From: Roseibacillus sp.
GTDB taxonomy: Bacteria > Verrucomicrobiota > Verrucomicrobiia > Verrucomicrobiales > Akkermansiaceae
Assembly (NCBI GenBank): GCA_965242925.1
Contig: CBDEUM010000022.1
Coordinates: forward strand, 96,001-160,000
Direction: 5' to 3'
DNA: 64,000 nt
The position numbers were made by a program, and so were the translations under genes. Position 1 is the first letter of the stretch. Each line of letters opens with the position of its first letter. Of the stretch, positions 1 to 64,000 are shown in pieces. Below the pieces are notes generated by a model. It was not told where the DNA came from. It saw only the letters and a program-made list of their open reading frames with translations, and did not search any database.

Positions 1-95
1 AAGATTGCCAGATTCTTCATGGTGCGAACCTAGCGGCTGGGAGGACGCGGGCAAGAACCTAAGGATCCCGTCTCCCCGTCAGACCTCAGTCAACT

Positions 96-1583
96 TCACT
101 CCTTCCCCGCATCCTTCCGCTGCTGGATGAGGAACTCAAGCCGTCGAAGTTCCTCTCCCACCTCGCGCAGGTCGGCGGTGGCAAGATCATAGGAAGCCTT
201 GGCCGCCCCAAGGGCCTCCACGGCTTTCCTGGAGGCCGCGTCGTCCTTCTCCTTCTGGACCTTCGCCTGGACAACTCGTTCTTCCGCCGTGCGCACCAGG
301 CGCTGGGTGGCCTTGACGCGCCCCTCATGACGCCGCTGGATGGCACGCGCCTGGTTGACAATGCGCTCCGCATTCTGCTTTAGCCGTTCCGCATTGCGGA
401 CCTGCTGTTCCCAGTTCCGCCGCTGGGCCGCATCCTCGCGTGGAATGGCATCTCCCCTCTTCCTTGTTTCCTCGATCTTCTGCTCCGCCTGCTTTACCGC
501 CTCCAATTTTTTCTCGATGTCCTCGGCGGCCCGCTGGACCATCCTTTCATCCTGCTCCACCCGCCGGGACTTCTCCTTCACCTGTGCCTGCATGCGGGCC
601 ACGTTGCCCACCCCACGGGCGGCACCAGCCTTCAAGCGGGTGGCAATCTGCTGGGCCCGGATCCATTCCGCCTTGGCCTCGTTCATGGCTGCTTCCCGTC
701 GGGTCCGTTCCTCGCTCATCCCGGCAAGAGCCCCGGCAAACTCTGCGGGGGTGGCCTTCTCGCCCAGGGCTGCCGCAGCCAGTGGCCGTTCCGGCTCAAG
801 GGAGAGCCAGCGGGAACGGAATAATTCCATCAGGGGCTGCGCGCTCTCCTTCCGGATTCCCGAGAGCTCGTCCCTTCCTATGCGAAAATCGCGATAGGGC
901 GAGTGCGGCAGGATCACGCCACCCTCTGCAAGAAGGATCTCCCTGCACCGCAGTCGCGACCCATCGGCCAGAAAGAGCGACCAACCCTCCAACACTCCGG
1001 TCACGGGCGCCCGCAGGACCACTGCCATCGCTTCCGTCCGCACCGAAAAGGACTTCCGCCCCAGGAGGAGGGACTCGACAGTCACCCGCCCCTCTGCCAA
1101 TCCGACCACGCGACCTTCCATGAAATCGCCGTCACGCAGGAAAACGCCCTGCCGGTCGAAACGCAGCGCCGCGGCGTCCCGCGATCGCAGGGGCTGAAAG
1201 AAAAGGGCGGTGGTATTCTGCCTGGTCAGCAGCAGGGTTTCATCCTGCGGTGCGAAGGTCACTACCTTCCCGTCCATCTTCACCGCCGCCCGGGCCAGGA
1301 AACTGCCATTGGTGGTAAGCACTCCGGTTCCACCGATGCGCCACTGCTGGTCCTCGCCCTTGAGATCCAGGGAGGCAAGGTCTGTCAGCGCAATACGCGC
1401 CCTTTCACCAACCTCGCTCACCACCTCGACGGCATCGCCGCCCTGAAAAATAACCGTCCCTTTTCTCGTCTCCCCCTTGGTGGTGGTCACCACATCAGCC
1501 CATGCCCCGGCGGACAGCCCCAACAGCGCCACCACCACGGAAGCGAACCTCACCCTCGCTGGCGCTTTCTGGGACAAGCTCAT
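96..1583 (-). CDS. Secreted hypothetical protein with beta-rich N-terminal region and long C-terminal coiled coil
   Basis: 495-aa ORF with a signal peptide (VVVALLGLSAGAWA/D) and an A/E/K/R/Q-rich heptad C-terminus; start overlaps the upstream stop by 4 nt. Confidence 0.8.
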   Translation of the reverse strand: MSLSQKAPARVRFASVVVALLGLSAGAWADVVTTTKGETRKGTVIFQGGDAVEVVSEVGERARIALTDLASLDLKGEDQQWRIGGTGVLTTNGSFLARAAVKMDGKVVTFAPQDETLLLTRQNTTALFFQPLRSRDAAALRFDRQGVFLRDGDFMEGRVVGLAEGRVTVESLLLGRKSFSVRTEAMAVVLRAPVTGVLEGWSLFLADGSRLRCREILLAEGGVILPHSPYRDFRIGRDELSGIRKESAQPLMELFRSRWLSLEPERPLAAAALGEKATPAEFAGALAGMSEERTRREAAMNEAKAEWIRAQQIATRLKAGAARGVGNVARMQAQVKEKSRRVEQDERMVQRAAEDIEKKLEAVKQAEQKIEETRKRGDAIPREDAAQRRNWEQQVRNAERLKQNAERIVNQARAIQRRHEGRVKATQRLVRTAEERVVQAKVQKEKDDAASRKAVEALGAAKASYDLATADLREVGEELRRLEFLIQQRKDAGKE

Positions 1584-2017
1584 TTTTGTTCCTTCTCAAT
1601 CAAGACAATATACTGCCTGCCCTCCTGCTCAAGCTGTTCAGCCGATTTTGATCTCTGCCGCCGGGACCAGGACCACCAGAGATTCATGTAGTAGAGCATC
1701 ATGAATCCGATCAATCCGGAAAAGGCGGCAAAAAGCAGGGAAGGTGCCACGAAGTCACCTCCAATTACAATCCCGACGATTAGCGCCACCAAGGTGAGCC
1801 CCAGAAGACCAACCATCACCGGTTTGGTCCTGGCTGGATTGAACATCGAAGACTGACAACGCACACAACTCATCTTCTCATACGTATCATCACTGTTGGC
1901 CCTGTAGGTTCTCCAAGTGAGGTGATCAAATTCATTATGGGCCTTGCACCGGTAGCACCAGTATCTCTTGGAGTCCGGCACAAGCGGGCTCCTCTCGAGT
2001 GGCTCCTCTCCGGTCAT
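1580..2017 (-). CDS. Small membrane protein with N-terminal CxxC...CxxC (zinc-ribbon-like) region and two TM helices
   Basis: CYRC and CVRC motifs followed by two hydrophobic segments; ATG at 2017 preferred (track start 2074). Confidence 0.7.
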   Translation of the reverse strand: MTGEEPLERSPLVPDSKRYWCYRCKAHNEFDHLTWRTYRANSDDTYEKMSCVRCQSSMFNPARTKPVMVGLLGLTLVALIVGIVIGGDFVAPSLLFAAFSGLIGFMMLYYMNLWWSWSRRQRSKSAEQLEQEGRQYIVLIEKEQK

Positions 2018-2094
2018 TCCAACCCACTCTAACGAACCGCCCCCCACGGGGCAACTCCCAGCCTCCATTTCCATCAGCAGGTCCCGGGAGACCG

Positions 2095-3675
2095 CTACCT
2101 GCCCTCCGCCTGCAGCTTCTGCACCATTTCAAGGGCCTTGCGAGCCGGTTCGAGATCCGGTTCCAGCTTCAGCGCCTCCTCCAGCATGCCCGCCGCCGCT
2201 CCCAGGTTCCCGTAACTCGCCAGCATGGTCCCGTAATCAAGATAGAACTCCGCCTGCGGTTCGAGGGCGAGGGCGCGCTCGAAGTGTGCCGCCGCCCGTT
2301 CCGCCTGCCGTTGCGCCTTGTATTTTTTCCCCCTCTCGTGGTGTCGGCGGGCGATCCCAGATTCGAGAGCCACCCGCCGACTGCCACTCGCCTGCTCATG
2401 GGCGGCTTCCAGGAAATAGAGCGCCTCTTCCGGAAGGCGCTCCTCGAATTGCCGTGCCATGAATTCCAACGCGTAGACCGGATCCACCGGCTTGGTAAAC
2501 CATCGCCCTGCCAGCGGAGGGGCCCAGGTGTGCCACCTCTCTCCATCCGCCGCACGAAGCGCCTTCAAATCCGCCTCGATGACAGCCGCCTCGAGCGATC
2601 CGCGGTAGATTCCCATCACTTCCCCCCCGCCCCCGCAGAGGAAGGCCATCGGAACGGTCATGGGAACGCTCACATCAAAGAGGGCCCGCTGAAATTCGTG
2701 CAGAGAGGCCAGCGAGGAACCCTCGAGGCTTCCCCACTCAAAGGGCCAACGCACTTCCTCCATCACGCCTGCTGCCTTCTCGCGTAATTCTTCTCCGTCC
2801 ACGTTGAGAGCGACAACCAGCGGCAACCCCATCACCCGATACATCCCAGCCGCCCGGGCCATGAGTCCCAACTCGCGCCTCGAAACCGGACAGTCCGCCG
2901 ACCAGAGCACAACCAGCTGGGGCGCCCCCTGGCCCATGAGCAGTCCCGGCTCTCCATCCGCACTCCTGAAGTCCAAAGGCGGGAGCAGAATCCTGGCCGG
3001 AGGGTTGATTCGGGCGGTGTCATCCCGACCTGCCAGAGACGGCGTCGCCGGAGTGGTCGCAATCGATCGGGGCGCTCTCTCTACCGGCACAGCCCCGCCA
3101 CTACCCTGCTTCAGGCGAAAGGCTCCCCCTGCCCCCAATCCTCCAAATTCCTCCACCTTGCCTCCCGGCCAGATCACCCGTGCCCTGCTCACCTTCCCGG
3201 GCTGTCCCAGTCCGAAATGCAGCCAGCGACTCGACTGCGACAGGAACAGATCCCCCGCCCGGACGGACCTGACGGATCGCACAGTCCCCGCCGCTCCCCC
3301 CGCCATCAGTTCGACCACCGCGCCAATGGCATTACGGTTGCACTCGCTGCCCTCAAGAAGCAGGGCCACAGAATCCCCCGTGTGTGTCGAGTTGTGTGAA
3401 TTCAGCATCAATCGCAGGCGGGGCGCGGTCCGGTCACGATACCAGAGGTCCAGATCGCCGTCCTGGTCCCAGTCCACCACCGCAAGCGCCCGTCCGTCGC
3501 CATCCTGATCCAGTCCGATTACCGAAGACACATCGGCAAATCCCCCCACCCGGTCGTTGAGAAGGCACCGGTTGCGTTCGCGTCCGCTCCACGAGCGCCC
3601 GTCCCGCACCATCTGCAGGAGAGCCGTCCAGGCATTGCCATAGATTCGAGGGTCGGCCTGCTGCTTCGGCGACAC
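2095..3675 (-). CDS. C-terminal part of CRTAC1/ASPIC-UnbV protein: FG-GAP repeat, ASPIC/UnbV, thioredoxin-like and TPR regions; probably fused to 3697-5619 by UGA recoding
   Basis: DWDQDGDLDLW repeat, NRNAIGAVV...SQSSRWLHFGLG (ASPIC/UnbV), LWSADCPVS, TPR-like C-terminus; no signal peptide; same frame as the upstream ORF. Confidence 0.85.
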   Translation of the reverse strand: MSPKQQADPRIYGNAWTALLQMVRDGRSWSGRERNRCLLNDRVGGFADVSSVIGLDQDGDGRALAVVDWDQDGDLDLWYRDRTAPRLRLMLNSHNSTHTGDSVALLLEGSECNRNAIGAVVELMAGGAAGTVRSVRSVRAGDLFLSQSSRWLHFGLGQPGKVSRARVIWPGGKVEEFGGLGAGGAFRLKQGSGGAVPVERAPRSIATTPATPSLAGRDDTARINPPARILLPPLDFRSADGEPGLLMGQGAPQLVVLWSADCPVSRRELGLMARAAGMYRVMGLPLVVALNVDGEELREKAAGVMEEVRWPFEWGSLEGSSLASLHEFQRALFDVSVPMTVPMAFLCGGGGEVMGIYRGSLEAAVIEADLKALRAADGERWHTWAPPLAGRWFTKPVDPVYALEFMARQFEERLPEEALYFLEAAHEQASGSRRVALESGIARRHHERGKKYKAQRQAERAAAHFERALALEPQAEFYLDYGTMLASYGNLGAAAGMLEEALKLEPDLEPARKALEMVQKLQAEGR

Positions 3676-3691
3676 GACCTGCCGCCAGAAG
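3664..3691 (-). promoter_or_regulatory. Putative bacterial SECIS hairpin just downstream of the in-frame UGA at 3697-3699
   Basis: mRNA UGA-AGUUU-CUUC-U-GGCGGCA-GGUCG-UGUCGCC-GAAG: 4-bp lower stem, bulged U, 7-bp upper stem, loop starting GG 17 nt after UGA. Confidence 0.7.
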
Positions 3692-3696
3692 AAACT

Positions 3697-5619
3697 TCAC
3701 AGATCATCAGGCTCCCGACCGGTGAGGAACCCGTTTGAAATCACCAGGTCCTCCCATCCATCGTTGTTGAGATCCCCGAAACCCGAACTCCAGGCCCACT
3801 GGCCCAGATGACTCCGGGTCGCTTCACTCACATCCTGGAATTTAGTTCCCTTCTCGCCCTGACCTCCCGCAAAGAGCGAATTTCCCCGGGCCATCCTCCG
3901 CAGATCTCCCACCAGCGCGGCATCGGCACCCTCCTTGAAGAACTCCTGCCGGCTCACCCGGTTCCCCGCCGCCGAAAACATGTTTCCCACGTAAAGGTCC
4001 GGGGCTCCGTCCCGGTTATAGTCGCCCCACGCCACCGACATTCCGGACGCCATATCCTCCAACTGCAACGCACCCGCAATTTGCCGGAAGTGCCCCCCCT
4101 CATTCCGGTAGAAGCAATTCCGACCGAAATCGTTGGCCACATAGAGATCCGGGTCGCCATCCCGGTCGTAGTCCTCCCAGGCCGCTCCAAAACTCCACCG
4201 GGTATTGTCGACGCCCAGGCCCACTGCTTCCGTGGCATCCGCAAACCCGAACATCCCGAGGTTTTTCAACAGGACGTTGCGCCCACCGTTCTCAGCATCA
4301 TTAAAGGGGAGAGGGGCTCTCACCTCGAATCCCCGCCGTTCCGCGTTGTCCCCCGCACTGTAGACACAGACATAAATATCCAGCAATCCGTCACTGTCGA
4401 AATCGGCCGCGCTCAGGGAGAAGGGATAACGCGCGCCCGGATGGCCACCCCGCAGGCTGAAAATTCCAGTGCCGTCGTTCTCCAGGAAGACGACCATTGC
4501 GATGGTTGCTACCACCAGGTCCTCGTCCCCGTCATTGTCGAGATCGACCAGCAGCGCGCTTCGTGAATCTTCCAGCCAGTTCACTCCCGCTTCGGCCGAG
4601 GTCTCCTCCACCGTGCCATCGGGCTGCTGGACATACAGCCGGTTCGGCAGACTTCCCGCGTCACAGACGTAGAGGTCCTCAAGTCCATCCCCATTGACGT
4701 CTCCCACCGCCAGTCCGTGATGCCCTGTCAGCGAAAAATCTCCCAGTCGTGTCAGCCTGGTGGCCCAGTCCCCGGTTCCCCGCAGAACCTGCTCACGGTA
4801 ATGGGGCGTCCCGCCCAGCACGACCGGCCCAACATCGACGAATCCCTGTCCCGGCTTTCTAACCAGGGACTCTTCATAGTGCCGCACCTGGAGAGATGCC
4901 AGCCGCGGAGGATCCTCCAGGGTCCAGCGAGTATACCACGAGGTAGTGACCTGGCGACGGAAGACTCCATCCGCTTCCCCGCTTCTCAACTCCACCATCA
5001 CCTCCGCGGAAAACCCTGAATCAAGTTCCTGCCCCGCCAGCACCTTGACCGACATGTCGGGAACCACGTCCGGAGCCCCCTTCCCCAACCAGTCAGCGCG
5101 GGTTGCCGCAAAGCCCTCCCACCCGTGATGGCTCTCCGCGTCGACAAGGGACTCCTCCGGGCGCAGGAACTGAATACCCCCGTGATTCTCCACCTCTTTG
5201 AGTCTGGCGGGACGCAGATCCGAACAGACGAAACTCTCCGCCAGCATTCCTGCCTCACCTGAAGCAAATAAGGCGTGCAACCTCCGGACCACCGCCGCGC
5301 TTCGGTTCTCGGATTCCCATTCCCTCCCCGGTTCCAGCTTCTCCAGCTCGGCCTCGATTCCCCCGGGTTCCGGGCGCCGCGAGCTCTGAACGGGGGTCCC
5401 CGCCACCACCCGCAGCACTCCCGATTCCTTGCCTCCCGGGCTTTCCCCCCGAACCTGGAGGGCCACCAACTCATCATCAAGGTCCAATGGCAGAGGCCTG
5501 GAATCACTCACCCCCGACTCCTGCAGAGGATCCCGGCCGGACGCCTCCTTCCTGTCACACCCCCCCAGACCCCACCCCAGCACACTTGTGGCGAAGACGA
5601 GAAAGAGACGAGCCGACAT
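3697..5619 (-). CDS. N-terminal part of CRTAC1-family lipoprotein with FG-GAP/VCBS repeats; ends at an in-frame TGA (candidate Sec codon)
   Basis: Lipoprotein signal from ATG 5619 (MSARLFLVFATSVLGWGLGG/C); repeats GDVNGDGLEDLY, DLDNDGDEDL, DFDSDGLLDIY, DYDRDGDPDLY, DYNRDGAPDLY, DLNNDGWEDL. Confidence 0.88.
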   Translation of the reverse strand: MSARLFLVFATSVLGWGLGGCDRKEASGRDPLQESGVSDSRPLPLDLDDELVALQVRGESPGGKESGVLRVVAGTPVQSSRRPEPGGIEAELEKLEPGREWESENRSAAVVRRLHALFASGEAGMLAESFVCSDLRPARLKEVENHGGIQFLRPEESLVDAESHHGWEGFAATRADWLGKGAPDVVPDMSVKVLAGQELDSGFSAEVMVELRSGEADGVFRRQVTTSWYTRWTLEDPPRLASLQVRHYEESLVRKPGQGFVDVGPVVLGGTPHYREQVLRGTGDWATRLTRLGDFSLTGHHGLAVGDVNGDGLEDLYVCDAGSLPNRLYVQQPDGTVEETSAEAGVNWLEDSRSALLVDLDNDGDEDLVVATIAMVVFLENDGTGIFSLRGGHPGARYPFSLSAADFDSDGLLDIYVCVYSAGDNAERRGFEVRAPLPFNDAENGGRNVLLKNLGMFGFADATEAVGLGVDNTRWSFGAAWEDYDRDGDPDLYVANDFGRNCFYRNEGGHFRQIAGALQLEDMASGMSVAWGDYNRDGAPDLYVGNMFSAAGNRVSRQEFFKEGADAALVGDLRRMARGNSLFAGGQGEKGTKFQDVSEATRSHLGQWAWSSGFGDLNNDGWEDLVISNGFLTGREPDDL

Positions 5620-5641
5620 CGGACGGAACAATCGTTTTTTC

Positions 5642-6982
5642 CTACAACGCGAGTGCCTCCCTGGCCTCTGCAAAAGCCCCGGCTGGAACTCCCATCCGCT
5701 GCATCATGGCGAGGTGGAGGCGCGACATGGACGTAGCACGCCAGGGCTTGAGATAACGTCCGGTCCTGAGCGTTCCATCTCCTCCACCTGCGAGCAGCAC
5801 AGGCAGATCCTTTTCCGCATGCTCATCTCCGTCAGCAATGCTCGACCCGTAGACAATCATCGAGCGCTCCAGCACACTCACCCCGTCTCCATCCTTGAGC
5901 TCCTTGAGCCGATCCAGGAACCAGGCCAATTGGGCGTGATGCCAACTGGTCACCTCGTTATACTGTTCCTTCTTGCTACGGACGCTGTCCCACTCCGTGA
6001 TCCCGTCGTCGTCTTCCGTCCGCCCACTGGCATTCTTCCAGTGTGAAAGGGCATGCCAGGTCCCCTTTACACCGGGCAGAAAGTTGAAGTAGCGGTTGCT
6101 CTGCCCGTGATCCAGCATGCAGGTCGAGACCCGCGTCGCCCCGGACCAGAATGCCAGGGCCATCAAGTCGAGCAATTGCCGCACATACTCCTCATGGCTG
6201 GCCGGGATTCCCGGCTTGGGACGTCTCAGGGTATCGGTCAGCGCATTATCCGCTCCGAGGCGTCTGCTCTGTTCCTCCGCAAAGGCAAGGCGCTTTTCGA
6301 TCGCCCGCACCGCCTCGAGATACTCGTCTATCTTCCGTTGGTCAGCCCCGCTGGCACGGCGTTTGAGATCCTTCGACTGGGCCAGGACCTGATCGATTAC
6401 GCTCTTGTCCACGAACCCTTCCTTCGCCTTCCGGAAAAGCTTGTCAAAGATGGCTCGCGGAACCGTCTCACGCACCGCAGGCACGTCGCGTGCCGTCCAC
6501 GACAGGCAGTTGCGGGAAAGACTTCCAGAAAAACTACCCTCTCCTGCAGTGCTCATTTCGAGAGACGGGAGGGGCGAACCGTCAGACAGGTGACGCGCCA
6601 CCAGTTGATCAACCGAGGGCCCACCCACGTCATTCCTCCGCCGGTCATAGGACCCGCCGGTGAGCCAGGTCGCCGTCCCCGCTCCATGCCCGTTGCCCCG
6701 GGGAGTCCACAGGTTCCGGGTCACGATCAGATCTTCCTTGTGATCCTCCAACGGGGCCATCCATTCATTAAGTTGCTCGAGTTTACCGTCGGATCCGACC
6801 TTGCGGGGAGTCCAGGAACCCTTGGACGAGCCGTTGGGAAAGTAGAGGTAGGCCAACCGCGTGGCCGAATCAGATCCGCCTGCCGCTGCCGGGACGGGCG
6901 CTCCCAGACTCTCCAGAGTGGGCAGGAATAGACAGGCTCCAGCTCCCCGCAGGAAGGCGCGCCGGTTGGAGGGCAGATTCAT
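5642..6982 (-). CDS. DUF1552 (HXXSHH) domain protein with Tat-like signal
   Basis: NRRAFLRGAG...LPTLESL N-terminus, YFPNG, SVDQLVA, HALSHW, LPVLLAGGG; downstream of its usual DUF1592 partner. Confidence 0.88.
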   Translation of the reverse strand: MNLPSNRRAFLRGAGACLFLPTLESLGAPVPAAAGGSDSATRLAYLYFPNGSSKGSWTPRKVGSDGKLEQLNEWMAPLEDHKEDLIVTRNLWTPRGNGHGAGTATWLTGGSYDRRRNDVGGPSVDQLVARHLSDGSPLPSLEMSTAGEGSFSGSLSRNCLSWTARDVPAVRETVPRAIFDKLFRKAKEGFVDKSVIDQVLAQSKDLKRRASGADQRKIDEYLEAVRAIEKRLAFAEEQSRRLGADNALTDTLRRPKPGIPASHEEYVRQLLDLMALAFWSGATRVSTCMLDHGQSNRYFNFLPGVKGTWHALSHWKNASGRTEDDDGITEWDSVRSKKEQYNEVTSWHHAQLAWFLDRLKELKDGDGVSVLERSMIVYGSSIADGDEHAEKDLPVLLAGGGDGTLRTGRYLKPWRATSMSRLHLAMMQRMGVPAGAFAEAREALAL

Positions 6983-9519
6983 TCTTTGCTGGAAGGCGAT
7001 GAGGCGTTCAGACTTGTGGGCAGCCGCCGTGTGGCAAACGGGTAACTCCCTGCAATTTCCCTTAGCATGGCACCCATCGGATAACCAGCGGGTTTCAACG
7101 TGGCCGCAATCGCGCGCACGGTCGCTTCATCATAATACTCCAGTTGACGGCCCAGCGCGTAAGCCAGCATCTTACGGATGACCTGGGTTCCCAGATCGTC
7201 GAGACGCCACTCCCGGAGCGCAATCTTCAAGCCTTCGGGACCACGGAACTTCGCGCCATTTGGCAGCGTTCCCCGGTTGTCCACCCCTGAGCGCCACTGC
7301 CCGAACTCCGCATAGTTCTCCAGGGCAAACCCCAGCGGGTCTATCCGGGAGTGACACCCAGCACAGCGGGCCGACCGGCGATGACCCTCCAGCTGCTGCC
7401 GCAGGTTGCGAACGCCCTCCCGGCCTCTCTCCTCCACATCAATCTCCGGCACGTCCGGCGGAGGCGGAGGCGGAGGCGTTCCCAGCAGGGTGGTGAGGAT
7501 CCATGTTCCCCGCACCACCGGACTGGTGCGATCAGGAAAGGAGGTGGCAGCCAGAACGCTGGCATGCCCCAGGACACCTCCACGACGGGAGGTCTCCAGT
7601 CGGACCCTCCGCATCGCTTCACCCTTTACGCCCGGGATGCGATAGAAACGCGCCAGTTCCTCATTGAGGAAGGTGTAATCAGTATCGATCAGACCCACCA
7701 CCGGGGCATTTTCCACAATGAGCGAGTGCACGAACCAGGCCGTCTCATCACGCATGGCTTTCATCAGGGATTCCGTGCACCAGGGATTGTCGATGGGATC
7801 CTTGCGGATGCGCGGACCGACATTGTGGGTCCCCAGCCACTCCCCCGCAAAAATCTCGCCAAGAGCCAGGCTGCGAGAATCCGCGAGCATGCGCACGACC
7901 TGCTCCTCGCGGCCGTCCCGGCGAACCAACTGCCCTGCCTCTGCCGCGGCCAACAGTGCCCCATCCGGCGTGGAGGCCCAGAGGAAGTACGACAGACGTG
8001 AGGCCAGATCGCGGGCCGACACCGTCCCATCCTCACCGGGTGGCCCCGCCTCTTCGACCCGCAGGAGAAAGCGGGGTGAGATGAGGACAAACTTGAACGC
8101 AGCCGCGAGGGCATCGTCCTCCGAACAACCCGCCCTTCGAGCCTGTTCGAATTGATCAACCACCTCGGTAAACTCCGCTTTGCCGGGCTCCCATCGGTAA
8201 GCCAGGCGCACGAACTTCCGGAGGGTCTCCTCACTATCGGCTCCGCCTCGCAGGGCAGCCCAGGCAGTGGGGTTTCCGCGCACCGCCTCAATGACCAGTT
8301 CCGCCGAGGTCAGGTAGCGATCAAGATGTGCGGTTGCCAGGAACAGGGTGTTGGTACTATTGGAGAATCCACTCGTCCCACTGAAGTCGGCCGGAAACTG
8401 GTCGGCGGGACGCAGGTCGAGGCCAACCAGATCGCGGATCGTCCGGTTGTATTCCTCCCGGGTGAGCCGCCGCGCCTGCAGGTATCCAGGATTGCGCACC
8501 TGATCGTATGGGAATTGCTCGATTTCCTGGCGCAGCCAGGCGCGCAGACGCAGCCTGTCCTCCCCGGACGGCTGCGGCTTCTTCCGAGGGGGCATGTCCC
8601 CGTTCCGGATTCGTTCCGCCACATTCTCCCAGAGCAGCCGGTTACGCACGAGCGGCTTCTGCGAGAGCGCCTTCTCCAGGTCGAGATCTCCCTTGGCACT
8701 GGCTGTGTCATGACAATCAAAACAGTAGGTCTCCAGGGTTGTGACCACGTGCTTGTCGAACTGGAACGTCACCCCTTCCAGCTCATCCGGACGCTCCTTC
8801 CCTTGCGCTGGAGGTGGCGTATAGATTGCCCCCCCCTGATCGGGCTCTCCTTCCGGGTCCGGATCCTCCCCCCCTTCTTCGAGCTCCCCGAGAAACTCCG
8901 CGATCATTTCATTAACCGCCCGGCGAGGGTTGGCGATGCGCCACTCCAGCTCCTCCGCAAGCTCTTCGGTCTGCTCCTCATCACCCTCTTCCCGGGCCCA
9001 TTCCAACTCCTGCTTCGTGATTTCGTTTACAATCTTCCAGCGCTCCTCCATGAGGGCACGCAAGGACTCCTCGGCTATCCCTTCGGTGATTTTTTTCTCT
9101 TCATACTTCCAGGCCAGATACTCAAGAGCTGCATCATTGGCCATTTCCCCCACCATCAGGCTGGCCCACTCAACACCGTCCTCCTTCGCTTCTTCCCACT
9201 CCTCACGCATTCGCTCCACGCGCCCGTAGGCTTCCTCCAGGACTTCCTCATATCCCTTTTCCCGGGCCTCCTCAATGACCTGCCATAATCGCCCGGCATG
9301 CGCCTTGAGAAACTTCTCGTCGTCCCCCGCAAGCTCCCCGGTTGCCCATTGCGCAGTTCCTGCCAGCACCCCAAGGAGCCCGGTCAGCAGAAAACGCAAG
9401 GAGGTCACGGAAAGAACCTGACGTCTTTTGGCTCCGAGAACAACGTCAAGAACAGGGGAAGCCATGCCTCGAACGGGTCCCACGCCGTAATATTGAAGAG
9501 GGCAGGTCCGCCTTTCCAC
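6979..9519 (-). CDS. DUF1592/DUF1588/DUF1587/DUF1585 protein with planctomycete cytochrome c domain
   Basis: CFDCH...MPP, RRLTREEYNRTIRDL, LASRLSYFLW, TSPVVRG, CAGCH..IDPLGF, YALGR; start uncertain. Confidence 0.9.
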   Translation of the reverse strand: MERRTCPLQYYGVGPVRGMASPVLDVVLGAKRRQVLSVTSLRFLLTGLLGVLAGTAQWATGELAGDDEKFLKAHAGRLWQVIEEAREKGYEEVLEEAYGRVERMREEWEEAKEDGVEWASLMVGEMANDAALEYLAWKYEEKKITEGIAEESLRALMEERWKIVNEITKQELEWAREEGDEEQTEELAEELEWRIANPRRAVNEMIAEFLGELEEGGEDPDPEGEPDQGGAIYTPPPAQGKERPDELEGVTFQFDKHVVTTLETYCFDCHDTASAKGDLDLEKALSQKPLVRNRLLWENVAERIRNGDMPPRKKPQPSGEDRLRLRAWLRQEIEQFPYDQVRNPGYLQARRLTREEYNRTIRDLVGLDLRPADQFPADFSGTSGFSNSTNTLFLATAHLDRYLTSAELVIEAVRGNPTAWAALRGGADSEETLRKFVRLAYRWEPGKAEFTEVVDQFEQARRAGCSEDDALAAAFKFVLISPRFLLRVEEAGPPGEDGTVSARDLASRLSYFLWASTPDGALLAAAEAGQLVRRDGREEQVVRMLADSRSLALGEIFAGEWLGTHNVGPRIRKDPIDNPWCTESLMKAMRDETAWFVHSLIVENAPVVGLIDTDYTFLNEELARFYRIPGVKGEAMRRVRLETSRRGGVLGHASVLAATSFPDRTSPVVRGTWILTTLLGTPPPPPPPDVPEIDVEERGREGVRNLRQQLEGHRRSARCAGCHSRIDPLGFALENYAEFGQWRSGVDNRGTLPNGAKFRGPEGLKIALREWRLDDLGTQVIRKMLAYALGRQLEYYDEATVRAIAATLKPAGYPMGAMLREIAGSYPFATRRLPTSLNASSPSSKE

Positions 9520-9545
9520 CCATCCTCCCCGGTTTGAGAGAGTGC

Positions 9546-10967
9546 TTACCTCACCTTCCAGTTCGGGTCGGGCTCGTGAGCGACTTCCAACAGCTTGGCG
9601 GCATGTCTGGCGAGATCAGGGCGGCGCTCACTGAAGTCATCCTTCTCACCCGGATCATTCGACATGTCGTAGAGTTCGATCGTTCCGGTGAACATCGGCC
9701 TGCGAATGGCCTTCCACTTGCCGAAGCGCACGGCCTGGGCCGACCCGCGCTCGTAGAACTCCCAGTACATGCGGGACTTCCGGTTCCAACGCTTCTCGCG
9801 CGGTTGTCCGCGCAAGGATCCTGCAAAGCTGTCACTGTCAATGTTCCCCGGCGGCTCTACCCCTGCAAGTTCTGCTGCCGTCGCCATCAGATCCCCGAAA
9901 TACCAGTGGGCATCGTCCTCCGTTCCCGGTGCGATGGCGCCTGGCCACCAGGCGATGGTGGGCACCCGGATTCCCCCTTCGGTGAGATCCCGCTTCGTCC
10001 CACGCAAGGGGCCGTTCGAATCAAAAAAGTCGGCCTTGTGTCCACCTTCCTGATGCGGTCCGTTATCTGAGGTGAAGATCACGAGGGTGTCCTTCTCAAT
10101 TCCAAGTTCCGTCAGCAAATCCAGGACGCACCCGGTGTCGCGATCAATGTTCCGGATCATGGAGGCGAAGCCCTTTTCGGGCTCGGGCCAATCCTTATCC
10201 GCGAACTCTCCCAGGTCCGGCACTTCCATTCCCTTGTGGCCTGCCTCGTTGTTGGCATGCGGCACGTTCAGCGAAAAGAAGAGAAAAAACGGATGCCTGT
10301 GTTCGTCGCGAATGAATTTCTCCGCCTCGGCAATGAAGAGATCCGGGGCGTAGTCCACTCGCTTGACCGCCACCCCGCGGCCCGCCTGGGGCCGGCCCGG
10401 ATTCTGGAAGGCCTTCCACCGCGGGCTCACCTCGTTCCGCAGTTTCTGCACCTGGCCGTTTCGAATGAGGAACTCGGGGTAGAAGTTGTGAGCGTGCCAC
10501 ATGTCCACGTAGCCGAAAAAGTGATCGAATCCCACGTCGTTGGGATTACTCAACTTGTCCGGGGTCCCCAGTCCCCACTTCCCGATGCAGGCCGTCCTGT
10601 AGCCCGCCTTCTTCAGGAGCGAGGCCACGGTGGGATGCTTGGGCCGGAGAACAATCGGCTTGGTCGAATTGCCCCGCACGACAGTCCGCCCCATATGGCG
10701 GCCGGTCATGAGAACGCTTCGCGAGGGGGCGCAAACGGTGCACCCGGCGTAGAACTGCGTAAAGCGCATGCCCTGCGCTGCCATTGCATCCAGTCGCGGT
10801 GTCTCCAGGATCTTCTGGCCAAAGCACCCGAGGTCACCGTAGCCGAGATCATCGGCCAGGATGAAGACGATATTCGGAGGGCGGTACTCCCCAATCGCCC
10901 GGGCCTTAACCAGACAAGTCGCGGCGATGGCCGCGACGACAAGAACAAAAGGGTGCAATGGACTCAC
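9546..10967 (-). CDS. Secreted arylsulfatase (Cys-type formylglycine sulfatase)
   Basis: PNIVFILADDLGYGD, CAPSR (CxPxR), GKW, SDNG, EGGIRVP; signal peptide. Confidence 0.95.
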   Translation of the reverse strand: MSPLHPFVLVVAAIAATCLVKARAIGEYRPPNIVFILADDLGYGDLGCFGQKILETPRLDAMAAQGMRFTQFYAGCTVCAPSRSVLMTGRHMGRTVVRGNSTKPIVLRPKHPTVASLLKKAGYRTACIGKWGLGTPDKLSNPNDVGFDHFFGYVDMWHAHNFYPEFLIRNGQVQKLRNEVSPRWKAFQNPGRPQAGRGVAVKRVDYAPDLFIAEAEKFIRDEHRHPFFLFFSLNVPHANNEAGHKGMEVPDLGEFADKDWPEPEKGFASMIRNIDRDTGCVLDLLTELGIEKDTLVIFTSDNGPHQEGGHKADFFDSNGPLRGTKRDLTEGGIRVPTIAWWPGAIAPGTEDDAHWYFGDLMATAAELAGVEPPGNIDSDSFAGSLRGQPREKRWNRKSRMYWEFYERGSAQAVRFGKWKAIRRPMFTGTIELYDMSNDPGEKDDFSERRPDLARHAAKLLEVAHEPDPNWKVR

Positions 10968-11169
10968 CCATGCAATCCTTCAGCCCCTCCCGGTGAAGGC
11001 AAGCAAAAGGAGAGTCCCGGCAGGATGATGGAATATCCTCCGGATGCCGGGCATACCTCCTCTTCCACGCACTCCCTTGAGCGTGGCATCAAGGAAAGTT
11101 TCATCCATCGCCCAACCCTCTCACTGACAAGTTGCCAAATCGTCAGAATCACTCACACTGCCTGCCATC

Positions 11170-12480
11170 ATGACACCTCGCCTCACTCTCCCGACCCTCT
11201 CCCTCTTCCTTGGCCTGAGTATCCTCGCGGACGCCAGGGATCTTCCAGCCGTCAACTATGTGAAGTTCGCTACCGAATTTGTCTCGCCTCTCTCCATGAT
11301 TCCATACGGAAAGGGGGACCAAGCCTATCTGATAGTGGACCAGGCGGGCGTCATTCACTTCCTCGACGAGAAGGGCGGCAAGCCCGGCAGGGCGTTCCTC
11401 GATTTGCGCAAGTCCATCGTGACCCTGAAGAAGGGCTTTGATGAACGCGGCTCCCTGGGAGTAGCCCTTCACCCGAAGTTCGCCTCCAACAAGAAGGTCT
11501 ACGTCTACTACAGCGCCCCGCTCGCCGGGAAAGGCAGGAAGGGATTTGACCACACCGCCCACCTCTCCGAGTTCAAGGTGAAGTCTGACGGCACTGCGGA
11601 CACCACCAGCGAGCAGGTCCTTTTCACCGTCGATCAACCGCAGTGGAACCACGATGGCGGGAACCTCGTCTTCGGAAAGGACGGCTACCTCTACCTCGGT
11701 CTCGGAGATGGCGGCAATGCCAATGACCTGGATTCCAAGGGCAAGCCAGACGGTGGACACGAGAAGGGCGGTAACGGACAATCCCTCCGCCGGCACCTTG
11801 GCAAGATCCTGCGCTTTGACGTTGACTCGGGCGATCCCTACGCCATTCCCGAGGGCAATCCCTTCAAGAGCAGGGACGGTGGACTGAAGGAAATATATGC
11901 CTGGGGCATCCGCAACCCCTGGGGCATCACGGTGGATTCCAAGAACGGGGACATCATCGTGGCCGACGTGGGCCAGAACCGCTTTGAGGAGATCAATCTG
12001 CTTTCCGCCGGCAACTTCGGTTGGCCCCGCTATGAGGGATACGCTGCCTTCGACCAGCAGAAACCAAGTGAACCCGCCACCTTGAAGGTTACGGCCGCAC
12101 CCAAGGGCTATATCGCTCCGATTATCGCCTACCCACATCACGACGGCTTCGGAAAAGCTCCCGGCTACGGAATCAGTGTGACCGGTGGCCATGTCTACCG
12201 TGGCAAAGCCATCCCCGGGCTCGACGGGGTCTATCTCTTCGCTGACTGGGCCCAGAGCTGGGCCGGCAGCAAGTATGGACTCTACGGTGGTATTCGCCAA
12301 ACCAAGACGACCTGGTCCATGCAGGTCCTCCCCGGAGCCAAGACGCCGGCGGGTCCGATCTCACGCATGATCGTGGGTTTCGGATATGACCACGACGGTG
12401 AGGTCTACGTCCTCACCAACACCGGCAAGGGCCCTTCCGGAAAGAACGGCGAGATCTGGAAAATCGTGCCGGGGAAGTAA
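11170..12480 (+). CDS. PQQ-dependent sugar dehydrogenase (GSDH) family, secreted
   Basis: ERGSLGVALHPKF, NHDGG, YLGLGDGG, GKILR, YAWGIRNPW, ADVGQ..FEE, SVTGG; signal peptide. Confidence 0.9.
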   Translation: MTPRLTLPTLSLFLGLSILADARDLPAVNYVKFATEFVSPLSMIPYGKGDQAYLIVDQAGVIHFLDEKGGKPGRAFLDLRKSIVTLKKGFDERGSLGVALHPKFASNKKVYVYYSAPLAGKGRKGFDHTAHLSEFKVKSDGTADTTSEQVLFTVDQPQWNHDGGNLVFGKDGYLYLGLGDGGNANDLDSKGKPDGGHEKGGNGQSLRRHLGKILRFDVDSGDPYAIPEGNPFKSRDGGLKEIYAWGIRNPWGITVDSKNGDIIVADVGQNRFEEINLLSAGNFGWPRYEGYAAFDQQKPSEPATLKVTAAPKGYIAPIIAYPHHDGFGKAPGYGISVTGGHVYRGKAIPGLDGVYLFADWAQSWAGSKYGLYGGIRQTKTTWSMQVLPGAKTPAGPISRMIVGFGYDHDGEVYVLTNTGKGPSGKNGEIWKIVPGK

Positions 12481-12621
12481 AGCGAGATCCTTCAGTCACG
12501 GCCCGGCAGCAGAAACACCGGATCTCAATTGAGGGAATATCGCATGCCATCGCAGAATCTCCAGAAGGTTCTTCTTTCCCCCGATATGACCCGACGTTAG
12601 GGTCCAACGATTTCCGGTTTC

Positions 12622-15510
12622 ATGCAAAGCAACTTTCTTCCTATCACAGCCTTCGTCCTCTTTGCCGCTTTGGGACCCGGCAAGGGCCAGGCTGCCGAAA
12701 AAGCCGAAGCGGTGTTCCCACAGTCCGCGACTTATTTCAGCGAAGACTTCGACTCCCTTGCCACCAAGCCGGGCCTGCTCCCGTTTCCCTCCGAACCCAA
12801 CGGAGATGGAACGGACTGGATCGACCTGCCCACCGCCCAGGCAGGCAAATCCCTGGCCGGATGGACGATGACCAGAAACACCGATCACGGAAAGGGCGGG
12901 GTGATCGAATGGTCGGGGTGGACCTTTGCCACCCCTGCCGCCTGGGCGGCGGCTGCCCCCGACCAGGACCGGGACAAGTTTGCGCTCGGAACGAATGTGA
13001 TCGCGGTGGCAGACAGTGACGAGTTTGACGATGTGGCGGGTGGGCGCCCGTTTGACGCAACCTTGAGCACGCCATCGATTGATATTTCAGGTGCAACTGC
13101 CGGCAGCCTCACCCTCAAGTTTGACTCCGGATGGCGGACTGTAGCCCAGGTGGGCACCATCACGGTATCCTACGACGGGGCAGAGGCAATCGAGGTGCTT
13201 CGTTTGGACGCCGAGGGCAACGCGAAGGCCTACAGCGAAACGGTCCGGGTGCCGCTGCGCAACCCGCCCGGAGCGAAGAAGATGAAAATCTCGTGGAGGA
13301 AAGTGGGCACCAACGACTGGTGGTGGGTCATCGACAACATTGAAGTGAATGACCAGCAACCTGCCACCTTCTCGGTGCAACCCCGGGTTGCCTTTCCAGC
13401 TCCGGATTCTGCAACCATCTCCTGGCAGGCTACCGCACAGCGGGCCGTTCTCTACTACGGTGAGGGGAAGGAAAAGACCCTCAAGGAGAAGCGGGAACTG
13501 CAGGTTCAGGACGGCCGCTTTGAGGCAACCCTGACCGGACTGGAGGCGGCAACCACCTACCGCTATCGCATCGCGCTCCTGGAAAACGGCAAGCCCCGCC
13601 TCAGCGAGATGTTCGATTTCGATACTCGTTTCAATCTCTCCCCCGCTCCAGTGGTCGCTCCGGCTGATCTCTCCTCCGATATCCGCACGGTTTGCGACAT
13701 AGCTCTCGAGGTGGCCGCCGAGCAAAATGGCTACCTCCTGATCCTCGGACTCGAGGATGGAACGCTCGCCGCTGCCCTGGCCGCCAAATCGCGCTTCCAC
13801 ATCGTCGCGGCCGACTCCGATCCCACCGTCCTCGCCGCTGTCCGCAAAACCCTTCACGCCGCGGGCATACTGGGTCACCGCGTATCGGTCGTGTCCCTGG
13901 GCAATCCCGAACGCACCTCCTGGACCGACGGATTCGCCGACCTGATTCTCTCCGAGAAGAATTCGCCACCTGTATCCGACGAGGAATGCCTGCGCCTCCT
14001 GCGTCCCGATGGCGGAGCGCTTCTTCTGGCCTCTCCACGCAACAGTTCCACCTTTCAAAAGGCGGAAGGACGGTGGGAAAAAGCGGGTGCGCTTGCCATC
14101 TTCCGCCGCAGGGAACTTGATGGGGCGAAGGACTGGACCCATCAGTATGGCACCGCCGGCAACGCAGCCTACACCGGGGAGGCCCTCGGAGATGTGAGCG
14201 CTACTTCCGGCATGGCTGTCCAGTGGATCGGGCGTCCAGGCGGTGACTTTGGCATCGATCGCCAACCGCGCATGCCCGCTCCCCTTGCCGCCAAGGGCCG
14301 ACTCTTCCACCAGGGCATGAACCGCCTTGTGGCCCTCAATGCCTTCAACGGAGCAGTGCTCTGGTCCTACGAAATCCCATCCCTGCGCCGCCTGAATGTG
14401 GCCCACGACTGCTCCAACTGGTGTGTCGACGACGGGCATGTCTATCTCGCCATCCGCGACCGACTCTGGATGCTCGATGCAAAGACCGGAGAACTGCGTC
14501 ACGCCCTGCTGCTGCCCGCCAAGGAACGCAAATCCCATGATTGGGGCTTCGTGGCACAGGAGGATGATCTCATCGTGGGGTCTGCCGTCCGGGCAAACTC
14601 AGCCTATCGCAAATTCTGGGGTGGTGAGGCCTGGTACGACAAGGTCGGTGTGGCCGTTACGCAGGTGTGCAGCAACCGCCTCTTCGGCTACCGCAAATCC
14701 ACCGCCAAGGGCATCTGGGCCTACGGCCGCGGATTGATCCTGAATCCCACCCTGTCTCTCCATGACGGCAAGATCTACTTCCTTGAGAACCGATCCCTGA
14801 AACTACCGGCCGAATCCAACTCACGAGTCTCCGACCGCAAGCTCTGGCTCGATCTGACTGCGGTGTGCCTTGATGCAAAGACCGGCAAGGTCATCTGGGA
14901 AAAACCCGGCCCAGAACCAGCCCACCTCACCGAGAAGGTCGGATTCATCCAAGCCGCCTATGGCATCGCCACTGCTCACGGTTACCTTGCGGTATTATCG
15001 GAGGGAACAGTCAACGAGAGCGGCGCCTACCAGAAGAAGGGCGCTTTCCGCTGCACCAGCTACCAAAAAGACGGAGACGTGAAGTGGACAACGGAAAGTC
15101 CCTGGAGTGCCGACCACCACGGAACTCACATCACTCACCCCGTCGTCACCGAGGACCGTCTCTACTTCTCGCCGCAGATCCACGATCTCAAGACGGGGCA
15201 GCCTCTCGGCAAGGCCTACGGTCCGCGTCGCGGTTGCTCGACCGTGGTCGCCACCAAGAACGCCCTCATGTTCCGCATTCTCGGCGAGGGAAGCTCACCG
15301 CTGGGCCTCTGGAATAAGGATACGGGATCGGTATCGCGCTTCATGCGTCTCAGACCCAGTTGCTGGCTCAACACCATCCCTACTCAGGGCATGCTTCTTA
15401 TCCCCGAGGGTGGCGCAGGATGTTCCTGCGGAGGTTGGATGGAAACCTCCATCGGGCTGATTCCCCGCCGACCGGTCAGCTCCCCGCTCCCATCCCCAAG
15501 CTCCAAATAA
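12622..15510 (+). CDS. Secreted multidomain protein: N-terminal beta-sandwich, FN3-like, methyltransferase-like and PQQ-like beta-propeller regions
   Basis: Signal peptide; LTGLEAATTYRY (FN3); GYLLILG...ADLILS...RLLRPDGG; WTHQYG; LNAFNGAVLW, LDAKTG repeats; Cys-rich C-terminus. Confidence 0.8.
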   Translation: MQSNFLPITAFVLFAALGPGKGQAAEKAEAVFPQSATYFSEDFDSLATKPGLLPFPSEPNGDGTDWIDLPTAQAGKSLAGWTMTRNTDHGKGGVIEWSGWTFATPAAWAAAAPDQDRDKFALGTNVIAVADSDEFDDVAGGRPFDATLSTPSIDISGATAGSLTLKFDSGWRTVAQVGTITVSYDGAEAIEVLRLDAEGNAKAYSETVRVPLRNPPGAKKMKISWRKVGTNDWWWVIDNIEVNDQQPATFSVQPRVAFPAPDSATISWQATAQRAVLYYGEGKEKTLKEKRELQVQDGRFEATLTGLEAATTYRYRIALLENGKPRLSEMFDFDTRFNLSPAPVVAPADLSSDIRTVCDIALEVAAEQNGYLLILGLEDGTLAAALAAKSRFHIVAADSDPTVLAAVRKTLHAAGILGHRVSVVSLGNPERTSWTDGFADLILSEKNSPPVSDEECLRLLRPDGGALLLASPRNSSTFQKAEGRWEKAGALAIFRRRELDGAKDWTHQYGTAGNAAYTGEALGDVSATSGMAVQWIGRPGGDFGIDRQPRMPAPLAAKGRLFHQGMNRLVALNAFNGAVLWSYEIPSLRRLNVAHDCSNWCVDDGHVYLAIRDRLWMLDAKTGELRHALLLPAKERKSHDWGFVAQEDDLIVGSAVRANSAYRKFWGGEAWYDKVGVAVTQVCSNRLFGYRKSTAKGIWAYGRGLILNPTLSLHDGKIYFLENRSLKLPAESNSRVSDRKLWLDLTAVCLDAKTGKVIWEKPGPEPAHLTEKVGFIQAAYGIATAHGYLAVLSEGTVNESGAYQKKGAFRCTSYQKDGDVKWTTESPWSADHHGTHITHPVVTEDRLYFSPQIHDLKTGQPLGKAYGPRRGCSTVVATKNALMFRILGEGSSPLGLWNKDTGSVSRFMRLRPSCWLNTIPTQGMLLIPEGGAGCSCGGWMETSIGLIPRRPVSSPLPSPSSK

Positions 15511-15517
15511 TCCCGGC

Positions 15518-16801
15518 ATGACACACCCGACTCCCAAACTTCCAGGCAGGATCTCCCTCCAGAATAATCGGAGGTTGAATTCTCTCTGGAGCCTGTGGAT
15601 TGGCGCTTTGCTCCTCCCCACCACGCTCCCCGCCGAGGACTGGCCCACCTACCGTCACGACTCACGGCGTAGTGGCGTAACCGAGGAAGCTCTGACCTTT
15701 CCGCTCAAGCCGGCCTGGCAACACCGGGGCGGCACCCCGCGACAGGCCTGGAGCGGACCAGCCAAGTGGGATGCCTTCTCCGCCAACACCGGCCTGCAGT
15801 CCCTGCGGAACTTCGACCCCTGCTACTTTGTCACGGTGGCGGGCGGACTGGTCTACTACGGATCTTCCCATGACAACGCCATCCATGCCCTCGACATTGC
15901 CACCGGCAGGGAGAGCTGGGTCTACTTTGCCGAGGCACCGGTACGCCTTCCCCCCACCATCCACGACGGCCGTGCCTTCGCCGGTTCCGATGACGGCTTT
16001 CTCTACGCCCTTGAGGCCAGGGAAGGAAAACTCCTCTGGAAGGACCAGGGAGCCCCGGAAGATCGTCGAATCCCCAGCAACGCCAGCATGATTTCGCTCT
16101 GGCCCATTCGCACCGCTCCCCTCGTCGTCAACAATGCCCTCTTTTATACCGCTTCCCTCACCCCCTGGGAATCCAGTTGGCTCATCTCCCTGGACCCGGC
16201 AACAGGCAAACGACGCTTTGCCCAGGAGGCCGCCGACGTGACGTTCCAGGGTGCGCTCCTCGCCACCGTGAACACCCTCATTGCCCCGCAGGGACGTTCC
16301 GCCCCCCTCCTCTATGACATCGCGACCGGCCGATCGACCGGGACGATCGGACACGGCGGCGGCGTCTTCTGCCTGGTCACTGAAGACAACGAACTGATCT
16401 CCGGTCCCAAGTCACAGAAGGCAAAAGACAACCAGCTCTTTCTGACCAATGCGGAGGGGGCCCGCATTGCCACCTTCAATGATACCACGCGAGCGGTGAT
16501 CGCGGAGGGAGTGGCCTATCACCACACTCGCGGTGTGCTCAAGGCTCTCGCCCTGGACGCCGGAAACAAGGAGGTCTCCCAGTGGAACGTGGAAGCCCCC
16601 GCGCCCAACGAGTTGATCACATGCGCCAATGCCGTATTGCTCGGACACTCCTCCGAAGTCCACGCTTACTCGCGAAAGGACGGATCCCTTCTCTGGAAAA
16701 CTGTCATTCCTGGAGGAGGACTGGTCCACGGACTCGCCATCTCCAACCGGATGCTATTTGTTTCCGACAGCCTTGGTGGAATCCACGCCTTTCGTCCTTG
16801 A
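15518..16801 (+). CDS. PQQ-binding-like (BamB-like) beta-propeller protein
   Basis: AEDWPTYRHDSRRSG, ALDIATGRESW, GSDDGFLYALEAREGKLLW repeats. Confidence 0.85.
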   Translation: MTHPTPKLPGRISLQNNRRLNSLWSLWIGALLLPTTLPAEDWPTYRHDSRRSGVTEEALTFPLKPAWQHRGGTPRQAWSGPAKWDAFSANTGLQSLRNFDPCYFVTVAGGLVYYGSSHDNAIHALDIATGRESWVYFAEAPVRLPPTIHDGRAFAGSDDGFLYALEAREGKLLWKDQGAPEDRRIPSNASMISLWPIRTAPLVVNNALFYTASLTPWESSWLISLDPATGKRRFAQEAADVTFQGALLATVNTLIAPQGRSAPLLYDIATGRSTGTIGHGGGVFCLVTEDNELISGPKSQKAKDNQLFLTNAEGARIATFNDTTRAVIAEGVAYHHTRGVLKALALDAGNKEVSQWNVEAPAPNELITCANAVLLGHSSEVHAYSRKDGSLLWKTVIPGGGLVHGLAISNRMLFVSDSLGGIHAFRP

Positions 16802-16822
16802 GGACAACAGCCTTCCCTCAAC

Positions 16823-17872
16823 ATGATCCGTTTCCTGTTCCTGCTCACGCCGCTGACCGTTGCTCTCTGGGCCGCCGAACCCGCCGTGACTCTGGAGAAC
16901 CACATTCCCCCGGAGGCCAACACCGCCACGGAATCGCTCCGCAAGGAATTCTCCTACGAATCCGCCGCTCGCGCTGCCGACCACGCCGCAATGGACTGGC
17001 AGGAGTCCCACAGTTGCATCACCTGCCACACCAACGGGTTTTACCTCGTGGGGCGGGCAGCCCCCGGCACCAGGGCCCCGGCCTACCTTGAGGCACGGAA
17101 GTTCGCCCGGGGATTCCTCGCTCCGCACGTCGACCCGGATGGCTCGAAGCCCAAGCGCCGGACCCCTGGTACCGAAGCAATGGTCGCTACCACCGCCTTT
17201 CTTGCCATCAGCGACATGAAAACTGACGGCAAGCTGGCAAAGCCCACCAGGCAAGCCCTCGACTACATCTGGGGACAACAGGCAGAGTCCGGAGCGTGGG
17301 AACGGTGGGCCAAGTGCAATTGGGGACCCTACGAATCAGATGATCACTTCGGAGTGTCCCTCGTTGCCCTCGCCATGGGCGTGGCAAACGGGGACGAATA
17401 CCTGGAATCGCCGGCAGCGAGGGAGGGAAACCGTCGCCTGAAGAAATTCCTCCGCGAGCATCCGCCCGTTTCGCTCCACCAGAAAGGCATGCTCCTGTGG
17501 GCGGCAGGCTATCGCGATGACCTCACCGACAAAATGACGGTAAAGAAGTGGCAGAAGGAACTCTTCGCCGCCCAGAAGGAGAACGGAGCCTGGGTTCTGC
17601 CCGAGTTGGGGGACCAGCACTGGAAGCGTTCGGACGGCAAGAAGCAGTCTGCTGAGACCGATGCCTATGCAACCGCCTTCGCCATCCACGTCCTCGCGCA
17701 GTCCGGAGTCCTCGACGACGACCCGCGCCTCACCAAGGCCCGTCAATGGCTGAAGTCGCAGCAGCGTGCGAGCGGTCGCTGGTACACCCGCTCACCCCGC
17801 AGGGACAACAAACACTACATCTCCAACGCTGCCACCAGTTTTGCCCTTCTGGCCCTGCAACCGCAGGAATAG
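16823..17872 (+). CDS. Secreted prenyltransferase/squalene-hopene cyclase-like repeat protein with a CxxCH motif
   Basis: Signal peptide; CITCH; QW-type repeats QQAESGAW, AQKENGAW, WLKSQQRASGRW. Confidence 0.75.
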   Translation: MIRFLFLLTPLTVALWAAEPAVTLENHIPPEANTATESLRKEFSYESAARAADHAAMDWQESHSCITCHTNGFYLVGRAAPGTRAPAYLEARKFARGFLAPHVDPDGSKPKRRTPGTEAMVATTAFLAISDMKTDGKLAKPTRQALDYIWGQQAESGAWERWAKCNWGPYESDDHFGVSLVALAMGVANGDEYLESPAAREGNRRLKKFLREHPPVSLHQKGMLLWAAGYRDDLTDKMTVKKWQKELFAAQKENGAWVLPELGDQHWKRSDGKKQSAETDAYATAFAIHVLAQSGVLDDDPRLTKARQWLKSQQRASGRWYTRSPRRDNKHYISNAATSFALLALQPQE

Positions 17873-17906
17873 TTTCCAGGAGCATGCTTCATCCGCACGG
17901 GCGGAC

Positions 17907-19268
17907 CTAGGCCAGGATCTCCCGCACCACCCGACCGTATACATCGGTGAGTCGAAAGTCCCGCCCCGCATAGCGGTAGGTGAGTCGTTCGTGGTCAAGG
18001 CCCAGAAGATGCAGGATCGTGGCATGGAGGTCGTGCACGTGCACTTTGTCCTCTACCGCGCGAAATCCAAACTCGTCCGTCTCGCCATGGGTCATGCCGC
18101 CGCGCACCCCGCCTCCTGCCAGAAACATGCTGAATCCGTAGTGATTGTGATCACGGCCATTCCCGTTCTCTGAAACCGGCGTGCGTCCAAACTCTCCGCC
18201 CCAGATCACGAGAGTATCTTCCAGCAGTCCTCGCCGCTTCAGGTCGGTGAGAAGGGCTGCAATGGGCCGGTCGATGTTCCGACAGTGCTTCTTCCCCAGT
18301 TCATTATGATTGCGATGAGTGTCCCAGGGCTGACCGTCGCCGTAATAAACCTGCGTGAAGCGCACCCCTCGCTCTGCCAGCCGCCGGGCCAGAAGGCAAC
18401 CATTGGCAAAGTGCCCCTCGCCATACTCTTCCCGCACGGATTCGGATTCGCGGCTCAGATCAAAGGCTTCGCTGGCCTCAAACTGCATGCGAAAGGCCGT
18501 TTCCATGGAAGCCAGGCGGGCTTCCAATGCGGCATCGGGCCCCCGCCCTGCCAGATGCCTTTGATTGAGCTTCCTCATCAATGCCAGTTGCCGCAACTGC
18601 GCTTCTGGTCCCAGATGAGCATTGTTCAGGTTGGGAATCATCCCGTGCGGATCGAGCTTTGAGTGATTGACATAGGTTCCCTGGTACTGCGCCGGCAGAA
18701 AGGCACTGTTCCACAGGACCGAGAAGCGCACCGGCCTTCCCGGACATAGCACGACGTAACCCGGCAGATTGGCATTTTCCGTGCCCAGCCCGTAAAGCGT
18801 CCAGGCCCCCATGCTCGGAACGGTCGGAGTGATGGTTCCGTTATTCATCATGAGGAGGGCCGGGCCATGATTGGGGTTGTCCGAGTGAAGGGAGCGCAGC
18901 ACACAGATGTCGTCGATAACCTTGCCCACCCGCGGCAGAAGTTCGCTCACCGGCACACCACTCTGTCCCTGCGGAGTAAACTTGAAGGGCGAAGGCATGA
19001 TCCCTGCCGTCTTGCGCTCGGTGCGTAATTCAACCTCCCTGGGCCGGTCACCCGCATGCCTGGTGAGAACCGGCTTGGGGTCAAAGAGATCACCCTGGTA
19101 GGGGCCCCCGTTCATGAAAAGCTGTATGACCCGCTTAGCGCGCGCTCCATTATGTGGCTGTGCACTCGACGCAGATCCCAGCAGGCTGGCCAATCCAACC
19201 GCTCCCAGGCCACCACCGGTCTTCTGCAGCCAGCGGCGTCGCGAAAGATTCTGGAGAGACTCATTCAT
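17907..19268 (-). CDS. DUF1501 domain protein (Tat-like signal)
   Basis: SRRRWL, LFMNGGP..DLFDPKP, WDTH, WGGEFGRTP, GRDH, RLTDV. Confidence 0.92.
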   Translation of the reverse strand: MNESLQNLSRRRWLQKTGGGLGAVGLASLLGSASSAQPHNGARAKRVIQLFMNGGPYQGDLFDPKPVLTRHAGDRPREVELRTERKTAGIMPSPFKFTPQGQSGVPVSELLPRVGKVIDDICVLRSLHSDNPNHGPALLMMNNGTITPTVPSMGAWTLYGLGTENANLPGYVVLCPGRPVRFSVLWNSAFLPAQYQGTYVNHSKLDPHGMIPNLNNAHLGPEAQLRQLALMRKLNQRHLAGRGPDAALEARLASMETAFRMQFEASEAFDLSRESESVREEYGEGHFANGCLLARRLAERGVRFTQVYYGDGQPWDTHRNHNELGKKHCRNIDRPIAALLTDLKRRGLLEDTLVIWGGEFGRTPVSENGNGRDHNHYGFSMFLAGGGVRGGMTHGETDEFGFRAVEDKVHVHDLHATILHLLGLDHERLTYRYAGRDFRLTDVYGRVVREILA

Positions 19269-19271
19269 GAC

Positions 19272-21410
19272 CTAATCGACGAAGAGGAACTCGTTACTTC
19301 CGAACAAAGCCTGAGCATAGCGCTGCCAATTCTCATGATCCGAGGCCTCCTCCCCAGCAAGAAACGACCGAGCCATGGCGATCTCATCCTTCGTGACCGG
19401 ACGACCATATAGCAATTTGTATGCGAGTCCGATGCGGGACTCCTCACTCTCCGGCGCCTCACGATAAAGCCGTGCCGTCAACGCCTCCGCCTGCCGCCGG
19501 AAGAACTCCCCATTCAGCACGAATAACTGCTGCAGAGGCGTAATGGTTTTTTCGCGCACCGGGCTGTGCGAACCGGGATCGGGAAAGTCGTACATCTGTA
19601 ACACCGGTTCGAGGTCACGACGGTCGATCCGGCCGTAGATCGTACGCCGACAATTGTCCGCCCTGGACAGATCCAGAGGCGCCCCGCCCACCTCCAGAAC
19701 GAGCTGCCCCGTCACCTCCAGCATGGCATCACGCCAGGCCTCTACTTCCAGACGTCGTCGATTCATGCGCCAGAGCCACTTGTTGTCCGGGTCCCGGAGG
19801 GCCATCTCCGATCGATGGTCGACACTCTGCCGGTAGGTGGCCGAGGTCACAATCTCGCGGTGGAGCCATTTCAGAGACCATCCCTCCTCGATGAAGCGCG
19901 CGGCGAGATCATCAAGAAGTCCGGGATGGGACGGCCGTTCTCCCTGGGCTCCGAAATCGCTGGGCGTAGTCACCAACCCCCGCCCGAAGTGTTGCAGCCA
20001 GACACGATTCACCATCACACGGGCGCTCAGGGAAGCTCCCTCGTCAAAAATGCAGTTCGCCAACTCAAGCCGACCACTTCCCTGTGAGAAAGCCCTGGGC
20101 TCGCCCCGGGAAAGAACGCGTAGAAACCGCCGCTTCACCACCGGCCCCAGGTTTCCCGGATTTCCACGGATTTGCAACCGGAGGTCCCGGGGCACACCCG
20201 GTTTGTAGTCGAGTTTGGTTCCGAAGTCCTCCTTGGCCACCACGTGGATACTCGACTCGATGACAGCCGGGACGAGGTGATCGTAGTCGGGGGTCGATTC
20301 CTTCAGGTGGCGGATCTTCTCCTCGATCCTGCCGAGCTGTTCATCGCGATCGGGCGGGGGAGATTTCGCATCTCTCAGGCCCTTGGTCTCCTTAACGAAC
20401 TTCTCGATCTCCTTGCGTGCCTTATCAGCAACCTTCGCCCGCTCTTCAGGAATACTCGCCCGGTCGGAGCGCCGCACACTTGCGAACACTCCTGCCAGGG
20501 CGTAATAGTCGCGACTGTCGATCGGATCGAACTTATGATCGTGACAACGGGCACAGGAGATCGTCAGACCCAGAAAGGTTCGCCCCACTGCATCGATACG
20601 CTCCTCCCACTCTTCCGCCACAATCATGCGGATAACCTGTGGGGCAAGCAGCAGTTCCTTGTGATACACCGGACTGATTCCGAGAAAGCCCAGGGCCGGC
20701 ATATCCTCCAACCCTGTTTCGTCCATGAGATCAGTAGCCAGCTGCCGCTTCGCAAACTGGTCGTAGGGCATATCCCCGTTCAGGGCCCGCACGACCCAGT
20801 CGCGATAGTGGTAAGGACTACCGTGCGTAACAACCCACCGCTCCCGGACATCGGCGTAGCGGGCCACGTCAAGCCACGCTCTTCCCCAACGCTCTCCGTA
20901 GTGCGGGGAGGCCAGAAGGCGATCCACCAGTCTCGAATAGGCCTCCGGAGATTGATCGCCGAGAAAGGACTCCACCTCATCCGGCGAGGGCGGCAGACCA
21001 ATCAGGTCATAGCTTAACCTGCGAATGAGAACGCGGCGATCCGCAGCCGGGGAAGGCTGCAATCCCTCCGCTCTCATCCGGGCCTGAACAAAGCGGTCGA
21101 CACGGTTTTTCACCCAGTCGTCCGGCACAGGCGGCAGCTCCAACTTCTTCACGGGCTGGAACGACCAGAATTTCCGCCCCTTCTCAAAGTCAATGGACCC
21201 GACACTCGATTCCTCCTCCGAAAAAACCGGAACGGTGGCCCAGACGGACACAACCACTGACGCCATTACGGTCATCACAGTCTTTTGAGCGAGAATTGGC
21301 ATTGGAAAGGAGGCGCCAAGGCAAAATGCCAGACCACCGCCATGGGTGCAAGGATCCCGCTCCGGCGTTGGTATTTCCAATCGGCCTCTCCTCCCATTTG
21401 CGTTCTCCAT
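19272..21410 (-). CDS. DUF1549/DUF1553 (PSCyt2/PSD1) protein
   Basis: FWSF, RRLSYDLIGLPP, YGERWGRAWLDVARYAD, CARCHDHKFDP, ARVMVNRVW, NEFLFVD; real start probably about 21302 or later. Confidence 0.9.
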   Translation of the reverse strand: MENANGRRGRLEIPTPERDPCTHGGGLAFCLGASFPMPILAQKTVMTVMASVVVSVWATVPVFSEEESSVGSIDFEKGRKFWSFQPVKKLELPPVPDDWVKNRVDRFVQARMRAEGLQPSPAADRRVLIRRLSYDLIGLPPSPDEVESFLGDQSPEAYSRLVDRLLASPHYGERWGRAWLDVARYADVRERWVVTHGSPYHYRDWVVRALNGDMPYDQFAKRQLATDLMDETGLEDMPALGFLGISPVYHKELLLAPQVIRMIVAEEWEERIDAVGRTFLGLTISCARCHDHKFDPIDSRDYYALAGVFASVRRSDRASIPEERAKVADKARKEIEKFVKETKGLRDAKSPPPDRDEQLGRIEEKIRHLKESTPDYDHLVPAVIESSIHVVAKEDFGTKLDYKPGVPRDLRLQIRGNPGNLGPVVKRRFLRVLSRGEPRAFSQGSGRLELANCIFDEGASLSARVMVNRVWLQHFGRGLVTTPSDFGAQGERPSHPGLLDDLAARFIEEGWSLKWLHREIVTSATYRQSVDHRSEMALRDPDNKWLWRMNRRRLEVEAWRDAMLEVTGQLVLEVGGAPLDLSRADNCRRTIYGRIDRRDLEPVLQMYDFPDPGSHSPVREKTITPLQQLFVLNGEFFRRQAEALTARLYREAPESEESRIGLAYKLLYGRPVTKDEIAMARSFLAGEEASDHENWQRYAQALFGSNEFLFVD

Positions 21411-21568
21411 AAAATACTGTCTTTAAGATGCTTGTGTAGAATGAAAATCGTCCGCGCACCTCCCCTGCCTCTCCGATTCAGGGTTGGCAGACAAAAATCC
21501 ATGCCTAGACTCCCCTCCCCCACCTTCCGGAACCGATGAGCCGGTCATCTCGCACGGGAGAAGGCAAT

Positions 21569-22681
21569 ATGAAAGCAGTAGGCGTCACTCCCGATCAGAA
21601 AGAAGTTGGAATCATCGACCACTCGGCTCCCGAACTTCAGCAAGATGACGAGGTCAAAATCCGCACCCTTGATGTTGGCATCTGCGGTACGGACCGCGAA
21701 ATCTGCACCTTCGTTTACGGAGATCCTCCGGCGGGCTCCAACTATCTCGTCCTTGGGCACGAAGCGATGGGCGAAGTCGTGGAGGTAGGCTCTGAAGTAG
21801 AACACCTCAAGGTCGGGGATTTCGTGGTTCCCTCCGTGCGCCGTCCCTGCAGCGATGAGAACTGCCTGCCCTGCCGGGAAGATCTGCAGGATTTCTGTTC
21901 GACGGGCGCCTATGTCGAGCGTGGCATCAAGGAATGCCACGGATTCATGACTGAGTCATTCGTGGAGCGGGAAAGATTTCTCACCCATGTACCCCCCGAA
22001 CTCAGGAATCTCGCGGTCCTGATGGAGCCCCTCACCATCGCGGAAAAGGGCCTCGCTCAGGCCTGGGATGCACAGAGCCGTCTCCCATGGGTGCGGCATC
22101 ATGCCAACGGCAAACCCACCGGAAAGGGTCTCAATGCCGTCATTCTCGGGGCCGGGCCGATCGGAATTCTCGGAGCCATGACGATGAAAGCTGCTGGCTT
22201 TGAAACCTATGTCTACAACCGCTCTCCTCTCCCCAATCCCAAGGCCGAGATCGTAGAGGCCATCGGCGCGAAGTACATCTCCTCGAATGATGTGGCCTTC
22301 AGGGATCTTCCCGGCCTGATCGGTTCCATCGATCTGGTCTACGAGGCCATTGGCATTTCCTCGGTAGCCTTCGAGGTATTGAGTATCCTTGGAGTCAATG
22401 GGGTTTACATCTTTACCGGTATCCCGGCACCTGGAGATTCCATTCCAGTCGATGCCAATCAACTGATGCGCAGCGTCGTGCTGGGAAACCAGGCCGTGAT
22501 TGGAACAGTCAATGCCGACGACGCCTCCTTCAAGGCCGCAATCAAAGATCTCGCCTACTTCAAGAAGCATTGGCCCGAGGCAATCGAGGCCGTCATTACC
22601 AAGCGTTATGCCATCGATTCCTGTCGCGAACTTCTTCTCGACCGGGCTACCGGGATCAAGAACGTCATTTCGTTCGACTAA
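21569..22681 (+). CDS. Zinc-dependent MDR-family glucose 1-dehydrogenase-like protein
   Basis: GICGTD, GHE, Cys-rich RRPC..C..C....DFC, ERGI, GAGPIG, GTVNA; ATG at 21569. Confidence 0.85.
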   Translation: MKAVGVTPDQKEVGIIDHSAPELQQDDEVKIRTLDVGICGTDREICTFVYGDPPAGSNYLVLGHEAMGEVVEVGSEVEHLKVGDFVVPSVRRPCSDENCLPCREDLQDFCSTGAYVERGIKECHGFMTESFVERERFLTHVPPELRNLAVLMEPLTIAEKGLAQAWDAQSRLPWVRHHANGKPTGKGLNAVILGAGPIGILGAMTMKAAGFETYVYNRSPLPNPKAEIVEAIGAKYISSNDVAFRDLPGLIGSIDLVYEAIGISSVAFEVLSILGVNGVYIFTGIPAPGDSIPVDANQLMRSVVLGNQAVIGTVNADDASFKAAIKDLAYFKKHWPEAIEAVITKRYAIDSCRELLLDRATGIKNVISFD

Positions 22682-25099
22682 CGCAACGACCGCAACTGTT
22701 CTCCCGCCGGTGCATTTTCGATATAGCTGATCAGAGAACCAATCTCCTCAATATGCGGAGCGAGGAGCTTCTTCTCCCGATGCTCCCGGAGTTGGATCTC
22801 TACTTCACGTAACCGGGGCAGGAGCGGCTTGGCAGCGCCACCGTAGTTGCGGAGAATCCTGAGGCAACGCATTACACGGTTGCGCTTGCCCCAGGAATTG
22901 AGATCCAGGATGTCCAGAGAGAGCGCCATTCCTTCCTCTATCCGGTGCCGGGCCAGAAGGTCCAGGCCTTCCAGCCGGATCCCGTTTGAAAACATCACCC
23001 CGCTTGGCGCGCGTTCCACGATGGCCTTGTGAACTGCCGGGAGAAAGGGCTTCACCTCCTCGTAGCTGAGCTGGCGATAAAGAGAACCCACCGCTGCCCG
23101 GGCCCGGGCATCCGGATTGTCCAGGAGCTTCTCGACCGCAGGCCGTAGTTCTCCAAGATCAACTCCTTCCGTCGAGTGCGCCAGGAGCCCTTCCATCCCG
23201 AGAACCCCTCCCCGACAGAAAAGGCAGAAGGCCAGGTAGCGCCGGGTCATATCACGGACATCGGCCTGATCCTCCCTGGAGATCATCTTAACGAAGTCCG
23301 GAACAACCTCAACCACCGGTGCTCCAATAGCAGCCAGCGCCTGCGCAGCCTGGATCCGCAACCAGAGATCCTCACTCCACAGCAGATCCCGCAAGGGATC
23401 GAGCAGCCGGCAAACCACGTTCGCCGAGAGCGGCGATCGCCTGGCAGGCCCCATAGCGCGACTCGTATTCCACCGCGTCAAGGCGATCAATCAGTCACCT
23501 CCAGAGGCAGGTTCTCGTGCTCGGCCAGAATCTTCGCGGCCCGTCTCACGCACCACCGGCGACCAGCTCTGGAGCGCGCGGAGCAGCTGTCTGGGCGGGA
23601 GCGCCCGATAGGGCGCAAGGCCGTGGTCCCAGGAACTGAAAGCCTCGTCCTGCCATAATGGTTTCGCTGAGTTCCGTTCCCTTCAGGGCATTCTGCGCCT
23701 TTACGCCCCGACCGGTCATGAACAACCGGCCCTCCGGGAGAAGATAGGAGAGCAGAAAGGCGCCAGTGCAATCCCAGCTCGGGTACTTGTGCTCCGCTCC
23801 CGAACTGCCCGCTCCACCCTGGTAAGGAAAGCGGCCATCGTGGCTACGGTTCAGGTCCAGAACCCAGCGTTGCTCCTTTAGATAAGCCGCGACTGCCTCG
23901 GGACCGGCCCGCATGGCCCCCAACGCCCCCCAGAGGTAACTGAAGTAGTTTCCTGTGTGACCCCGCTCGCGTTCACCGTAGGAAGCCACCGTCATTCGCG
24001 AGAAGAACTTTGCTCCCAGCTCGTGGTCCTGAGCATCAAAGAGAAGAGCTGCGATCCCGTTCTTGCCATTGTCGTCGTGAAAGCGTGCCTCAGGATGATG
24101 GTCTCCATAGGGAATCGAGCCTTTTCCAATATAGAACCCGAAGAAGGTATTGCCCCGTTCGATCGCCTCATCGACTACCACCTCCTCCACTCCACACTTC
24201 TTGCCTAGAATGAGCGATAGCTGACAAACCAGTCCCGCCTGGTTGAGCGCACCATATCCACCCAGACGACCATGTTCCCTCCCATCGTTCCACTGGGGCC
24301 AGGCCATGGCATGACCCCAGGTGCCTACCCCGCTTTGACCCTGGGCCAGGCGGATGGTATACTGGTGGATGGCGGGAAGAACCTCTCGATCACCTGTGGC
24401 AAGATAATATTCAGTCAGGAGAAGGTTGGTATAACCCCAGTGCCATGATGCCATGGCGCTGGCCGGAGACATCTCCAGCTGGAGATCGGTCGGAGCCAGG
24501 CGCCGGACGTAGTCTTTCACGATCGGCAGATACTCCTCCTTCCCCGAGGCCAACAACGCCAGGACATTGATCTTGCCATCAACGCCCTCCTTCAAATTGT
24601 TCACGATGTGGATGCACCCAGCCTCTACAATCCTGGCTGACTTCTGGCAGTCCCACGGAGAGCGATCGTGGTAGTTTCCCAGAGTGCGAAGTTGGATCCT
24701 CACGGACTCCGTCTCTCCCCCGCGCCAACGCAGGAGAGCCAGTTTACCCCCCTTTTGAACCGTCTCCGCCGCGGTGACCGCCGCCCCAAAACTCTTGCGC
24801 GCATCGCCCGTAAACAATCTTCCTTCCACTCCCACCACCACATCCCCCTCCTGCAGGATTCCTGCCGCCGGGGAGTTGGGAGCCACGGAGGTGATCAGAA
24901 TCTGCCGGCTATCGGTGGTTTCCAGGTTCCAGCCCCAGATCCATCCCCGCGCCCCGGTAGGTCCCAGGTTCCAGTCGTGGGCCCCATCGGGGCGGTCACC
25001 TTGCGTCAAGTCCGGGACCGGCCCCTTGGCGGCCAAGTCACCCAAGCCCCATCCCACAATGAGGAGGCTAATCAGGATCTGGAAAGATGGGTTTCGCAT
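22678..25099 (-). pseudogene. DUF6288-like secreted protein (PDZ + alpha-barrel + HEAT repeats), broken by four +1 frameshifts at about 23640, 23544, 23495 and 23404 (probably sequencing errors)
   Basis: HDWNLGPTGARGW, PDZ segment, YGDH.P...HDDNGK, GHTGNYFS; removing four bases gives a continuous ~805-aa ORF with HEAT-like SWSPVVRERAAKIL and YGACQAIAALG. Confidence 0.75.
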
Positions 25100-25238
25100 T
25101 CTCTAGAGACGAATCCTTTTATGTCCTACGTTCGTATTAGTGCAAGCGTTTCAAAACCGAACCATAAAAATCAAGTCTTTAACCTTTATTCACAATGAGG
25201 ACAGATCCGGATGGGTCCCAAGCATCAGATAACCAGAT

Positions 25239-25260
25239 ATTCATACCATGTGAGATGAAT
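25239..25260. promoter_or_regulatory. Inverted repeat ATTCAT-N10-ATGAAT in a divergent promoter region (possible operator)
   Basis: Seen in the AT-rich intergenic region between the DUF6288-like gene and the histidine kinase. Confidence 0.3.
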
Positions 25261-25330
25261 TTCTCCTCAATGGTTACAATCCTCGGTTCGTTCCTCTCGT
25301 GATTCTGCCTCAACTTCGATTAACCTCTTT

Positions 25331-27343
25331 TTGATGCCACGCTCCACCCTGACCGTTCTGCTTGCGTTGGCGACTGCGCTCCCAAGCGCATTTGCCACCG
25401 AAACGAAGGCACGGTCCCTGGGAGACCGCCTCGCCCGTCTGGTGAGTCCCGGAATACGCCGGATCGACAAACACGTGGCCCGCATCGAACGGACACTCCC
25501 CTCTCTTCCCGCACTCTACAACGGGCCACGGGGATCACGATTTGGGTTCCATAGCGAAACAATAGCCAATCAGGACGAGCCGCACCATTTCCAGATCGAT
25601 CTGGGCGAGTCCCGTCCGCTTGATGCGGTAGTTCTGGTCCCGGTGCTCCTGCCTACCCGTGGGATAGAGGGCGAAGGCTACGGATTTCCCCTGCGCTTCA
25701 AAATAGAAGTCTCCGACTCTGCCGGTTCCGGGTTCCAACCCGTTGCGGATCACACCGATTCCGACTACCAGAACCCGGGACGCTATCCCATCAAGTTCCC
25801 CGCCGAAGGACTGAGCGGACGCTATGTCAGGGTGACTTCCACCAAGCATCTGGCCGCCAAGGAAGGGTTCATCTGGGCCATGGAGGAAATCATGGTCCTC
25901 GCGGGGAACTATAACATCGCCTCCTACAAGCCACGCTCCGCCACCAGCAATCAGGAGCTTTTCCCCAACTGGTCGCTGCAACGGGTCAATGATGGTATCA
26001 GTCGTCTGAGTCATCCCCACAACACCACCCCAAGCCCCTCCAACGGGTTCCTGAGCGCGCCCTCGGAATCGGGGCAGGATCCCAAGTGGATCGTCATCGA
26101 CCTGGGAGAATCCCTTCCTGTTGAAGAAATCCGCATCATTCCAACCTCATCCGAAGATCCTGAAGTAGTTGGAGGACGCGGCTTCCCTGAGGCGCTTGCC
26201 CTGGAGCTCTCCAATGATCCGGATTTCGAAACCACCGTGTGGCGAACGACCAAGTACCGGCATCCTCTGGGCTATCCATGGAACTCCGCTTTCGTTCGTC
26301 CCTGCAACGGTGAGTCAGGGCGATACATCCGAGTCATATCCAACGAACTCTTTGCACGGGGCAACCTCCATAGCCTTGCGATCGCGGAAATCCAGGCCTA
26401 CCTCGGGGGAACCAACGTGGCCCTCTGGCGAGACGTCAAAGTGAGCGACCAGACTTCCAGGAACGACACCGATCGCTGGGCTCCCAAGTATCTGGTAGAT
26501 GGCTGTTCCAGCACCCACAGGATGATCGAAATCCCCGACCACATTGCTCTCATCATCGAACGGGGAATACTGGAGCGCGAGCGGGTGCAACTCCTCCGGC
26601 GACAGGAGGAAGACATCGAGTTTGCTTTGGCCAGCGTGACCACCGGGGCAGGAACTATCAGCGGAGTGGCTCTTTTCGGCTGGATCTGGATGATCTTCCG
26701 CCAGCGGACGGTGCGCTTGAGAGATTCCGAAAAACTACGCAAACAGATTGCCCGGGACCTGCATGACGATATCGGAAGTAACCTCGCAGGCATCGTTCTC
26801 ATCAGCGAGGTTGGGCGCAGCAATCAGGAGGCCAGCACGGAAATCCGTGACGACTTTCGCGAGATCCACGAAACGGCCGAACACACTTCTGACGCCATGC
26901 GTGACATCGTATGGCTCATCCACGCGGGCGAGGCCACCACCCGAGATCTCTTCATGAAGATGCGGGAATCCGTAGGCCTGATTGTCGGTAATCTTGAAAC
27001 GTCGATCCGGTCCAGTCCTCCTTCATTCAAGAGCCGTCCCATCGGCCTGGAGGCCCGACGGCACTTTTTCTTCGCCTTCAAGGAGGCCCTTAACAACGTG
27101 CGGAAGCATGCTCAGGCGACTACCGTCGAGGTCCTTTTCGAATTGACCCCTCATCAGGTGACCTTCGAGGTGGCAGATAACGGCGTCGGGTTTGAACCTG
27201 ACAAAGTAGACCGTTCAGGTCACGGACTGGAAAATTTTCGCCGCCGGGCAGATCGAGTGAATGGACAATGTGAAATCAAGAGTATCCCAAAACAAGGGAC
27301 TACGGTAAGATTCTCTGCACCCTTAAAGTATAAGAACCAATGA
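25331..27343 (+). CDS. Sensor histidine kinase (HisKA_3) with extracytoplasmic F5/8 type C (discoidin)-like domains
   Basis: Two QIDLG/VIDLG...GRYVRV/GRYIRV domains, a TM helix, IARDLHDDIGSNL, EALNNVRKHA, DNGVGF, GHGL. Confidence 0.92.
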   Translation: MMPRSTLTVLLALATALPSAFATETKARSLGDRLARLVSPGIRRIDKHVARIERTLPSLPALYNGPRGSRFGFHSETIANQDEPHHFQIDLGESRPLDAVVLVPVLLPTRGIEGEGYGFPLRFKIEVSDSAGSGFQPVADHTDSDYQNPGRYPIKFPAEGLSGRYVRVTSTKHLAAKEGFIWAMEEIMVLAGNYNIASYKPRSATSNQELFPNWSLQRVNDGISRLSHPHNTTPSPSNGFLSAPSESGQDPKWIVIDLGESLPVEEIRIIPTSSEDPEVVGGRGFPEALALELSNDPDFETTVWRTTKYRHPLGYPWNSAFVRPCNGESGRYIRVISNELFARGNLHSLAIAEIQAYLGGTNVALWRDVKVSDQTSRNDTDRWAPKYLVDGCSSTHRMIEIPDHIALIIERGILERERVQLLRRQEEDIEFALASVTTGAGTISGVALFGWIWMIFRQRTVRLRDSEKLRKQIARDLHDDIGSNLAGIVLISEVGRSNQEASTEIRDDFREIHETAEHTSDAMRDIVWLIHAGEATTRDLFMKMRESVGLIVGNLETSIRSSPPSFKSRPIGLEARRHFFFAFKEALNNVRKHAQATTVEVLFELTPHQVTFEVADNGVGFEPDKVDRSGHGLENFRRRADRVNGQCEIKSIPKQGTTVRFSAPLKYKNQ

Positions 27344-28002
27344 CCGAATCGAATACTGAGCAAATCCGGGTCTGGCTGGTTGAAGACAACGAGGTCTTCC
27401 GCCGCAATGTCCAGCGCGTCGTAAACGGTCTGGACGGAATGGTCTGCGATGGGAGTTTTGACTCCGCCGAGAGTGCTTTTGCTGCCCTCCATAGCAACCC
27501 TGCCCCTGATGTCATGCTGCTCGACGTGCAACTCCCTGGGATCGACGGCATCGTCGCCCTCGGCAAGTTCAAGGAGATTATCCCCGACACCCGGATCATC
27601 ATCCTTACCGTCTTTGATGATGCCTCCAAAATCTTCCGGGCGGTTTGCGCCGGTGCCTCGGGCTACGTTCTCAAGGCCTCCGGCACAGACAAGATTGGCG
27701 AGTCCATCCGCCAGGTCATGCGTGGCGGCGCACCCATGACTCCCGAGGTGGCTAAGAAAGTGCTGGATGCCTTCGCTCATTCGGATCTCATGCCCGGGAC
27801 GGAAGGCGATTATGGCCTGACTGCACGCGAACAGGAAATCCTGCGTCTTCTCGCCGAGGGACTGCTCAAGAAGGAAATTGCCGATGCGCTCAGCATCAGT
27901 GTGAACACCGTCTCCACCCACCTGCGACGCGTCTATGACAAACTCCACGTCAATACCAACACTGGTGCAGTGGCAAAGGCGCTCAGGGAGGGTATTATCT
28001 AG
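27340..28002 (+). CDS. NarL/LuxR-family response regulator
   Basis: LVED, LLDVQLPGIDG, GASGYVLK, LTAREQEIL...IADALSIS..TV..H..VYDKL; ATGA overlap with the kinase. Confidence 0.95.
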   Translation: MTESNTEQIRVWLVEDNEVFRRNVQRVVNGLDGMVCDGSFDSAESAFAALHSNPAPDVMLLDVQLPGIDGIVALGKFKEIIPDTRIIILTVFDDASKIFRAVCAGASGYVLKASGTDKIGESIRQVMRGGAPMTPEVAKKVLDAFAHSDLMPGTEGDYGLTAREQEILRLLAEGLLKKEIADALSISVNTVSTHLRRVYDKLHVNTNTGAVAKALREGII

Positions 28003-28074
28003 GCCCACGTGTTCCGCCTGCGGAAAGCCGCAGGTTACAGAGGGCAATCTCCGCACAGCCGTCCCAGAGAGGAA

Positions 28075-28395
28075 TCAGGACTCCCCTTGCCCGGGGGAAG
28101 ATGCTCCCAACTCGCGCAGGAACGAGAAGGAATAGATCCCTGTCCCGTGTCCGTCCGCAAAGTGGATCTGCAGAGCGTATCCCCCGACAGGTTGGTAACT
28201 ACCCAGCAGGAAACTTCGCTCGCTGTAGTTCACCTGCGGCCTGACCACGCGACCGGTGGCATCGGGCTCGCCCTGACAGCTCGCACAGGGACAGGCCCGG
28301 CGCAGGGCCTCAAGCTCCAGGTAGCTCTCCTTGCCATCTGCCCATGCAATGGCCAGTTCATTCTCCATCACCACGATGTTTTCGATCGCCAGCAT
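28075..28395 (-). CDS. DUF971 (gamma-butyrobetaine hydroxylase-like N-terminal) protein
   Basis: LRRACPCASCQG, VGGYALQIHFADGHGTGIYSF. Confidence 0.9.
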   Translation of the reverse strand: MLAIENIVVMENELAIAWADGKESYLELEALRRACPCASCQGEPDATGRVVRPQVNYSERSFLLGSYQPVGGYALQIHFADGHGTGIYSFSFLRELGASSPGQGES

Positions 28396-28404
28396 GATCA
28401 GCGT

Positions 28405-29109
28405 CTATGAATCAGTGGACCCCACCACCCCGCGGGGTCCGAAGATGGAGGACCCCACCCGCACTATGGTTGCTCCCTCCTCGATCGCAACCTCGAAGTC
28501 CTGGCTCATCCCCATGCTGAGGCCCGGCAAGGATACCTCGAATTCCTCCTCCAGATCATCCCGAAGCTCCCGTAACTTGCGGAAGGAAGACCTGCCAACC
28601 TCAGGATCTTCCCCTGCCGGAGGGATGCTCATCAAGCCTGCCAACTCGACCTTCTCCAGGGAGAGCAGCTCCGGCAACGCCTCCCGCAACTCCACAACAG
28701 CAAAACCACTCTTGCTCTCCTCCTCGGCAGCATTGACCTGGAGATAGATCCGTGGCCGCTTCCCCAGTTCCCCTGCAACACGATCGAGATGATGCGCCAG
28801 ACGCAGGGAATCAACACTGTGGATGGCCTCGAACAGGCCAAGGGCCTTGCGTGCCTTGTTTCGTTGGAGATGACCGATGAAGTGCCACCGGGCGGATGCA
28901 GGCAGCTCCGGGATCTTGCCCCATGCTTCCTGGAGTTTGTTCTCTCCAAGGAGTTCGTGACCGGCCTCCAGCACTTCTGCGATCACCTCAGGCGGCCAGG
29001 TCTTGGTCACCACCAGAAGCTCTACCGCCGAATGATCCCGGCCGGATCGTCCGGCAGCCCGGTCCACACGCTCCCGGACGGCACGCAGGTTGGCGGCGAT
29101 TTCCGCCAT
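28405..29109 (-). CDS. yggS: YggS-family PLP homeostasis protein
   Basis: VTKT, GENKLQE, WHFIGHLQRNK, LSMGMSQDFEVAIEEGATIVRVGSSIFG. Confidence 0.95.
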   Translation of the reverse strand: MAEIAANLRAVRERVDRAAGRSGRDHSAVELLVVTKTWPPEVIAEVLEAGHELLGENKLQEAWGKIPELPASARWHFIGHLQRNKARKALGLFEAIHSVDSLRLAHHLDRVAGELGKRPRIYLQVNAAEEESKSGFAVVELREALPELLSLEKVELAGLMSIPPAGEDPEVGRSSFRKLRELRDDLEEEFEVSLPGLSMGMSQDFEVAIEEGATIVRVGSSIFGPRGVVGSTDS

Positions 29110-29135
29110 ATCAAGGAAGTCCCACAGGTCCTACT

Positions 29136-31370
29136 CTACTCCTCTGCCGGTAGTATTCCAGCGGTGCGCGCCTTGTCCCGTTGATCCACCAGATCCCCAA
29201 TGATCTCAAGAGTCTCCCGCTTGACCGGATCTAGTCCACTAGGCCAGAGAGGAGTGTCGTCGAGCGCATCCTCCTTGTCCTTGGCGCGGCGCATAAAGGC
29301 CTCCGCATCCTTCTCGCGATCCACTTCCGGGAGTTTTTCCGCCTTCAAATCATCAAGAGTGAGGCGGAAGAACTTGAACTGTTTCTTGTCTCTGGTCTCC
29401 ATCTCCGCAAATCGCTTGCGGCGCTCCACGTTGCGCGTCTTTCGGCGCTTTTCAGATTCAGCCAACTTCGTCTCTCGTTTGCCACGATTGAGTGATACGG
29501 CATTTTGCTTGATCCGATTCTTGGTCCGGTCCACATCCTCGACAATGTACTGGAAGTCCTTTACCGCCTTCACTCGACCCTCGTTGCGCTCCCTGAGAAC
29601 GGGCAGAAAGAGCCCCTTCTGGTCAAGAGGACGCAAGTCGGGAGCCTTCCGGATCAGATCGTGATCAAGTGGGTGCTTGAGGTAGGCTTCGCCTATTTCC
29701 AGGGCATCGGTGAGGGATGGAAGCACGATATCGGGTTGGACTCCGAGCTTCTGGGTGGAACTACCCGAGACCCGGTAAAACTTCTGAATGGTGACTTTCA
29801 GGTATCCCGCGCGGCTATTGTCTTCAAAGAACCGGAAGTAACGCCCGATCTCCATGGGTTGTTGAACCGTGCCCTTTCCGAAGGTAGAGCTGTCGCCCAC
29901 GATGACGGCCCGATTATAGTCCTGCAGGGCACCTGCAAGAATCTCACTCGCCGAGGCACTGGATTTGTCGGTGACCACCACCAGCGGTCCATCGTAAAGC
30001 GGCCGGCGGAAGAGCGCCTCCTTCGACTCAATGCGCCCGATGGTATCCTTGATCTGCACGACTGGCCCACGTCCCACGAAAAATCCGGTGATCCGGCGCA
30101 CTTCCTCCAGGGACCCTCCTCCATTGCGCCGAAGATCGAGGACCACCCCGTCCACCTGAGCCTTGTTGAGTCTGGTCAAGAGCTTATGAACATCCGCGGA
30201 GACACTGGGATCGCCATCTTCAAAGTCCAAATAGAAGGACGGGAGCTGGAGCCAGCCGATCCGACGTCTGCCGGTTTCATGCATCATTTCGATGACTTCC
30301 GCGCTGGCCAACTCGTCCTTCAGTTCAACCCGTCCGCGTTTGATCGTGATGAACTTCACCTCCCCGGGAGCGCCGCCGGAGGGCTCCACCTTGAGGCGCA
30401 CTTCGGTGTCAACCTTTCCCCGGATCATTTCCACCACGTGATCGATTTTCATGTACATGATGTCGGTTACATCTCCCTTGTTGAGTGAATCAACTCCCAC
30501 AATGCGGTCATTGAGCTTGAGCTCGGCCTGCTTGTCGGCCGGTCCACTCACCACGATCCCCATGATCTTGGTGGCTCCATCGTCCTCGGCCTGTAGCAAT
30601 GCGCCGATGCCTACCAGCGAATTGGACATCCCCGAACGAAACCGCTCCATCTCGCGGGTGCTCATGTAGTCCGTGTGCGGATCGTGGGACGCCGCCACAG
30701 CGCTCAGGAAATAATTTGCGATATCTTCCTCATCCGCTTCTCCGATGCTGCGATGAAAGCGATCATAGCGTTGGATGATCTTCTCCTCCGGGCTCTTCTC
30801 GTTGGCAAGCGGGTCGTTCTTTCCCTGTTCCGCAGCGAGGCGTTTGACAGCGGTACGGCGGAGAATCTCAGAAAGCAGGGCTTCTTCGATCTGGCGATTC
30901 CAGATCTCCTCCGCAGCCTGCTGACTGGTCGGCCAGTCAGCATCCTTGCGGGTGCGCATCACGACCTGGTCGGATTCAAAACCGAATTTCTCAGTCTTCA
31001 GCAGCTTCTTGGCATAATCCACCCGCTCCTTCACGCGCTGAGAAAAAACCTTGTAGATCTCGTTGGCCGGTTCCATGCAGCGCCCCTTGATGAGTAGTTC
31101 ATGAAGGCGGCGCCCGTACTTCTTCTTGAAGGCATCGATATCCTGTTGTGTGAAGTAGAGTCGAGCCGGATCGAGATCGGTAAGGTAATCCGAGAGAATC
31201 TTGGCACTGAGGTCAGCATTGAACTGAATGCGGGCGTAGTGGCTGTTCTGCAACATCCCCGCCATTTCGCGCCCAACGACATTGAAGTCCGTCTTGGCAT
31301 GGAGAGGTAAGCAGGCACAGCCCATCACCACACCCAGAACAACCGCAAGTGGGGAAGAATTACGAACCAT
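29136..31370 (-). CDS. prc: Carboxy-terminal processing protease (S41A, Prc/Tsp-like)
   Basis: DPHTDYM, GIGA PDZ, DLRRNGGGSL, SASASEILAGALQDY, FGKGTVQ; ATG at 31370 followed by a signal peptide. Confidence 0.92.
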   Translation of the reverse strand: MVRNSSPLAVVLGVVMGCACLPLHAKTDFNVVGREMAGMLQNSHYARIQFNADLSAKILSDYLTDLDPARLYFTQQDIDAFKKKYGRRLHELLIKGRCMEPANEIYKVFSQRVKERVDYAKKLLKTEKFGFESDQVVMRTRKDADWPTSQQAAEEIWNRQIEEALLSEILRRTAVKRLAAEQGKNDPLANEKSPEEKIIQRYDRFHRSIGEADEEDIANYFLSAVAASHDPHTDYMSTREMERFRSGMSNSLVGIGALLQAEDDGATKIMGIVVSGPADKQAELKLNDRIVGVDSLNKGDVTDIMYMKIDHVVEMIRGKVDTEVRLKVEPSGGAPGEVKFITIKRGRVELKDELASAEVIEMMHETGRRRIGWLQLPSFYLDFEDGDPSVSADVHKLLTRLNKAQVDGVVLDLRRNGGGSLEEVRRITGFFVGRGPVVQIKDTIGRIESKEALFRRPLYDGPLVVVTDKSSASASEILAGALQDYNRAVIVGDSSTFGKGTVQQPMEIGRYFRFFEDNSRAGYLKVTIQKFYRVSGSSTQKLGVQPDIVLPSLTDALEIGEAYLKHPLDHDLIRKAPDLRPLDQKGLFLPVLRERNEGRVKAVKDFQYIVEDVDRTKNRIKQNAVSLNRGKRETKLAESEKRRKTRNVERRKRFAEMETRDKKQFKFFRLTLDDLKAEKLPEVDREKDAEAFMRRAKDKEDALDDTPLWPSGLDPVKRETLEIIGDLVDQRDKARTAGILPAEE

Positions 31371-31485
31371 GATAAAGAATACCGTTATAAGGGAAGCGGG
31401 CGAGAAGATCTCCGTCAGCCTCGACGATTTGGGGAGATTTGTCGAATTCTTTCCCCAACCCCATGAAGCCTGAATCCCGTAACTA

Positions 31486-32241
31486 CTAACCCTTGTTGTT
31501 CTTTCTCTCCTTCGCTGTCCGTTCCCGGAGCCATTCCTGGAAATAGTCCTCATCCATCTTCGATTCCTGAGGAAGAACCGGAAAAAGTCCCCACTGATTG
31601 ATTTCGTCAAGAGCGGCCGGGCGCCGCCGGAGAGAAGCGGTCAACTCAAGTCGTTCCATTCCGCGGCGCACCTTGAGAGTGATCTCGTCTCCCGGTTTCT
31701 TCGATCTGATGTAGTCAGCAAACCTGCGGGTCGGGGCCAGATCATCGAAGACCACCTGATCCACTCCGATGATCAGATCATCCGCTTTCAACTTGGCCAC
31801 GGCGGCGGCCGTTCCCTCCCTGACATCCGTGATCAGGACAGCCGGCTGTATCACACCCTCACCGTTCTTCCATCGGGCGGTATCCATCTGGATACCGAGG
31901 TAGCCCTGCCCCGGCAGGGGCTGTTGGATGATGACAAGCGACTTCAGCACCTCCCGGCTGCGCAACCGTACCTCCGGATTTTCCGCTTTTCGATAAAGCC
32001 GGTAGAGAGATTCAATGCTCCCGCCCAGGTCCTTCCTCCCCCAGGCCATGAGAGCTTTCTGGGCTGCATGTCTTTCCTTGAACTTCTCGTGTGCGAGAGC
32101 CGTAATCAGTTCGGCAGGTAGCTCCGGAAGTTCCTTTCCCCCGGCCCGCCCGGCTTCTTCATCTCCCTGCGCCTGCACCCCCGCGATCTGGCAGAACACC
32201 GCGGCCAGATAAAGGGAGAGAACGCCGTACCCGTTCCACAT
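31486..32241 (-). CDS. Secreted PDZ-domain protein
   Basis: Signal peptide; helical N-terminus; GYLGIQM...GTAAAVAKLKADDLII PDZ motif. Confidence 0.8.
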   Translation of the reverse strand: MWNGYGVLSLYLAAVFCQIAGVQAQGDEEAGRAGGKELPELPAELITALAHEKFKERHAAQKALMAWGRKDLGGSIESLYRLYRKAENPEVRLRSREVLKSLVIIQQPLPGQGYLGIQMDTARWKNGEGVIQPAVLITDVREGTAAAVAKLKADDLIIGVDQVVFDDLAPTRRFADYIRSKKPGDEITLKVRRGMERLELTASLRRRPAALDEINQWGLFPVLPQESKMDEDYFQEWLRERTAKERKNNKG

Positions 32242-32289
32242 GTAGAACTCCTACCCCCCAACAGGTCAAAACGCAACTGCTCGAAACGC

Positions 32290-32316
32290 AAAATGACCGG
32301 GGGATTCCCCGGCCAT
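32290..32316 (-). terminator. Probable Rho-independent terminator after the wza-like gene
   Basis: CCGGGG-GATT-CCCCGG hairpin with an A-run on the plus-strand left side (U tract on minus). Confidence 0.5.
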
Positions 32317-32353
32317 GCACGTGTTCACGGTCTCCGACTCCGGAGAAAGGCCG

Positions 32354-32914
32354 CTAATTTCCAAAAACTGTTTTCTGCGGAATGTCGATGGTGTCGCGGG
32401 GATAGATCTTGAGCAACTTGTGCTCTCCCTTGTTCAGATCGTAGATGTAGCGCTTGCCGCCACGATAGAGGCTGATGCGGTTGATCGCTCCGAACTCGGT
32501 GGGCCCACCTGCCGACATGACCGCCTGGTAGAGGGTCATTCCACGCCGGAAAGGCTTTGGACCCGGGGCCCGCACCTTGCCACCGACGGTGATGACGTGC
32601 ACGGTGAGATTATCACTTGAATCCGCGACGATCTGGATTACAGGGCTGGTGTAGATCTCGGCCTCACGGTAGGCGCCCTCGATTGTCCGGGCCAGGGCCT
32701 CGGAGTCCATCCCGGCAACCTTGATAGAGCCGACCTTCCACATGGTAATGTATCCCTTTTCGGAAACAGGATAGCCGCCGTTGATGCGACCCTGCTCACC
32801 GGTCGGAACACCCTGGATTGTGATCGAGATGGCTCCGCCGGCTTCAATCTGCGCCTGCAGGGAAGCGGGAATGATGACCATTAGGAAGAGAGCAAAGGAG
32901 AGGAGGATTTTCAT
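32354..32914 (-). CDS. Polysaccharide export protein (Wza-like; Poly_export + SLBB)
   Basis: VSEKGYIT...IKVAG, VGGKVRAPG...GMTLYQAVMSAGG, DTIDIP; next to the wzc-like gene. Confidence 0.85.
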   Translation of the reverse strand: MKILLSFALFLMVIIPASLQAQIEAGGAISITIQGVPTGEQGRINGGYPVSEKGYITMWKVGSIKVAGMDSEALARTIEGAYREAEIYTSPVIQIVADSSDNLTVHVITVGGKVRAPGPKPFRRGMTLYQAVMSAGGPTEFGAINRISLYRGGKRYIYDLNKGEHKLLKIYPRDTIDIPQKTVFGN

Positions 32915-32982
32915 GAAATTACCAGGAGTTGGAGGTTCGGGCCAGAGCCATGGGGATGGAAGGATTGCTGTCGGTCACAAAA

Positions 32983-35178
32983 TTAATAACTGAGTCCGTC
33001 GTCGTCTTTCTCCGGCGTTGAAGGCGTTTCCGTTGGGGAAGCTCCCATGGAGATTGCAACTTTTGGCGGCCTGGAAATCGGATCGATATCTGAAGAGGGC
33101 GCATAGTAGGTGTAGTAGCTGGTATAATACTGGTACTGGCTGTCGCTACGGACATCGACATTATTGAGCACCACACCAATCACATGACCTCCCACGTTCT
33201 CCACCGAGGACTTCACACGCATGAGCATGTTGCGAGGCAGCTTACGGTGCTGCACCACAACAATGGTGAGGTCCACTTCGGAAGCGAGCACGGAGGCGTC
33301 ACTCACCCCGAGAATGGGCGGGGAATCCACCAGGACCAGGTCGAAGCGCTGTTTCACATCCTGGATCAGTTCCGACATGCGTCGGGAGTTCAGGATGCCG
33401 GCGGCGTCCGCAGGGAGGATGCCAGAGGGCAGGAAGTAGAGATTATCGACCGGAGTTTGCAGAATAACATCCTCAAGCATGAGATCGGTGGTCAGGTAAT
33501 TGGTCAGACCCACCGAGTTATTGATATCGAAGAAGGTATGGAGAGTCGGGCGCCGAAGGTCCGAGTCAATCATGAGGGTGGTGTATCCACCCTGAGCACA
33601 GACGTAGGCCAGGTTGACCAGGGTCGTGGACTTTCCTTCGCCCGCACCCCCGGAAACGATGGTGATGGCGTTGTCCTCAGGATTATTTCGGTTGAACTCG
33701 ATATTCGTTCGAAGAATCCGGTAAGCCTCCGCATCCGGACTCATTCCGCTCTGCTTGTGCAGGGTTCCCACATCTTTCGGAATGACCGCCAGCACGGGAA
33801 CCTGCAGGTAACGCTCTACGTCCTCCAAGCTCTTGACCGAAGTATCAAGATATTCGAGGAAAAAGGCGATCGAGATGCCGAAAATCAACCCAACTGCAGC
33901 ACCGAGGGAGAGGAAGAGGGTGACCTTGGGATAGACCGGATCCTTGGCAAGCTTGGGGTCCTCCAGGATAGTGATCGGGTTCTTGGGTATCTTGAGAGCG
34001 ATGCGGCGGGCCGAGTTGGTGAGCTTCATCTGGGAAAGCATGGCTTTCGCCGTTTCGTAGTCCTGCTTGGCCTCGACATAGTCCTGCGACTGCAGGGCCT
34101 TGTCGACGGCATCAAAGCGACGTTCTTCCACCCTCTCCTTTATCTTGGCCAGTTGCCCATTGACGAGGCGCAACTGAGTCTTGAGTAACTCCCTGAGGAC
34201 GACCACGGCGGCCTGGAGATTTTCCTGCATTTTGGACTGAGCAATCAGTGCCATCTCCATCGATGGATGCTTACGTCCCAGCCCGGAAGCCTGCATGGCT
34301 TCCATATTGAGTTTGCTTTCCTGTATCCTGACGCGCAGGACGGGCACCTGGCTCCCCGGCAGCTTGAGCCCCTCGGCAAAATCAATGAGCTCATCATCCC
34401 TCAGGGTAAGTAGCTGCTGAATCTGATTTTCCAGTTCGGCCTTTCTCTCCTCGGCACCGAACTGCTGCATCTCGGCGCTCTTAAGAATATACTCCTCGCT
34501 CTGCCCCATTCGCCCACTGGTGTAAACCCCCTCGATATATGGAATTCCCACCGCCTTCACGATAGAGTGAAAATGCCGACGCTTATCCTCCACCAGGTCT
34601 TCCTGGGAGCGCACTTCCGTTTCCAGAGCATCGAGGGCCTCCCCAGCACGTTTGCGCTCATCCGCGTTGCGTCCGAGCTGGTAGGACTCCGCGATCTCTT
34701 TGGAGATATCGCGGGCATCCTCCCTGTTCTGGTGCCGGATCCGGATCTCAATGTGATCGGTATTACGAATCTGTTCGGTTTTGAGAATCTGCTTCAGCTT
34801 CAGGAGTGCCATGTCGCGGTCGTAACCCCTCCAACGCGTGGTGAGGTCGAGTCTCTCCACCACACGCAGCATGGTCTTCTCGGATTCAATGATCTTGAAC
34901 TGGTTCTGGATATAGGCATGCGAGGGAGAGGCCCCGGTCATGGGATGACCGGCAGCGCCATTGAGCGGGTCCAGTTCGACAAAGGAGTGGTTTACCTGCA
35001 TCAAGGCCGTGCTCTCATACTTCTTTGGCAGTACGTAGGTGATCACCGCCGCCGTCATGAAGATGAGAAGGAAGGTCAGCAGGATGACTCCGTAGCGATT
35101 CTTGAGAACCTGCCAGTAATCGACCGCGTGCAGCGAAGCTTCGCTGGCGGCAGTTTGACGATCGGGATCGTTTTGCAT
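32983..35178 (-). CDS. wzc: Polysaccharide co-polymerase / BY tyrosine autokinase (Wzc/GumC-like)
   Basis: Two TM helices flanking a coiled coil, EAYRILRTN, Walker A GAGEGKST, DSDLRRP, DSPP, Tyr cluster YQYYTSYYTYY. Confidence 0.93.
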   Translation of the reverse strand: MQNDPDRQTAASEASLHAVDYWQVLKNRYGVILLTFLLIFMTAAVITYVLPKKYESTALMQVNHSFVELDPLNGAAGHPMTGASPSHAYIQNQFKIIESEKTMLRVVERLDLTTRWRGYDRDMALLKLKQILKTEQIRNTDHIEIRIRHQNREDARDISKEIAESYQLGRNADERKRAGEALDALETEVRSQEDLVEDKRRHFHSIVKAVGIPYIEGVYTSGRMGQSEEYILKSAEMQQFGAEERKAELENQIQQLLTLRDDELIDFAEGLKLPGSQVPVLRVRIQESKLNMEAMQASGLGRKHPSMEMALIAQSKMQENLQAAVVVLRELLKTQLRLVNGQLAKIKERVEERRFDAVDKALQSQDYVEAKQDYETAKAMLSQMKLTNSARRIALKIPKNPITILEDPKLAKDPVYPKVTLFLSLGAAVGLIFGISIAFFLEYLDTSVKSLEDVERYLQVPVLAVIPKDVGTLHKQSGMSPDAEAYRILRTNIEFNRNNPEDNAITIVSGGAGEGKSTTLVNLAYVCAQGGYTTLMIDSDLRRPTLHTFFDINNSVGLTNYLTTDLMLEDVILQTPVDNLYFLPSGILPADAAGILNSRRMSELIQDVKQRFDLVLVDSPPILGVSDASVLASEVDLTIVVVQHRKLPRNMLMRVKSSVENVGGHVIGVVLNNVDVRSDSQYQYYTSYYTYYAPSSDIDPISRPPKVAISMGASPTETPSTPEKDDDGLSY

Positions 35179-35250
35179 AACCTGATATTTTAGGGGGTGA
35201 GGGGGATTTGCCTATAAGGCGAACGGGCAGGGCGAAGAGCCAAGAGGCAG

Positions 35251-35284
35251 AAAACCCCCGCAATGGAAGCAGACATTGCGGGGG
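35251..35284 (-). terminator. Rho-independent terminator-like hairpin between the beta-barrel gene and wzc
   Basis: Perfect 11-bp stem CCCCCGCAATG / CATTGCGGGGG, 8-nt loop, TTTT on the minus strand. Confidence 0.65.
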
Positions 35285-35317
35285 CGGATCTGTTCGGATT
35301 TTTCGACAGGAAAATCC

Positions 35318-36589
35318 TTAGAAAGACGACTGAAGGCCAAATTGGACGCGACTCCGGTCATAATCACGGATATCAGCGTCTGCAGAGGACTTGGTGAAAT
35401 TGTAAGAACCAGTCACAAAGATATTGTCTGCAACCTCATAGCTGGCACCTGCATTGAAGTTTACGATTTTCTCATCCAGGCTACCGGGAGCCTCCGGATC
35501 AGGGCCAATCTGACCCTCATAGTTAAACATCATGACGTTTACGCCGCCAAAGAAGGTCAGTTTGGGGGATACCACGTAAGACCCCTGCAAGCCGAGACGG
35601 AAGGTCTGGCGTTCTTCATAGCGAGCAAGCACCGGCCGTTCCCAGCAGTCGTGGGTCCAGATAAGGCGATTGCGGTCCTCCAGTCCGTAACGGACAAAGG
35701 CCCGGACCTGCGCGGATTCGCTGAGAGCCGCACGCAAGGTCGCCTCCACGTAGGGAGCCGAATTGCTGGCACCGTCGTCGATCTCCTGGATCTGGGCGCC
35801 GGCCCGCAACACCACTACCGTGGTCGGGCTTACCTGATGCTCCGCACCAACAAGAAAATAGTGGGAGTCGGAATCCCTGTTAGAATCGTTGCTCTGAGTC
35901 TGGTGACGGTAGGCCGCAGTCCATACCGTGCTGGGGCTGGTACGATAACGGAACTGGTTGTAGAAGAGGTGACGCTCGTAGTCGTTGCGGTCAATCTCAT
36001 CGAAGGCCACGCCACTGAAACGGTAGCCGGTGCTTGTTCCGAGACGCTCGGTCCACCGGTAGCCCACACTGTTGTCGGAGCTATAGCGGAGGTAACTGCC
36101 CTGGCGACGATCAGTAGCGATCCCGAAATCGTAATCCGGTTCCTGCTCATATGTCACATGGTTACGACTGCGCAATCGCAGGGCCTCATTCACCCGATGC
36201 ACGATGTTGATCCCCCCCCGGACCTGCGGAAAGAAGTCCTCCCGCACACCAACACCAGGAAACGCTCCACCGCTCTGTGTAATCTCGTCAAGATAGTAGG
36301 TCGCGCCAGCCCGCCCCCATAGATCGATGGTGGTCTGGGGCGTCTTGCTGACGAAATTCGCCTGCACGAAGGCCGAAAGGTAAACCACATCATCGGAATC
36401 AACACCTGAACACTCAGAGAACTGAGGCGAGGCATTTGAATCCCAACCGAGGCTTGCACCAGCAGTCCAATTCAAGGGAAGCGAATCAGCCGGCTCATCA
36501 TCAAATGGCATGATGTTGTATAAACCCTGGGCGGAAAGAAGGCCGCTCGCGGCCAGGCCAAAGGCGGAGACAATAAACGTTTTGTTCAT
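35318..36589 (-). CDS. Outer-membrane beta-barrel protein associated with polysaccharide export
   Basis: Signal peptide, alternating aromatic beta-strands, C-terminal F (DYDRSRVQFGLQSSF); upstream of wzc. Confidence 0.85.
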   Translation of the reverse strand: MNKTFIVSAFGLAASGLLSAQGLYNIMPFDDEPADSLPLNWTAGASLGWDSNASPQFSECSGVDSDDVVYLSAFVQANFVSKTPQTTIDLWGRAGATYYLDEITQSGGAFPGVGVREDFFPQVRGGINIVHRVNEALRLRSRNHVTYEQEPDYDFGIATDRRQGSYLRYSSDNSVGYRWTERLGTSTGYRFSGVAFDEIDRNDYERHLFYNQFRYRTSPSTVWTAAYRHQTQSNDSNRDSDSHYFLVGAEHQVSPTTVVVLRAGAQIQEIDDGASNSAPYVEATLRAALSESAQVRAFVRYGLEDRNRLIWTHDCWERPVLARYEERQTFRLGLQGSYVVSPKLTFFGGVNVMMFNYEGQIGPDPEAPGSLDEKIVNFNAGASYEVADNIFVTGSYNFTKSSADADIRDYDRSRVQFGLQSSF

Positions 36590-36688
36590 GATAGATAAGG
36601 TAGAGAAGCGTTGCGTAGGGGATCCGAGTTGCCGCTTTGATCCAGAGTGGAATCCGGCACGTTGAAATTTGTTCGTCTTCCTGGGAGA

Positions 36689-37252
36689 TTACTCTGCGGC
36701 GCCAGCAACAGTAATGATACTCAGAGGGCTGGGAGTGCTGATAGCCGGCACGAGGGGCGGGTGAATGGGCGGCAGGCCTGGGATAAGGTAGGGGCCATCC
36801 AGCGGGTTCTTCACGCTGCTAGCGATAGCATCCTTGGAGTCCTTGGCATCACCGACGGGATCATTCCCCTTCTTGGCCAGGGCTTTTGGATCGAGCTTGG
36901 CGAGAATCGCCTTGATTTCCTCCAGGGCATCAGGAGCCACCGCAATGGCACAGGAAGTGATGATGCTCATCTTGTCGGGGGCTGCTTCAATCGCCGTGGC
37001 AACGATCTGACCCACGAGCTTCCGGTCAGCTTCGGTGGCCACGATGGCCGCCTTGACCACCTCACAGGAACAGCTGGGGTTGGCAGCCGTTTGCCGTTGA
37101 ACAATTTCAAGAACGTGGTCGGGCTTGGCACCGACCAGTTTCTTCACCGTGTCCGATAACTTGGTGCAGTCCGTTTCCTCGGCCATGATGGTTGGGGAAA
37201 GACCCACCGCAGCCGCGATGATCGCGCAGTAGAAAGTTGATTTTATCGTCAT
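36689..37252 (-). CDS. Secreted Ala-rich helical hypothetical protein
   Basis: Signal peptide; repeated IV.AAI.AAP-like helices; four Cys in the mature part; Pro-rich tail. Confidence 0.8.
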   Translation of the reverse strand: MTIKSTFYCAIIAAAVGLSPTIMAEETDCTKLSDTVKKLVGAKPDHVLEIVQRQTAANPSCSCEVVKAAIVATEADRKLVGQIVATAIEAAPDKMSIITSCAIAVAPDALEEIKAILAKLDPKALAKKGNDPVGDAKDSKDAIASSVKNPLDGPYLIPGLPPIHPPLVPAISTPSPLSIITVAGAAE

Positions 37253-37296
37253 GCTTCTGTGTAAGTGATACTTTGTCGTATGGTGCTGCTGTCGAA

Positions 37297-37370
37297 TGGA
37301 GCGGGTAAAGGGAATCGAACCCTTATGGCCAGCTTGGAAGGCTGAGGCTTTACCATTAAGCTATACCCGC
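37297..37370 (-). tRNA. tRNA-Gly(TCC)
   Basis: GCGGGTA/TACCCGC acceptor stem, anticodon loop CTTCCAA, GGTTCGATTCC, encoded CCA. Confidence 0.97.
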
Positions 37371-37536
37371 TGTCATGGGAAAAAGTTAGCCATCAGGGTT
37401 TGGAGCGCCAAGGTTTTTTTCGTATAATGAGAAGTTAATCGAGAATGATCAGAAATACCGTAAAATATAGGATCCCAGCACTTTTTCGCTTTAAATTGTG
37501 ATCGGATGGGGCTACCTCGTGCATCTTGATCCTGAC

Positions 37537-37610
37537 GCGGGTGTAGTTCAGTGGTAGAATGCGAGCTTCCCAAGCTTGAGGCGAGGGTTCGATTCCCTTC
37601 ACCCGCACCA
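37537..37610 (+). tRNA. tRNA-Gly(CCC)
   Basis: GCGGGTG/CACCCGC acceptor stem, anticodon loop TTCCCAA, GGTTCGATTCC, encoded CCA. Confidence 0.97.
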
Positions 37611-37734
37611 GGAAAACCCTTGATCCGGGACGGTTTCGACCTTTTTACGGCGATTGCGACATTAATCCCGGGCCTGCCACGATTTCTCGCTTTCGCCCCA
37701 ATGTCCCCGGGCAATGGCAATCCTGACTATCAAC

Positions 37735-38337
37735 TCAACGGTTCCACTCCGCTTCCGGGCGGACACTGAGGCAGGCCGACTCCGCACGCACAAATCGCCA
37801 TTTGCGGTTCACCGCGCTCGAAATCCCCACCCGCCGGCAGGCAATGGGCTCTGTCTGGTGGCGGACCGCCTCACGGCACAGTGAAAACCGTCGGGACTGA
37901 AGAACGGCGACCCCGTGCAGGGCTCCGTCAATGCCCAGAGCCTTTGTGAGCTTGCCTGGACCCGAGCATAGATCGGCTTCCGCCTCGCGGTGGCGACGAC
38001 GTTTCATCCGCGGCAAACCACTCACTGGTTCCAGGGCACGAAAGAGTACGAAGCCATCGCGCTCACCTCCCTTCACGAGCAGGTTGAAGAGCCAGTGCAC
38101 TCCGTAATTCAGATAGACATAGGCGGTCCCCGCCTCGTGCTCCTCGATGAATTGGCGGGCGCTGGGACGGACATGGGTATGGCATGCCGCATCACCCGCC
38201 GCCTCGTATGCCTCTGTTTCCACAATTACTCCGGCGCAACCCTGCCACTCGAGCCGACATCCGATTAACTCGCGGGCACACTCGAGTGGGCTTCGTTCGA
38301 AGAACCCGTGATCTAGCAGTGTCGCACTTTCCTTCAT
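37735..38337 (-). CDS. mpg: DNA-3-methyladenine glycosylase (MPG/AAG family)
   Basis: IVETEAY, D.ACH, YVYLNYGVHW, RALEP, CSGPGKL; ATG at 38337. Confidence 0.92.
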   Translation of the reverse strand: MKESATLLDHGFFERSPLECARELIGCRLEWQGCAGVIVETEAYEAAGDAACHTHVRPSARQFIEEHEAGTAYVYLNYGVHWLFNLLVKGGERDGFVLFRALEPVSGLPRMKRRRHREAEADLCSGPGKLTKALGIDGALHGVAVLQSRRFSLCREAVRHQTEPIACRRVGISSAVNRKWRFVRAESACLSVRPEAEWNR

Positions 38338-38374
38338 CGGCGCCTTCGCTGAGTGTTCCCGGCTACGACCCCTT

Positions 38375-39131
38375 CTACATTCCCGTCGGATGATCGATGA
38401 ACTGCCCGTCGAGGCTGTATTTTTCCACCAGTAAATCCACCAATGCACGCACGCCGGAGGTTTCCGTCAGGTAGTGCCCTCCGTAGAGGACATTGAGTCC
38501 CAGTTCCTCGGCTTCGGTATAACTCCAGTGCGGGCCCTCTCCTGTAAGGAAGGTATCTATTCCGGCCTCCCGGACGGCTGTCCAGGAACTCGCCACCACC
38601 TCCGGATATCACTCCCACCGTTCCGGCTGCATCCGAACCCGCGGCGCAGACATGGGGCGGGCTGCCCAGCACCTCGGTAACGCGCTCCGTAAGCTGGTCG
38701 AGCGATCCCGGGAAAATCCCACGGATACCCAGACGCGTCCCCTTCCATTCGAAGAACGGTTCAGTATCCTGCAACTCAAGCGCGGCGGAGAGGCGTGCGT
38801 TATTGCCCAGGACGGGATGGACATCGAGCGGAATGTGCGCACTGTAAATTGCCAGGCCTGCCTCCATCGCGGTCTTGAACTTCTCATAGGTCGCGCCAGT
38901 GACCGGGCGGGCTCCCTTCCAGAACATGCCGTGGTGCACCACCAGGAGGTCCATCCCCGCTTCAACCGCCTTCTTCACCACCGGGAGAGAAGCATCGACG
39001 GCCGCTGCCACCCGCCGCACCTCCTGCTCCCCCTGCATCTGCAATCCATTCACCGCTCCCGGGTAATCGGGCACCTCCCCGAGTCGTAATTCCTCATCGA
39101 GAAAAGCGACAATCTCATCCAGACACGCCAT
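38375..39131 (-). CDS. Nif3-like dinuclear metal center protein (YbgI/DUF34) with one +1 frameshift near 38580-38590
   Basis: NGLQ, AVDA, VHHG, HIPLDVHP..GNN in one frame; TGE..H, GGHYLTE..GV, HPTGM in the next frame. Confidence 0.85.
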
Positions 39132-39157
39132 GCCCGACTCTCCCCGTTCTTCCAGAG

Positions 39158-39931
39158 CTAGCAATCATCGATATCACAAAAATCCCGCAGTTCCGGAGGA
39201 AGGGGAGACTCCCACCGCATCCTCCCTTCTTCCCAAGGCACATCCAGTGTGCTCGCATGCAGGGCCTGCCGGGGCAGGTGCAGGATTTCCTCCAGGGCCG
39301 GACTCCATCCCCTCTCGATGAACTCAAGGTAGCACTCCTCGGACGGCCCGTAAATCTTGTCCCCTGACAGGGAGTGTCCAAGATGCGCGAGATGGACGCG
39401 GATCTGGTGAGTCCGTCCGGTCTCCGGCATCGCCTGCACCACTGCAAGGCGACCGGCCTTATTCTCGAAACGGCGCACTACTTCAAAGTGCGTGACCGAG
39501 GGCCGGCCCTCTGGATGAACCATCTGTTTGATCCAGATCCGCGACTCACGCACTTCGCCCTGCCGCAGAATCGGCTCCTCCACCTTCATGTTCTCCCACT
39601 CGGGCCATCCGTCCACCACCGCGAGATACTCCTTGCCGATCTCGCGACGCTGCATCGCCTTCCCGAATTGCCGGGCTGCCGCCCGCGTGCGCGACATCAG
39701 GACCAGGCCGCTCGTCTCACGATCGAGACGGTTCAGAATGCTCAGCGTTCCTCCCTCTTCTCCCTGTTCGGCCAGCCAGGCATTGACTTCTCCCAGCAAA
39801 GTGGGTTCCGGCTTCTCGTTGGTGGGATGCACGATGAGGGGCGCGGGTTTCTCAACCACCAGCCAGTGTTCCGCCAACTCCACGATGTGGATGTCGGTAC
39901 ACACTGCGATCGTTTCCTTCTTCAAACTCAT
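39158..39931 (-). CDS. RluA-family pseudouridine synthase
   Basis: EKPAPL.VHP, NRLDRETSG, TGRTHQIRVH, GDKIYG, RQALHA. Confidence 0.93.
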   Translation of the reverse strand: MSLKKETIAVCTDIHIVELAEHWLVVEKPAPLIVHPTNEKPEPTLLGEVNAWLAEQGEEGGTLSILNRLDRETSGLVLMSRTRAAARQFGKAMQRREIGKEYLAVVDGWPEWENMKVEEPILRQGEVRESRIWIKQMVHPEGRPSVTHFEVVRRFENKAGRLAVVQAMPETGRTHQIRVHLAHLGHSLSGDKIYGPSEECYLEFIERGWSPALEEILHLPRQALHASTLDVPWEEGRMRWESPLPPELRDFCDIDDC

Positions 39932-40031
39932 CTCCGACACTTTCCTGTCCGCGTCTCCATACCCCAATATCCGCGGAACCCAATGCCCAATAACACCTTG
40001 CCAGCCCCACCGCGTCTCCTACTCTTCCGCC

Positions 40032-41372
40032 ATGCCCCAAACCTCAATTGTGGCCTCCTCCAATTCGGACAGGGAATACACCCTTGCAGGACCGGCCACG
40101 CTGGAAGGGACTTCCCTGCACACCGGCCAGAAGGTCACCCTCACCATCAAACCCGCCCCTGAAGGCCACGGCTTCAAGTTTCGCCGTATCGATCTACCGG
40201 ACAAACCCTTCATCGATGCCGATGTGGGCCGGGTGGAAAAGGTCGAACGGGCCACTACCCTCGCTTCGGGATCCGTCCGGGTCCACACCGTGGAGCACGT
40301 CCTCTCCGCCCTCACCGGAATGAACGTGGACAATGCCCTCATCGAGATGGACGCCAACGAACCGCCCATCGGCGATGGTTCGGCCCGGCCCTTCGTAGAC
40401 CTTATCAGGAAAGCCGGGGTGGAGGAGCAGGATTCCCGGCGGAAGACCTGGGAGATCCGCGAACCGATCCACTTCGACGATAAGGACGGATCTCATATCA
40501 CAATTGTCCCCTACCGCGGGTTTCGCGTCTCGGTCACCAATCTGAGCCACCTCGGCAAGTTCACCCAGCACTTCTCCAGCGAGGTCACTCCCGAACTCTA
40601 CGAATGCGAGATCGCTCCCGCCCGTACCTTCACCTTCTACGAGGATATCAAGCCCCTCCTCGATCAGGGCCTCATCAAGGGAGGCTCCCTTGAGAATGCA
40701 GTAGTGATTCGGGATGAGGAAATCCTGTCCAAGGAGCCCATGCGCTTCGAGAACGAGTTCGCTCGCCACAAGGCCCTCGATCTCATCGGCGACCTCGCCC
40801 TCTCCGGCAAGCGTATCACCGGTCATGTCATCGCGGTTGCTCCAGGGCACGGACCCAACACTCAAATGGCAGGAATGCTCAAGAAGGAATACCAGCGCAT
40901 GCGCTCCATGGTGCCTCCCTTCAAGCTCCCGGAGAACGAAGCGGTCCTGGATATCAAGGATATCTTCCGCATCCTCCCCCACCGGGCTCCCTTCCTTCTC
41001 ATCGACCGCGTGATTGACTTCTCCAGCGAGCTCAAGTGCACCGCTGTCAAGAACGTCACCTACAACGAACCTTTCTTCGAGGGGCACTTCCCCGACCACC
41101 CTGTCATGCCCGGGGTGCTGCAACTCGAAGCCATGGCCCAGGCGGCTTCCGTCCTCGTCCTGCGGCTTCCGGACAACGAGGGCAAGATCGGTTACTTCAT
41201 GTCCGCCGACCACGTCAAGTTCCGCCGGCCCGTGTTGCCCGGAGACACCCTCTTCATCGAGGCAGAGATCGTGAAAATGAAACGCAGCGTTGGAGTGGCC
41301 GTCTGCCAGTGTCTTGTCAATGGCGAGGTGGTGTCTAGTGCCGAACTGAAGTTCGCGGTGGTCGATGCCTGA
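40032..41372 (+). CDS. lpxC-fabZ: Bifunctional LpxC deacetylase / FabZ 3-hydroxyacyl-ACP dehydratase
   Basis: LHTG, TVEHVLSAL, PIGDGS, ARTF, RHKALDLIGDL, then LPHRAPFLLIDR, GHFPDHPVMPGVL; ATG at 40032 preferred. Confidence 0.95.
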   Translation: MPQTSIVASSNSDREYTLAGPATLEGTSLHTGQKVTLTIKPAPEGHGFKFRRIDLPDKPFIDADVGRVEKVERATTLASGSVRVHTVEHVLSALTGMNVDNALIEMDANEPPIGDGSARPFVDLIRKAGVEEQDSRRKTWEIREPIHFDDKDGSHITIVPYRGFRVSVTNLSHLGKFTQHFSSEVTPELYECEIAPARTFTFYEDIKPLLDQGLIKGGSLENAVVIRDEEILSKEPMRFENEFARHKALDLIGDLALSGKRITGHVIAVAPGHGPNTQMAGMLKKEYQRMRSMVPPFKLPENEAVLDIKDIFRILPHRAPFLLIDRVIDFSSELKCTAVKNVTYNEPFFEGHFPDHPVMPGVLQLEAMAQAASVLVLRLPDNEGKIGYFMSADHVKFRRPVLPGDTLFIEAEIVKMKRSVGVAVCQCLVNGEVVSSAELKFAVVDA

Positions 41373-42171
41373 AACCCGACATCTCTTCCGGAACATTCCC
41401 CTGTTCCGGGCAATTGCAGCCATCTCGTTACTCCTTGCCCTGCCGGGTTGCCATCTATTCGTGGCGCAACCAGCCGCCCTCCCCCGGGATCTGGCCTCCC
41501 CGCCCCTTCCCGTCGGGTCGAATCATCCCACCCGTCATGCCCCTGCGCGGATGCCTGCAGCCTCCGGGCCCAGAACCGAACGTCTTCACCTCCTCGTCGA
41601 TTCCAGCGCCTCCGCTGCCCTCATCGGCATTACCCTGGACCCCATGGCTCTTGCGCCCCGGCGCTCGGTCTGCAGCTGCCCGCTCAAGGGGACCGTCACC
41701 GGAATACTCAAAACCTCCGGCCTCGGCACACGCACCTTCACCATCGAGAAAATCGACCTGGCCACTGCGGGTGATGGCCGCCTCGAATTTGACTGGACCC
41801 CTCTCATCGGAGCCATCAGGGCCCTGATCCCCGCCGGCATCCTCACCATCAGGGACCACACCATGCCCCACGCCATGCCGCTCCAGCAGGACGGACGTTT
41901 CTCACATCCCAAGTGCCGCTTCCGGGTCGGTGGCACCTGCCAGGTACAGGGTCGCGGTCTCGTCCTGAAGAAGAAGGTGGGCCAGAAGGAAGAGGACCTC
42001 ACCATTGCCCGGACCGAGCCAGTGGTTCTGGCGGGCTCCCTTACCCACCGGGAGAACAGATGGATCCTGGTCATTCCCTCCACCGTCATGAAGGACCGCT
42101 TTGAAATCGACGAGGAGGGAACCATCCTTGACCTCACCTTCACCGGCAGCATTACCGCGGTGGAGAAGTAG
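41365..42171 (+). CDS. Hypothetical lipoprotein
   Basis: ISLLLALPG/C lipobox-like signal; overlaps the lpxC-fabZ stop. Confidence 0.65.
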   Translation: MPETRHLFRNIPLFRAIAAISLLLALPGCHLFVAQPAALPRDLASPPLPVGSNHPTRHAPARMPAASGPRTERLHLLVDSSASAALIGITLDPMALAPRRSVCSCPLKGTVTGILKTSGLGTRTFTIEKIDLATAGDGRLEFDWTPLIGAIRALIPAGILTIRDHTMPHAMPLQQDGRFSHPKCRFRVGGTCQVQGRGLVLKKKVGQKEEDLTIARTEPVVLAGSLTHRENRWILVIPSTVMKDRFEIDEEGTILDLTFTGSITAVEK

Positions 42172-42558
42172 GATCGAAGACCGCCGCAGGCGGTTGTCCG
42201 GTCAGGAGGCATGAAAGGGGCGCCCCCTTCGGAACCTTGCCAGAGACAAATGGCCGGACGGAATTCTGCCGGCCAGATCGACATCATCCTCCATCCTGCT
42301 GTCGCGGCACCACCCGGCTTCAGGAGAAAGCCTCCTTCAACACGCGGCCATACAAGTTTGTAAGGGCGTCTCTCTGTCCAGATCATAGCCCAAGGGACCG
42401 GCAAGATGCCCCTGTTCGTCACTTCAAGGAGTTACCGATTCCCCGAAAAGTGCAGCACCGAACCCCGGCAAACCATTAAAACGGCACACTTTAGCACGAC
42501 CAGCGTAAATTCCGCTTCGCTATCGGGAATTCTCCGTCGAGGATAGGGCCAAGGATTC

Positions 42559-45500
42559 ATGAGTGTTAGACCCACCTCCATCCTCCTCTTCCTGGCCGCA
42601 GCCGCCCCGGCGATCTACGGCCAACCAAAGATAGAGTTCAATCGCGACATCCGCCCTATTCTGGCCGAGAACTGCTTTGCCTGCCACGGCCCCGATCCCG
42701 GCGCGCGCAAGGCCGACATGCGCCTCGATACCGAGGCGGGATTCTTTACGCAACGGGAAGATGCACCGCCCGTGGTGATCAAGGGGAACCCCGAGGAGAG
42801 CGAGCTCTATCAACGACTCATCACCGGGGATGCGGATGACATCATGCCGCCTCCCAAGAGCCACAAGAAGCTCAGCCCTGAGCAGATCGCCCTGATCAGA
42901 ACCTGGATCAGCCAGAACGCCCCGTGGCAGGCGCACTGGTCCCTCCGCAGTCCCGTGCGTCCCGGGGTGCCAACTCCAAAGAAGGCCGACTGGTCACGGA
43001 ATGCCGTTGACCGCTTTCTCCTCGCCAAGCTTGAGGAGGAGGGCCTCACCCCGGCCCCGGATGCCGATCCCCATGTTCTTGTCCGACGGCTTGCTCTTGA
43101 TCTGACAGGACTCCCGCCAGACCCCGAAATCACCTCCGGGTTCATTGCCACCCCGACTGAGGAAAACTACCTCAAGCTCATCGACACCCTCCTGACCTCA
43201 CCACGTTACGGTGAGCATCGCGCCCGTTACTGGCTTGATGCGGCACGCTACGGTGACACGCACGGACTGCACTTTGACAACTACCGTGAGATGTATCCCT
43301 ATCGCGACTGGGTGGTGAAGTCCTTCAACCAGAACCTGCCCTATGACAAGTTTACCATCTGGCAACTGGCCGGAGACCTTCTCCCCGAACCCTCCCTTGA
43401 TCAGCTTATCGCCACTGGCTTCCAACGCTGCAACATCACCACCAACGAAGGCGGGACAATTGCAGAGGAAAACCTGGCCATCTATGCCGCTGACCGCGTG
43501 CAGACCTTTGGCTGGGTCTACCTCGGTCTGACCACCAACTGTGCCCAGTGCCATGATCACAAGTTTGACCCCTTCACCACGCAAGACTACTACGCGATGG
43601 CGGCCTTCTTCCGGAACACCACCCAGGGTGCATTGGACGGTAACGCCTCCGACGGCCGCGGACCGGTCATCAAGGTCCCCTTCAACGAGGATCGGGAGAA
43701 ACGGGAGTCGCTCGACAAGGAGATTGCGGAAGCCCAATCCCAGCTTGAAAACAGGCGAACGGAAGCAAAACCCGACTTTGAAAAGTGGGCTGCCACCGCC
43801 AACCCGGATCAATTGGCCGAAGCCCAGCCCCGGGAAGGCCTTCTGGTGCATGTCCCGCTCAACGAAGGACTCGGCGATAAGGTGAAAGGCACGGTCAAGG
43901 GAGAGGAAAAAACCTTCAAGTCCAAGGGCTTTCTCACCTGGGATCCCAAGGGCAAGATCGGTCCCGCTCCCCGCATCAAGCGTGGCCGCACCTTTGACCT
44001 CGGTGACCTCGCCAACTTCAAGATCGATCAAGCCTTCAGCTACGGTGCCTGGATCCGTTCTGCGCGTGGCATCAATGGCGCGGTCTTCGCTCGCATGGAT
44101 ACAGCCAGGAAGCACCGCGGCTGGGATCTCTGGCAGCAGGGCGCGCACTTCGGGGCCCACCTCGTCGATAACTATCCCGACAACGCCTTCAAGGTCATTA
44201 CCCAGAAAGCGGTCCTCAAATTCGGCCAGTGGAACCACGTCTTTGTCACCTACAACGGAAGCGGCAAGGCGGAGGGACTCCGCCTCTATCACAATGGGGT
44301 CGAGCAGACCAAGAGCGTGGAGAGTGGCTCCCTCAAGCCGAATGCCGACATCACCTCCGGGACCCCGCTGCAGATCGGACAGCGAAGCGCAGGAGAGTTC
44401 TTCGAAGATGGCTTCCTGCAGGACATGCGCATCTATGAACGCACCCTCTCCGCGGGCGAGATCAAGGCCCTCGCCGACTCCGGACCCCTCCGCGCCATCC
44501 TGGCAACCGCCGCCCAGGACCGTAGTGCCGAGCAAACCAAGGTCCTCTTTGAGAATTTCCTCTACACCCGCGACCAGCAGTTCTCAGCCCTCACCGAAAC
44601 AATCGCCAAGCTGAAATCGCAGCGTCAGGGACTCAACGGCAGCGCAGCTATCACCCACGTCCAGAAAGAGAAAGCGGGCATGGCCATGGCTGATATCCTG
44701 ATGCGAGGACAATACGACAAGAAGGGTGACCAGATGAAAGCCAACACCCCTTCCGCCCTGCCCCCCCTGCCCGGCGATGCCCCACCCAACCGTCTCGGAC
44801 TGGCCCAGTGGGTGGTTTCTCCCGAGAACCCCCTCACCGCCCGCGTAACCGTCAACCGGCTCTGGCAGGAGATCTTCGGACAGGGGATCGTGGTGACCTC
44901 GGAAGACTTCGGCATCATGGGAATGCCGCCTACCCATCCCAAGTTACTCGACTGGCTGGCGGTGGAGTTTCGCGAATCAGGCTGGGACGTGAAGAAGTTC
45001 ATGAAACTTCTGGTCACCAGCCGTGCCTATCGCCAGGCCGCCCTCACCACTCCGGAGAAGCGCGAAAAGGACGAAGACAACCGCTTCCTGAGCCGGGGAC
45101 CGCGCTTCCGCATGGATGCGGAGATGGTCCGCGACTACGCCCTCGCGGCCAGCGGCCTTCTATCCAGCTCCATGGGAGGGCCCGGGGTCCGCCCCTATCA
45201 ACCCGGTGACATCTGGAACGTCGTCGGGCTGCCCGGCGGCAATACCCGTAATTACAAGCAGGACACCGGGGAGAAACTCTACCGCCGCACGCTCTACAAC
45301 TTCTGGAAACGCATGGCTCATCCACCCAACATGGAGGCTTTCAACGCTCCCAGCCGCGAGGTTTGCACCGTGCGCCGCGAACGCACCAACACACCCCTGC
45401 AGGCTCTGGTCACCATGAACGACCCCCAGTTCGTGGAAGCCGCCCGCGCCCTCGCCCAGCGTGCCCTGCGGGCAGCTTCCGGCGAAGACTCCGCCACCAT

Positions 45501-45735
45501 GGACTACATTGCCCGGCGAACTCTCTGCCGTCCGCTCAAGCCCCGCGAAATCACCATCCTCCAAGCCTGTCTCGCCGACCACACCGCTCACTACAAGGAT
45601 AACCTCACCGATGCCAAGTCCCTCCTCAAGGTGGGCGAAAGCACAGCCGATCCAACCCTCGATCCCCGCAAACTCGCGGCTTGGACCATGCTGTGCAACC
45701 AGATGCTCAACCTCGATGAAGTGCTGACCAAGTAG
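42559..45735 (+). CDS. Planctomycete cytochrome c + DUF1549 + LamG + DUF1553 protein
   Basis: FNRDIRPIL..CFACHGPD, CAQCHDHKFDP, WNHVFVTYNG (LamG), TNTPLQAL, LNLDE. Confidence 0.92.
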   Translation: MSVRPTSILLFLAAAAPAIYGQPKIEFNRDIRPILAENCFACHGPDPGARKADMRLDTEAGFFTQREDAPPVVIKGNPEESELYQRLITGDADDIMPPPKSHKKLSPEQIALIRTWISQNAPWQAHWSLRSPVRPGVPTPKKADWSRNAVDRFLLAKLEEEGLTPAPDADPHVLVRRLALDLTGLPPDPEITSGFIATPTEENYLKLIDTLLTSPRYGEHRARYWLDAARYGDTHGLHFDNYREMYPYRDWVVKSFNQNLPYDKFTIWQLAGDLLPEPSLDQLIATGFQRCNITTNEGGTIAEENLAIYAADRVQTFGWVYLGLTTNCAQCHDHKFDPFTTQDYYAMAAFFRNTTQGALDGNASDGRGPVIKVPFNEDREKRESLDKEIAEAQSQLENRRTEAKPDFEKWAATANPDQLAEAQPREGLLVHVPLNEGLGDKVKGTVKGEEKTFKSKGFLTWDPKGKIGPAPRIKRGRTFDLGDLANFKIDQAFSYGAWIRSARGINGAVFARMDTARKHRGWDLWQQGAHFGAHLVDNYPDNAFKVITQKAVLKFGQWNHVFVTYNGSGKAEGLRLYHNGVEQTKSVESGSLKPNADITSGTPLQIGQRSAGEFFEDGFLQDMRIYERTLSAGEIKALADSGPLRAILATAAQDRSAEQTKVLFENFLYTRDQQFSALTETIAKLKSQRQGLNGSAAITHVQKEKAGMAMADILMRGQYDKKGDQMKANTPSALPPLPGDAPPNRLGLAQWVVSPENPLTARVTVNRLWQEIFGQGIVVTSEDFGIMGMPPTHPKLLDWLAVEFRESGWDVKKFMKLLVTSRAYRQAALTTPEKREKDEDNRFLSRGPRFRMDAEMVRDYALAASGLLSSSMGGPGVRPYQPGDIWNVVGLPGGNTRNYKQDTGEKLYRRTLYNFWKRMAHPPNMEAFNAPSREVCTVRRERTNTPLQALVTMNDPQFVEAARALAQRALRAASGEDSATMDYIARRTLCRPLKPREITILQACLADHTAHYKDNLTDAKSLLKVGESTADPTLDPRKLAAWTMLCNQMLNLDEVLTK

Positions 45736-45793
45736 AAACTGCACCTGCCCGGGGACAGAACAGCCCCGACTTCCAGACCACCCGGAACGACCC

Positions 45794-47245
45794 ATGAATC
45801 TCTTCCACGAATACCTCCAGGCCCAATCCCGGCGCTACTTCCTTTCGCAGGGAAAGAACGTGCTGGGCGGTGCGGCCCTCGCCTCCCTGCTGGGACGGTC
45901 AATGAGCGGAGAGGCTAATGCCGCTGGCGCCGTCAAGACCCACTTCGCTCCCAAGGCCAAGCGCGTGATCTACCTCCACATGGTGGGGGGACCCGCACAG
46001 ATGGATCTCTTCGACTACAAGCCGGTCATGCAGAAGTGGTATGACAAGGACCTTCCCGACACCGTGCGAATGGGCCAGCGCCTGACCACCATGACAAGTG
46101 GACAGAAGCGATTCCCGATCGCTCCTTCCAAATACAAGTTTGCCCAGAAGGGGCAGTGCGGGATGTGGATGAACGATGAACTGCTCCCCAACCTGCACCA
46201 GTGTGCCGACGATATCTGCTGGATGCGAAGCCTTCACACCGAGGCCATCAACCACGAACCGGCCATCGCAGCCATGCAGACCGGCAACCAGATCACCGGG
46301 CGTCCCTGCCTCGGATCATGGGCCTCCTACGGCCTTGGATCCATGAATGAAGACCTCCCCGCTTTCGTGGTCATGGTGGCCACTCCCAGTAACCGTGAAC
46401 AGGAACAGGCAATCTCCTCGCGGCTCTGGTCCAGCGGCTATCTCTCAGGGGAACACGCGGGAGTCTCCTTCCGGAGCAAGGGTGACCCCATCCTCTATAT
46501 CAATAACCCTGACGGCGTACCCGACGCGATCCGGCAGCGCACCATCAAGGGCATCAACGATATGAATGAGCTGACTTACAAGGAACTCGGCGACCCCGAG
46601 ACCTTCACCCGCATCAGGCAGTATGAGATGGCCGCCAGCATGCAGGCCAGCATGCCTGAGCTCACCGATCTCAGCAAGGAACCCAAACGCACCTTCGAAC
46701 TTTATGGCGAGGAAGCCAAAAAGCCGGGAAGCTTCGCCAACGTCGCGCTCATGGCTCGGCGACTCGCTGAAAGAAATGTCCGTTTCATCCAGGTCTATCA
46801 CAATAACTGGGATCACCACGGCAATGTGAATGGCCGCATGCCGTCCCAGTGCAGGGATGTGGACCGCCCCTGCTATGCCCTTATCAACGACCTCAAGGAA
46901 CGGGGCATGTTCGAGGATACCCTCATCATCTGGGGTGGGGAATTCGGGCGCACCATCTACAGCCAGGGCGGCCTCAGCAAGACGAACTACGGCCGCGATC
47001 ACCATCCACGTTGCTTCACGATGTGGATGGCGGGCGGCGGAAGCAAGGGTGGCTCCATCTACGGGGAGACCGATGACTTCAGCTACAACATCGTCAAGGA
47101 TCCCCTCCACATCCGCGATTTCCACGCCACCATCCTCCACCTCCTCGGCTACGATCACGAAAGGTTCACCGTGAAATACCAGGGCCTCGATCAGCGCCTC
47201 ACCGGGGTAGAGAAGGCCAAGGTGGTAAAGGAGCTCCTTGCCTGA
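45794..47245 (+). CDS. DUF1501 domain protein (Tat-like signal)
   Basis: SRRYFL, HMVGGP..DLFDYKP, WDHH, WGGEFGRT, GRDHHP. Confidence 0.92.
   Translation: MNLFHEYLQAQSRRYFLSQGKNVLGGAALASLLGRSMSGEANAAGAVKTHFAPKAKRVIYLHMVGGPAQMDLFDYKPVMQKWYDKDLPDTVRMGQRLTTMTSGQKRFPIAPSKYKFAQKGQCGMWMNDELLPNLHQCADDICWMRSLHTEAINHEPAIAAMQTGNQITGRPCLGSWASYGLGSMNEDLPAFVVMVATPSNREQEQAISSRLWSSGYLSGEHAGVSFRSKGDPILYINNPDGVPDAIRQRTIKGINDMNELTYKELGDPETFTRIRQYEMAASMQASMPELTDLSKEPKRTFELYGEEAKKPGSFANVALMARRLAERNVRFIQVYHNNWDHHGNVNGRMPSQCRDVDRPCYALINDLKERGMFEDTLIIWGGEFGRTIYSQGGLSKTNYGRDHHPRCFTMWMAGGGSKGGSIYGETDDFSYNIVKDPLHIRDFHATILHLLGYDHERFTVKYQGLDQRLTGVEKAKVVKELLA
47126..47245 (+). repeat. Copy 1 of an imperfect 120-nt direct repeat (DUF1501 3' end); copy 2 at 50870-50989
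   Basis: Hand alignment: 106/120 identical with no gaps; last 90 nt 82/90. Confidence 0.8.
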
Positions 47246-47288
47246 TCTCGACATCAGTCCCTATCGTAAAAGGATAACCATTTAACGT

Positions 47289-49577
47289 ATGATCGGTCTC
47301 CGGCAGAAAACAGCGCAGTCCGCCGTTATCGTTTGTTTCATGGTATTTCTACCGGCTTACGCAGGTGACGAGTCGGCCCCCTCTGGAATTCACTGGGCAT
47401 TTGTGAAGCCCCAACGGCCATCGACGCCGCCGATTTCAAACACCAAGTGGCCGCGCAATGACATCGACCGGTTTGTCTTGAAGCAAATCGAGGACTCCAG
47501 TCTGCAGCCTTCGGTCGAGGCGGGTGCGCGCACGTTGATACGGCGTCTGCATTTTGACCTCACCGGGTTGCCCCCCACTCCGGCAGAAATTTCGGCATTC
47601 GAGAATGATTCAAGGGCCGACCCTGATTCCGCCCTTGAGAAGCTGGTGGATCGGCTATTGGGCAGCCCGCATTTTGGTGAAAAATGGGCGCGCTGGTGGA
47701 TGGACCTGGCGCATTACGGTGACAGCGACGGCTACCTGACCGATCAGTTGCGCCCCGTGGCGTGGCGTTGGCGGCAGTGGGTGGTGGAGGCCTTCAATCG
47801 CAACCTGCCGTTTGACCAGTTCACAATCGAGCAACTCGCTGGCGACCTGTTGCCCGGGGCAACCACCCAGCAGCGCATCGCCACCGGTTTTCTGCGCAAC
47901 ACGCTCAGTAACAGGGAAGGCGGTGCAGACCTTGAGGAATTCCGCGTGCTCCAGGTAAAGGATCGCACCAGCACCCTAGGGACCGTCTGGCTCGGACTCA
48001 CCCTCCAGTGCGCCGAGTGCCACGATCACAAGCACGACCCCTTCCCCCAGGAGGAATTCTACCGCCTCTACGCCTTCTTCAATAACGCCGACGAACTGAA
48101 CATCAACGCACCGCTGCCTGCCGAATCCGGGAAATACGCACCGGCCAAAATAGCTTACGACAGAAAACGGCGCGAATTATTGGAGCCAGTCGCGGATAGT
48201 CTCGACGCCCTGCAGAAACGCTGGGAGGCCAAGCTGCTGGACACGGAGAACAACCCGGGACGTGACCATCACTGGGATCGCGAACTGGAACTGCTGGGCT
48301 TGATCTGGGGCGGTAATCTTGGAGAAGGACAGCTTGAGGGATTGAATATCCTCTACAAACCCTGGACCCAACGCACGCCGATTGAGAGTGTCCGCTTGCA
48401 GGATTATTTTCTGCGGAAGGGATCCCGGATCGACGAAAAAAAATTCAAGGAGCTGCGAATCAATGAACTCGTGGAGCAGCTTGGGGAATTGGAAACGGAC
48501 CTCCCGCCCATCACCCGCGCGCCCACAATCGTCAAGCATCACGTCTACCGCCCCACACACCTGCATACCCGCGGCAATTTCCGGAGCCCGGGCAAGGAGA
48601 TGCAGCCGGCCACGCCGGGAGCGTTACATCCGCTGCAGTCCCAGGGCACACCCAACCGACTGGCGCTGGCGCGCTGGGTGATTTCCGCGGACAACCCGCT
48701 GGTCGCGCGCGTGGTGGTCAACCGCTTGTGGCAGGAGATGTTCGGACGGGCCCTGGTCATTACCCCGGATGACTTCGGCATCCGGGGCGCGCGCCCCTCG
48801 CACCCCGCCCTGCTCGACTGGCTCGCCACGGAATTCATCCGGCGGGATTGGGATACGAAGGCCATGCTCAGATTGATGCTCACTTCGGCCACATACCGCC
48901 AGTCTGCGTCCCTTACCCCCGCATCGCTTACCCACGACCCGGACAATATCCTGCTCACCCGTTACACCCGGCAGCGACTCTCCGCGGAATTAGTTCGCGA
49001 CAATGCCCTGGCGGCCAGCGGTTTGCTCAATCGCAAGGTCGGCGGAGCAAGCGTCCGGCCTCCGCAACCTGAAAGTGTCATCAAGGAAAGCTTCAGCGGG
49101 AAATGGGAGGTGAGTGAGGGACCCGACCGTCACCGGCGCGGACTTTACACCTTTATCCAGCGCTCCGCGCCCTTCGCGCAGTATGTCACCTTTGATTTTC
49201 CGGACAATACGCGACCCTGTACCCGGCGCATCCATTCAAATACCCCGTTGCAGGCACTCTCCCTGCTCAACGACCCGGTCTTCTTTGAGGCCGCCCAGGC
49301 CCTGGCTGCGCGCCTGCTGCAAGAGGGCAGCCCGTCCACCCATGAACGCCTTTCCCGGGCCTTTCTCCTCTGCCTCGCCCGCGCCCCATTACCATCGGAG
49401 ACAGCGCGGTTGGAAAAATACCTCGCTGCGCAGACCGACATTTTAAGGGATGCCCCCGGGGAGGCGAGCGCAATGGCTGGTGAGCCGATCGAAGGTTTCT
49501 CCCCGCCCCTACAGGCTGCGTGGGTGGGGGTCGCCAGCATCTTGCTGAACCTCGATGAATTCGTGACCAAACAATGA
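47289..49577 (+). CDS. DUF1549/DUF1553 protein without an N-terminal cytochrome c domain
   Basis: HWAF, RRLHFDLTGLPP, CAECHDHKHDP, SNTPLQAL, LNLDEF. Confidence 0.9.
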   Translation: MIGLRQKTAQSAVIVCFMVFLPAYAGDESAPSGIHWAFVKPQRPSTPPISNTKWPRNDIDRFVLKQIEDSSLQPSVEAGARTLIRRLHFDLTGLPPTPAEISAFENDSRADPDSALEKLVDRLLGSPHFGEKWARWWMDLAHYGDSDGYLTDQLRPVAWRWRQWVVEAFNRNLPFDQFTIEQLAGDLLPGATTQQRIATGFLRNTLSNREGGADLEEFRVLQVKDRTSTLGTVWLGLTLQCAECHDHKHDPFPQEEFYRLYAFFNNADELNINAPLPAESGKYAPAKIAYDRKRRELLEPVADSLDALQKRWEAKLLDTENNPGRDHHWDRELELLGLIWGGNLGEGQLEGLNILYKPWTQRTPIESVRLQDYFLRKGSRIDEKKFKELRINELVEQLGELETDLPPITRAPTIVKHHVYRPTHLHTRGNFRSPGKEMQPATPGALHPLQSQGTPNRLALARWVISADNPLVARVVVNRLWQEMFGRALVITPDDFGIRGARPSHPALLDWLATEFIRRDWDTKAMLRLMLTSATYRQSASLTPASLTHDPDNILLTRYTRQRLSAELVRDNALAASGLLNRKVGGASVRPPQPESVIKESFSGKWEVSEGPDRHRRGLYTFIQRSAPFAQYVTFDFPDNTRPCTRRIHSNTPLQALSLLNDPVFFEAAQALAARLLQEGSPSTHERLSRAFLLCLARAPLPSETARLEKYLAAQTDILRDAPGEASAMAGEPIEGFSPPLQAAWVGVASILLNLDEFVTKQ

Positions 49578-50989
49578 CCATGGACAGGAACACCTTTGGG
49601 CAAATTCAATCACGCCGAAGATTTCTTGAGCAGACCGCCTGTGGCCTGGGCGGCATGGCACTATGGCAACTGATGGCTGATGACACCGGTCTGAAGGCGC
49701 ATTTTGCGCCGCGGGCAAGGAATGTCATTTTTCTCTTCATGCCCGGCGGGCCCTCGCAGCTCGACCTCCTGGATCCCAAGCCGGCCATGAAAGAACATCA
49801 TGGCCAACCCGTGCCCGGGCACATGCTGGAAAATCTCGATGATGGCCTCATCCGCGGCTCTGCGCGTGTCTTTGCCAGTCCGCGCACATTCAAGCAGCAC
49901 GGACAGAGCGGCATGCCATTTTCGGACTACCTGCCACACCTTGGCAGGATTGCCGATGACATCTGCCTCGTTCGCTCGATGCATACCAACGTGCCCAACC
50001 ACACGCCCGGCCAGTTGCTGATGAACTGCGGCCAGCAGATTTTCGGACACCCCAGCATGGGTTCGTGGGTGACCTACGGACTGGGCAGCGAAAACCGCAA
50101 CCTTCCGGGATTCGTGGTGATGACCTCCAATTCCGGCAGCGGTATTGACGCCGGCACCGCCAACTGGTCCAACGGTTTCCTGCCCCCCGAATACCGGGGG
50201 GTTACCTTTCGTGCCTCGGGCGATCCGGTGTTGAACCTGTCCAACCCCACGGGCATCAGCGCTACCTCGCAACGCACACGGCTCGACGCCATGCACGACC
50301 TGAACCGGCTACAATTGGCAACCACTGGCGACCCGGAGATCGCTTCACGCATGGCTTCCTACGAGATGGCTTTTCGGATGCAGAGCGCCGCGCCGGAGCT
50401 CTTGGATTTTTCCGGCGAGACAAAGGTCACCCGCGAAATGTACGGCCTCGATAACGACATCACCAGGTCCTTTGGCACCAACTGTCTCCTGGCACGACGG
50501 ATGATTGAGCGCGGGGTCCGCTTTGTGCAGCTCTACCACTCAACCTGGGATGACCACTCAAACCTGAACACAAAGCTGAAAGAAAACTGCGACATGACCG
50601 ATCGCGGAACAGCCGCCCTGGTGCTGGACCTGAAACAACGCGGCCTGCTCGACGATACCCTGGTGATCTGGGGTGGTGAATTTGGCCGAACCCCCATGAA
50701 CGAGGTGCGTCGCGGCAACACGCCTGGCAAGGAGGGCCGCGATCATCATCCGTTTGCGTTCTCCATGTGGCTGGCGGGCGGGGGCGTAAAGGCAGGACAC
50801 ATCGTCGGCGAGACAGACGAGCTGGGCTACCACATCACCCGCAATCCCATCCATGTGCACGACCTCCAGGCCACCATCCTCCACTGCCTCGGCCTGGACC
50901 ACGAAAGGCTCACCGTGAAACACCAGGGCCTTGATCACCGCCTCACCGGGGTGGAGAAGGCCAGGGTGGCAAAGGAGATCCTTGCCTGA
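49574..50989 (+). CDS. DUF1501 domain protein (Tat-like signal)
   Basis: SRRRFL, FMPGGPSQLDLLDPKP, WDDH, GGEFGRTP, GRDHHP. Confidence 0.92.
   Translation: MTMDRNTFGQIQSRRRFLEQTACGLGGMALWQLMADDTGLKAHFAPRARNVIFLFMPGGPSQLDLLDPKPAMKEHHGQPVPGHMLENLDDGLIRGSARVFASPRTFKQHGQSGMPFSDYLPHLGRIADDICLVRSMHTNVPNHTPGQLLMNCGQQIFGHPSMGSWVTYGLGSENRNLPGFVVMTSNSGSGIDAGTANWSNGFLPPEYRGVTFRASGDPVLNLSNPTGISATSQRTRLDAMHDLNRLQLATTGDPEIASRMASYEMAFRMQSAAPELLDFSGETKVTREMYGLDNDITRSFGTNCLLARRMIERGVRFVQLYHSTWDDHSNLNTKLKENCDMTDRGTAALVLDLKQRGLLDDTLVIWGGEFGRTPMNEVRRGNTPGKEGRDHHPFAFSMWLAGGGVKAGHIVGETDELGYHITRNPIHVHDLQATILHCLGLDHERLTVKHQGLDHRLTGVEKARVAKEILA
50870..50989 (+). repeat. Copy 2 of the imperfect 120-nt direct repeat
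   Basis: Matches 47126-47245; both copies end TCCTTGCCTGA. Confidence 0.8.
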
Positions 50990-50999
50990 CCGCGCAACT

Positions 51000-51830
51000 T
51001 CAGCGGCTCTTCTTCGATCCCTTTGAGCGGGTGGCTCCGACATTGGTGGCCGGCTCCAGTTCCGCCAGTTCCAGTTCCGCCAGTTCCAGAGGTTCCGAGG
51101 GCTCCAGCTTCGCAGGGACGATGGGCGCAGAAGATTCCAGCTTCGCAAGGACAAGCCTGGCGGCTGCTTCCTCCCGTGCCACTACCGGATCCACTCCTCG
51201 CTCTACTGCATAGCGTTGGAGGAGTTCCATTTCCCGATCCGTCCGCGCCTCCTCCGCGAGAGAACGTCGGGCTTCCTTCTCATCCCAGAGGAAGCGCTCC
51301 TGCCACTCCCCGGTCAGATCGCCATGACGCAGACGCGCCGTCCCTGAGGAGTGACGGATCTCCAGTCCCACCCCGGTCACACGCCTGATCACCACATCGC
51401 GATAGGACAAGCCATAACGCGTGCGCAATTCAGGATGCCGTTCGCCTCTTGCAGCAAGCCTCACCCAACGAACGTACTCCTCCCGATAGTCCTCCTTCCG
51501 TTCTGAATGCAACCGTATCTCGCGTTCGAGAGCCGCCAATTTCTCAGACTCAGTTTTTCCTCTGCCGGTACTTGTGCGGATCAGGTGAAGACCCGCTCGC
51601 AACTCCGCAAAGCGCGTCTCGATCCCTTCCAAGGGCTCCAGCGACTCAAAATGCTTCGCGAGTGCCTCCACGAATTCTGACTGGGCCGCAAGTTGATCCT
51701 CGCTGGAAGGGGAACTCGCCGGGAGATCCCCGCAGACCAACGGGAGGGACAGCGCCATCAGCACTCCCCGGACCCGCTCACACCATCTCGTCATGGCCGC
51801 CAGGATAGCCCCCCACGAGAGCCAGAGCAA
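51000..51830 (-). CDS. Hypothetical protein with coiled-coil segments
   Basis: 276-aa ORF, hydrophobic N-terminus, YRDVVIRRVT..GLEIRHSSG motif; start uncertain. Confidence 0.65.
   Translation of the reverse strand: MLWLSWGAILAAMTRWCERVRGVLMALSLPLVCGDLPASSPSSEDQLAAQSEFVEALAKHFESLEPLEGIETRFAELRAGLHLIRTSTGRGKTESEKLAALEREIRLHSERKEDYREEYVRWVRLAARGERHPELRTRYGLSYRDVVIRRVTGVGLEIRHSSGTARLRHGDLTGEWQERFLWDEKEARRSLAEEARTDREMELLQRYAVERGVDPVVAREEAAARLVLAKLESSAPIVPAKLEPSEPLELAELELAELEPATNVGATRSKGSKKSR
51055..51089. repeat. 15-bp tandem repeat TCCAGTTCCGCCAGT x2.3 (encodes LELAE on minus)
   Basis: Read directly from the sequence. Confidence 0.75.
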
Positions 51831-52030
51831 GGAACCCGACCGCTCAATCTGCCCCTGAAAAGGCTTACACAGGGGACGAATTGCCGTTTAACTACCTCCT
51901 ATTCAGTAATTTCCACGATTCCAGGTTCTGGCCGCAGATCTTTGGATCCCCCCCAGTCCATCACCGGTTTCGCCCGACAGGCAGCAGGAGAAAGGCCAGG
52001 CCCCATCCGTCGCCGCAGGTCACTCCACCA

Positions 52031-55000
52031 TCACCCGGCTTCCTCGAGCGCCTTGGCAATGCGTTTCTCACTCACCCGAATTTCGCGTGGCTGACCCGGG
52101 GCAAACTGCGCCAGGCGCAGCTCCTCAAGCATCCATCCGATCTTCCAGAAGCGCACCGCCTCCGGGTGCTCCATCCAGCGCGTGATCCATCGTTGCCAAA
52201 GGGGCATGAGACGTTCCCGCTTCTCCTCGTCACGCACAAGCGGCTGACTCTCCAGGCGGGAAAGACGCTCTTCAATCCCCAGGAAGTAGCGCTGGTAGCG
52301 CTTCATGCGGGAGAATCCGGCCCTCCATGCGAACCCCCCCTGCCACAACCAGGAAATCTCCTCATCGAGATCCTCTACCACTTCTCCTAGGTGTCGATCC
52401 TGACGATTCCGCTCCATCCAGTCCGAGACCCGGCGGTAACTCTCGACCGCTTCCTCCAATCCATCACACACAGCCTGTGCACACTCAAAAAGTCGTCCTT
52501 TTCCATCGGCCGACGCCGCCGCGAATTCCTCACCCGAGCGCACCTGCCCTCCCATGGCTCCTTCCGCCGCACAACGCATCAGATCATCCATCAGGTCTTC
52601 CCCTGCGCTCAGAACTGATGCGTAGAGCCGGGAGGTGGGCCCCATCGGAAACTTCCGTCGCACGAAACCGACCTGCTCGTACTGTTCAAGGAGAAACAAC
52701 CGCACACAGCCTGCCCGATGGCTCTCCTGCGCTTCCTCCTCTTCCAGGAAGGCCCGCATTCCAACGGTCTCCCCCTCATCCACCAGTCCGGGAAAGATCG
52801 GATCCAGTCCCCTGTCTCCAGCCGGGGTGGAGGGGGCAACCTGCACCGGAACTTCACCGAAACTCCACACCTCTCCACCTGTCATTTCCCACTCCAGGTT
52901 GGCGGCCTCTTCCGTTCTCTCCCGCAACACCCCGGCCAGACGGTCCCTGATGGCCTGCACATCCTCCCCCAGCGCCAGTTCCTCGCCCTCGTCCCCATCA
53001 ACACGCAACTTGGGACGCAACTGCGGAGGCAACCGCTCCGGATTGAAATGACTTTCCTCGATGCTGTGCCCGGAGCGCTCGGAGAGAAACTCCGCCAGAG
53101 CAGCCGTCAGCTCGCAGCGGGGTTCCCACCCCTCCCAAAGATCGAGAAAGTCGACCAGCGCCTCCGCGATGGGAAAGCATGCCTGCCGCTGCCACTTGGA
53201 CAGGGAGCGGATGAGCAACTCCACCCGCTCCTCCAGAATTCCGGCTACTCCCCAGCTGATGAGATGGGACGGGAAGAGAGCAAGATCATCGATCCCGATC
53301 TCAATGGTGACCCCGTCATCGAGCGCCTCGGGATCGCTGCGATAGGTCACCCGGTAACTCTTGTCGCCATGCTCCAGGTGATCCGGAAACAATGCCAACT
53401 CCTCTGCAATCTCCTCCCAGACCACATCGGTGAGGCCGATCATCAGTTGCTCTTCGTTGCGATCGGCCAGACGCCAGCGGTGAAAGGCTTTCGTGGTGGA
53501 GATGCCATCCGGAATCCGTTCAAAGAAAAAATCGTAGGCTCCTTCGTCCGACCAGAGCCCTCCCACCCGGCGCAACTTGTGTTCGGCCCGTTCCACTTCA
53601 CTCTTCACGGCCTGCAGCTCATCCTTGTAATCACAACGCGAGCGTATGCCCTCTCCCAGGATGGCCTCCCGAATGAACACCTCGTGCGCAGCCTTGGGGT
53701 CAACCCGTCCAAAATGCACCCGCCGTTCAGGAATGAGAGTCAGTCCCCCGCACTGCACGGTTTCTATTCCATAAACTGCACCCTGCTGTTCGTCCCATGA
53801 GGGTGAGTGAAAGCGGCTCTTGCACAATTGCGGCGCCACCTCCTCCACCCAAAGCGGAGAAATGGCGGCCACCTTGCGGGCCCACAGGCGTGAGGTTTCC
53901 ACCAGATCGAATCCCAGCACCCACTCCGGCCGCTTCTTCCCGAAAAGACCCGAACCCGGGAAAACAGCGAAGTTCCGGTTAGCGGTGCCCCGGTAGCAAC
54001 GCTTCTCCTTCTCCCACACGCCGATCTGCCGGGGCATGCCGGCCAGGATGGCCTTATGAATCTCATTCACATCTCCCCACTCGCCCCGCTCCCCGGGAAG
54101 GGCCCGTGGACGTTTGCCATATTGTTCGCGCATGAGTCGCCCCAGCTCTTTGACCACCTGATCCCATTCCAGAATGCGGCGCACGTTGAGGAACTTCTTC
54201 TCGCAGAAACGCCGGAGCTGGTTGCGCTGCCAGCCTTGGTTGTCCCTGCGAAAATCGCGCAGGGAGTGCCAGATATTGAGAAGGCTCATGAAGTCCGAGT
54301 CCGGATCCTCAAAGGAGGAATGCGCCTCATCCGCCTGGTTCTCCTTTTCCGGAGGCCTCTCACGCACATCCATCACATTGAGACCTGCCACGATGATAAG
54401 GACCTCTCCCAGCACCTTCCGGTGACGCGCTTCCAGCAGCATACGACCCAGGCGCGGATCGAGCGGCAGCCGCGCCAGGCTCTGTCCAATCTCGGTGAGT
54501 TCGCCCTGCCGGGAATCCAGCGCCCCCACTTCCTCAAGGGTGCGGAAGCCCTCCGTCAACGCGCTCGGGGAGGGTGGATCCAGAAAGGGAAACTCCCGCA
54601 CGTCGCCCAGCCGAAAAGCCTTCATCCGCAGCACAACCCCCGCCAGCGAGGAACGTCGAATCTCCGGATCGGTGAACTCGGGGGCCTGCTCCAGATCCAA
54701 CTCGTCGTAGAGCCGAACGCACACGCCCTCCCGCACCCGGCCGCACCGGCCACGCCGTTGCCGGGCACTGGCCTGCGAGATCTGCTCGATCTGCAGACGC
54801 TGCACCTGCCGACCCGGATTGAAGCGGCTGATGCGTGCCAGCCCGCTATCCACCACGTAGACGACCCCTGGAATAGTCAGCGAAGTTTCCGCAACGTTGG
54901 TTGCCAGCACCACCCGCCGCTGTCTGCTCGGTTGGAAAACACGTTGTTGCTGGGCCAGGCTCAATCGTGCAAAGACCGGCAGAACCTCGGTTGCGGACAA

Positions 55001-55750
55001 CCCACGACCCTCCAGCAACTTCGCGCACTCACGAATCTCCCGTTCCCCCGGAAGAAAGACCAGGATATCGCCCCGCCCGTCAATCTCGGTGATCCACTCT
55101 ACCGCCCTTACCACGTGATGGCGCAATTCCTCGTCCTCGCTTCCGGGGAGAAAGTGATCCTCCACCGGATAAGCCCGCCCCTCCACCTGCACCACCGGCG
55201 CATTCCCGTAGAACTCCGAGAACTTCCCTGCATCCAGGGTGGCCGAACTGATCACCAGTCGCAGATCCTTTCGCTTCTCCAGCAGCCGGTGCAGGTAACC
55301 CAGCAGGAAGTCGATATTGAGGGACCGCTCGTGCGCCTCATCGATGATAAGGGTGTCATACTGACGAAGCGCACGATCCCCTTGGGTCTCCGCCAGAAGG
55401 ATGCCATCGGTCATGAACTTGATCGCGGTCGCTTCACTCACCTTCTCGGCGAAGCGCACCTGGTAACCCACCAGGCTGCCCTCCACGACCTGCATTTCTT
55501 CCGCGACCCGTCGCGCCACACTGGTGGCGGCGAGGCGCCGGGGCTGGGTGCAACCAATGCGTCCCGCGCGCAGCCCGGAGTCACCCGCCAGGCGCTCCTG
55601 CGCCAGCTCCAGGGCCATCTTGGGAAGCTGGGTGGTCTTTCCACTCCCCGTCTCACCCACCACCACGACCACCCGGCTCGAGCGCATCGCGTCGAGGATC
55701 TCCTTCCGTCGCCGCGAGACGGGAAGGTCCGGGTAATCCCAATCAGGCAC
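52031..55750 (-). CDS. hrpA: ATP-dependent RNA helicase HrpA
   Basis: GETGSGKTTQLP, TQPRRLAA, DEAHERS, SAT, ATNVAETSLT, QRRGRCGR, C-terminal LEELR...FA. Confidence 0.96.
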   Translation of the reverse strand: MPDWDYPDLPVSRRRKEILDAMRSSRVVVVVGETGSGKTTQLPKMALELAQERLAGDSGLRAGRIGCTQPRRLAATSVARRVAEEMQVVEGSLVGYQVRFAEKVSEATAIKFMTDGILLAETQGDRALRQYDTLIIDEAHERSLNIDFLLGYLHRLLEKRKDLRLVISSATLDAGKFSEFYGNAPVVQVEGRAYPVEDHFLPGSEDEELRHHVVRAVEWITEIDGRGDILVFLPGEREIRECAKLLEGRGLSATEVLPVFARLSLAQQQRVFQPSRQRRVVLATNVAETSLTIPGVVYVVDSGLARISRFNPGRQVQRLQIEQISQASARQRRGRCGRVREGVCVRLYDELDLEQAPEFTDPEIRRSSLAGVVLRMKAFRLGDVREFPFLDPPSPSALTEGFRTLEEVGALDSRQGELTEIGQSLARLPLDPRLGRMLLEARHRKVLGEVLIIVAGLNVMDVRERPPEKENQADEAHSSFEDPDSDFMSLLNIWHSLRDFRRDNQGWQRNQLRRFCEKKFLNVRRILEWDQVVKELGRLMREQYGKRPRALPGERGEWGDVNEIHKAILAGMPRQIGVWEKEKRCYRGTANRNFAVFPGSGLFGKKRPEWVLGFDLVETSRLWARKVAAISPLWVEEVAPQLCKSRFHSPSWDEQQGAVYGIETVQCGGLTLIPERRVHFGRVDPKAAHEVFIREAILGEGIRSRCDYKDELQAVKSEVERAEHKLRRVGGLWSDEGAYDFFFERIPDGISTTKAFHRWRLADRNEEQLMIGLTDVVWEEIAEELALFPDHLEHGDKSYRVTYRSDPEALDDGVTIEIGIDDLALFPSHLISWGVAGILEERVELLIRSLSKWQRQACFPIAEALVDFLDLWEGWEPRCELTAALAEFLSERSGHSIEESHFNPERLPPQLRPKLRVDGDEGEELALGEDVQAIRDRLAGVLRERTEEAANLEWEMTGGEVWSFGEVPVQVAPSTPAGDRGLDPIFPGLVDEGETVGMRAFLEEEEAQESHRAGCVRLFLLEQYEQVGFVRRKFPMGPTSRLYASVLSAGEDLMDDLMRCAAEGAMGGQVRSGEEFAAASADGKGRLFECAQAVCDGLEEAVESYRRVSDWMERNRQDRHLGEVVEDLDEEISWLWQGGFAWRAGFSRMKRYQRYFLGIEERLSRLESQPLVRDEEKRERLMPLWQRWITRWMEHPEAVRFWKIGWMLEELRLAQFAPGQPREIRVSEKRIAKALEEAG

Positions 55751-55853
55751 GCGCTTGGTTCGCTTGCCCGCCGCACAGGGTCAAGTCCCGGGTCACGCCA
55801 ATTGTCCCCTCTCCTCCCCTGCTCTCCGCCCCCGCACCCTGACTACGCGGAAA

Positions 55854-57575
55854 CTACCAGGTGAGATCCTCGAAAACCTCTTCCTCCACGTAGGGGGAAA
55901 CCACCGACTTGATAAGGGCCTGACCGCTCTCCCGCTCGTCATGGAAGACATGATTGGCGCCTGCCTCCCGCAGACGATCGGCCTCCGGGGTGAACTTTGC
56001 CCGCGCATAAACGAGCACCTCGGGGTTTTGTTGGCGCGCAAGCCGCATACCGGCAATCGCGGCCTCCGCATCTGGAAAGGTGAAGGCGATACTGCGCGCA
56101 CGCCTGATCCCGGCCATCTCGAGGGCTTCCGGCTGACGGGCATCGGCGAAAAGGACCATCATTCCCTGCCCGGTGAGTTCGTGCACCGTGTCCGCGTTCA
56201 GTTCGAGGACGAGGGTGGGAATACCGCACTTTTCCAGAGCGTGATGAAGGTTTCGTCCCACCGGTCCGAAGCCGCATACGATGACATGATCCCGCAGTGC
56301 CTCCCGCTCTCCTTCCGGCGTAAGTTCCACCGGGCAGTTCTTCTCCTGTCCCAGCCAGCCGTGCCGTTCGAGCACCGGGGCAAAGCGCTCCGCCAGTCGC
56401 ATCAGGGCGGGGACCAGTCCCATCCCGAGCGCGGTTGAGACCAGGAGGACCTGCTCTGCCTCGGGCCACAAATCGAACACGCCGAAGTCTCCAATTCGTT
56501 CGAGAAGGACGAGGGAAAACTCTCCGGTACTGGCCAGGGCCCCGGCAGTGAGGAGGCAGGGCCGCAGGGCCAATCCCAGCCGCCGGGCCGCAAGGAAGGC
56601 CGCGCCAAACTTCACGGCCAGAATGACAAGAGTGGCACTCAGGATGAGCGCCCAGTTGGCCGCCACCTCACCAAGATCAATAAGCAGTCCGACCGAGACA
56701 AAGAAGATGGTGAGGAAGAGATCCCTGAAGGGCAGGATGTCAGCCAGCACCCGGTGGCTGTAAATTGACTCGCTCACCACCAACCCCGCTGCGAAGGCTC
56801 CCAGGGCTGCGCTCAGGTTCAACTGCACCGCGCCGAAGGCGACCGCTGCACAGAGACCCACTACCGTCACCGTAAAGAGCTCGCGACTGCGCGTGCGGGC
56901 CACCGCATGCAGGATCTGGGGAATACCCTGGCGGCTCAGGAACCAGCAGGCCGCCAGGAAAAACACTCCCTTCAGGACCGCGAGGACCAGCCCCACCACC
57001 ATGCCACTTCCTCCCTGCCCCAAAAGCGGGGGCAGCACGATCATGAAGAAGATCACCAGGAGATCCTGAAAAATGGCTATGCCCAGGGCCACGCGCGCAG
57101 CCGGACTGTCCGCCATCCCCAGGTCCTGGAAGGCCTTGATGCTGACGGCGGTGCTGGAGAGCGCCACCACCACCGCGAAGGCAATGGCCACTGGCACCGC
57201 AACTCCAAAGACCAGGCAGACTCCTCCTGCCCCCAGCCCCACCAATCCCACCTGCCAACCTCCCCCCACCAGGGCAACCCGGCGCAGGTGCTTCATCTCC
57301 TTGAAGGAAAACTCCAGACCGAGAGTGAAGAGGAGAAGAATGACCCCCAGCTCCGCCAGACGATCAAGGTCGCTTGAATCCGCTCCGACCCAGTCCAGCA
57401 CCCCGCTGTTGGCGAGAAGAACTCCACACACGAAGTAGCCGACCAGGAGGGATTGCCGGAAGCGCAGGAGCACCAGGGAGACGAGCACCACTCCCACCAG
57501 GACGAAGGTGAGCAACCCGAAGAGCGGGGACACCTCCACCCCACTCGCCAGCGACATCCCCAGGCCATTCAACAC
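55854..57575 (-). CDS. CPA2 cation:proton antiporter with TrkA-N (KTN) domain
   Basis: ELGVILLLFTLGLEFS, LSSTA, FQD, GAFAAG, FFVSVG, GEFS; HVIVCGFGPVG. Confidence 0.92.
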   Translation of the reverse strand: MLNGLGMSLASGVEVSPLFGLLTFVLVGVVLVSLVLLRFRQSLLVGYFVCGVLLANSGVLDWVGADSSDLDRLAELGVILLLFTLGLEFSFKEMKHLRRVALVGGGWQVGLVGLGAGGVCLVFGVAVPVAIAFAVVVALSSTAVSIKAFQDLGMADSPAARVALGIAIFQDLLVIFFMIVLPPLLGQGGSGMVVGLVLAVLKGVFFLAACWFLSRQGIPQILHAVARTRSRELFTVTVVGLCAAVAFGAVQLNLSAALGAFAAGLVVSESIYSHRVLADILPFRDLFLTIFFVSVGLLIDLGEVAANWALILSATLVILAVKFGAAFLAARRLGLALRPCLLTAGALASTGEFSLVLLERIGDFGVFDLWPEAEQVLLVSTALGMGLVPALMRLAERFAPVLERHGWLGQEKNCPVELTPEGEREALRDHVIVCGFGPVGRNLHHALEKCGIPTLVLELNADTVHELTGQGMMVLFADARQPEALEMAGIRRARSIAFTFPDAEAAIAGMRLARQQNPEVLVYARAKFTPEADRLREAGANHVFHDERESGQALIKSVVSPYVEEEVFEDLTW

Positions 57576-57698
57576 ACCACACTCTGCGCCGGTCCGCTTG
57601 AGCGCTCAATCCCAAAGCCGCAAATGACGTCTTCCCTGCCGACGGCTTTTCCGCGAGCCGTGGACCGGATGGCCAGGCCCAGGCGAGTTCGTCGGGGC

Positions 57699-58577
57699 TC
57701 ACTTCCTCCCGAGGGCGTCCACGATGGTCTTCACATTGTGGCGGAACATCTTCTCGATGGAATCACCACCGTCGGCCATGAGGGACCCGCCGAGCGCAAT
57801 CCCCGCTCCCTCCGCCACTGTCTTCAGCATCTTGGGGTTTGAGCGTTGCTCCGGGAAAACGGCCCGGACCTTCTCCTTCCTGATGGCGGAGGCCACTTCC
57901 ACCACAAACTTCGGGGAATCCACCCGTTCCCGGTTCAAACCCTGAACCGCGAGCATCTTCCATTTGTGCTCGTTGCAGAAATAAGCAAAGGCGGCATGGG
58001 CGGTGGCCAGGGTGCGGTGTTCCGCCGGCACCCTGCTCAGCTCCCCGGTCGCCCAGAGATGCAGCCGGGAAAGTTCCTTCCGCACCACCGTAGCGCGCTT
58101 CCGGTAAAGATCCGCATTCACCGCATCGATACCCGCCAGTTCCTTGCGCACCCTGGTGGCCGCTCGCCGCCAGCAGTCGATGGAATGCCACCAGTGGGGA
58201 TCCACCTCCTCATGCAGGTGCGTGTGGCCGTCGTGATCGCAGAGAACCTCCGCCTTGAGAGTGGGAAGAAACTCACCGACCTCCACCACCCGGTCCGCGC
58301 CCACCGCATCCCTCAGCTTCGGGAGATAGGGTTCCAGTCCCTTGCCGCAGACAAAGTAGAGCTGAGCACCCCTGGCCTCCCGCAACTCCCTGGCCCCGGG
58401 TTCGAACTTGTGCGGGTCACCGCCCGGCCCCATCAAGTCAACCACCTGCACCTGCTCTCCGCCCACCTTCTGGACGAGATCTCCAAGGAGAGGATGCAGG
58501 ACCGCCACCTTGACCTCGGCCCCCACCACGGAGGTGAAGGCAGTGAGAAGAGCGGGAATCAGGCACCGGGGAGCCAT
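57699..58577 (-). CDS. Zn/Mn ABC transporter substrate-binding protein (ZnuA/TroA family)
   Basis: DPHKFEP, His-rich loop HDGHTHLH, DPHWW, HAAFAYF; ATG at 58577. Confidence 0.9.
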   Translation of the reverse strand: MAPRCLIPALLTAFTSVVGAEVKVAVLHPLLGDLVQKVGGEQVQVVDLMGPGGDPHKFEPGARELREARGAQLYFVCGKGLEPYLPKLRDAVGADRVVEVGEFLPTLKAEVLCDHDGHTHLHEEVDPHWWHSIDCWRRAATRVRKELAGIDAVNADLYRKRATVVRKELSRLHLWATGELSRVPAEHRTLATAHAAFAYFCNEHKWKMLAVQGLNRERVDSPKFVVEVASAIRKEKVRAVFPEQRSNPKMLKTVAEGAGIALGGSLMADGGDSIEKMFRHNVKTIVDALGRK

Positions 58578-58601
58578 GGCTACCAACTAACGCCAGCAGG
58601 G

Positions 58602-58628
58602 AACTAATGCAAGTAATTTGCATTAGTT
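58602..58628. promoter_or_regulatory. Fur-family (Zur-like) operator palindrome
   Basis: Perfect AACTAATGCAA-N5-TTGCATTAGTT about 25 nt upstream of the metal-binding protein ATG. Confidence 0.75.
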
Positions 58629-58725
58629 TCCTGGCCTGCCAGCCGGTCCTGGGAAAAATTTGGACATCCTAGCCTTTCCCCCCGCCCGCATTCACGTAGC
58701 CTTTCCCCAGCCTCCGTCCCCCATC

Positions 58726-59499
58726 GTGATTCATCCCACTGCCGTCGTCTCTCCCAAGGCCGAACTCGGGGCCGGGGTGGAAATTGGCCCCTACTGCGTG
58801 ATCGGTGACGAGGTCCGGATCGGTGCCCGCAGCCGCCTCCACGCCCACCTCGTGATGGAGGGCCCGATCACCATCGGTGAAGACAACGAATTCCACCCCT
58901 TCTCCTCCATCGGGGCCCGGAGCCAGGACCTCAAGTATGCCGGTGAGCCAACCCACGCCCACATCGGCGACCGCAACACCTTCCGCGAGTTCGTCACTGT
59001 GCACCGGGGAACCACCCCGGAGATTCCCACCCGCATCGGCTCCGACAACAATTTCCTCGCCTATGCCCATGTGGCCCACGATTCCGTGGTCGGAAACCAC
59101 TGCATCCTCTCCAACGCCGCAACCCTGGGGGGCCATGTCACCGTGGGAGACCACGTCATCCTGTCGGGCCTGGCCGGTGTCCACCAGTTCTGCCGGGTCG
59201 GGGCCCACTCCATGATCGGTGGTTGTGCCAAGATCGTGCAGGACGTCCCCCCCTACACCATTGCCGACGGGCATCCCGCTCAGCTGCGGGGACTGAACCT
59301 GATCGGTTTCCAGCGCCGCGGCTTCACCGAAGAAGACATCCGCGCCCTCAAGACCGCCTATAAGACGCTTTTCTTAAAAAAAGAGGCTAATCTAGCCTCT
59401 CAGATTGAGGTCTTGAAGTCCTTGGAGGTCGCTGAAAATGAGAAAGTCCTGCAAATGCTGGACTTTTTACAGTCCTCCCAGAGAGGTGTTGTTCGCTAA
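58726..59499 (+). CDS. lpxA: UDP-N-acetylglucosamine O-acyltransferase
   Basis: IHPTAVV hexapeptide repeats, QDLKY, REFVTVHRGT, HVAHD, HQFCRVG, DVPPY; GTG at 58726 preferred. Confidence 0.96.
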   Translation: MIHPTAVVSPKAELGAGVEIGPYCVIGDEVRIGARSRLHAHLVMEGPITIGEDNEFHPFSSIGARSQDLKYAGEPTHAHIGDRNTFREFVTVHRGTTPEIPTRIGSDNNFLAYAHVAHDSVVGNHCILSNAATLGGHVTVGDHVILSGLAGVHQFCRVGAHSMIGGCAKIVQDVPPYTIADGHPAQLRGLNLIGFQRRGFTEEDIRALKTAYKTLFLKKEANLASQIEVLKSLEVAENEKVLQMLDFLQSSQRGVVR

Positions 59500-59605
59500 G
59501 TCTCTTATTTAGAGAGATCTGCGAACGAAATGGTATTTCTTTTTGTAATATCGTTTCCACTATATTGATATTTTGGTAATATTGATTATCGCTCAACACC
59601 TGCCC

Positions 59606-60160
59606 ATGTTGTCCGCCCTTACCAAGCTGCCCCTCCCGCTACCACCCCTGCTGGGGCTCCTCGTGGCCATGATCGGCTTTTCCGCTTCAGCCCGGGAGCC
59701 CCGGGGAGATGTCACTCCCCTGCCGGAGAATTCTCGCGCCTTCCCCTGTCTGGTGCGGCCGGACATGGACGGGATCGCCATCGAGGAGGCCCTGGACACC
59801 CCGCGGATGCACCAACTACCGGACGGAACGATCATCATCACCCTCAACTGGAACGATACCGAGGGCGAGTCGGTGGAACCGCACTCTGCTGACCTGGTTC
59901 TCACTTCCATGCCTGTTCCAGAACCATCCTATCCCTTTCTTGGCGCCTGCGCCGGTTGCGTCGCCCTGCTTCATCGCCGGCGCCCAACGCCCGGTAACTT
60001 CGGGCCTGCACCCCTCAGTCTTTCCGGGCTCCCCCTCGAGAGAATCTCCTCGCAGTGTTCCGCTCGGGCGCCACGTTCCCGGCAACCGGCCGGTTCCCAT
60101 CGCCTGATCGCAAGACGGTCGACCGGACGAGCGTCCCTCCGTCCCCTCCGGGTCGCCTGA
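59606..60160 (+). CDS. Small secreted protein with a PEP-CTERM-like sorting signal
   Basis: Signal peptide; PVPEPS + hydrophobic stretch + HRRR; unusually long tail after it, so the 3' end is uncertain. Confidence 0.6.
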   Translation: MLSALTKLPLPLPPLLGLLVAMIGFSASAREPRGDVTPLPENSRAFPCLVRPDMDGIAIEEALDTPRMHQLPDGTIIITLNWNDTEGESVEPHSADLVLTSMPVPEPSYPFLGACAGCVALLHRRRPTPGNFGPAPLSLSGLPLERISSQCSARAPRSRQPAGSHRLIARRSTGRASLRPLRVA

Positions 60161-60239
60161 CCCCAGGGGCCCTCCCGCCTGTTTCCGGGAAACTGGGCCC
60201 TCCCCCAGGTCCGGGCATCACCGCGAAGCGTCTCTGTCT

Positions 60240-60968
60240 CTACCAGCCGAAGATCAGGGGCGGCGTGACGATCTTCACCTTGCCGCCCCCGTTGTTCTCG
60301 CTCTCCTCGATGGCAGTCACCACCTCGTTCTCGAACTCGACCACCACCTTGCCGATTTCCTCCCTGGTGGTGTGCGAATACTGGCGGAAGACCCGCCCCG
60401 TCAAGGAATCGCGCACGGTCTGGTAGTGATCCTGCTCCTCATACTGGATGAACTCCCAGACGCCGGTCTTGCCCTTGACGGTTTGCCGCACCTTGGTCTT
60501 GGTCGGCCTGCCCAGGGCGGCACTGATCTCCTCCATGGACATCCCGATCGCGATCTCGTGCTTGGCGATCAGGTCCCGCACCACCTTCTGGCGCTCATAG
60601 ACCTTCTTGAAATTCTCCACGAAGTCCTTGTCCTTGGATCCGAGGGCCTTGGGTGAAACCCATCCCGAGACGCCACCGTGGACGGCCGTTCCGCGGATCT
60701 TGTAGACTTTTTCGGTCATCCCGATGAAAGTCACCTTGGTATCGACCTTGAGCACCCCGAGTTTCCGCCCGCCCTTCTTGGTGGCAAAAACGGGGGCGGG
60801 CTTGACCACCAGGAGCTCGATCTTCTTGTCGGTGAACTCCTCGGTGTAAACAACCCCCGGGTCATCATTGAGGAGGGAGGACTTTTCCCTCAGGTCGGCA
60901 GCGGCCGGCCCACTCGCCAGCAGCGGAAGAAGAAGGACCAGGGCAGCGGGGGCTGAAATCACTTTCAT
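60240..60968 (-). CDS. Secreted hypothetical protein (SH3-like region)
   Basis: Signal peptide; VSGWVS and IAIGMS.EEI..ALG.P motifs; strong GC3 codon bias. Confidence 0.8.
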   Translation of the reverse strand: MKVISAPAALVLLLPLLASGPAAADLREKSSLLNDDPGVVYTEEFTDKKIELLVVKPAPVFATKKGGRKLGVLKVDTKVTFIGMTEKVYKIRGTAVHGGVSGWVSPKALGSKDKDFVENFKKVYERQKVVRDLIAKHEIAIGMSMEEISAALGRPTKTKVRQTVKGKTGVWEFIQYEEQDHYQTVRDSLTGRVFRQYSHTTREEIGKVVVEFENEVVTAIEESENNGGGKVKIVTPPLIFGW

Positions 60969-61138
60969 GCTGATAACAAGGTAGGCGCAGGGCCTTCAAA
61001 GAAAAGCCCTTTTCGGTGAGACGAGATGAGGGCGCCGGAAATTCGGAGAGTTTCTCCCGAATTCTTTCCCGCTTGCGAATCCCCGCCCAGGGAGGGATTC
61101 ATCGCGGCGCCTGTCATAGTGCGCAGAGAGAAAAACCA

Positions 61139-62085
61139 CTAGCTCCGCCGGCGACGGAGGAGGGTCAATCCTGCCAGCGCAAGGAGGCTCATGCTGGAAG
61201 GCTCGGGCACGATCGCGAAGGAGAACCACGCCACTGCACCAGCACCATCCCCATCGTTAATGGAAGAAGTGGCCGAGCCGCCGGGATAGTTGAGGGTGAT
61301 CCCGCCGGATTGGCCCCCGGAATAGTTAACGCCAAAATTAGTAGCACCGAAGCTGGTGTTGTATTGAACTGGCGGCAACGTAGTAGGTCCCTTCGGGCAA
61401 GATAAAAAAATTCAATGCACTCTGGAAGGCATCACCGGCGTCATCGTTATTATCAAGGAGGTTGCCCGCAGCATCATAGAGCCCCAGTTCCGTGTCCGAA
61501 ATATCCGAACCGAAGGTATCAAGGTCGATGACACTGGTATCGGAGCCGAGAATCCCAAGATCGAGCGCCCCAGTCGGCGTGGAAACATCGAATTCACCGA
61601 CCCCCAAGGTGTATTCAAATATGTTAACAAGCCCATCGTCGTAGTTCTCCACGCTGATAAAATAAGTCCCCGGGATCAAGAGTCCCGAACGATTCCGTTG
61701 AACCAAGCGGGCCGTCTAGATAGGCACTTGCGAGATGGCCCGTGGCCACGCGAGGCTCACCGAAGGCACCACCACCCTCGATGGTTTCAGTATTGGTGAG
61801 CAGGAAGGCATCAGGATCGCCGAACGAGAAGAAGTTGGAAGTCAGTGAAACTTCCGTTTCCTGTTCGAGGGCAAACTGAAAAACAAACTCCCCACTGATG
61901 TAATTGTGGACCATACCTCCGTAGACTTCAGCCTGAGAAGTGGGCCAACTACAACAGCCGATATCACCGTTCAAGTCGTAAGCCCCGGCATCGAGAACTC
62001 CGAGATCCAAGTCCACCACAAGGGCCCCAAAGACTTGAGAACAACCCACGGAGAATAAGGCAAGGGCAGCAAGCTTGTTCTTCAT
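61139..62085 (-). CDS. PEP-CTERM protein with PPC/DVUA0089-like domain; two +1 frameshifts (about 61670 and 61365)
   Basis: Signal peptide MKNKLAALALF; DTELGLYDAAGNLLDNNDD; IVPEPSSMSLLALAGLTLLRRRRS; three track ORFs join into about 314 aa. Confidence 0.8.
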
Positions 62086-62244
62086 ATCAACAGACAATCT
62101 ATCGGAAGGGATCAGGAGCTCGCGAGGTTTTTCTTTCAGGAAATAATCTTGCCCTGTCGAGTTATTCACAAGGGCAAACTATTCATCATCCGTGCACTTT
62201 TGGTCTGCAATTCATGGGGCAACGGTATAGTTCCGTCTCACGCG

Positions 62245-63522
62245 ATGCAGGGACCGATCTCAAGCAAGCTCTTCCAGGCCGCCAGGGCCGTGATCCCCGG
62301 TGGGGTCAATTCCCCGGTCCGGGCCTTTCGGAATGTGGACGGGGAACCCTTCTTTGTCAGGCGGGCCAGGGGATGCCGCATCGAGGATGTCGATGGCCGG
62401 AGCCTCATCGACTACGTCGGGACCTGGGGGCCGGCCATCCTGGGGCACGCCCCCACCGTCCTGACCAACACCGTGCACGAAGTGGCCAAGGACGGCCTCT
62501 CCTTCGGCATTCCCAACCCCTTCGAGGTCGAAATGGCCCGAATGATCTGCGGGTGGGTTCCCTCGGTGGAGAAGGTCCGCATGGTCAACTCGGGAACGGA
62601 GGCCACCATGTCCGCGGTGCGGCTTGCCCGGGGATTCACCGGCCGGGACAAAATCATCAAGTTCGAGGGACACTATCACGGTCACGTCGATTCCCTCCTG
62701 GTGGCCGCCGGGTCCGGGGCCCTCACTCACGGCGAGCCGGACTCCGCCGGCATTCCCAGGTCCTTCGCGGCGGAGACCATCACCCTGCCCTTCAACCTGC
62801 CCGGGCGGATTGAAGAAGCCTTCGCGCAGCTCGGCGATGAGATTGCCGCCGTCATTCTCGAACCGTATCCCGCCAACGCCGGTTTGGTCTTCCCCCAGCC
62901 CGGCTACCTGGCCCTCCTGCGCGAACTGACCCGCAAACACGGTGCTCTCCTGATCTTCGATGAAGTGATGACCGGCTTCCGCCTGGCCAGGGGTGGAGTG
63001 CAGGAACTGTCTGGAATCACCCCCGACCTCTGCGCCATGGGCAAGGTGATCGGCGGCGGACTTCCGGTGGGGGCCTTTGGGGGGCGGGCCGACATCATGG
63101 AACACCTTGCGCCTGACGGACCGGTCTACCAGGCGGGCACCCTCTCGGGTAATCCGGTCGCCATGGCCGTCGGACTGGCCCAGCTCAGGGAGCTCGAGAA
63201 ACAAGATGGCTACCGACGCCTCGAGGAAATCGGCCAGCACTTCGAGGACGGGGTGCGGGGCATCATCGCCGACAACGGTCTCCCCTACCGGTTCAACCGG
63301 GCGGGGTCCATGTGGTGTCTCTATTTCGGAGAGGCTGAAATCATCAACGTCGACTCGGTGCAACAGGGAGACTTCGAGGCCTTCAAGAAGTTCTTCTGGG
63401 CCTGCCTCGAACGCGGGGTCTACCTCGCCCCCAGTCCCTACGAAACCGGTTTCCTCTCCCTCGCTCACACCGAGGCCGACATCGATGAGACCCTGGAGAT
63501 CTTTGCGGAGTGTCTCCGCTGA
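62245..63522 (+). CDS. hemL: Glutamate-1-semialdehyde 2,1-aminomutase
   Basis: PGGVNSPVRAF, NSGTEATMSA, YHGHVD, FDEVMTGFR, GKVIGGGLP, YQAGTLSGNP. Confidence 0.97.
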   Translation: MQGPISSKLFQAARAVIPGGVNSPVRAFRNVDGEPFFVRRARGCRIEDVDGRSLIDYVGTWGPAILGHAPTVLTNTVHEVAKDGLSFGIPNPFEVEMARMICGWVPSVEKVRMVNSGTEATMSAVRLARGFTGRDKIIKFEGHYHGHVDSLLVAAGSGALTHGEPDSAGIPRSFAAETITLPFNLPGRIEEAFAQLGDEIAAVILEPYPANAGLVFPQPGYLALLRELTRKHGALLIFDEVMTGFRLARGGVQELSGITPDLCAMGKVIGGGLPVGAFGGRADIMEHLAPDGPVYQAGTLSGNPVAMAVGLAQLRELEKQDGYRRLEEIGQHFEDGVRGIIADNGLPYRFNRAGSMWCLYFGEAEIINVDSVQQGDFEAFKKFFWACLERGVYLAPSPYETGFLSLAHTEADIDETLEIFAECLR

Positions 63523-63541
63523 GATTCCGGCGCAGGTCCGG

Positions 63542-63563
63542 AAAAAGCCCCGCCTGGCGGGGT
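63542..63563 (-). terminator. Probable terminator between convergent hemL and trxA
   Basis: AAAAAG-CCCCGC-CTG-GCGGGG hairpin with a U tract on minus. Confidence 0.5.
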
Positions 63564-63604
63564 TCCCTGCTGGAAAGGTCAGGCCGTCACGCCCGGTGCC
63601 GGCC

Positions 63605-63928
63605 CTAGGCGAGGGCGGCAAGTTTCTCTTTCAACGCCTCAGCGGTCACCCCCTTGGTGCCGATGAGGGTCTCCACGACCTCGCCCCCCTTGAAGAAGGC
63701 GATGGTGGGAAGGGACTGAATGTTGTAGGTGCGGGCCAGTTCCTGCTCGGTATCCACATCAACCTTGCCCACCTTGGCCGTTCCCTCCGTGTCGCTGGCC
63801 ACCGAATCGACCAGTGGTCCGATCATCTTGCAGGGACCACACCATTCCGCCCAGAAATCGACGAGCACGGGTTGCTCCGACTGCAGAACCTCTGCCTGGA
63901 AGTTATCGCTTGTGAATTGAAGAGCCAT
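63605..63928 (-). CDS. trxA: Thioredoxin
   Basis: VDFWAEWCGPCK, 107 aa. Confidence 0.96.
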   Translation of the reverse strand: MALQFTSDNFQAEVLQSEQPVLVDFWAEWCGPCKMIGPLVDSVASDTEGTAKVGKVDVDTEQELARTYNIQSLPTIAFFKGGEVVETLIGTKGVTAEALKEKLAALA

Positions 63929-64000
63929 GGCAGGATAAACGGAGAAAAGGACGCACCACGGTCGCCCTGGGAGCGAGTCCAGTTGGTTACCTCCTGTCTT

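Follow-up and report, generated by a model that had tools for sequence, protein, structure and literature searches.

The selenocysteine insertion sequence (SECIS) of Escherichia coli fdhF, a hairpin within the coding region right after the UGA, has a bulged U as a defining feature. More generally, bacterial SECIS elements have been described by a consensus (PMC13188914, legend of its Fig. 2) with an apical loop of 3–9 nt, an upper stem of 4–16 bp, a G in the first two loop positions that is usually followed by G/U, a spacing of 16–37 nt between the UGA and the loop, and a minimum free energy (MFE) of −7.5 kcal/mol or lower. Within the texts and tables covered, a supplementary table of 2016 is the only one to name the protein family treated here as a candidate selenoprotein. 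As far as the entries of that table go, its candidates have the same domains, are each called as two genes, and have G rather than Cys as the aligned residue in the nearest match, with a SECIS predicted by bSECISearch in three of four. They differ from the present locus in belonging to another phylum, with 1–3 copies per genome and without hairpin analysis, and the likeness is one of description, the table giving gene identifiers only.

Here we analyzed a hairpin on the minus strand of a stretch of 64,000 nt (the window) from Roseibacillus sp. (GCA_965242925.1, contig CBDEUM010000022.1). A first-pass annotation, made from the letters alone, had drawn it at 3664..3699 as a SECIS-like element, and the sequence agrees exactly with that layout, running UGA (3699-3697), AGUUU, CUUC, U (3687), GGCGGCA, GGUCG, UGUCGCC, and GAAG (Table 1). 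In the MFE structure of 60 nt (−18.5 kcal/mol), the helix of 7 bp, its extension by 4 bp, and an unpaired U likewise appear as had been proposed, and the GGUCG loop does begin 17 nt after the UGA. From the comparisons below we conclude that the hairpin is very probably a bacterial SECIS, which would recode the UGA as selenocysteine (Sec) in an exported lipoprotein of ~1174 aa through the predicted binding of SelB.

Table 1 Features of the UGA-containing gene, in window positions (nt, counted from the U of the UGA)
Feature	Position	Strand	Details
Coding sequence read through the UGA	2095..5619	minus	1174 aa from ATG 5619; stop TAG
Longer open frame (P0001)		minus	start TTG 5673; 1192 aa
Putative lipoprotein signal peptide	5557..5619	minus	MSARLFLVFATSVLGWGLGGC; lipobox LGGC; probable, from translation and DNA
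In-frame UGA, putative selenocysteine	3697..3699	minus	U659 of P0001; U641 from Met19
CUUC, lower helix 5′ half	3688..3691	minus	present in this gene, unconserved: 31.1% of cells paired (111 distinct sequences)
Upper helix 5′ arm, GGCGGCA	3680..3686	minus	nt 14–20; codons W-R-Q
Apical loop, GGUCG	3675..3679	minus	nt 21–25; 17 nt after UGA
Upper helix 3′ arm, UGUCGCC	3668..3674	minus	nt 26–32; codons V-S-P
GAAG, lower helix 3′ half	3664..3667	minus	present in this gene, unconserved
UnbV_ASPIC domain, 3′ of the UGA	3130..3330	minus	aa 782–848 of P0001; 48 bits, cut-off 23.4
Thioredoxin-like (TlpA/DsbE-like) region	2557..2937	minus	aa 913–1039; weak DsbE match, E 0.0047

Comparison with described SECIS elements

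Set against the consensus in the legend of PMC13188914, the element has a loop of 5 nt starting with GGU, an upper stem of 7 bp (8 contiguous bp with U13-G33), a spacing of 17 nt, which is near the lower limit, and an energy of −11.5 kcal/mol for the helix alone. Across the family, only 78 of 125 members reach −7.5 kcal/mol by helix-only energy (median −7.9), and many paralogs have only a 6-bp helix with a stand-alone energy just above that value. A spacing of 16–18 nt with at least 5 bp is found in 117 of the 125 UGA-type genes. The folding energy of the single sequence was unremarkable (z = −0.09; 95 of 200 dinucleotide shuffles were at least as stable), and Rfam returned two tRNAs only from a gathering scan of the window and no match from a scan of 3500–3800 at E ≤ 10.

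The likeness to E. coli fdhF lies in the placement of the hairpin and in the identical apex, GCAGGUC. The first-pass description of fdhF was borne out on the E. coli K-12 record, where, from the U of the UGA, nt 19 is the first of GCAGGUC and nt 22 the first of GGUC; the heptamer lies one nucleotide nearer here, as had been claimed, at nt 18 with GGUC at nt 21. The fdhF fold pairs from nt 3 on in a long lower helix and shows the bulged U, whereas no lower helix towards the UGA is conserved here and a U13 bulge can be drawn only together with that helix (31% of cells paired). Moreover, the loop is here closed as GGUCG by an A-U pair, the stem is made of the codons of a conserved peptide, and the host is a verrucomicrobium. 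The 11-bp stem with a bulged U in the first-pass annotation is thus present in this gene and its closest orthologs, but its lower part is not conserved; orthologs at 71–82% protein identity read CAAA, GCAA, or AAAA at the GAAG site. The annotation had also let the codons of FWRQVVSPK double as the SelB-binding element; the conserved hairpin is made of those for W-R-Q-V-V-S-P (nt 13–33), and the F and K codons fall outside.

The UGA site in a family of putative exported lipoproteins

The frame that contains the UGA predicts an FG-GAP/UnbV_ASPIC/thioredoxin-like/TPR protein of 1174–1192 aa, which we take to be a lipoprotein on the general lipobox rule, as applied to LGGC. Pfam domains were found on both sides of the UGA (FG-GAP_3, FG-GAP, UnbV_ASPIC, and TPR), and scores above the cut-offs for FG-GAP_3 (134.7 bits), FG-GAP (77.4 bits), and UnbV_ASPIC (48 bits) place the protein in the CRTAC1 / ASPIC-UnbV FG-GAP family. 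Members of this family without selenium share FG-GAP_3, FG-GAP, UnbV_ASPIC, and the SFFWRQVV motif, but at the site they have a sense codon, for N, S, A, C, or other residues, and no hairpin. The assignment of the thioredoxin-like region is supported by PF00578/PF08534 in homologs; it carries CPVS in P0001 versus CxxC in most paralogs, and most paralogs have Cys pairs ~260–290 residues C-terminal of U. A DUF1552 gene lies upstream here and was considered as a conserved operon partner, which was rejected, as its 25 copies are not beside the other 12 paralogs.

A TGA occupies 125 of 153 aligned family sites, including 13 paralogs in this genome, and an independent metagenome scan added 32 UGA genes, which gives 157 UGA-type relatives. 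The family has 4–15 copies per genome and, among the matches listed for 41 related genomes, nearly all contain exactly one TGA. A pattern scan of 400 other genomes of the phylum gave, apart from this genome, scattered single chance-like matches, which indicate a patchy distribution and nothing more. In full-length homologs of 1100–1450 aa the site is a sense codon, the aligned residue being N in 39, S in 30, A in 14, and C in 7, with a few others, among 102 pattern-matched of 121 homologs (one of eight C rows was the placeholder of the query itself, and two rows were mis-hits). The mostly non-Cys residues aligned with the predicted Sec are atypical for a catalytic one. The family nevertheless has Cys homologs (7 of 102), some of them nested among UGA forms in the tree; the metagenome scan returned no sense form with a Cys codon. 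One subfamily carries U-x-C.

This tolerance of N, S, and A, and also of G, D, E, Y, R, and L, in homologs, with no universal catalytic need visible, would suit a regulatory use of Sec, in which the UGA and SECIS make synthesis of the full-length protein dependent on selenium, a propeller-only lipoprotein of ~640 aa is otherwise produced, and the selenium atom itself matters little. The position of the UGA agrees with such a use, as it separates the last FG-GAP blade from UnbV_ASPIC at a domain boundary, and so does the placement of the site in a low-confidence insert of an AF2 model (pLDDT 47–59, segment residues 191–220). This model of a 401-aa segment is good overall (pLDDT 81.8) but yielded no structural reading of the Sec site. 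We nevertheless consider a regulatory role improbable: the tree places Cys forms within the UGA forms, a U-x-C subfamily exists, and more than 150 genes in three phyla keep the UGA though any sense codon would be cheaper. To our knowledge there is also no bacterial precedent for it.

The hairpin is tied to the UGA and covaries

The hairpin was preferentially kept in UGA-bearing genes, with at least 5 bp at the site in 122 of 125 genes from genomes and in 32 of 32 from metagenomes (154/157), whereas sense-codon homologs with the same SFFWRQVV peptide had it in only 2 of 15 and 1 of 8 (3/23). The first-pass annotation had named a lack of such a preference as grounds for its refutation, and the outcome speaks for it. 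The UGA-type sequences are paralogs as well as orthologs and thus not independent samples. Over 111 distinct sequences, 83.5% of cells were paired, with 93–95% for each of the five pairs from nt15:31 to nt19:27, 87% for nt20:26, and 39% for the outermost nt14:32, and the named hairpin averaged −8.3 kcal/mol over the alignment. Over 24 nt, the mean dG was −9.9 kcal/mol in the UGA type versus −4.3 kcal/mol in the sense type at similar GC (0.605 vs. 0.585), a comparison in which lineage is confounded with codon type, since all sense-type DNA obtained is from other lineages (mainly Acidobacteriota), and for which only a synonymous-recoding null controls. This null, based on the genes' own codon usage, gave an expected −5.26 kcal/mol for the UGA type against −9.84 observed (59 of 85 at p ≤ 0.05), and −5.79 for the sense type against −4.33 observed (0 of 15 at p ≤ 0.05).

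Codon choice was frozen over nt 1–32 only, and no such constraint is seen on the Ser codon at nt 34. Within the frozen region AGT was used in 107 of 124 cases (12% background), as was GTC for the Val of the loop in 113 of 125 (37%), and GTG for Val and TCG for Ser of the 3′ arm in 101 of 103 (43%) and 87 of 89 (21%), respectively. Among 137 distinct sequences, 126 have G at nt 21 of the loop and 120 have C at nt 24, irrespective of differences in the amino acid encoded just before. Covariation was evident as well, with a score of 0.140 compared to 0.087 in shuffles (0 of 500 reached 0.140) and 0.039–0.066 for slid partners. The pair nt18:nt28 occurs as six types in the same 137 sequences (GU 67, AU 28, CG 13, GC 11, UA 5, and UG 2), double changes from A-U to G-C and from C-G to A-U accompany amino-acid changes, and in the WR[ST]VVR subfamily and others the same GGUC is enclosed by a rebuilt hairpin of 5–7 bp whose register has shifted. 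In these alignments the conservation of the upper helix and loop is far beyond chance.

RNAalifold did not return the hairpin from all 111 sequences, but a weak structure of −1.47 kcal/mol in which GAYY before the UGA is paired with the GGUC loop; in random subsets the hairpin was found in 51–68 of 100. RNAalifold excludes column pairs with several incompatible rows, and we ascribe the miss on 111 rows to this rule. Evaluation of the alignment energies (−8.32 kcal/mol for the named hairpin vs. −1.17) and the outcome with random subsets support this account. Folded singly over 54 nt, only 68 of 111 sequences had the core in their MFE structure.

These data also bear on whether the hairpin is a by-product of the conserved WRQVV[SA]P peptide in GC-rich coding DNA, with the UGA passed or terminated without it. 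Sense-codon homologs also conserve the peptide, DNA of 60% GC often forms hairpins, and ~3% of random synonymous encodings are equally stable (median p 0.033). An origin of this kind is very unlikely, however, since the hairpin is absent from sense-type genes that encode this peptide, the codon freezing is confined to nt 1–32, the stem survives amino-acid changes and register shifts, and the G at nt 21 is kept whatever amino acid is encoded.

One reading frame and most of a predicted selenocysteine machinery

The in-frame UGA is kept with coding conservation on both sides, as in selenoprotein genes. That it is instead a true stop, between two genes as in the public gene calls (database entries of 678 and 659 aa, P0003 and P0004, end at it) or in a broken gene, is hardly credible even in a genome where TGA is otherwise an ordinary and the commonest stop (1070 of 2085 long open frames), as the downstream frame is open and conserved in 157 cases without a start or ribosome-site requirement, only two TGA occur in ~43,000 flanking codons outside the site, and the homologs are single proteins. 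The domains flanking the UGA, the full-length sense homologs, and the single TGA mark the predicted gene as one and not two.

The genome encodes most of the machinery that Sec insertion would use: selB scored above the cut-off, with the domains Beta-barrel_SelB, SelB-wing_2, and wing_3, and a tRNA-SeC (anticodon tca) and a selD with its own in-frame TGA were found. No selA was found in this 89.9%-complete assembly, while 18 of 19 congeneric genomes have it. The selD hairpin (GCGCA-GGUCC-UGCGC) shares with the present element the apex GCAGGUC on a G+C-rich helix of 5–7 bp, but stands 32 nt after its UGA versus 17 here, in an unrelated gene family. A MiaB-like gene has the same apex (GCAGGUUGC), and Prx-like, TlpA-like, and Rdx genes each have a UGA and a hairpin. 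A crude search of the whole genome for UGA codons with GGU[CU] hairpins yielded 108 candidates, most of them noise outside the frame. Of the 13 paralogs 11 were among them, selD was lost to the upstream-ORF filter, and the search was rejected as a census.

Discussion

At the level of sequence, the locus combines a conserved in-frame UGA, a covarying hairpin tied to the UGA-bearing members, and most of a predicted Sec machinery. If the hairpin acts as a SECIS, the ribosome would hold the UGA while the element 17 nt downstream is engaged: the 7-bp helix and GGUCG loop, written in the W-R-Q-V-V-S-P codons, would be recognized by SelB through its C-terminal winged-helix domains, and SelB would deliver Sec-tRNA(Sec) to the UGA. 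Readthrough would then give a single exported lipoprotein with an FG-GAP propeller, UnbV_ASPIC, a thioredoxin-like domain, and TPR. We would guess that the selenium serves, outside the cytoplasm, in redox or metal binding in concert with the thioredoxin-like domain and its CxxC/CxxS.

We also offer, tentatively and with some doubt, a broader idea, namely that the deeply conserved W-R-Q-V-V-[S/A]-P peptide, of whose synonymous encodings ~1 in 30 would work as an fdhF-like SECIS, makes the residue that precedes it a 'SECIS-ready' site. Sec would here occupy an otherwise hypervariable non-Cys position and would have been retained or swapped on at least ten occasions in three phyla, and the 4–15 exported lipoprotein paralogs per genome might account for most of the selenoproteome in marine Verrucomicrobiales.

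The names of the family are absent from the main text of the 2026 AEM review (PMC13188914), the main texts and supplements of deep-Sep and BSepDB, and the main text of the GOS paper, and a search for literature tying selenoproteins or selenocysteine to FG-GAP, ASPIC, or UnbV returned nothing relevant. Since gene callers split these genes at the UGA and the family is absent from the selenoprotein resources searched, counts of the selenoproteome in marine Verrucomicrobiales, and in some Planctomycetota and some Acidobacteriota, would miss about a dozen large exported proteins in each genome. The more than 130 distinct sequences that share the loop also make the element an unusually clean natural data set for the rules of bacterial SECIS elements: one stem position occurs as six pair types, the register shifts in some members, and sense-codon homologs serve as matched controls. 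It raises the chemical question of the role of selenium outside the cytoplasm, at a position that is Asn, Ser, or Ala in most homologs. If the 'SECIS-ready' idea is true, the family would represent an extracytoplasmic use of selenium that does not derive from Cys and that current catalogues have missed.

An in-frame UGA followed by a hairpin

The minus strand of the window carries UGA (3699-3697) AGU UUC UUC UGG CGG CAG GUC GUG UCG CCG AAG, and the UGA is in frame: a 658-codon frame (3697-5673) and a 526-codon frame (2095-3675) share one phase, and read-through yields a single protein, 1192 aa long from the earliest possible start, with TAG as the terminal stop. The ATG at 5619 begins MSARLFLVFATSVLGWGLGGC, which by the general rule we take to be a putative lipoprotein signal with lipobox LGGC. 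AhpC-TSA/Redoxin domains lie between ASPIC and TPR in homologs, and in the window protein this interval gave a weak DsbE match only and contains a CPVS motif. An AF2 model of the 401-aa segment around the site has high confidence in the propeller but low confidence in residues 191-220 of the segment, which surround the UGA-encoded position (U; pLDDT 47-59). A DUF1552 (HXXSHH) gene lies directly upstream on the same strand, in a region (5642-9519, -) that also holds an 846-aa PSCyt1/PSD2-5 “planctomycete cytochrome” gene; none of the 25 DUF1552 copies in the genome adjoins any of the other 12 paralogs. Elsewhere in the window are two divergent tRNA-Gly genes, at 37297-37370 (-) and 37537-37610 (+), with anticodons tcc and ccc.

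Counting the U of UGA as nt 1, an upper helix encloses a GGUCG loop, with U13-G33 as a possible eighth pair. The first-pass annotation had instead drawn U13 as bulged, with CUUC (nt 9-12) pairing with GAAG (nt 33-36). The helices are present in the RNAfold minimum free energy (MFE) structure of the 60 nt downstream of UGA, and the helix alone amounts to −11.5 kcal/mol. This single sequence is no proof, since 95 of 200 dinucleotide shuffles of the 66-nt context were at least as stable (z −0.09), and the accompanying caveat that hairpins arise easily in GC-rich DNA was thus fair.

Features of the UGA gene and of other UGA-interrupted genes in the same genome (G000, with contigs C13 and C14); nt positions count from the U of UGA
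Feature	Position	Strand	Remark
Upper helix, GGCGGCA with UGUCGCC	nt 14-20 with nt 26-32	-	pairing
Apical loop GGUCG	nt 21-25	-	enclosed by upper helix
Start ATG	5619	-	opens the putative lipoprotein signal (translation and DNA)
FG-GAP_3 and FG-GAP repeats	N-terminal of UGA	-	Pfam
UnbV_ASPIC	aa 782-848, after UGA	-	Pfam
TPR	after UGA	-	Pfam
Peroxiredoxin-like gene, STGG-U-TKQVC	G000:C14:407019-407378	-	UGA-interrupted, hairpin after UGA
TlpA-like gene, SASW-U-PPC	G000:C14:614146-614388	+	UGA-interrupted, hairpin after UGA
Rdx/SelW-like gene, CAQ-U	G000:C13:44952-45140	-	UGA-interrupted, hairpin after UGA
MiaB-like (UPF0004) gene, KTYG-U-QMNERDSE	G000:C13:117888-118187, outside window	-	UGA-interrupted

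Distribution of the family

With the 401 aa that surround the site as query, 41 related genomes yielded relatives in 27, among them 18 of the 19 congeners; among the 150 matches listed, almost every one carried exactly one TGA. The motif D-L-U-S-x-x-W-R-x-V-V occurs at 13 loci of the window's own genome, two pairs of which are near-identical (C12:51079 with C17:49805, and C28:4493 with C37:896) and could reflect recent duplication or, at contig ends, variants of assembly; the C37 copy diverges in frame shortly past the hairpin. As a lower bound on copy number, a strict 27-nt pattern was found 4-15 times per genome in 18 congeners out of 19. Two further genera of the order gave 8-9 matches, the five further genera of the same taxonomic family covered by the search gave none, and the reversed control matched once in 41 genomes. 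Across the phylum, 400 genomes gave scattered single matches only.

The alignment took in 153 sites, drawn from the window's own genome, from related genomes and from a species-genome scan, and TGA stood at 125 of them. These UGA forms span three phyla, occurring in Roseibacillus, Akkermansiaceae and Verrucomicrobiales, in a Planctomycetota MAG, and in Candidatus Multivorans (Acidobacteriota, Thermoanaerobaculia). A further 32 UGA forms and 8 sense forms came from an independent scan of metagenomes. In a divergent subfamily a Cys lies two residues past the selenocysteine (U-S-C-[LF]-W; G000:C34:106360, G000:C13:146637 and the family loci L041, L195 and L196), an arrangement that looks like a redox pair; its complete-frame members are shorter, at 821-887 aa.

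Codon choice and covariation within the element

Synonymous codon choice is frozen across the element only. Ser at nt 4-6 is AGT in 107 of 124 sequences (background 12%, from the Ser codons of these genes), Val at nt 22-24 is GTC in 113 of 125 (37%), Val at nt 25-27 is GTG in 101 of 103 (43%) and Ser at nt 28-30 is TCG in 87 of 89 (21%), while the next Ser codon (nt 34-36) is unconstrained, with TCC, TCA, TCT and TCG all used. In the window the AGU Ser codon directly after UGA lies at 3694-3696 (-), outside the conserved helix.

Across 111 distinct sequences, pairing in the upper helix amounts to 83.5% of cells, with 93-95% for the five pairs from nt15:31 to nt19:27, 87% for nt20:26 and 39% for the outermost pair. 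The covariation score was 0.140, compared with 0.087 ± 0.007 in shuffles (0 of 500 reached 0.140) and 0.039-0.066 for slid partners. Most pairs are near-invariant and so carry little information either way; the informative one is nt18:nt28, which among 137 distinct sequences is GU in 67, AU in 28, CG in 13, GC in 11, UA in 5 and UG in 2, with 11 non-pairs, nine of them from a subfamily in another register. Pairing is kept through several changes of the protein: where Ala replaces Ser (UCG to GCG), CGG has become CGC; Thr in place of Ser (ACG) is matched by CGU, and Ser in place of Arg (AGC) by GCU; and Gln-Val to Arg-Ala or Arg-Thr replaces A-U by G-C. The WR[ST]VVR subfamily has GCGCAC-GGUC-GUGCGC or GAGCAC-GGUC-GUGCUC, off by one in register, and AGG/UCC codons or a GUG loop occur elsewhere in the family. 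Conservation of the loop exceeds coding need: 126 of 137 sequences have G at nt 21, whether the codon is CAG, ACG, UCG, GCG or CGG.

The hairpin follows the UGA, not the peptide

Sense-codon homologs keep the SFFWRQVV peptide without the hairpin; the peptide thus does not owe its presence to the RNA element. Scored as a contiguous helix of at least 5 bp closing a loop at the site, the hairpin was present in 122/125 UGA forms versus 2/15 sense forms in the genome set and in 32/32 versus 1/8 in the metagenome set, so that the comparison proposed in the first-pass annotation came out in favour of the element. Mean 24-nt energies were −9.9 and −4.3 kcal/mol, respectively, at near-equal GC (0.605 and 0.585). 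Since the sense forms come mostly from Acidobacteriota, we added a lineage-independent control, in which 300 synonymous recodings were made of each sequence, with codon frequencies taken from the gene set to which it belongs. UGA forms were far stabler than their own recodings (−9.84 vs −5.26; 59/85 at p ≤ 0.05), whereas sense forms were not (−4.33 vs −5.79; 0/15 at p ≤ 0.05).

Weaker results came from the lower helix and from consensus folding. The lower helix of the first-pass drawing is paired in 31% of cells and is already lost in orthologs at 71-82% protein identity. The first-pass observation is real in its core, but the bulged U, which goes with the unconserved lower helix, is not a family feature. 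RNAalifold on the whole alignment of 111 sequences did not return the hairpin, giving instead a 6-pair structure (−1.47 kcal/mol) that joins GAYY upstream of UGA to the GGUC loop; evaluated on that alignment, the hairpin scored −8.32 and the GAYY-GGUC structure −1.17 kcal/mol. On random subsets of 5-20 rows the hairpin was found in 51-68 of 100, and we conclude that a few incompatible rows probably block it in the whole alignment, through RNAalifold's exclusion of column pairs that contain several of them. GAYY, from the Asp-Leu codons before UGA (3702-3705), complements the GGUC loop (3676-3679, -) in nearly all 111 sequences, a complementarity that could stem from the conserved D-L alone or could be a competing pairing. 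Single 54-nt folds had the core in the MFE structure for 68/111, and by helix-only energy 78/125 UGA forms reach −7.5 kcal/mol. The loose criteria of the consensus model, with the energy term omitted, do not discriminate, since all 15 sense forms also pass them. Rfam searches gave no match to the element.

Selenocysteine machinery and other UGA genes

The genome encodes a SelB above the curated cut-off (653 aa, with GTP_EFTU, Beta-barrel_SelB, SelB-wing_2 and SelB-wing_3), a tRNA-SeC with anticodon tca, and a selD with its own in-frame TGA (SCAG-U-ASK). Two models did not find selA in this assembly, which is 89.9% complete; 18 of the 19 congeners have it. TGA is not a general sense codon here: among 2085 open frames of at least 400 codons, 1070 end in TGA, and the flanking codons of the 125 genes contain only two TGA outside the site. 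Among the other UGA-interrupted genes, the MiaB-like one has the hairpin UCCGAGC-AGGUU-GCUCGGA after a UGA at the position of a Cys of the MiaB family, presumably an Fe-S cluster ligand. A GCAGGU apex is common to the family of the window gene, to the selD hairpin (GCGCA-GGUCC-UGCGC) and to the MiaB-like gene (GCAGGUUGC).

Comparison with known SECIS elements

The likeness to E. coli fdhF given in the first-pass annotation is correct: in the K-12 record the UGA is followed by ...GGUUGCAGGUCUGCACC, with GGUC at nt 22-25, and the apex in the window lies one nucleotide nearer the UGA. The element is not a full copy of that of fdhF, because the fdhF-type bulged U and lower helix are not conserved in the family. 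The bacterial SECIS consensus, as given in a 2026 AEM review and its Fig. 2 legend, combines a 3-9-nt loop that has G in its first two positions with a 4-16-bp stem, a spacing of 16-37 nt and an MFE of at most −7.5 kcal/mol (PMC13188914), and the window element agrees with it as given there on every count. It is thus a predicted member of the general bacterial SECIS class, and we consider the hairpin very probably a bacterial SECIS of the ordinary kind.

Four candidates with the same domain make-up, from another phylum, are listed in a 2016 supplementary table, each called as two genes and with G aligned in the nearest hit; bSECISearch was positive for three. The family names were otherwise absent from full-text literature searches, from the main text of the review (PMC13188914) and of the GOS paper, and from deep-Sep and BSepDB with their supplements; members could stand in these resources under “hypothetical protein”.

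Possible role of the selenium

Among 102 pattern-matched full-length homologs the residue aligned with U is N in 39, S in 30, A in 14, C in 7 and a few others (19 of 121 sequences fell outside the pattern, two rows were mis-hits, and an eighth C was the query's placeholder). A FastTree of 237 segments, rooted at the midpoint and sampled heavily in one genus, implies at least 10 changes between U and non-U, be they gains or losses of selenocysteine. The tree nests Cys, Arg, Ser, Glu and Tyr forms among the UGA forms, and a 92-tip acidobacterial clade in it has N, S, A or G throughout. Most paralogs carry a CxxC ~260-290 residues after U, and one subfamily has U-S-C. The main alternative for the role is that selenium would act as a switch, deciding whether the truncated or the full-length product is made. 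We favour an extracytoplasmic redox or metal-binding role of the selenium, which would be exerted together with the thioredoxin-like domain, in a selenoprotein family that is scarcely noted before and much multiplied.
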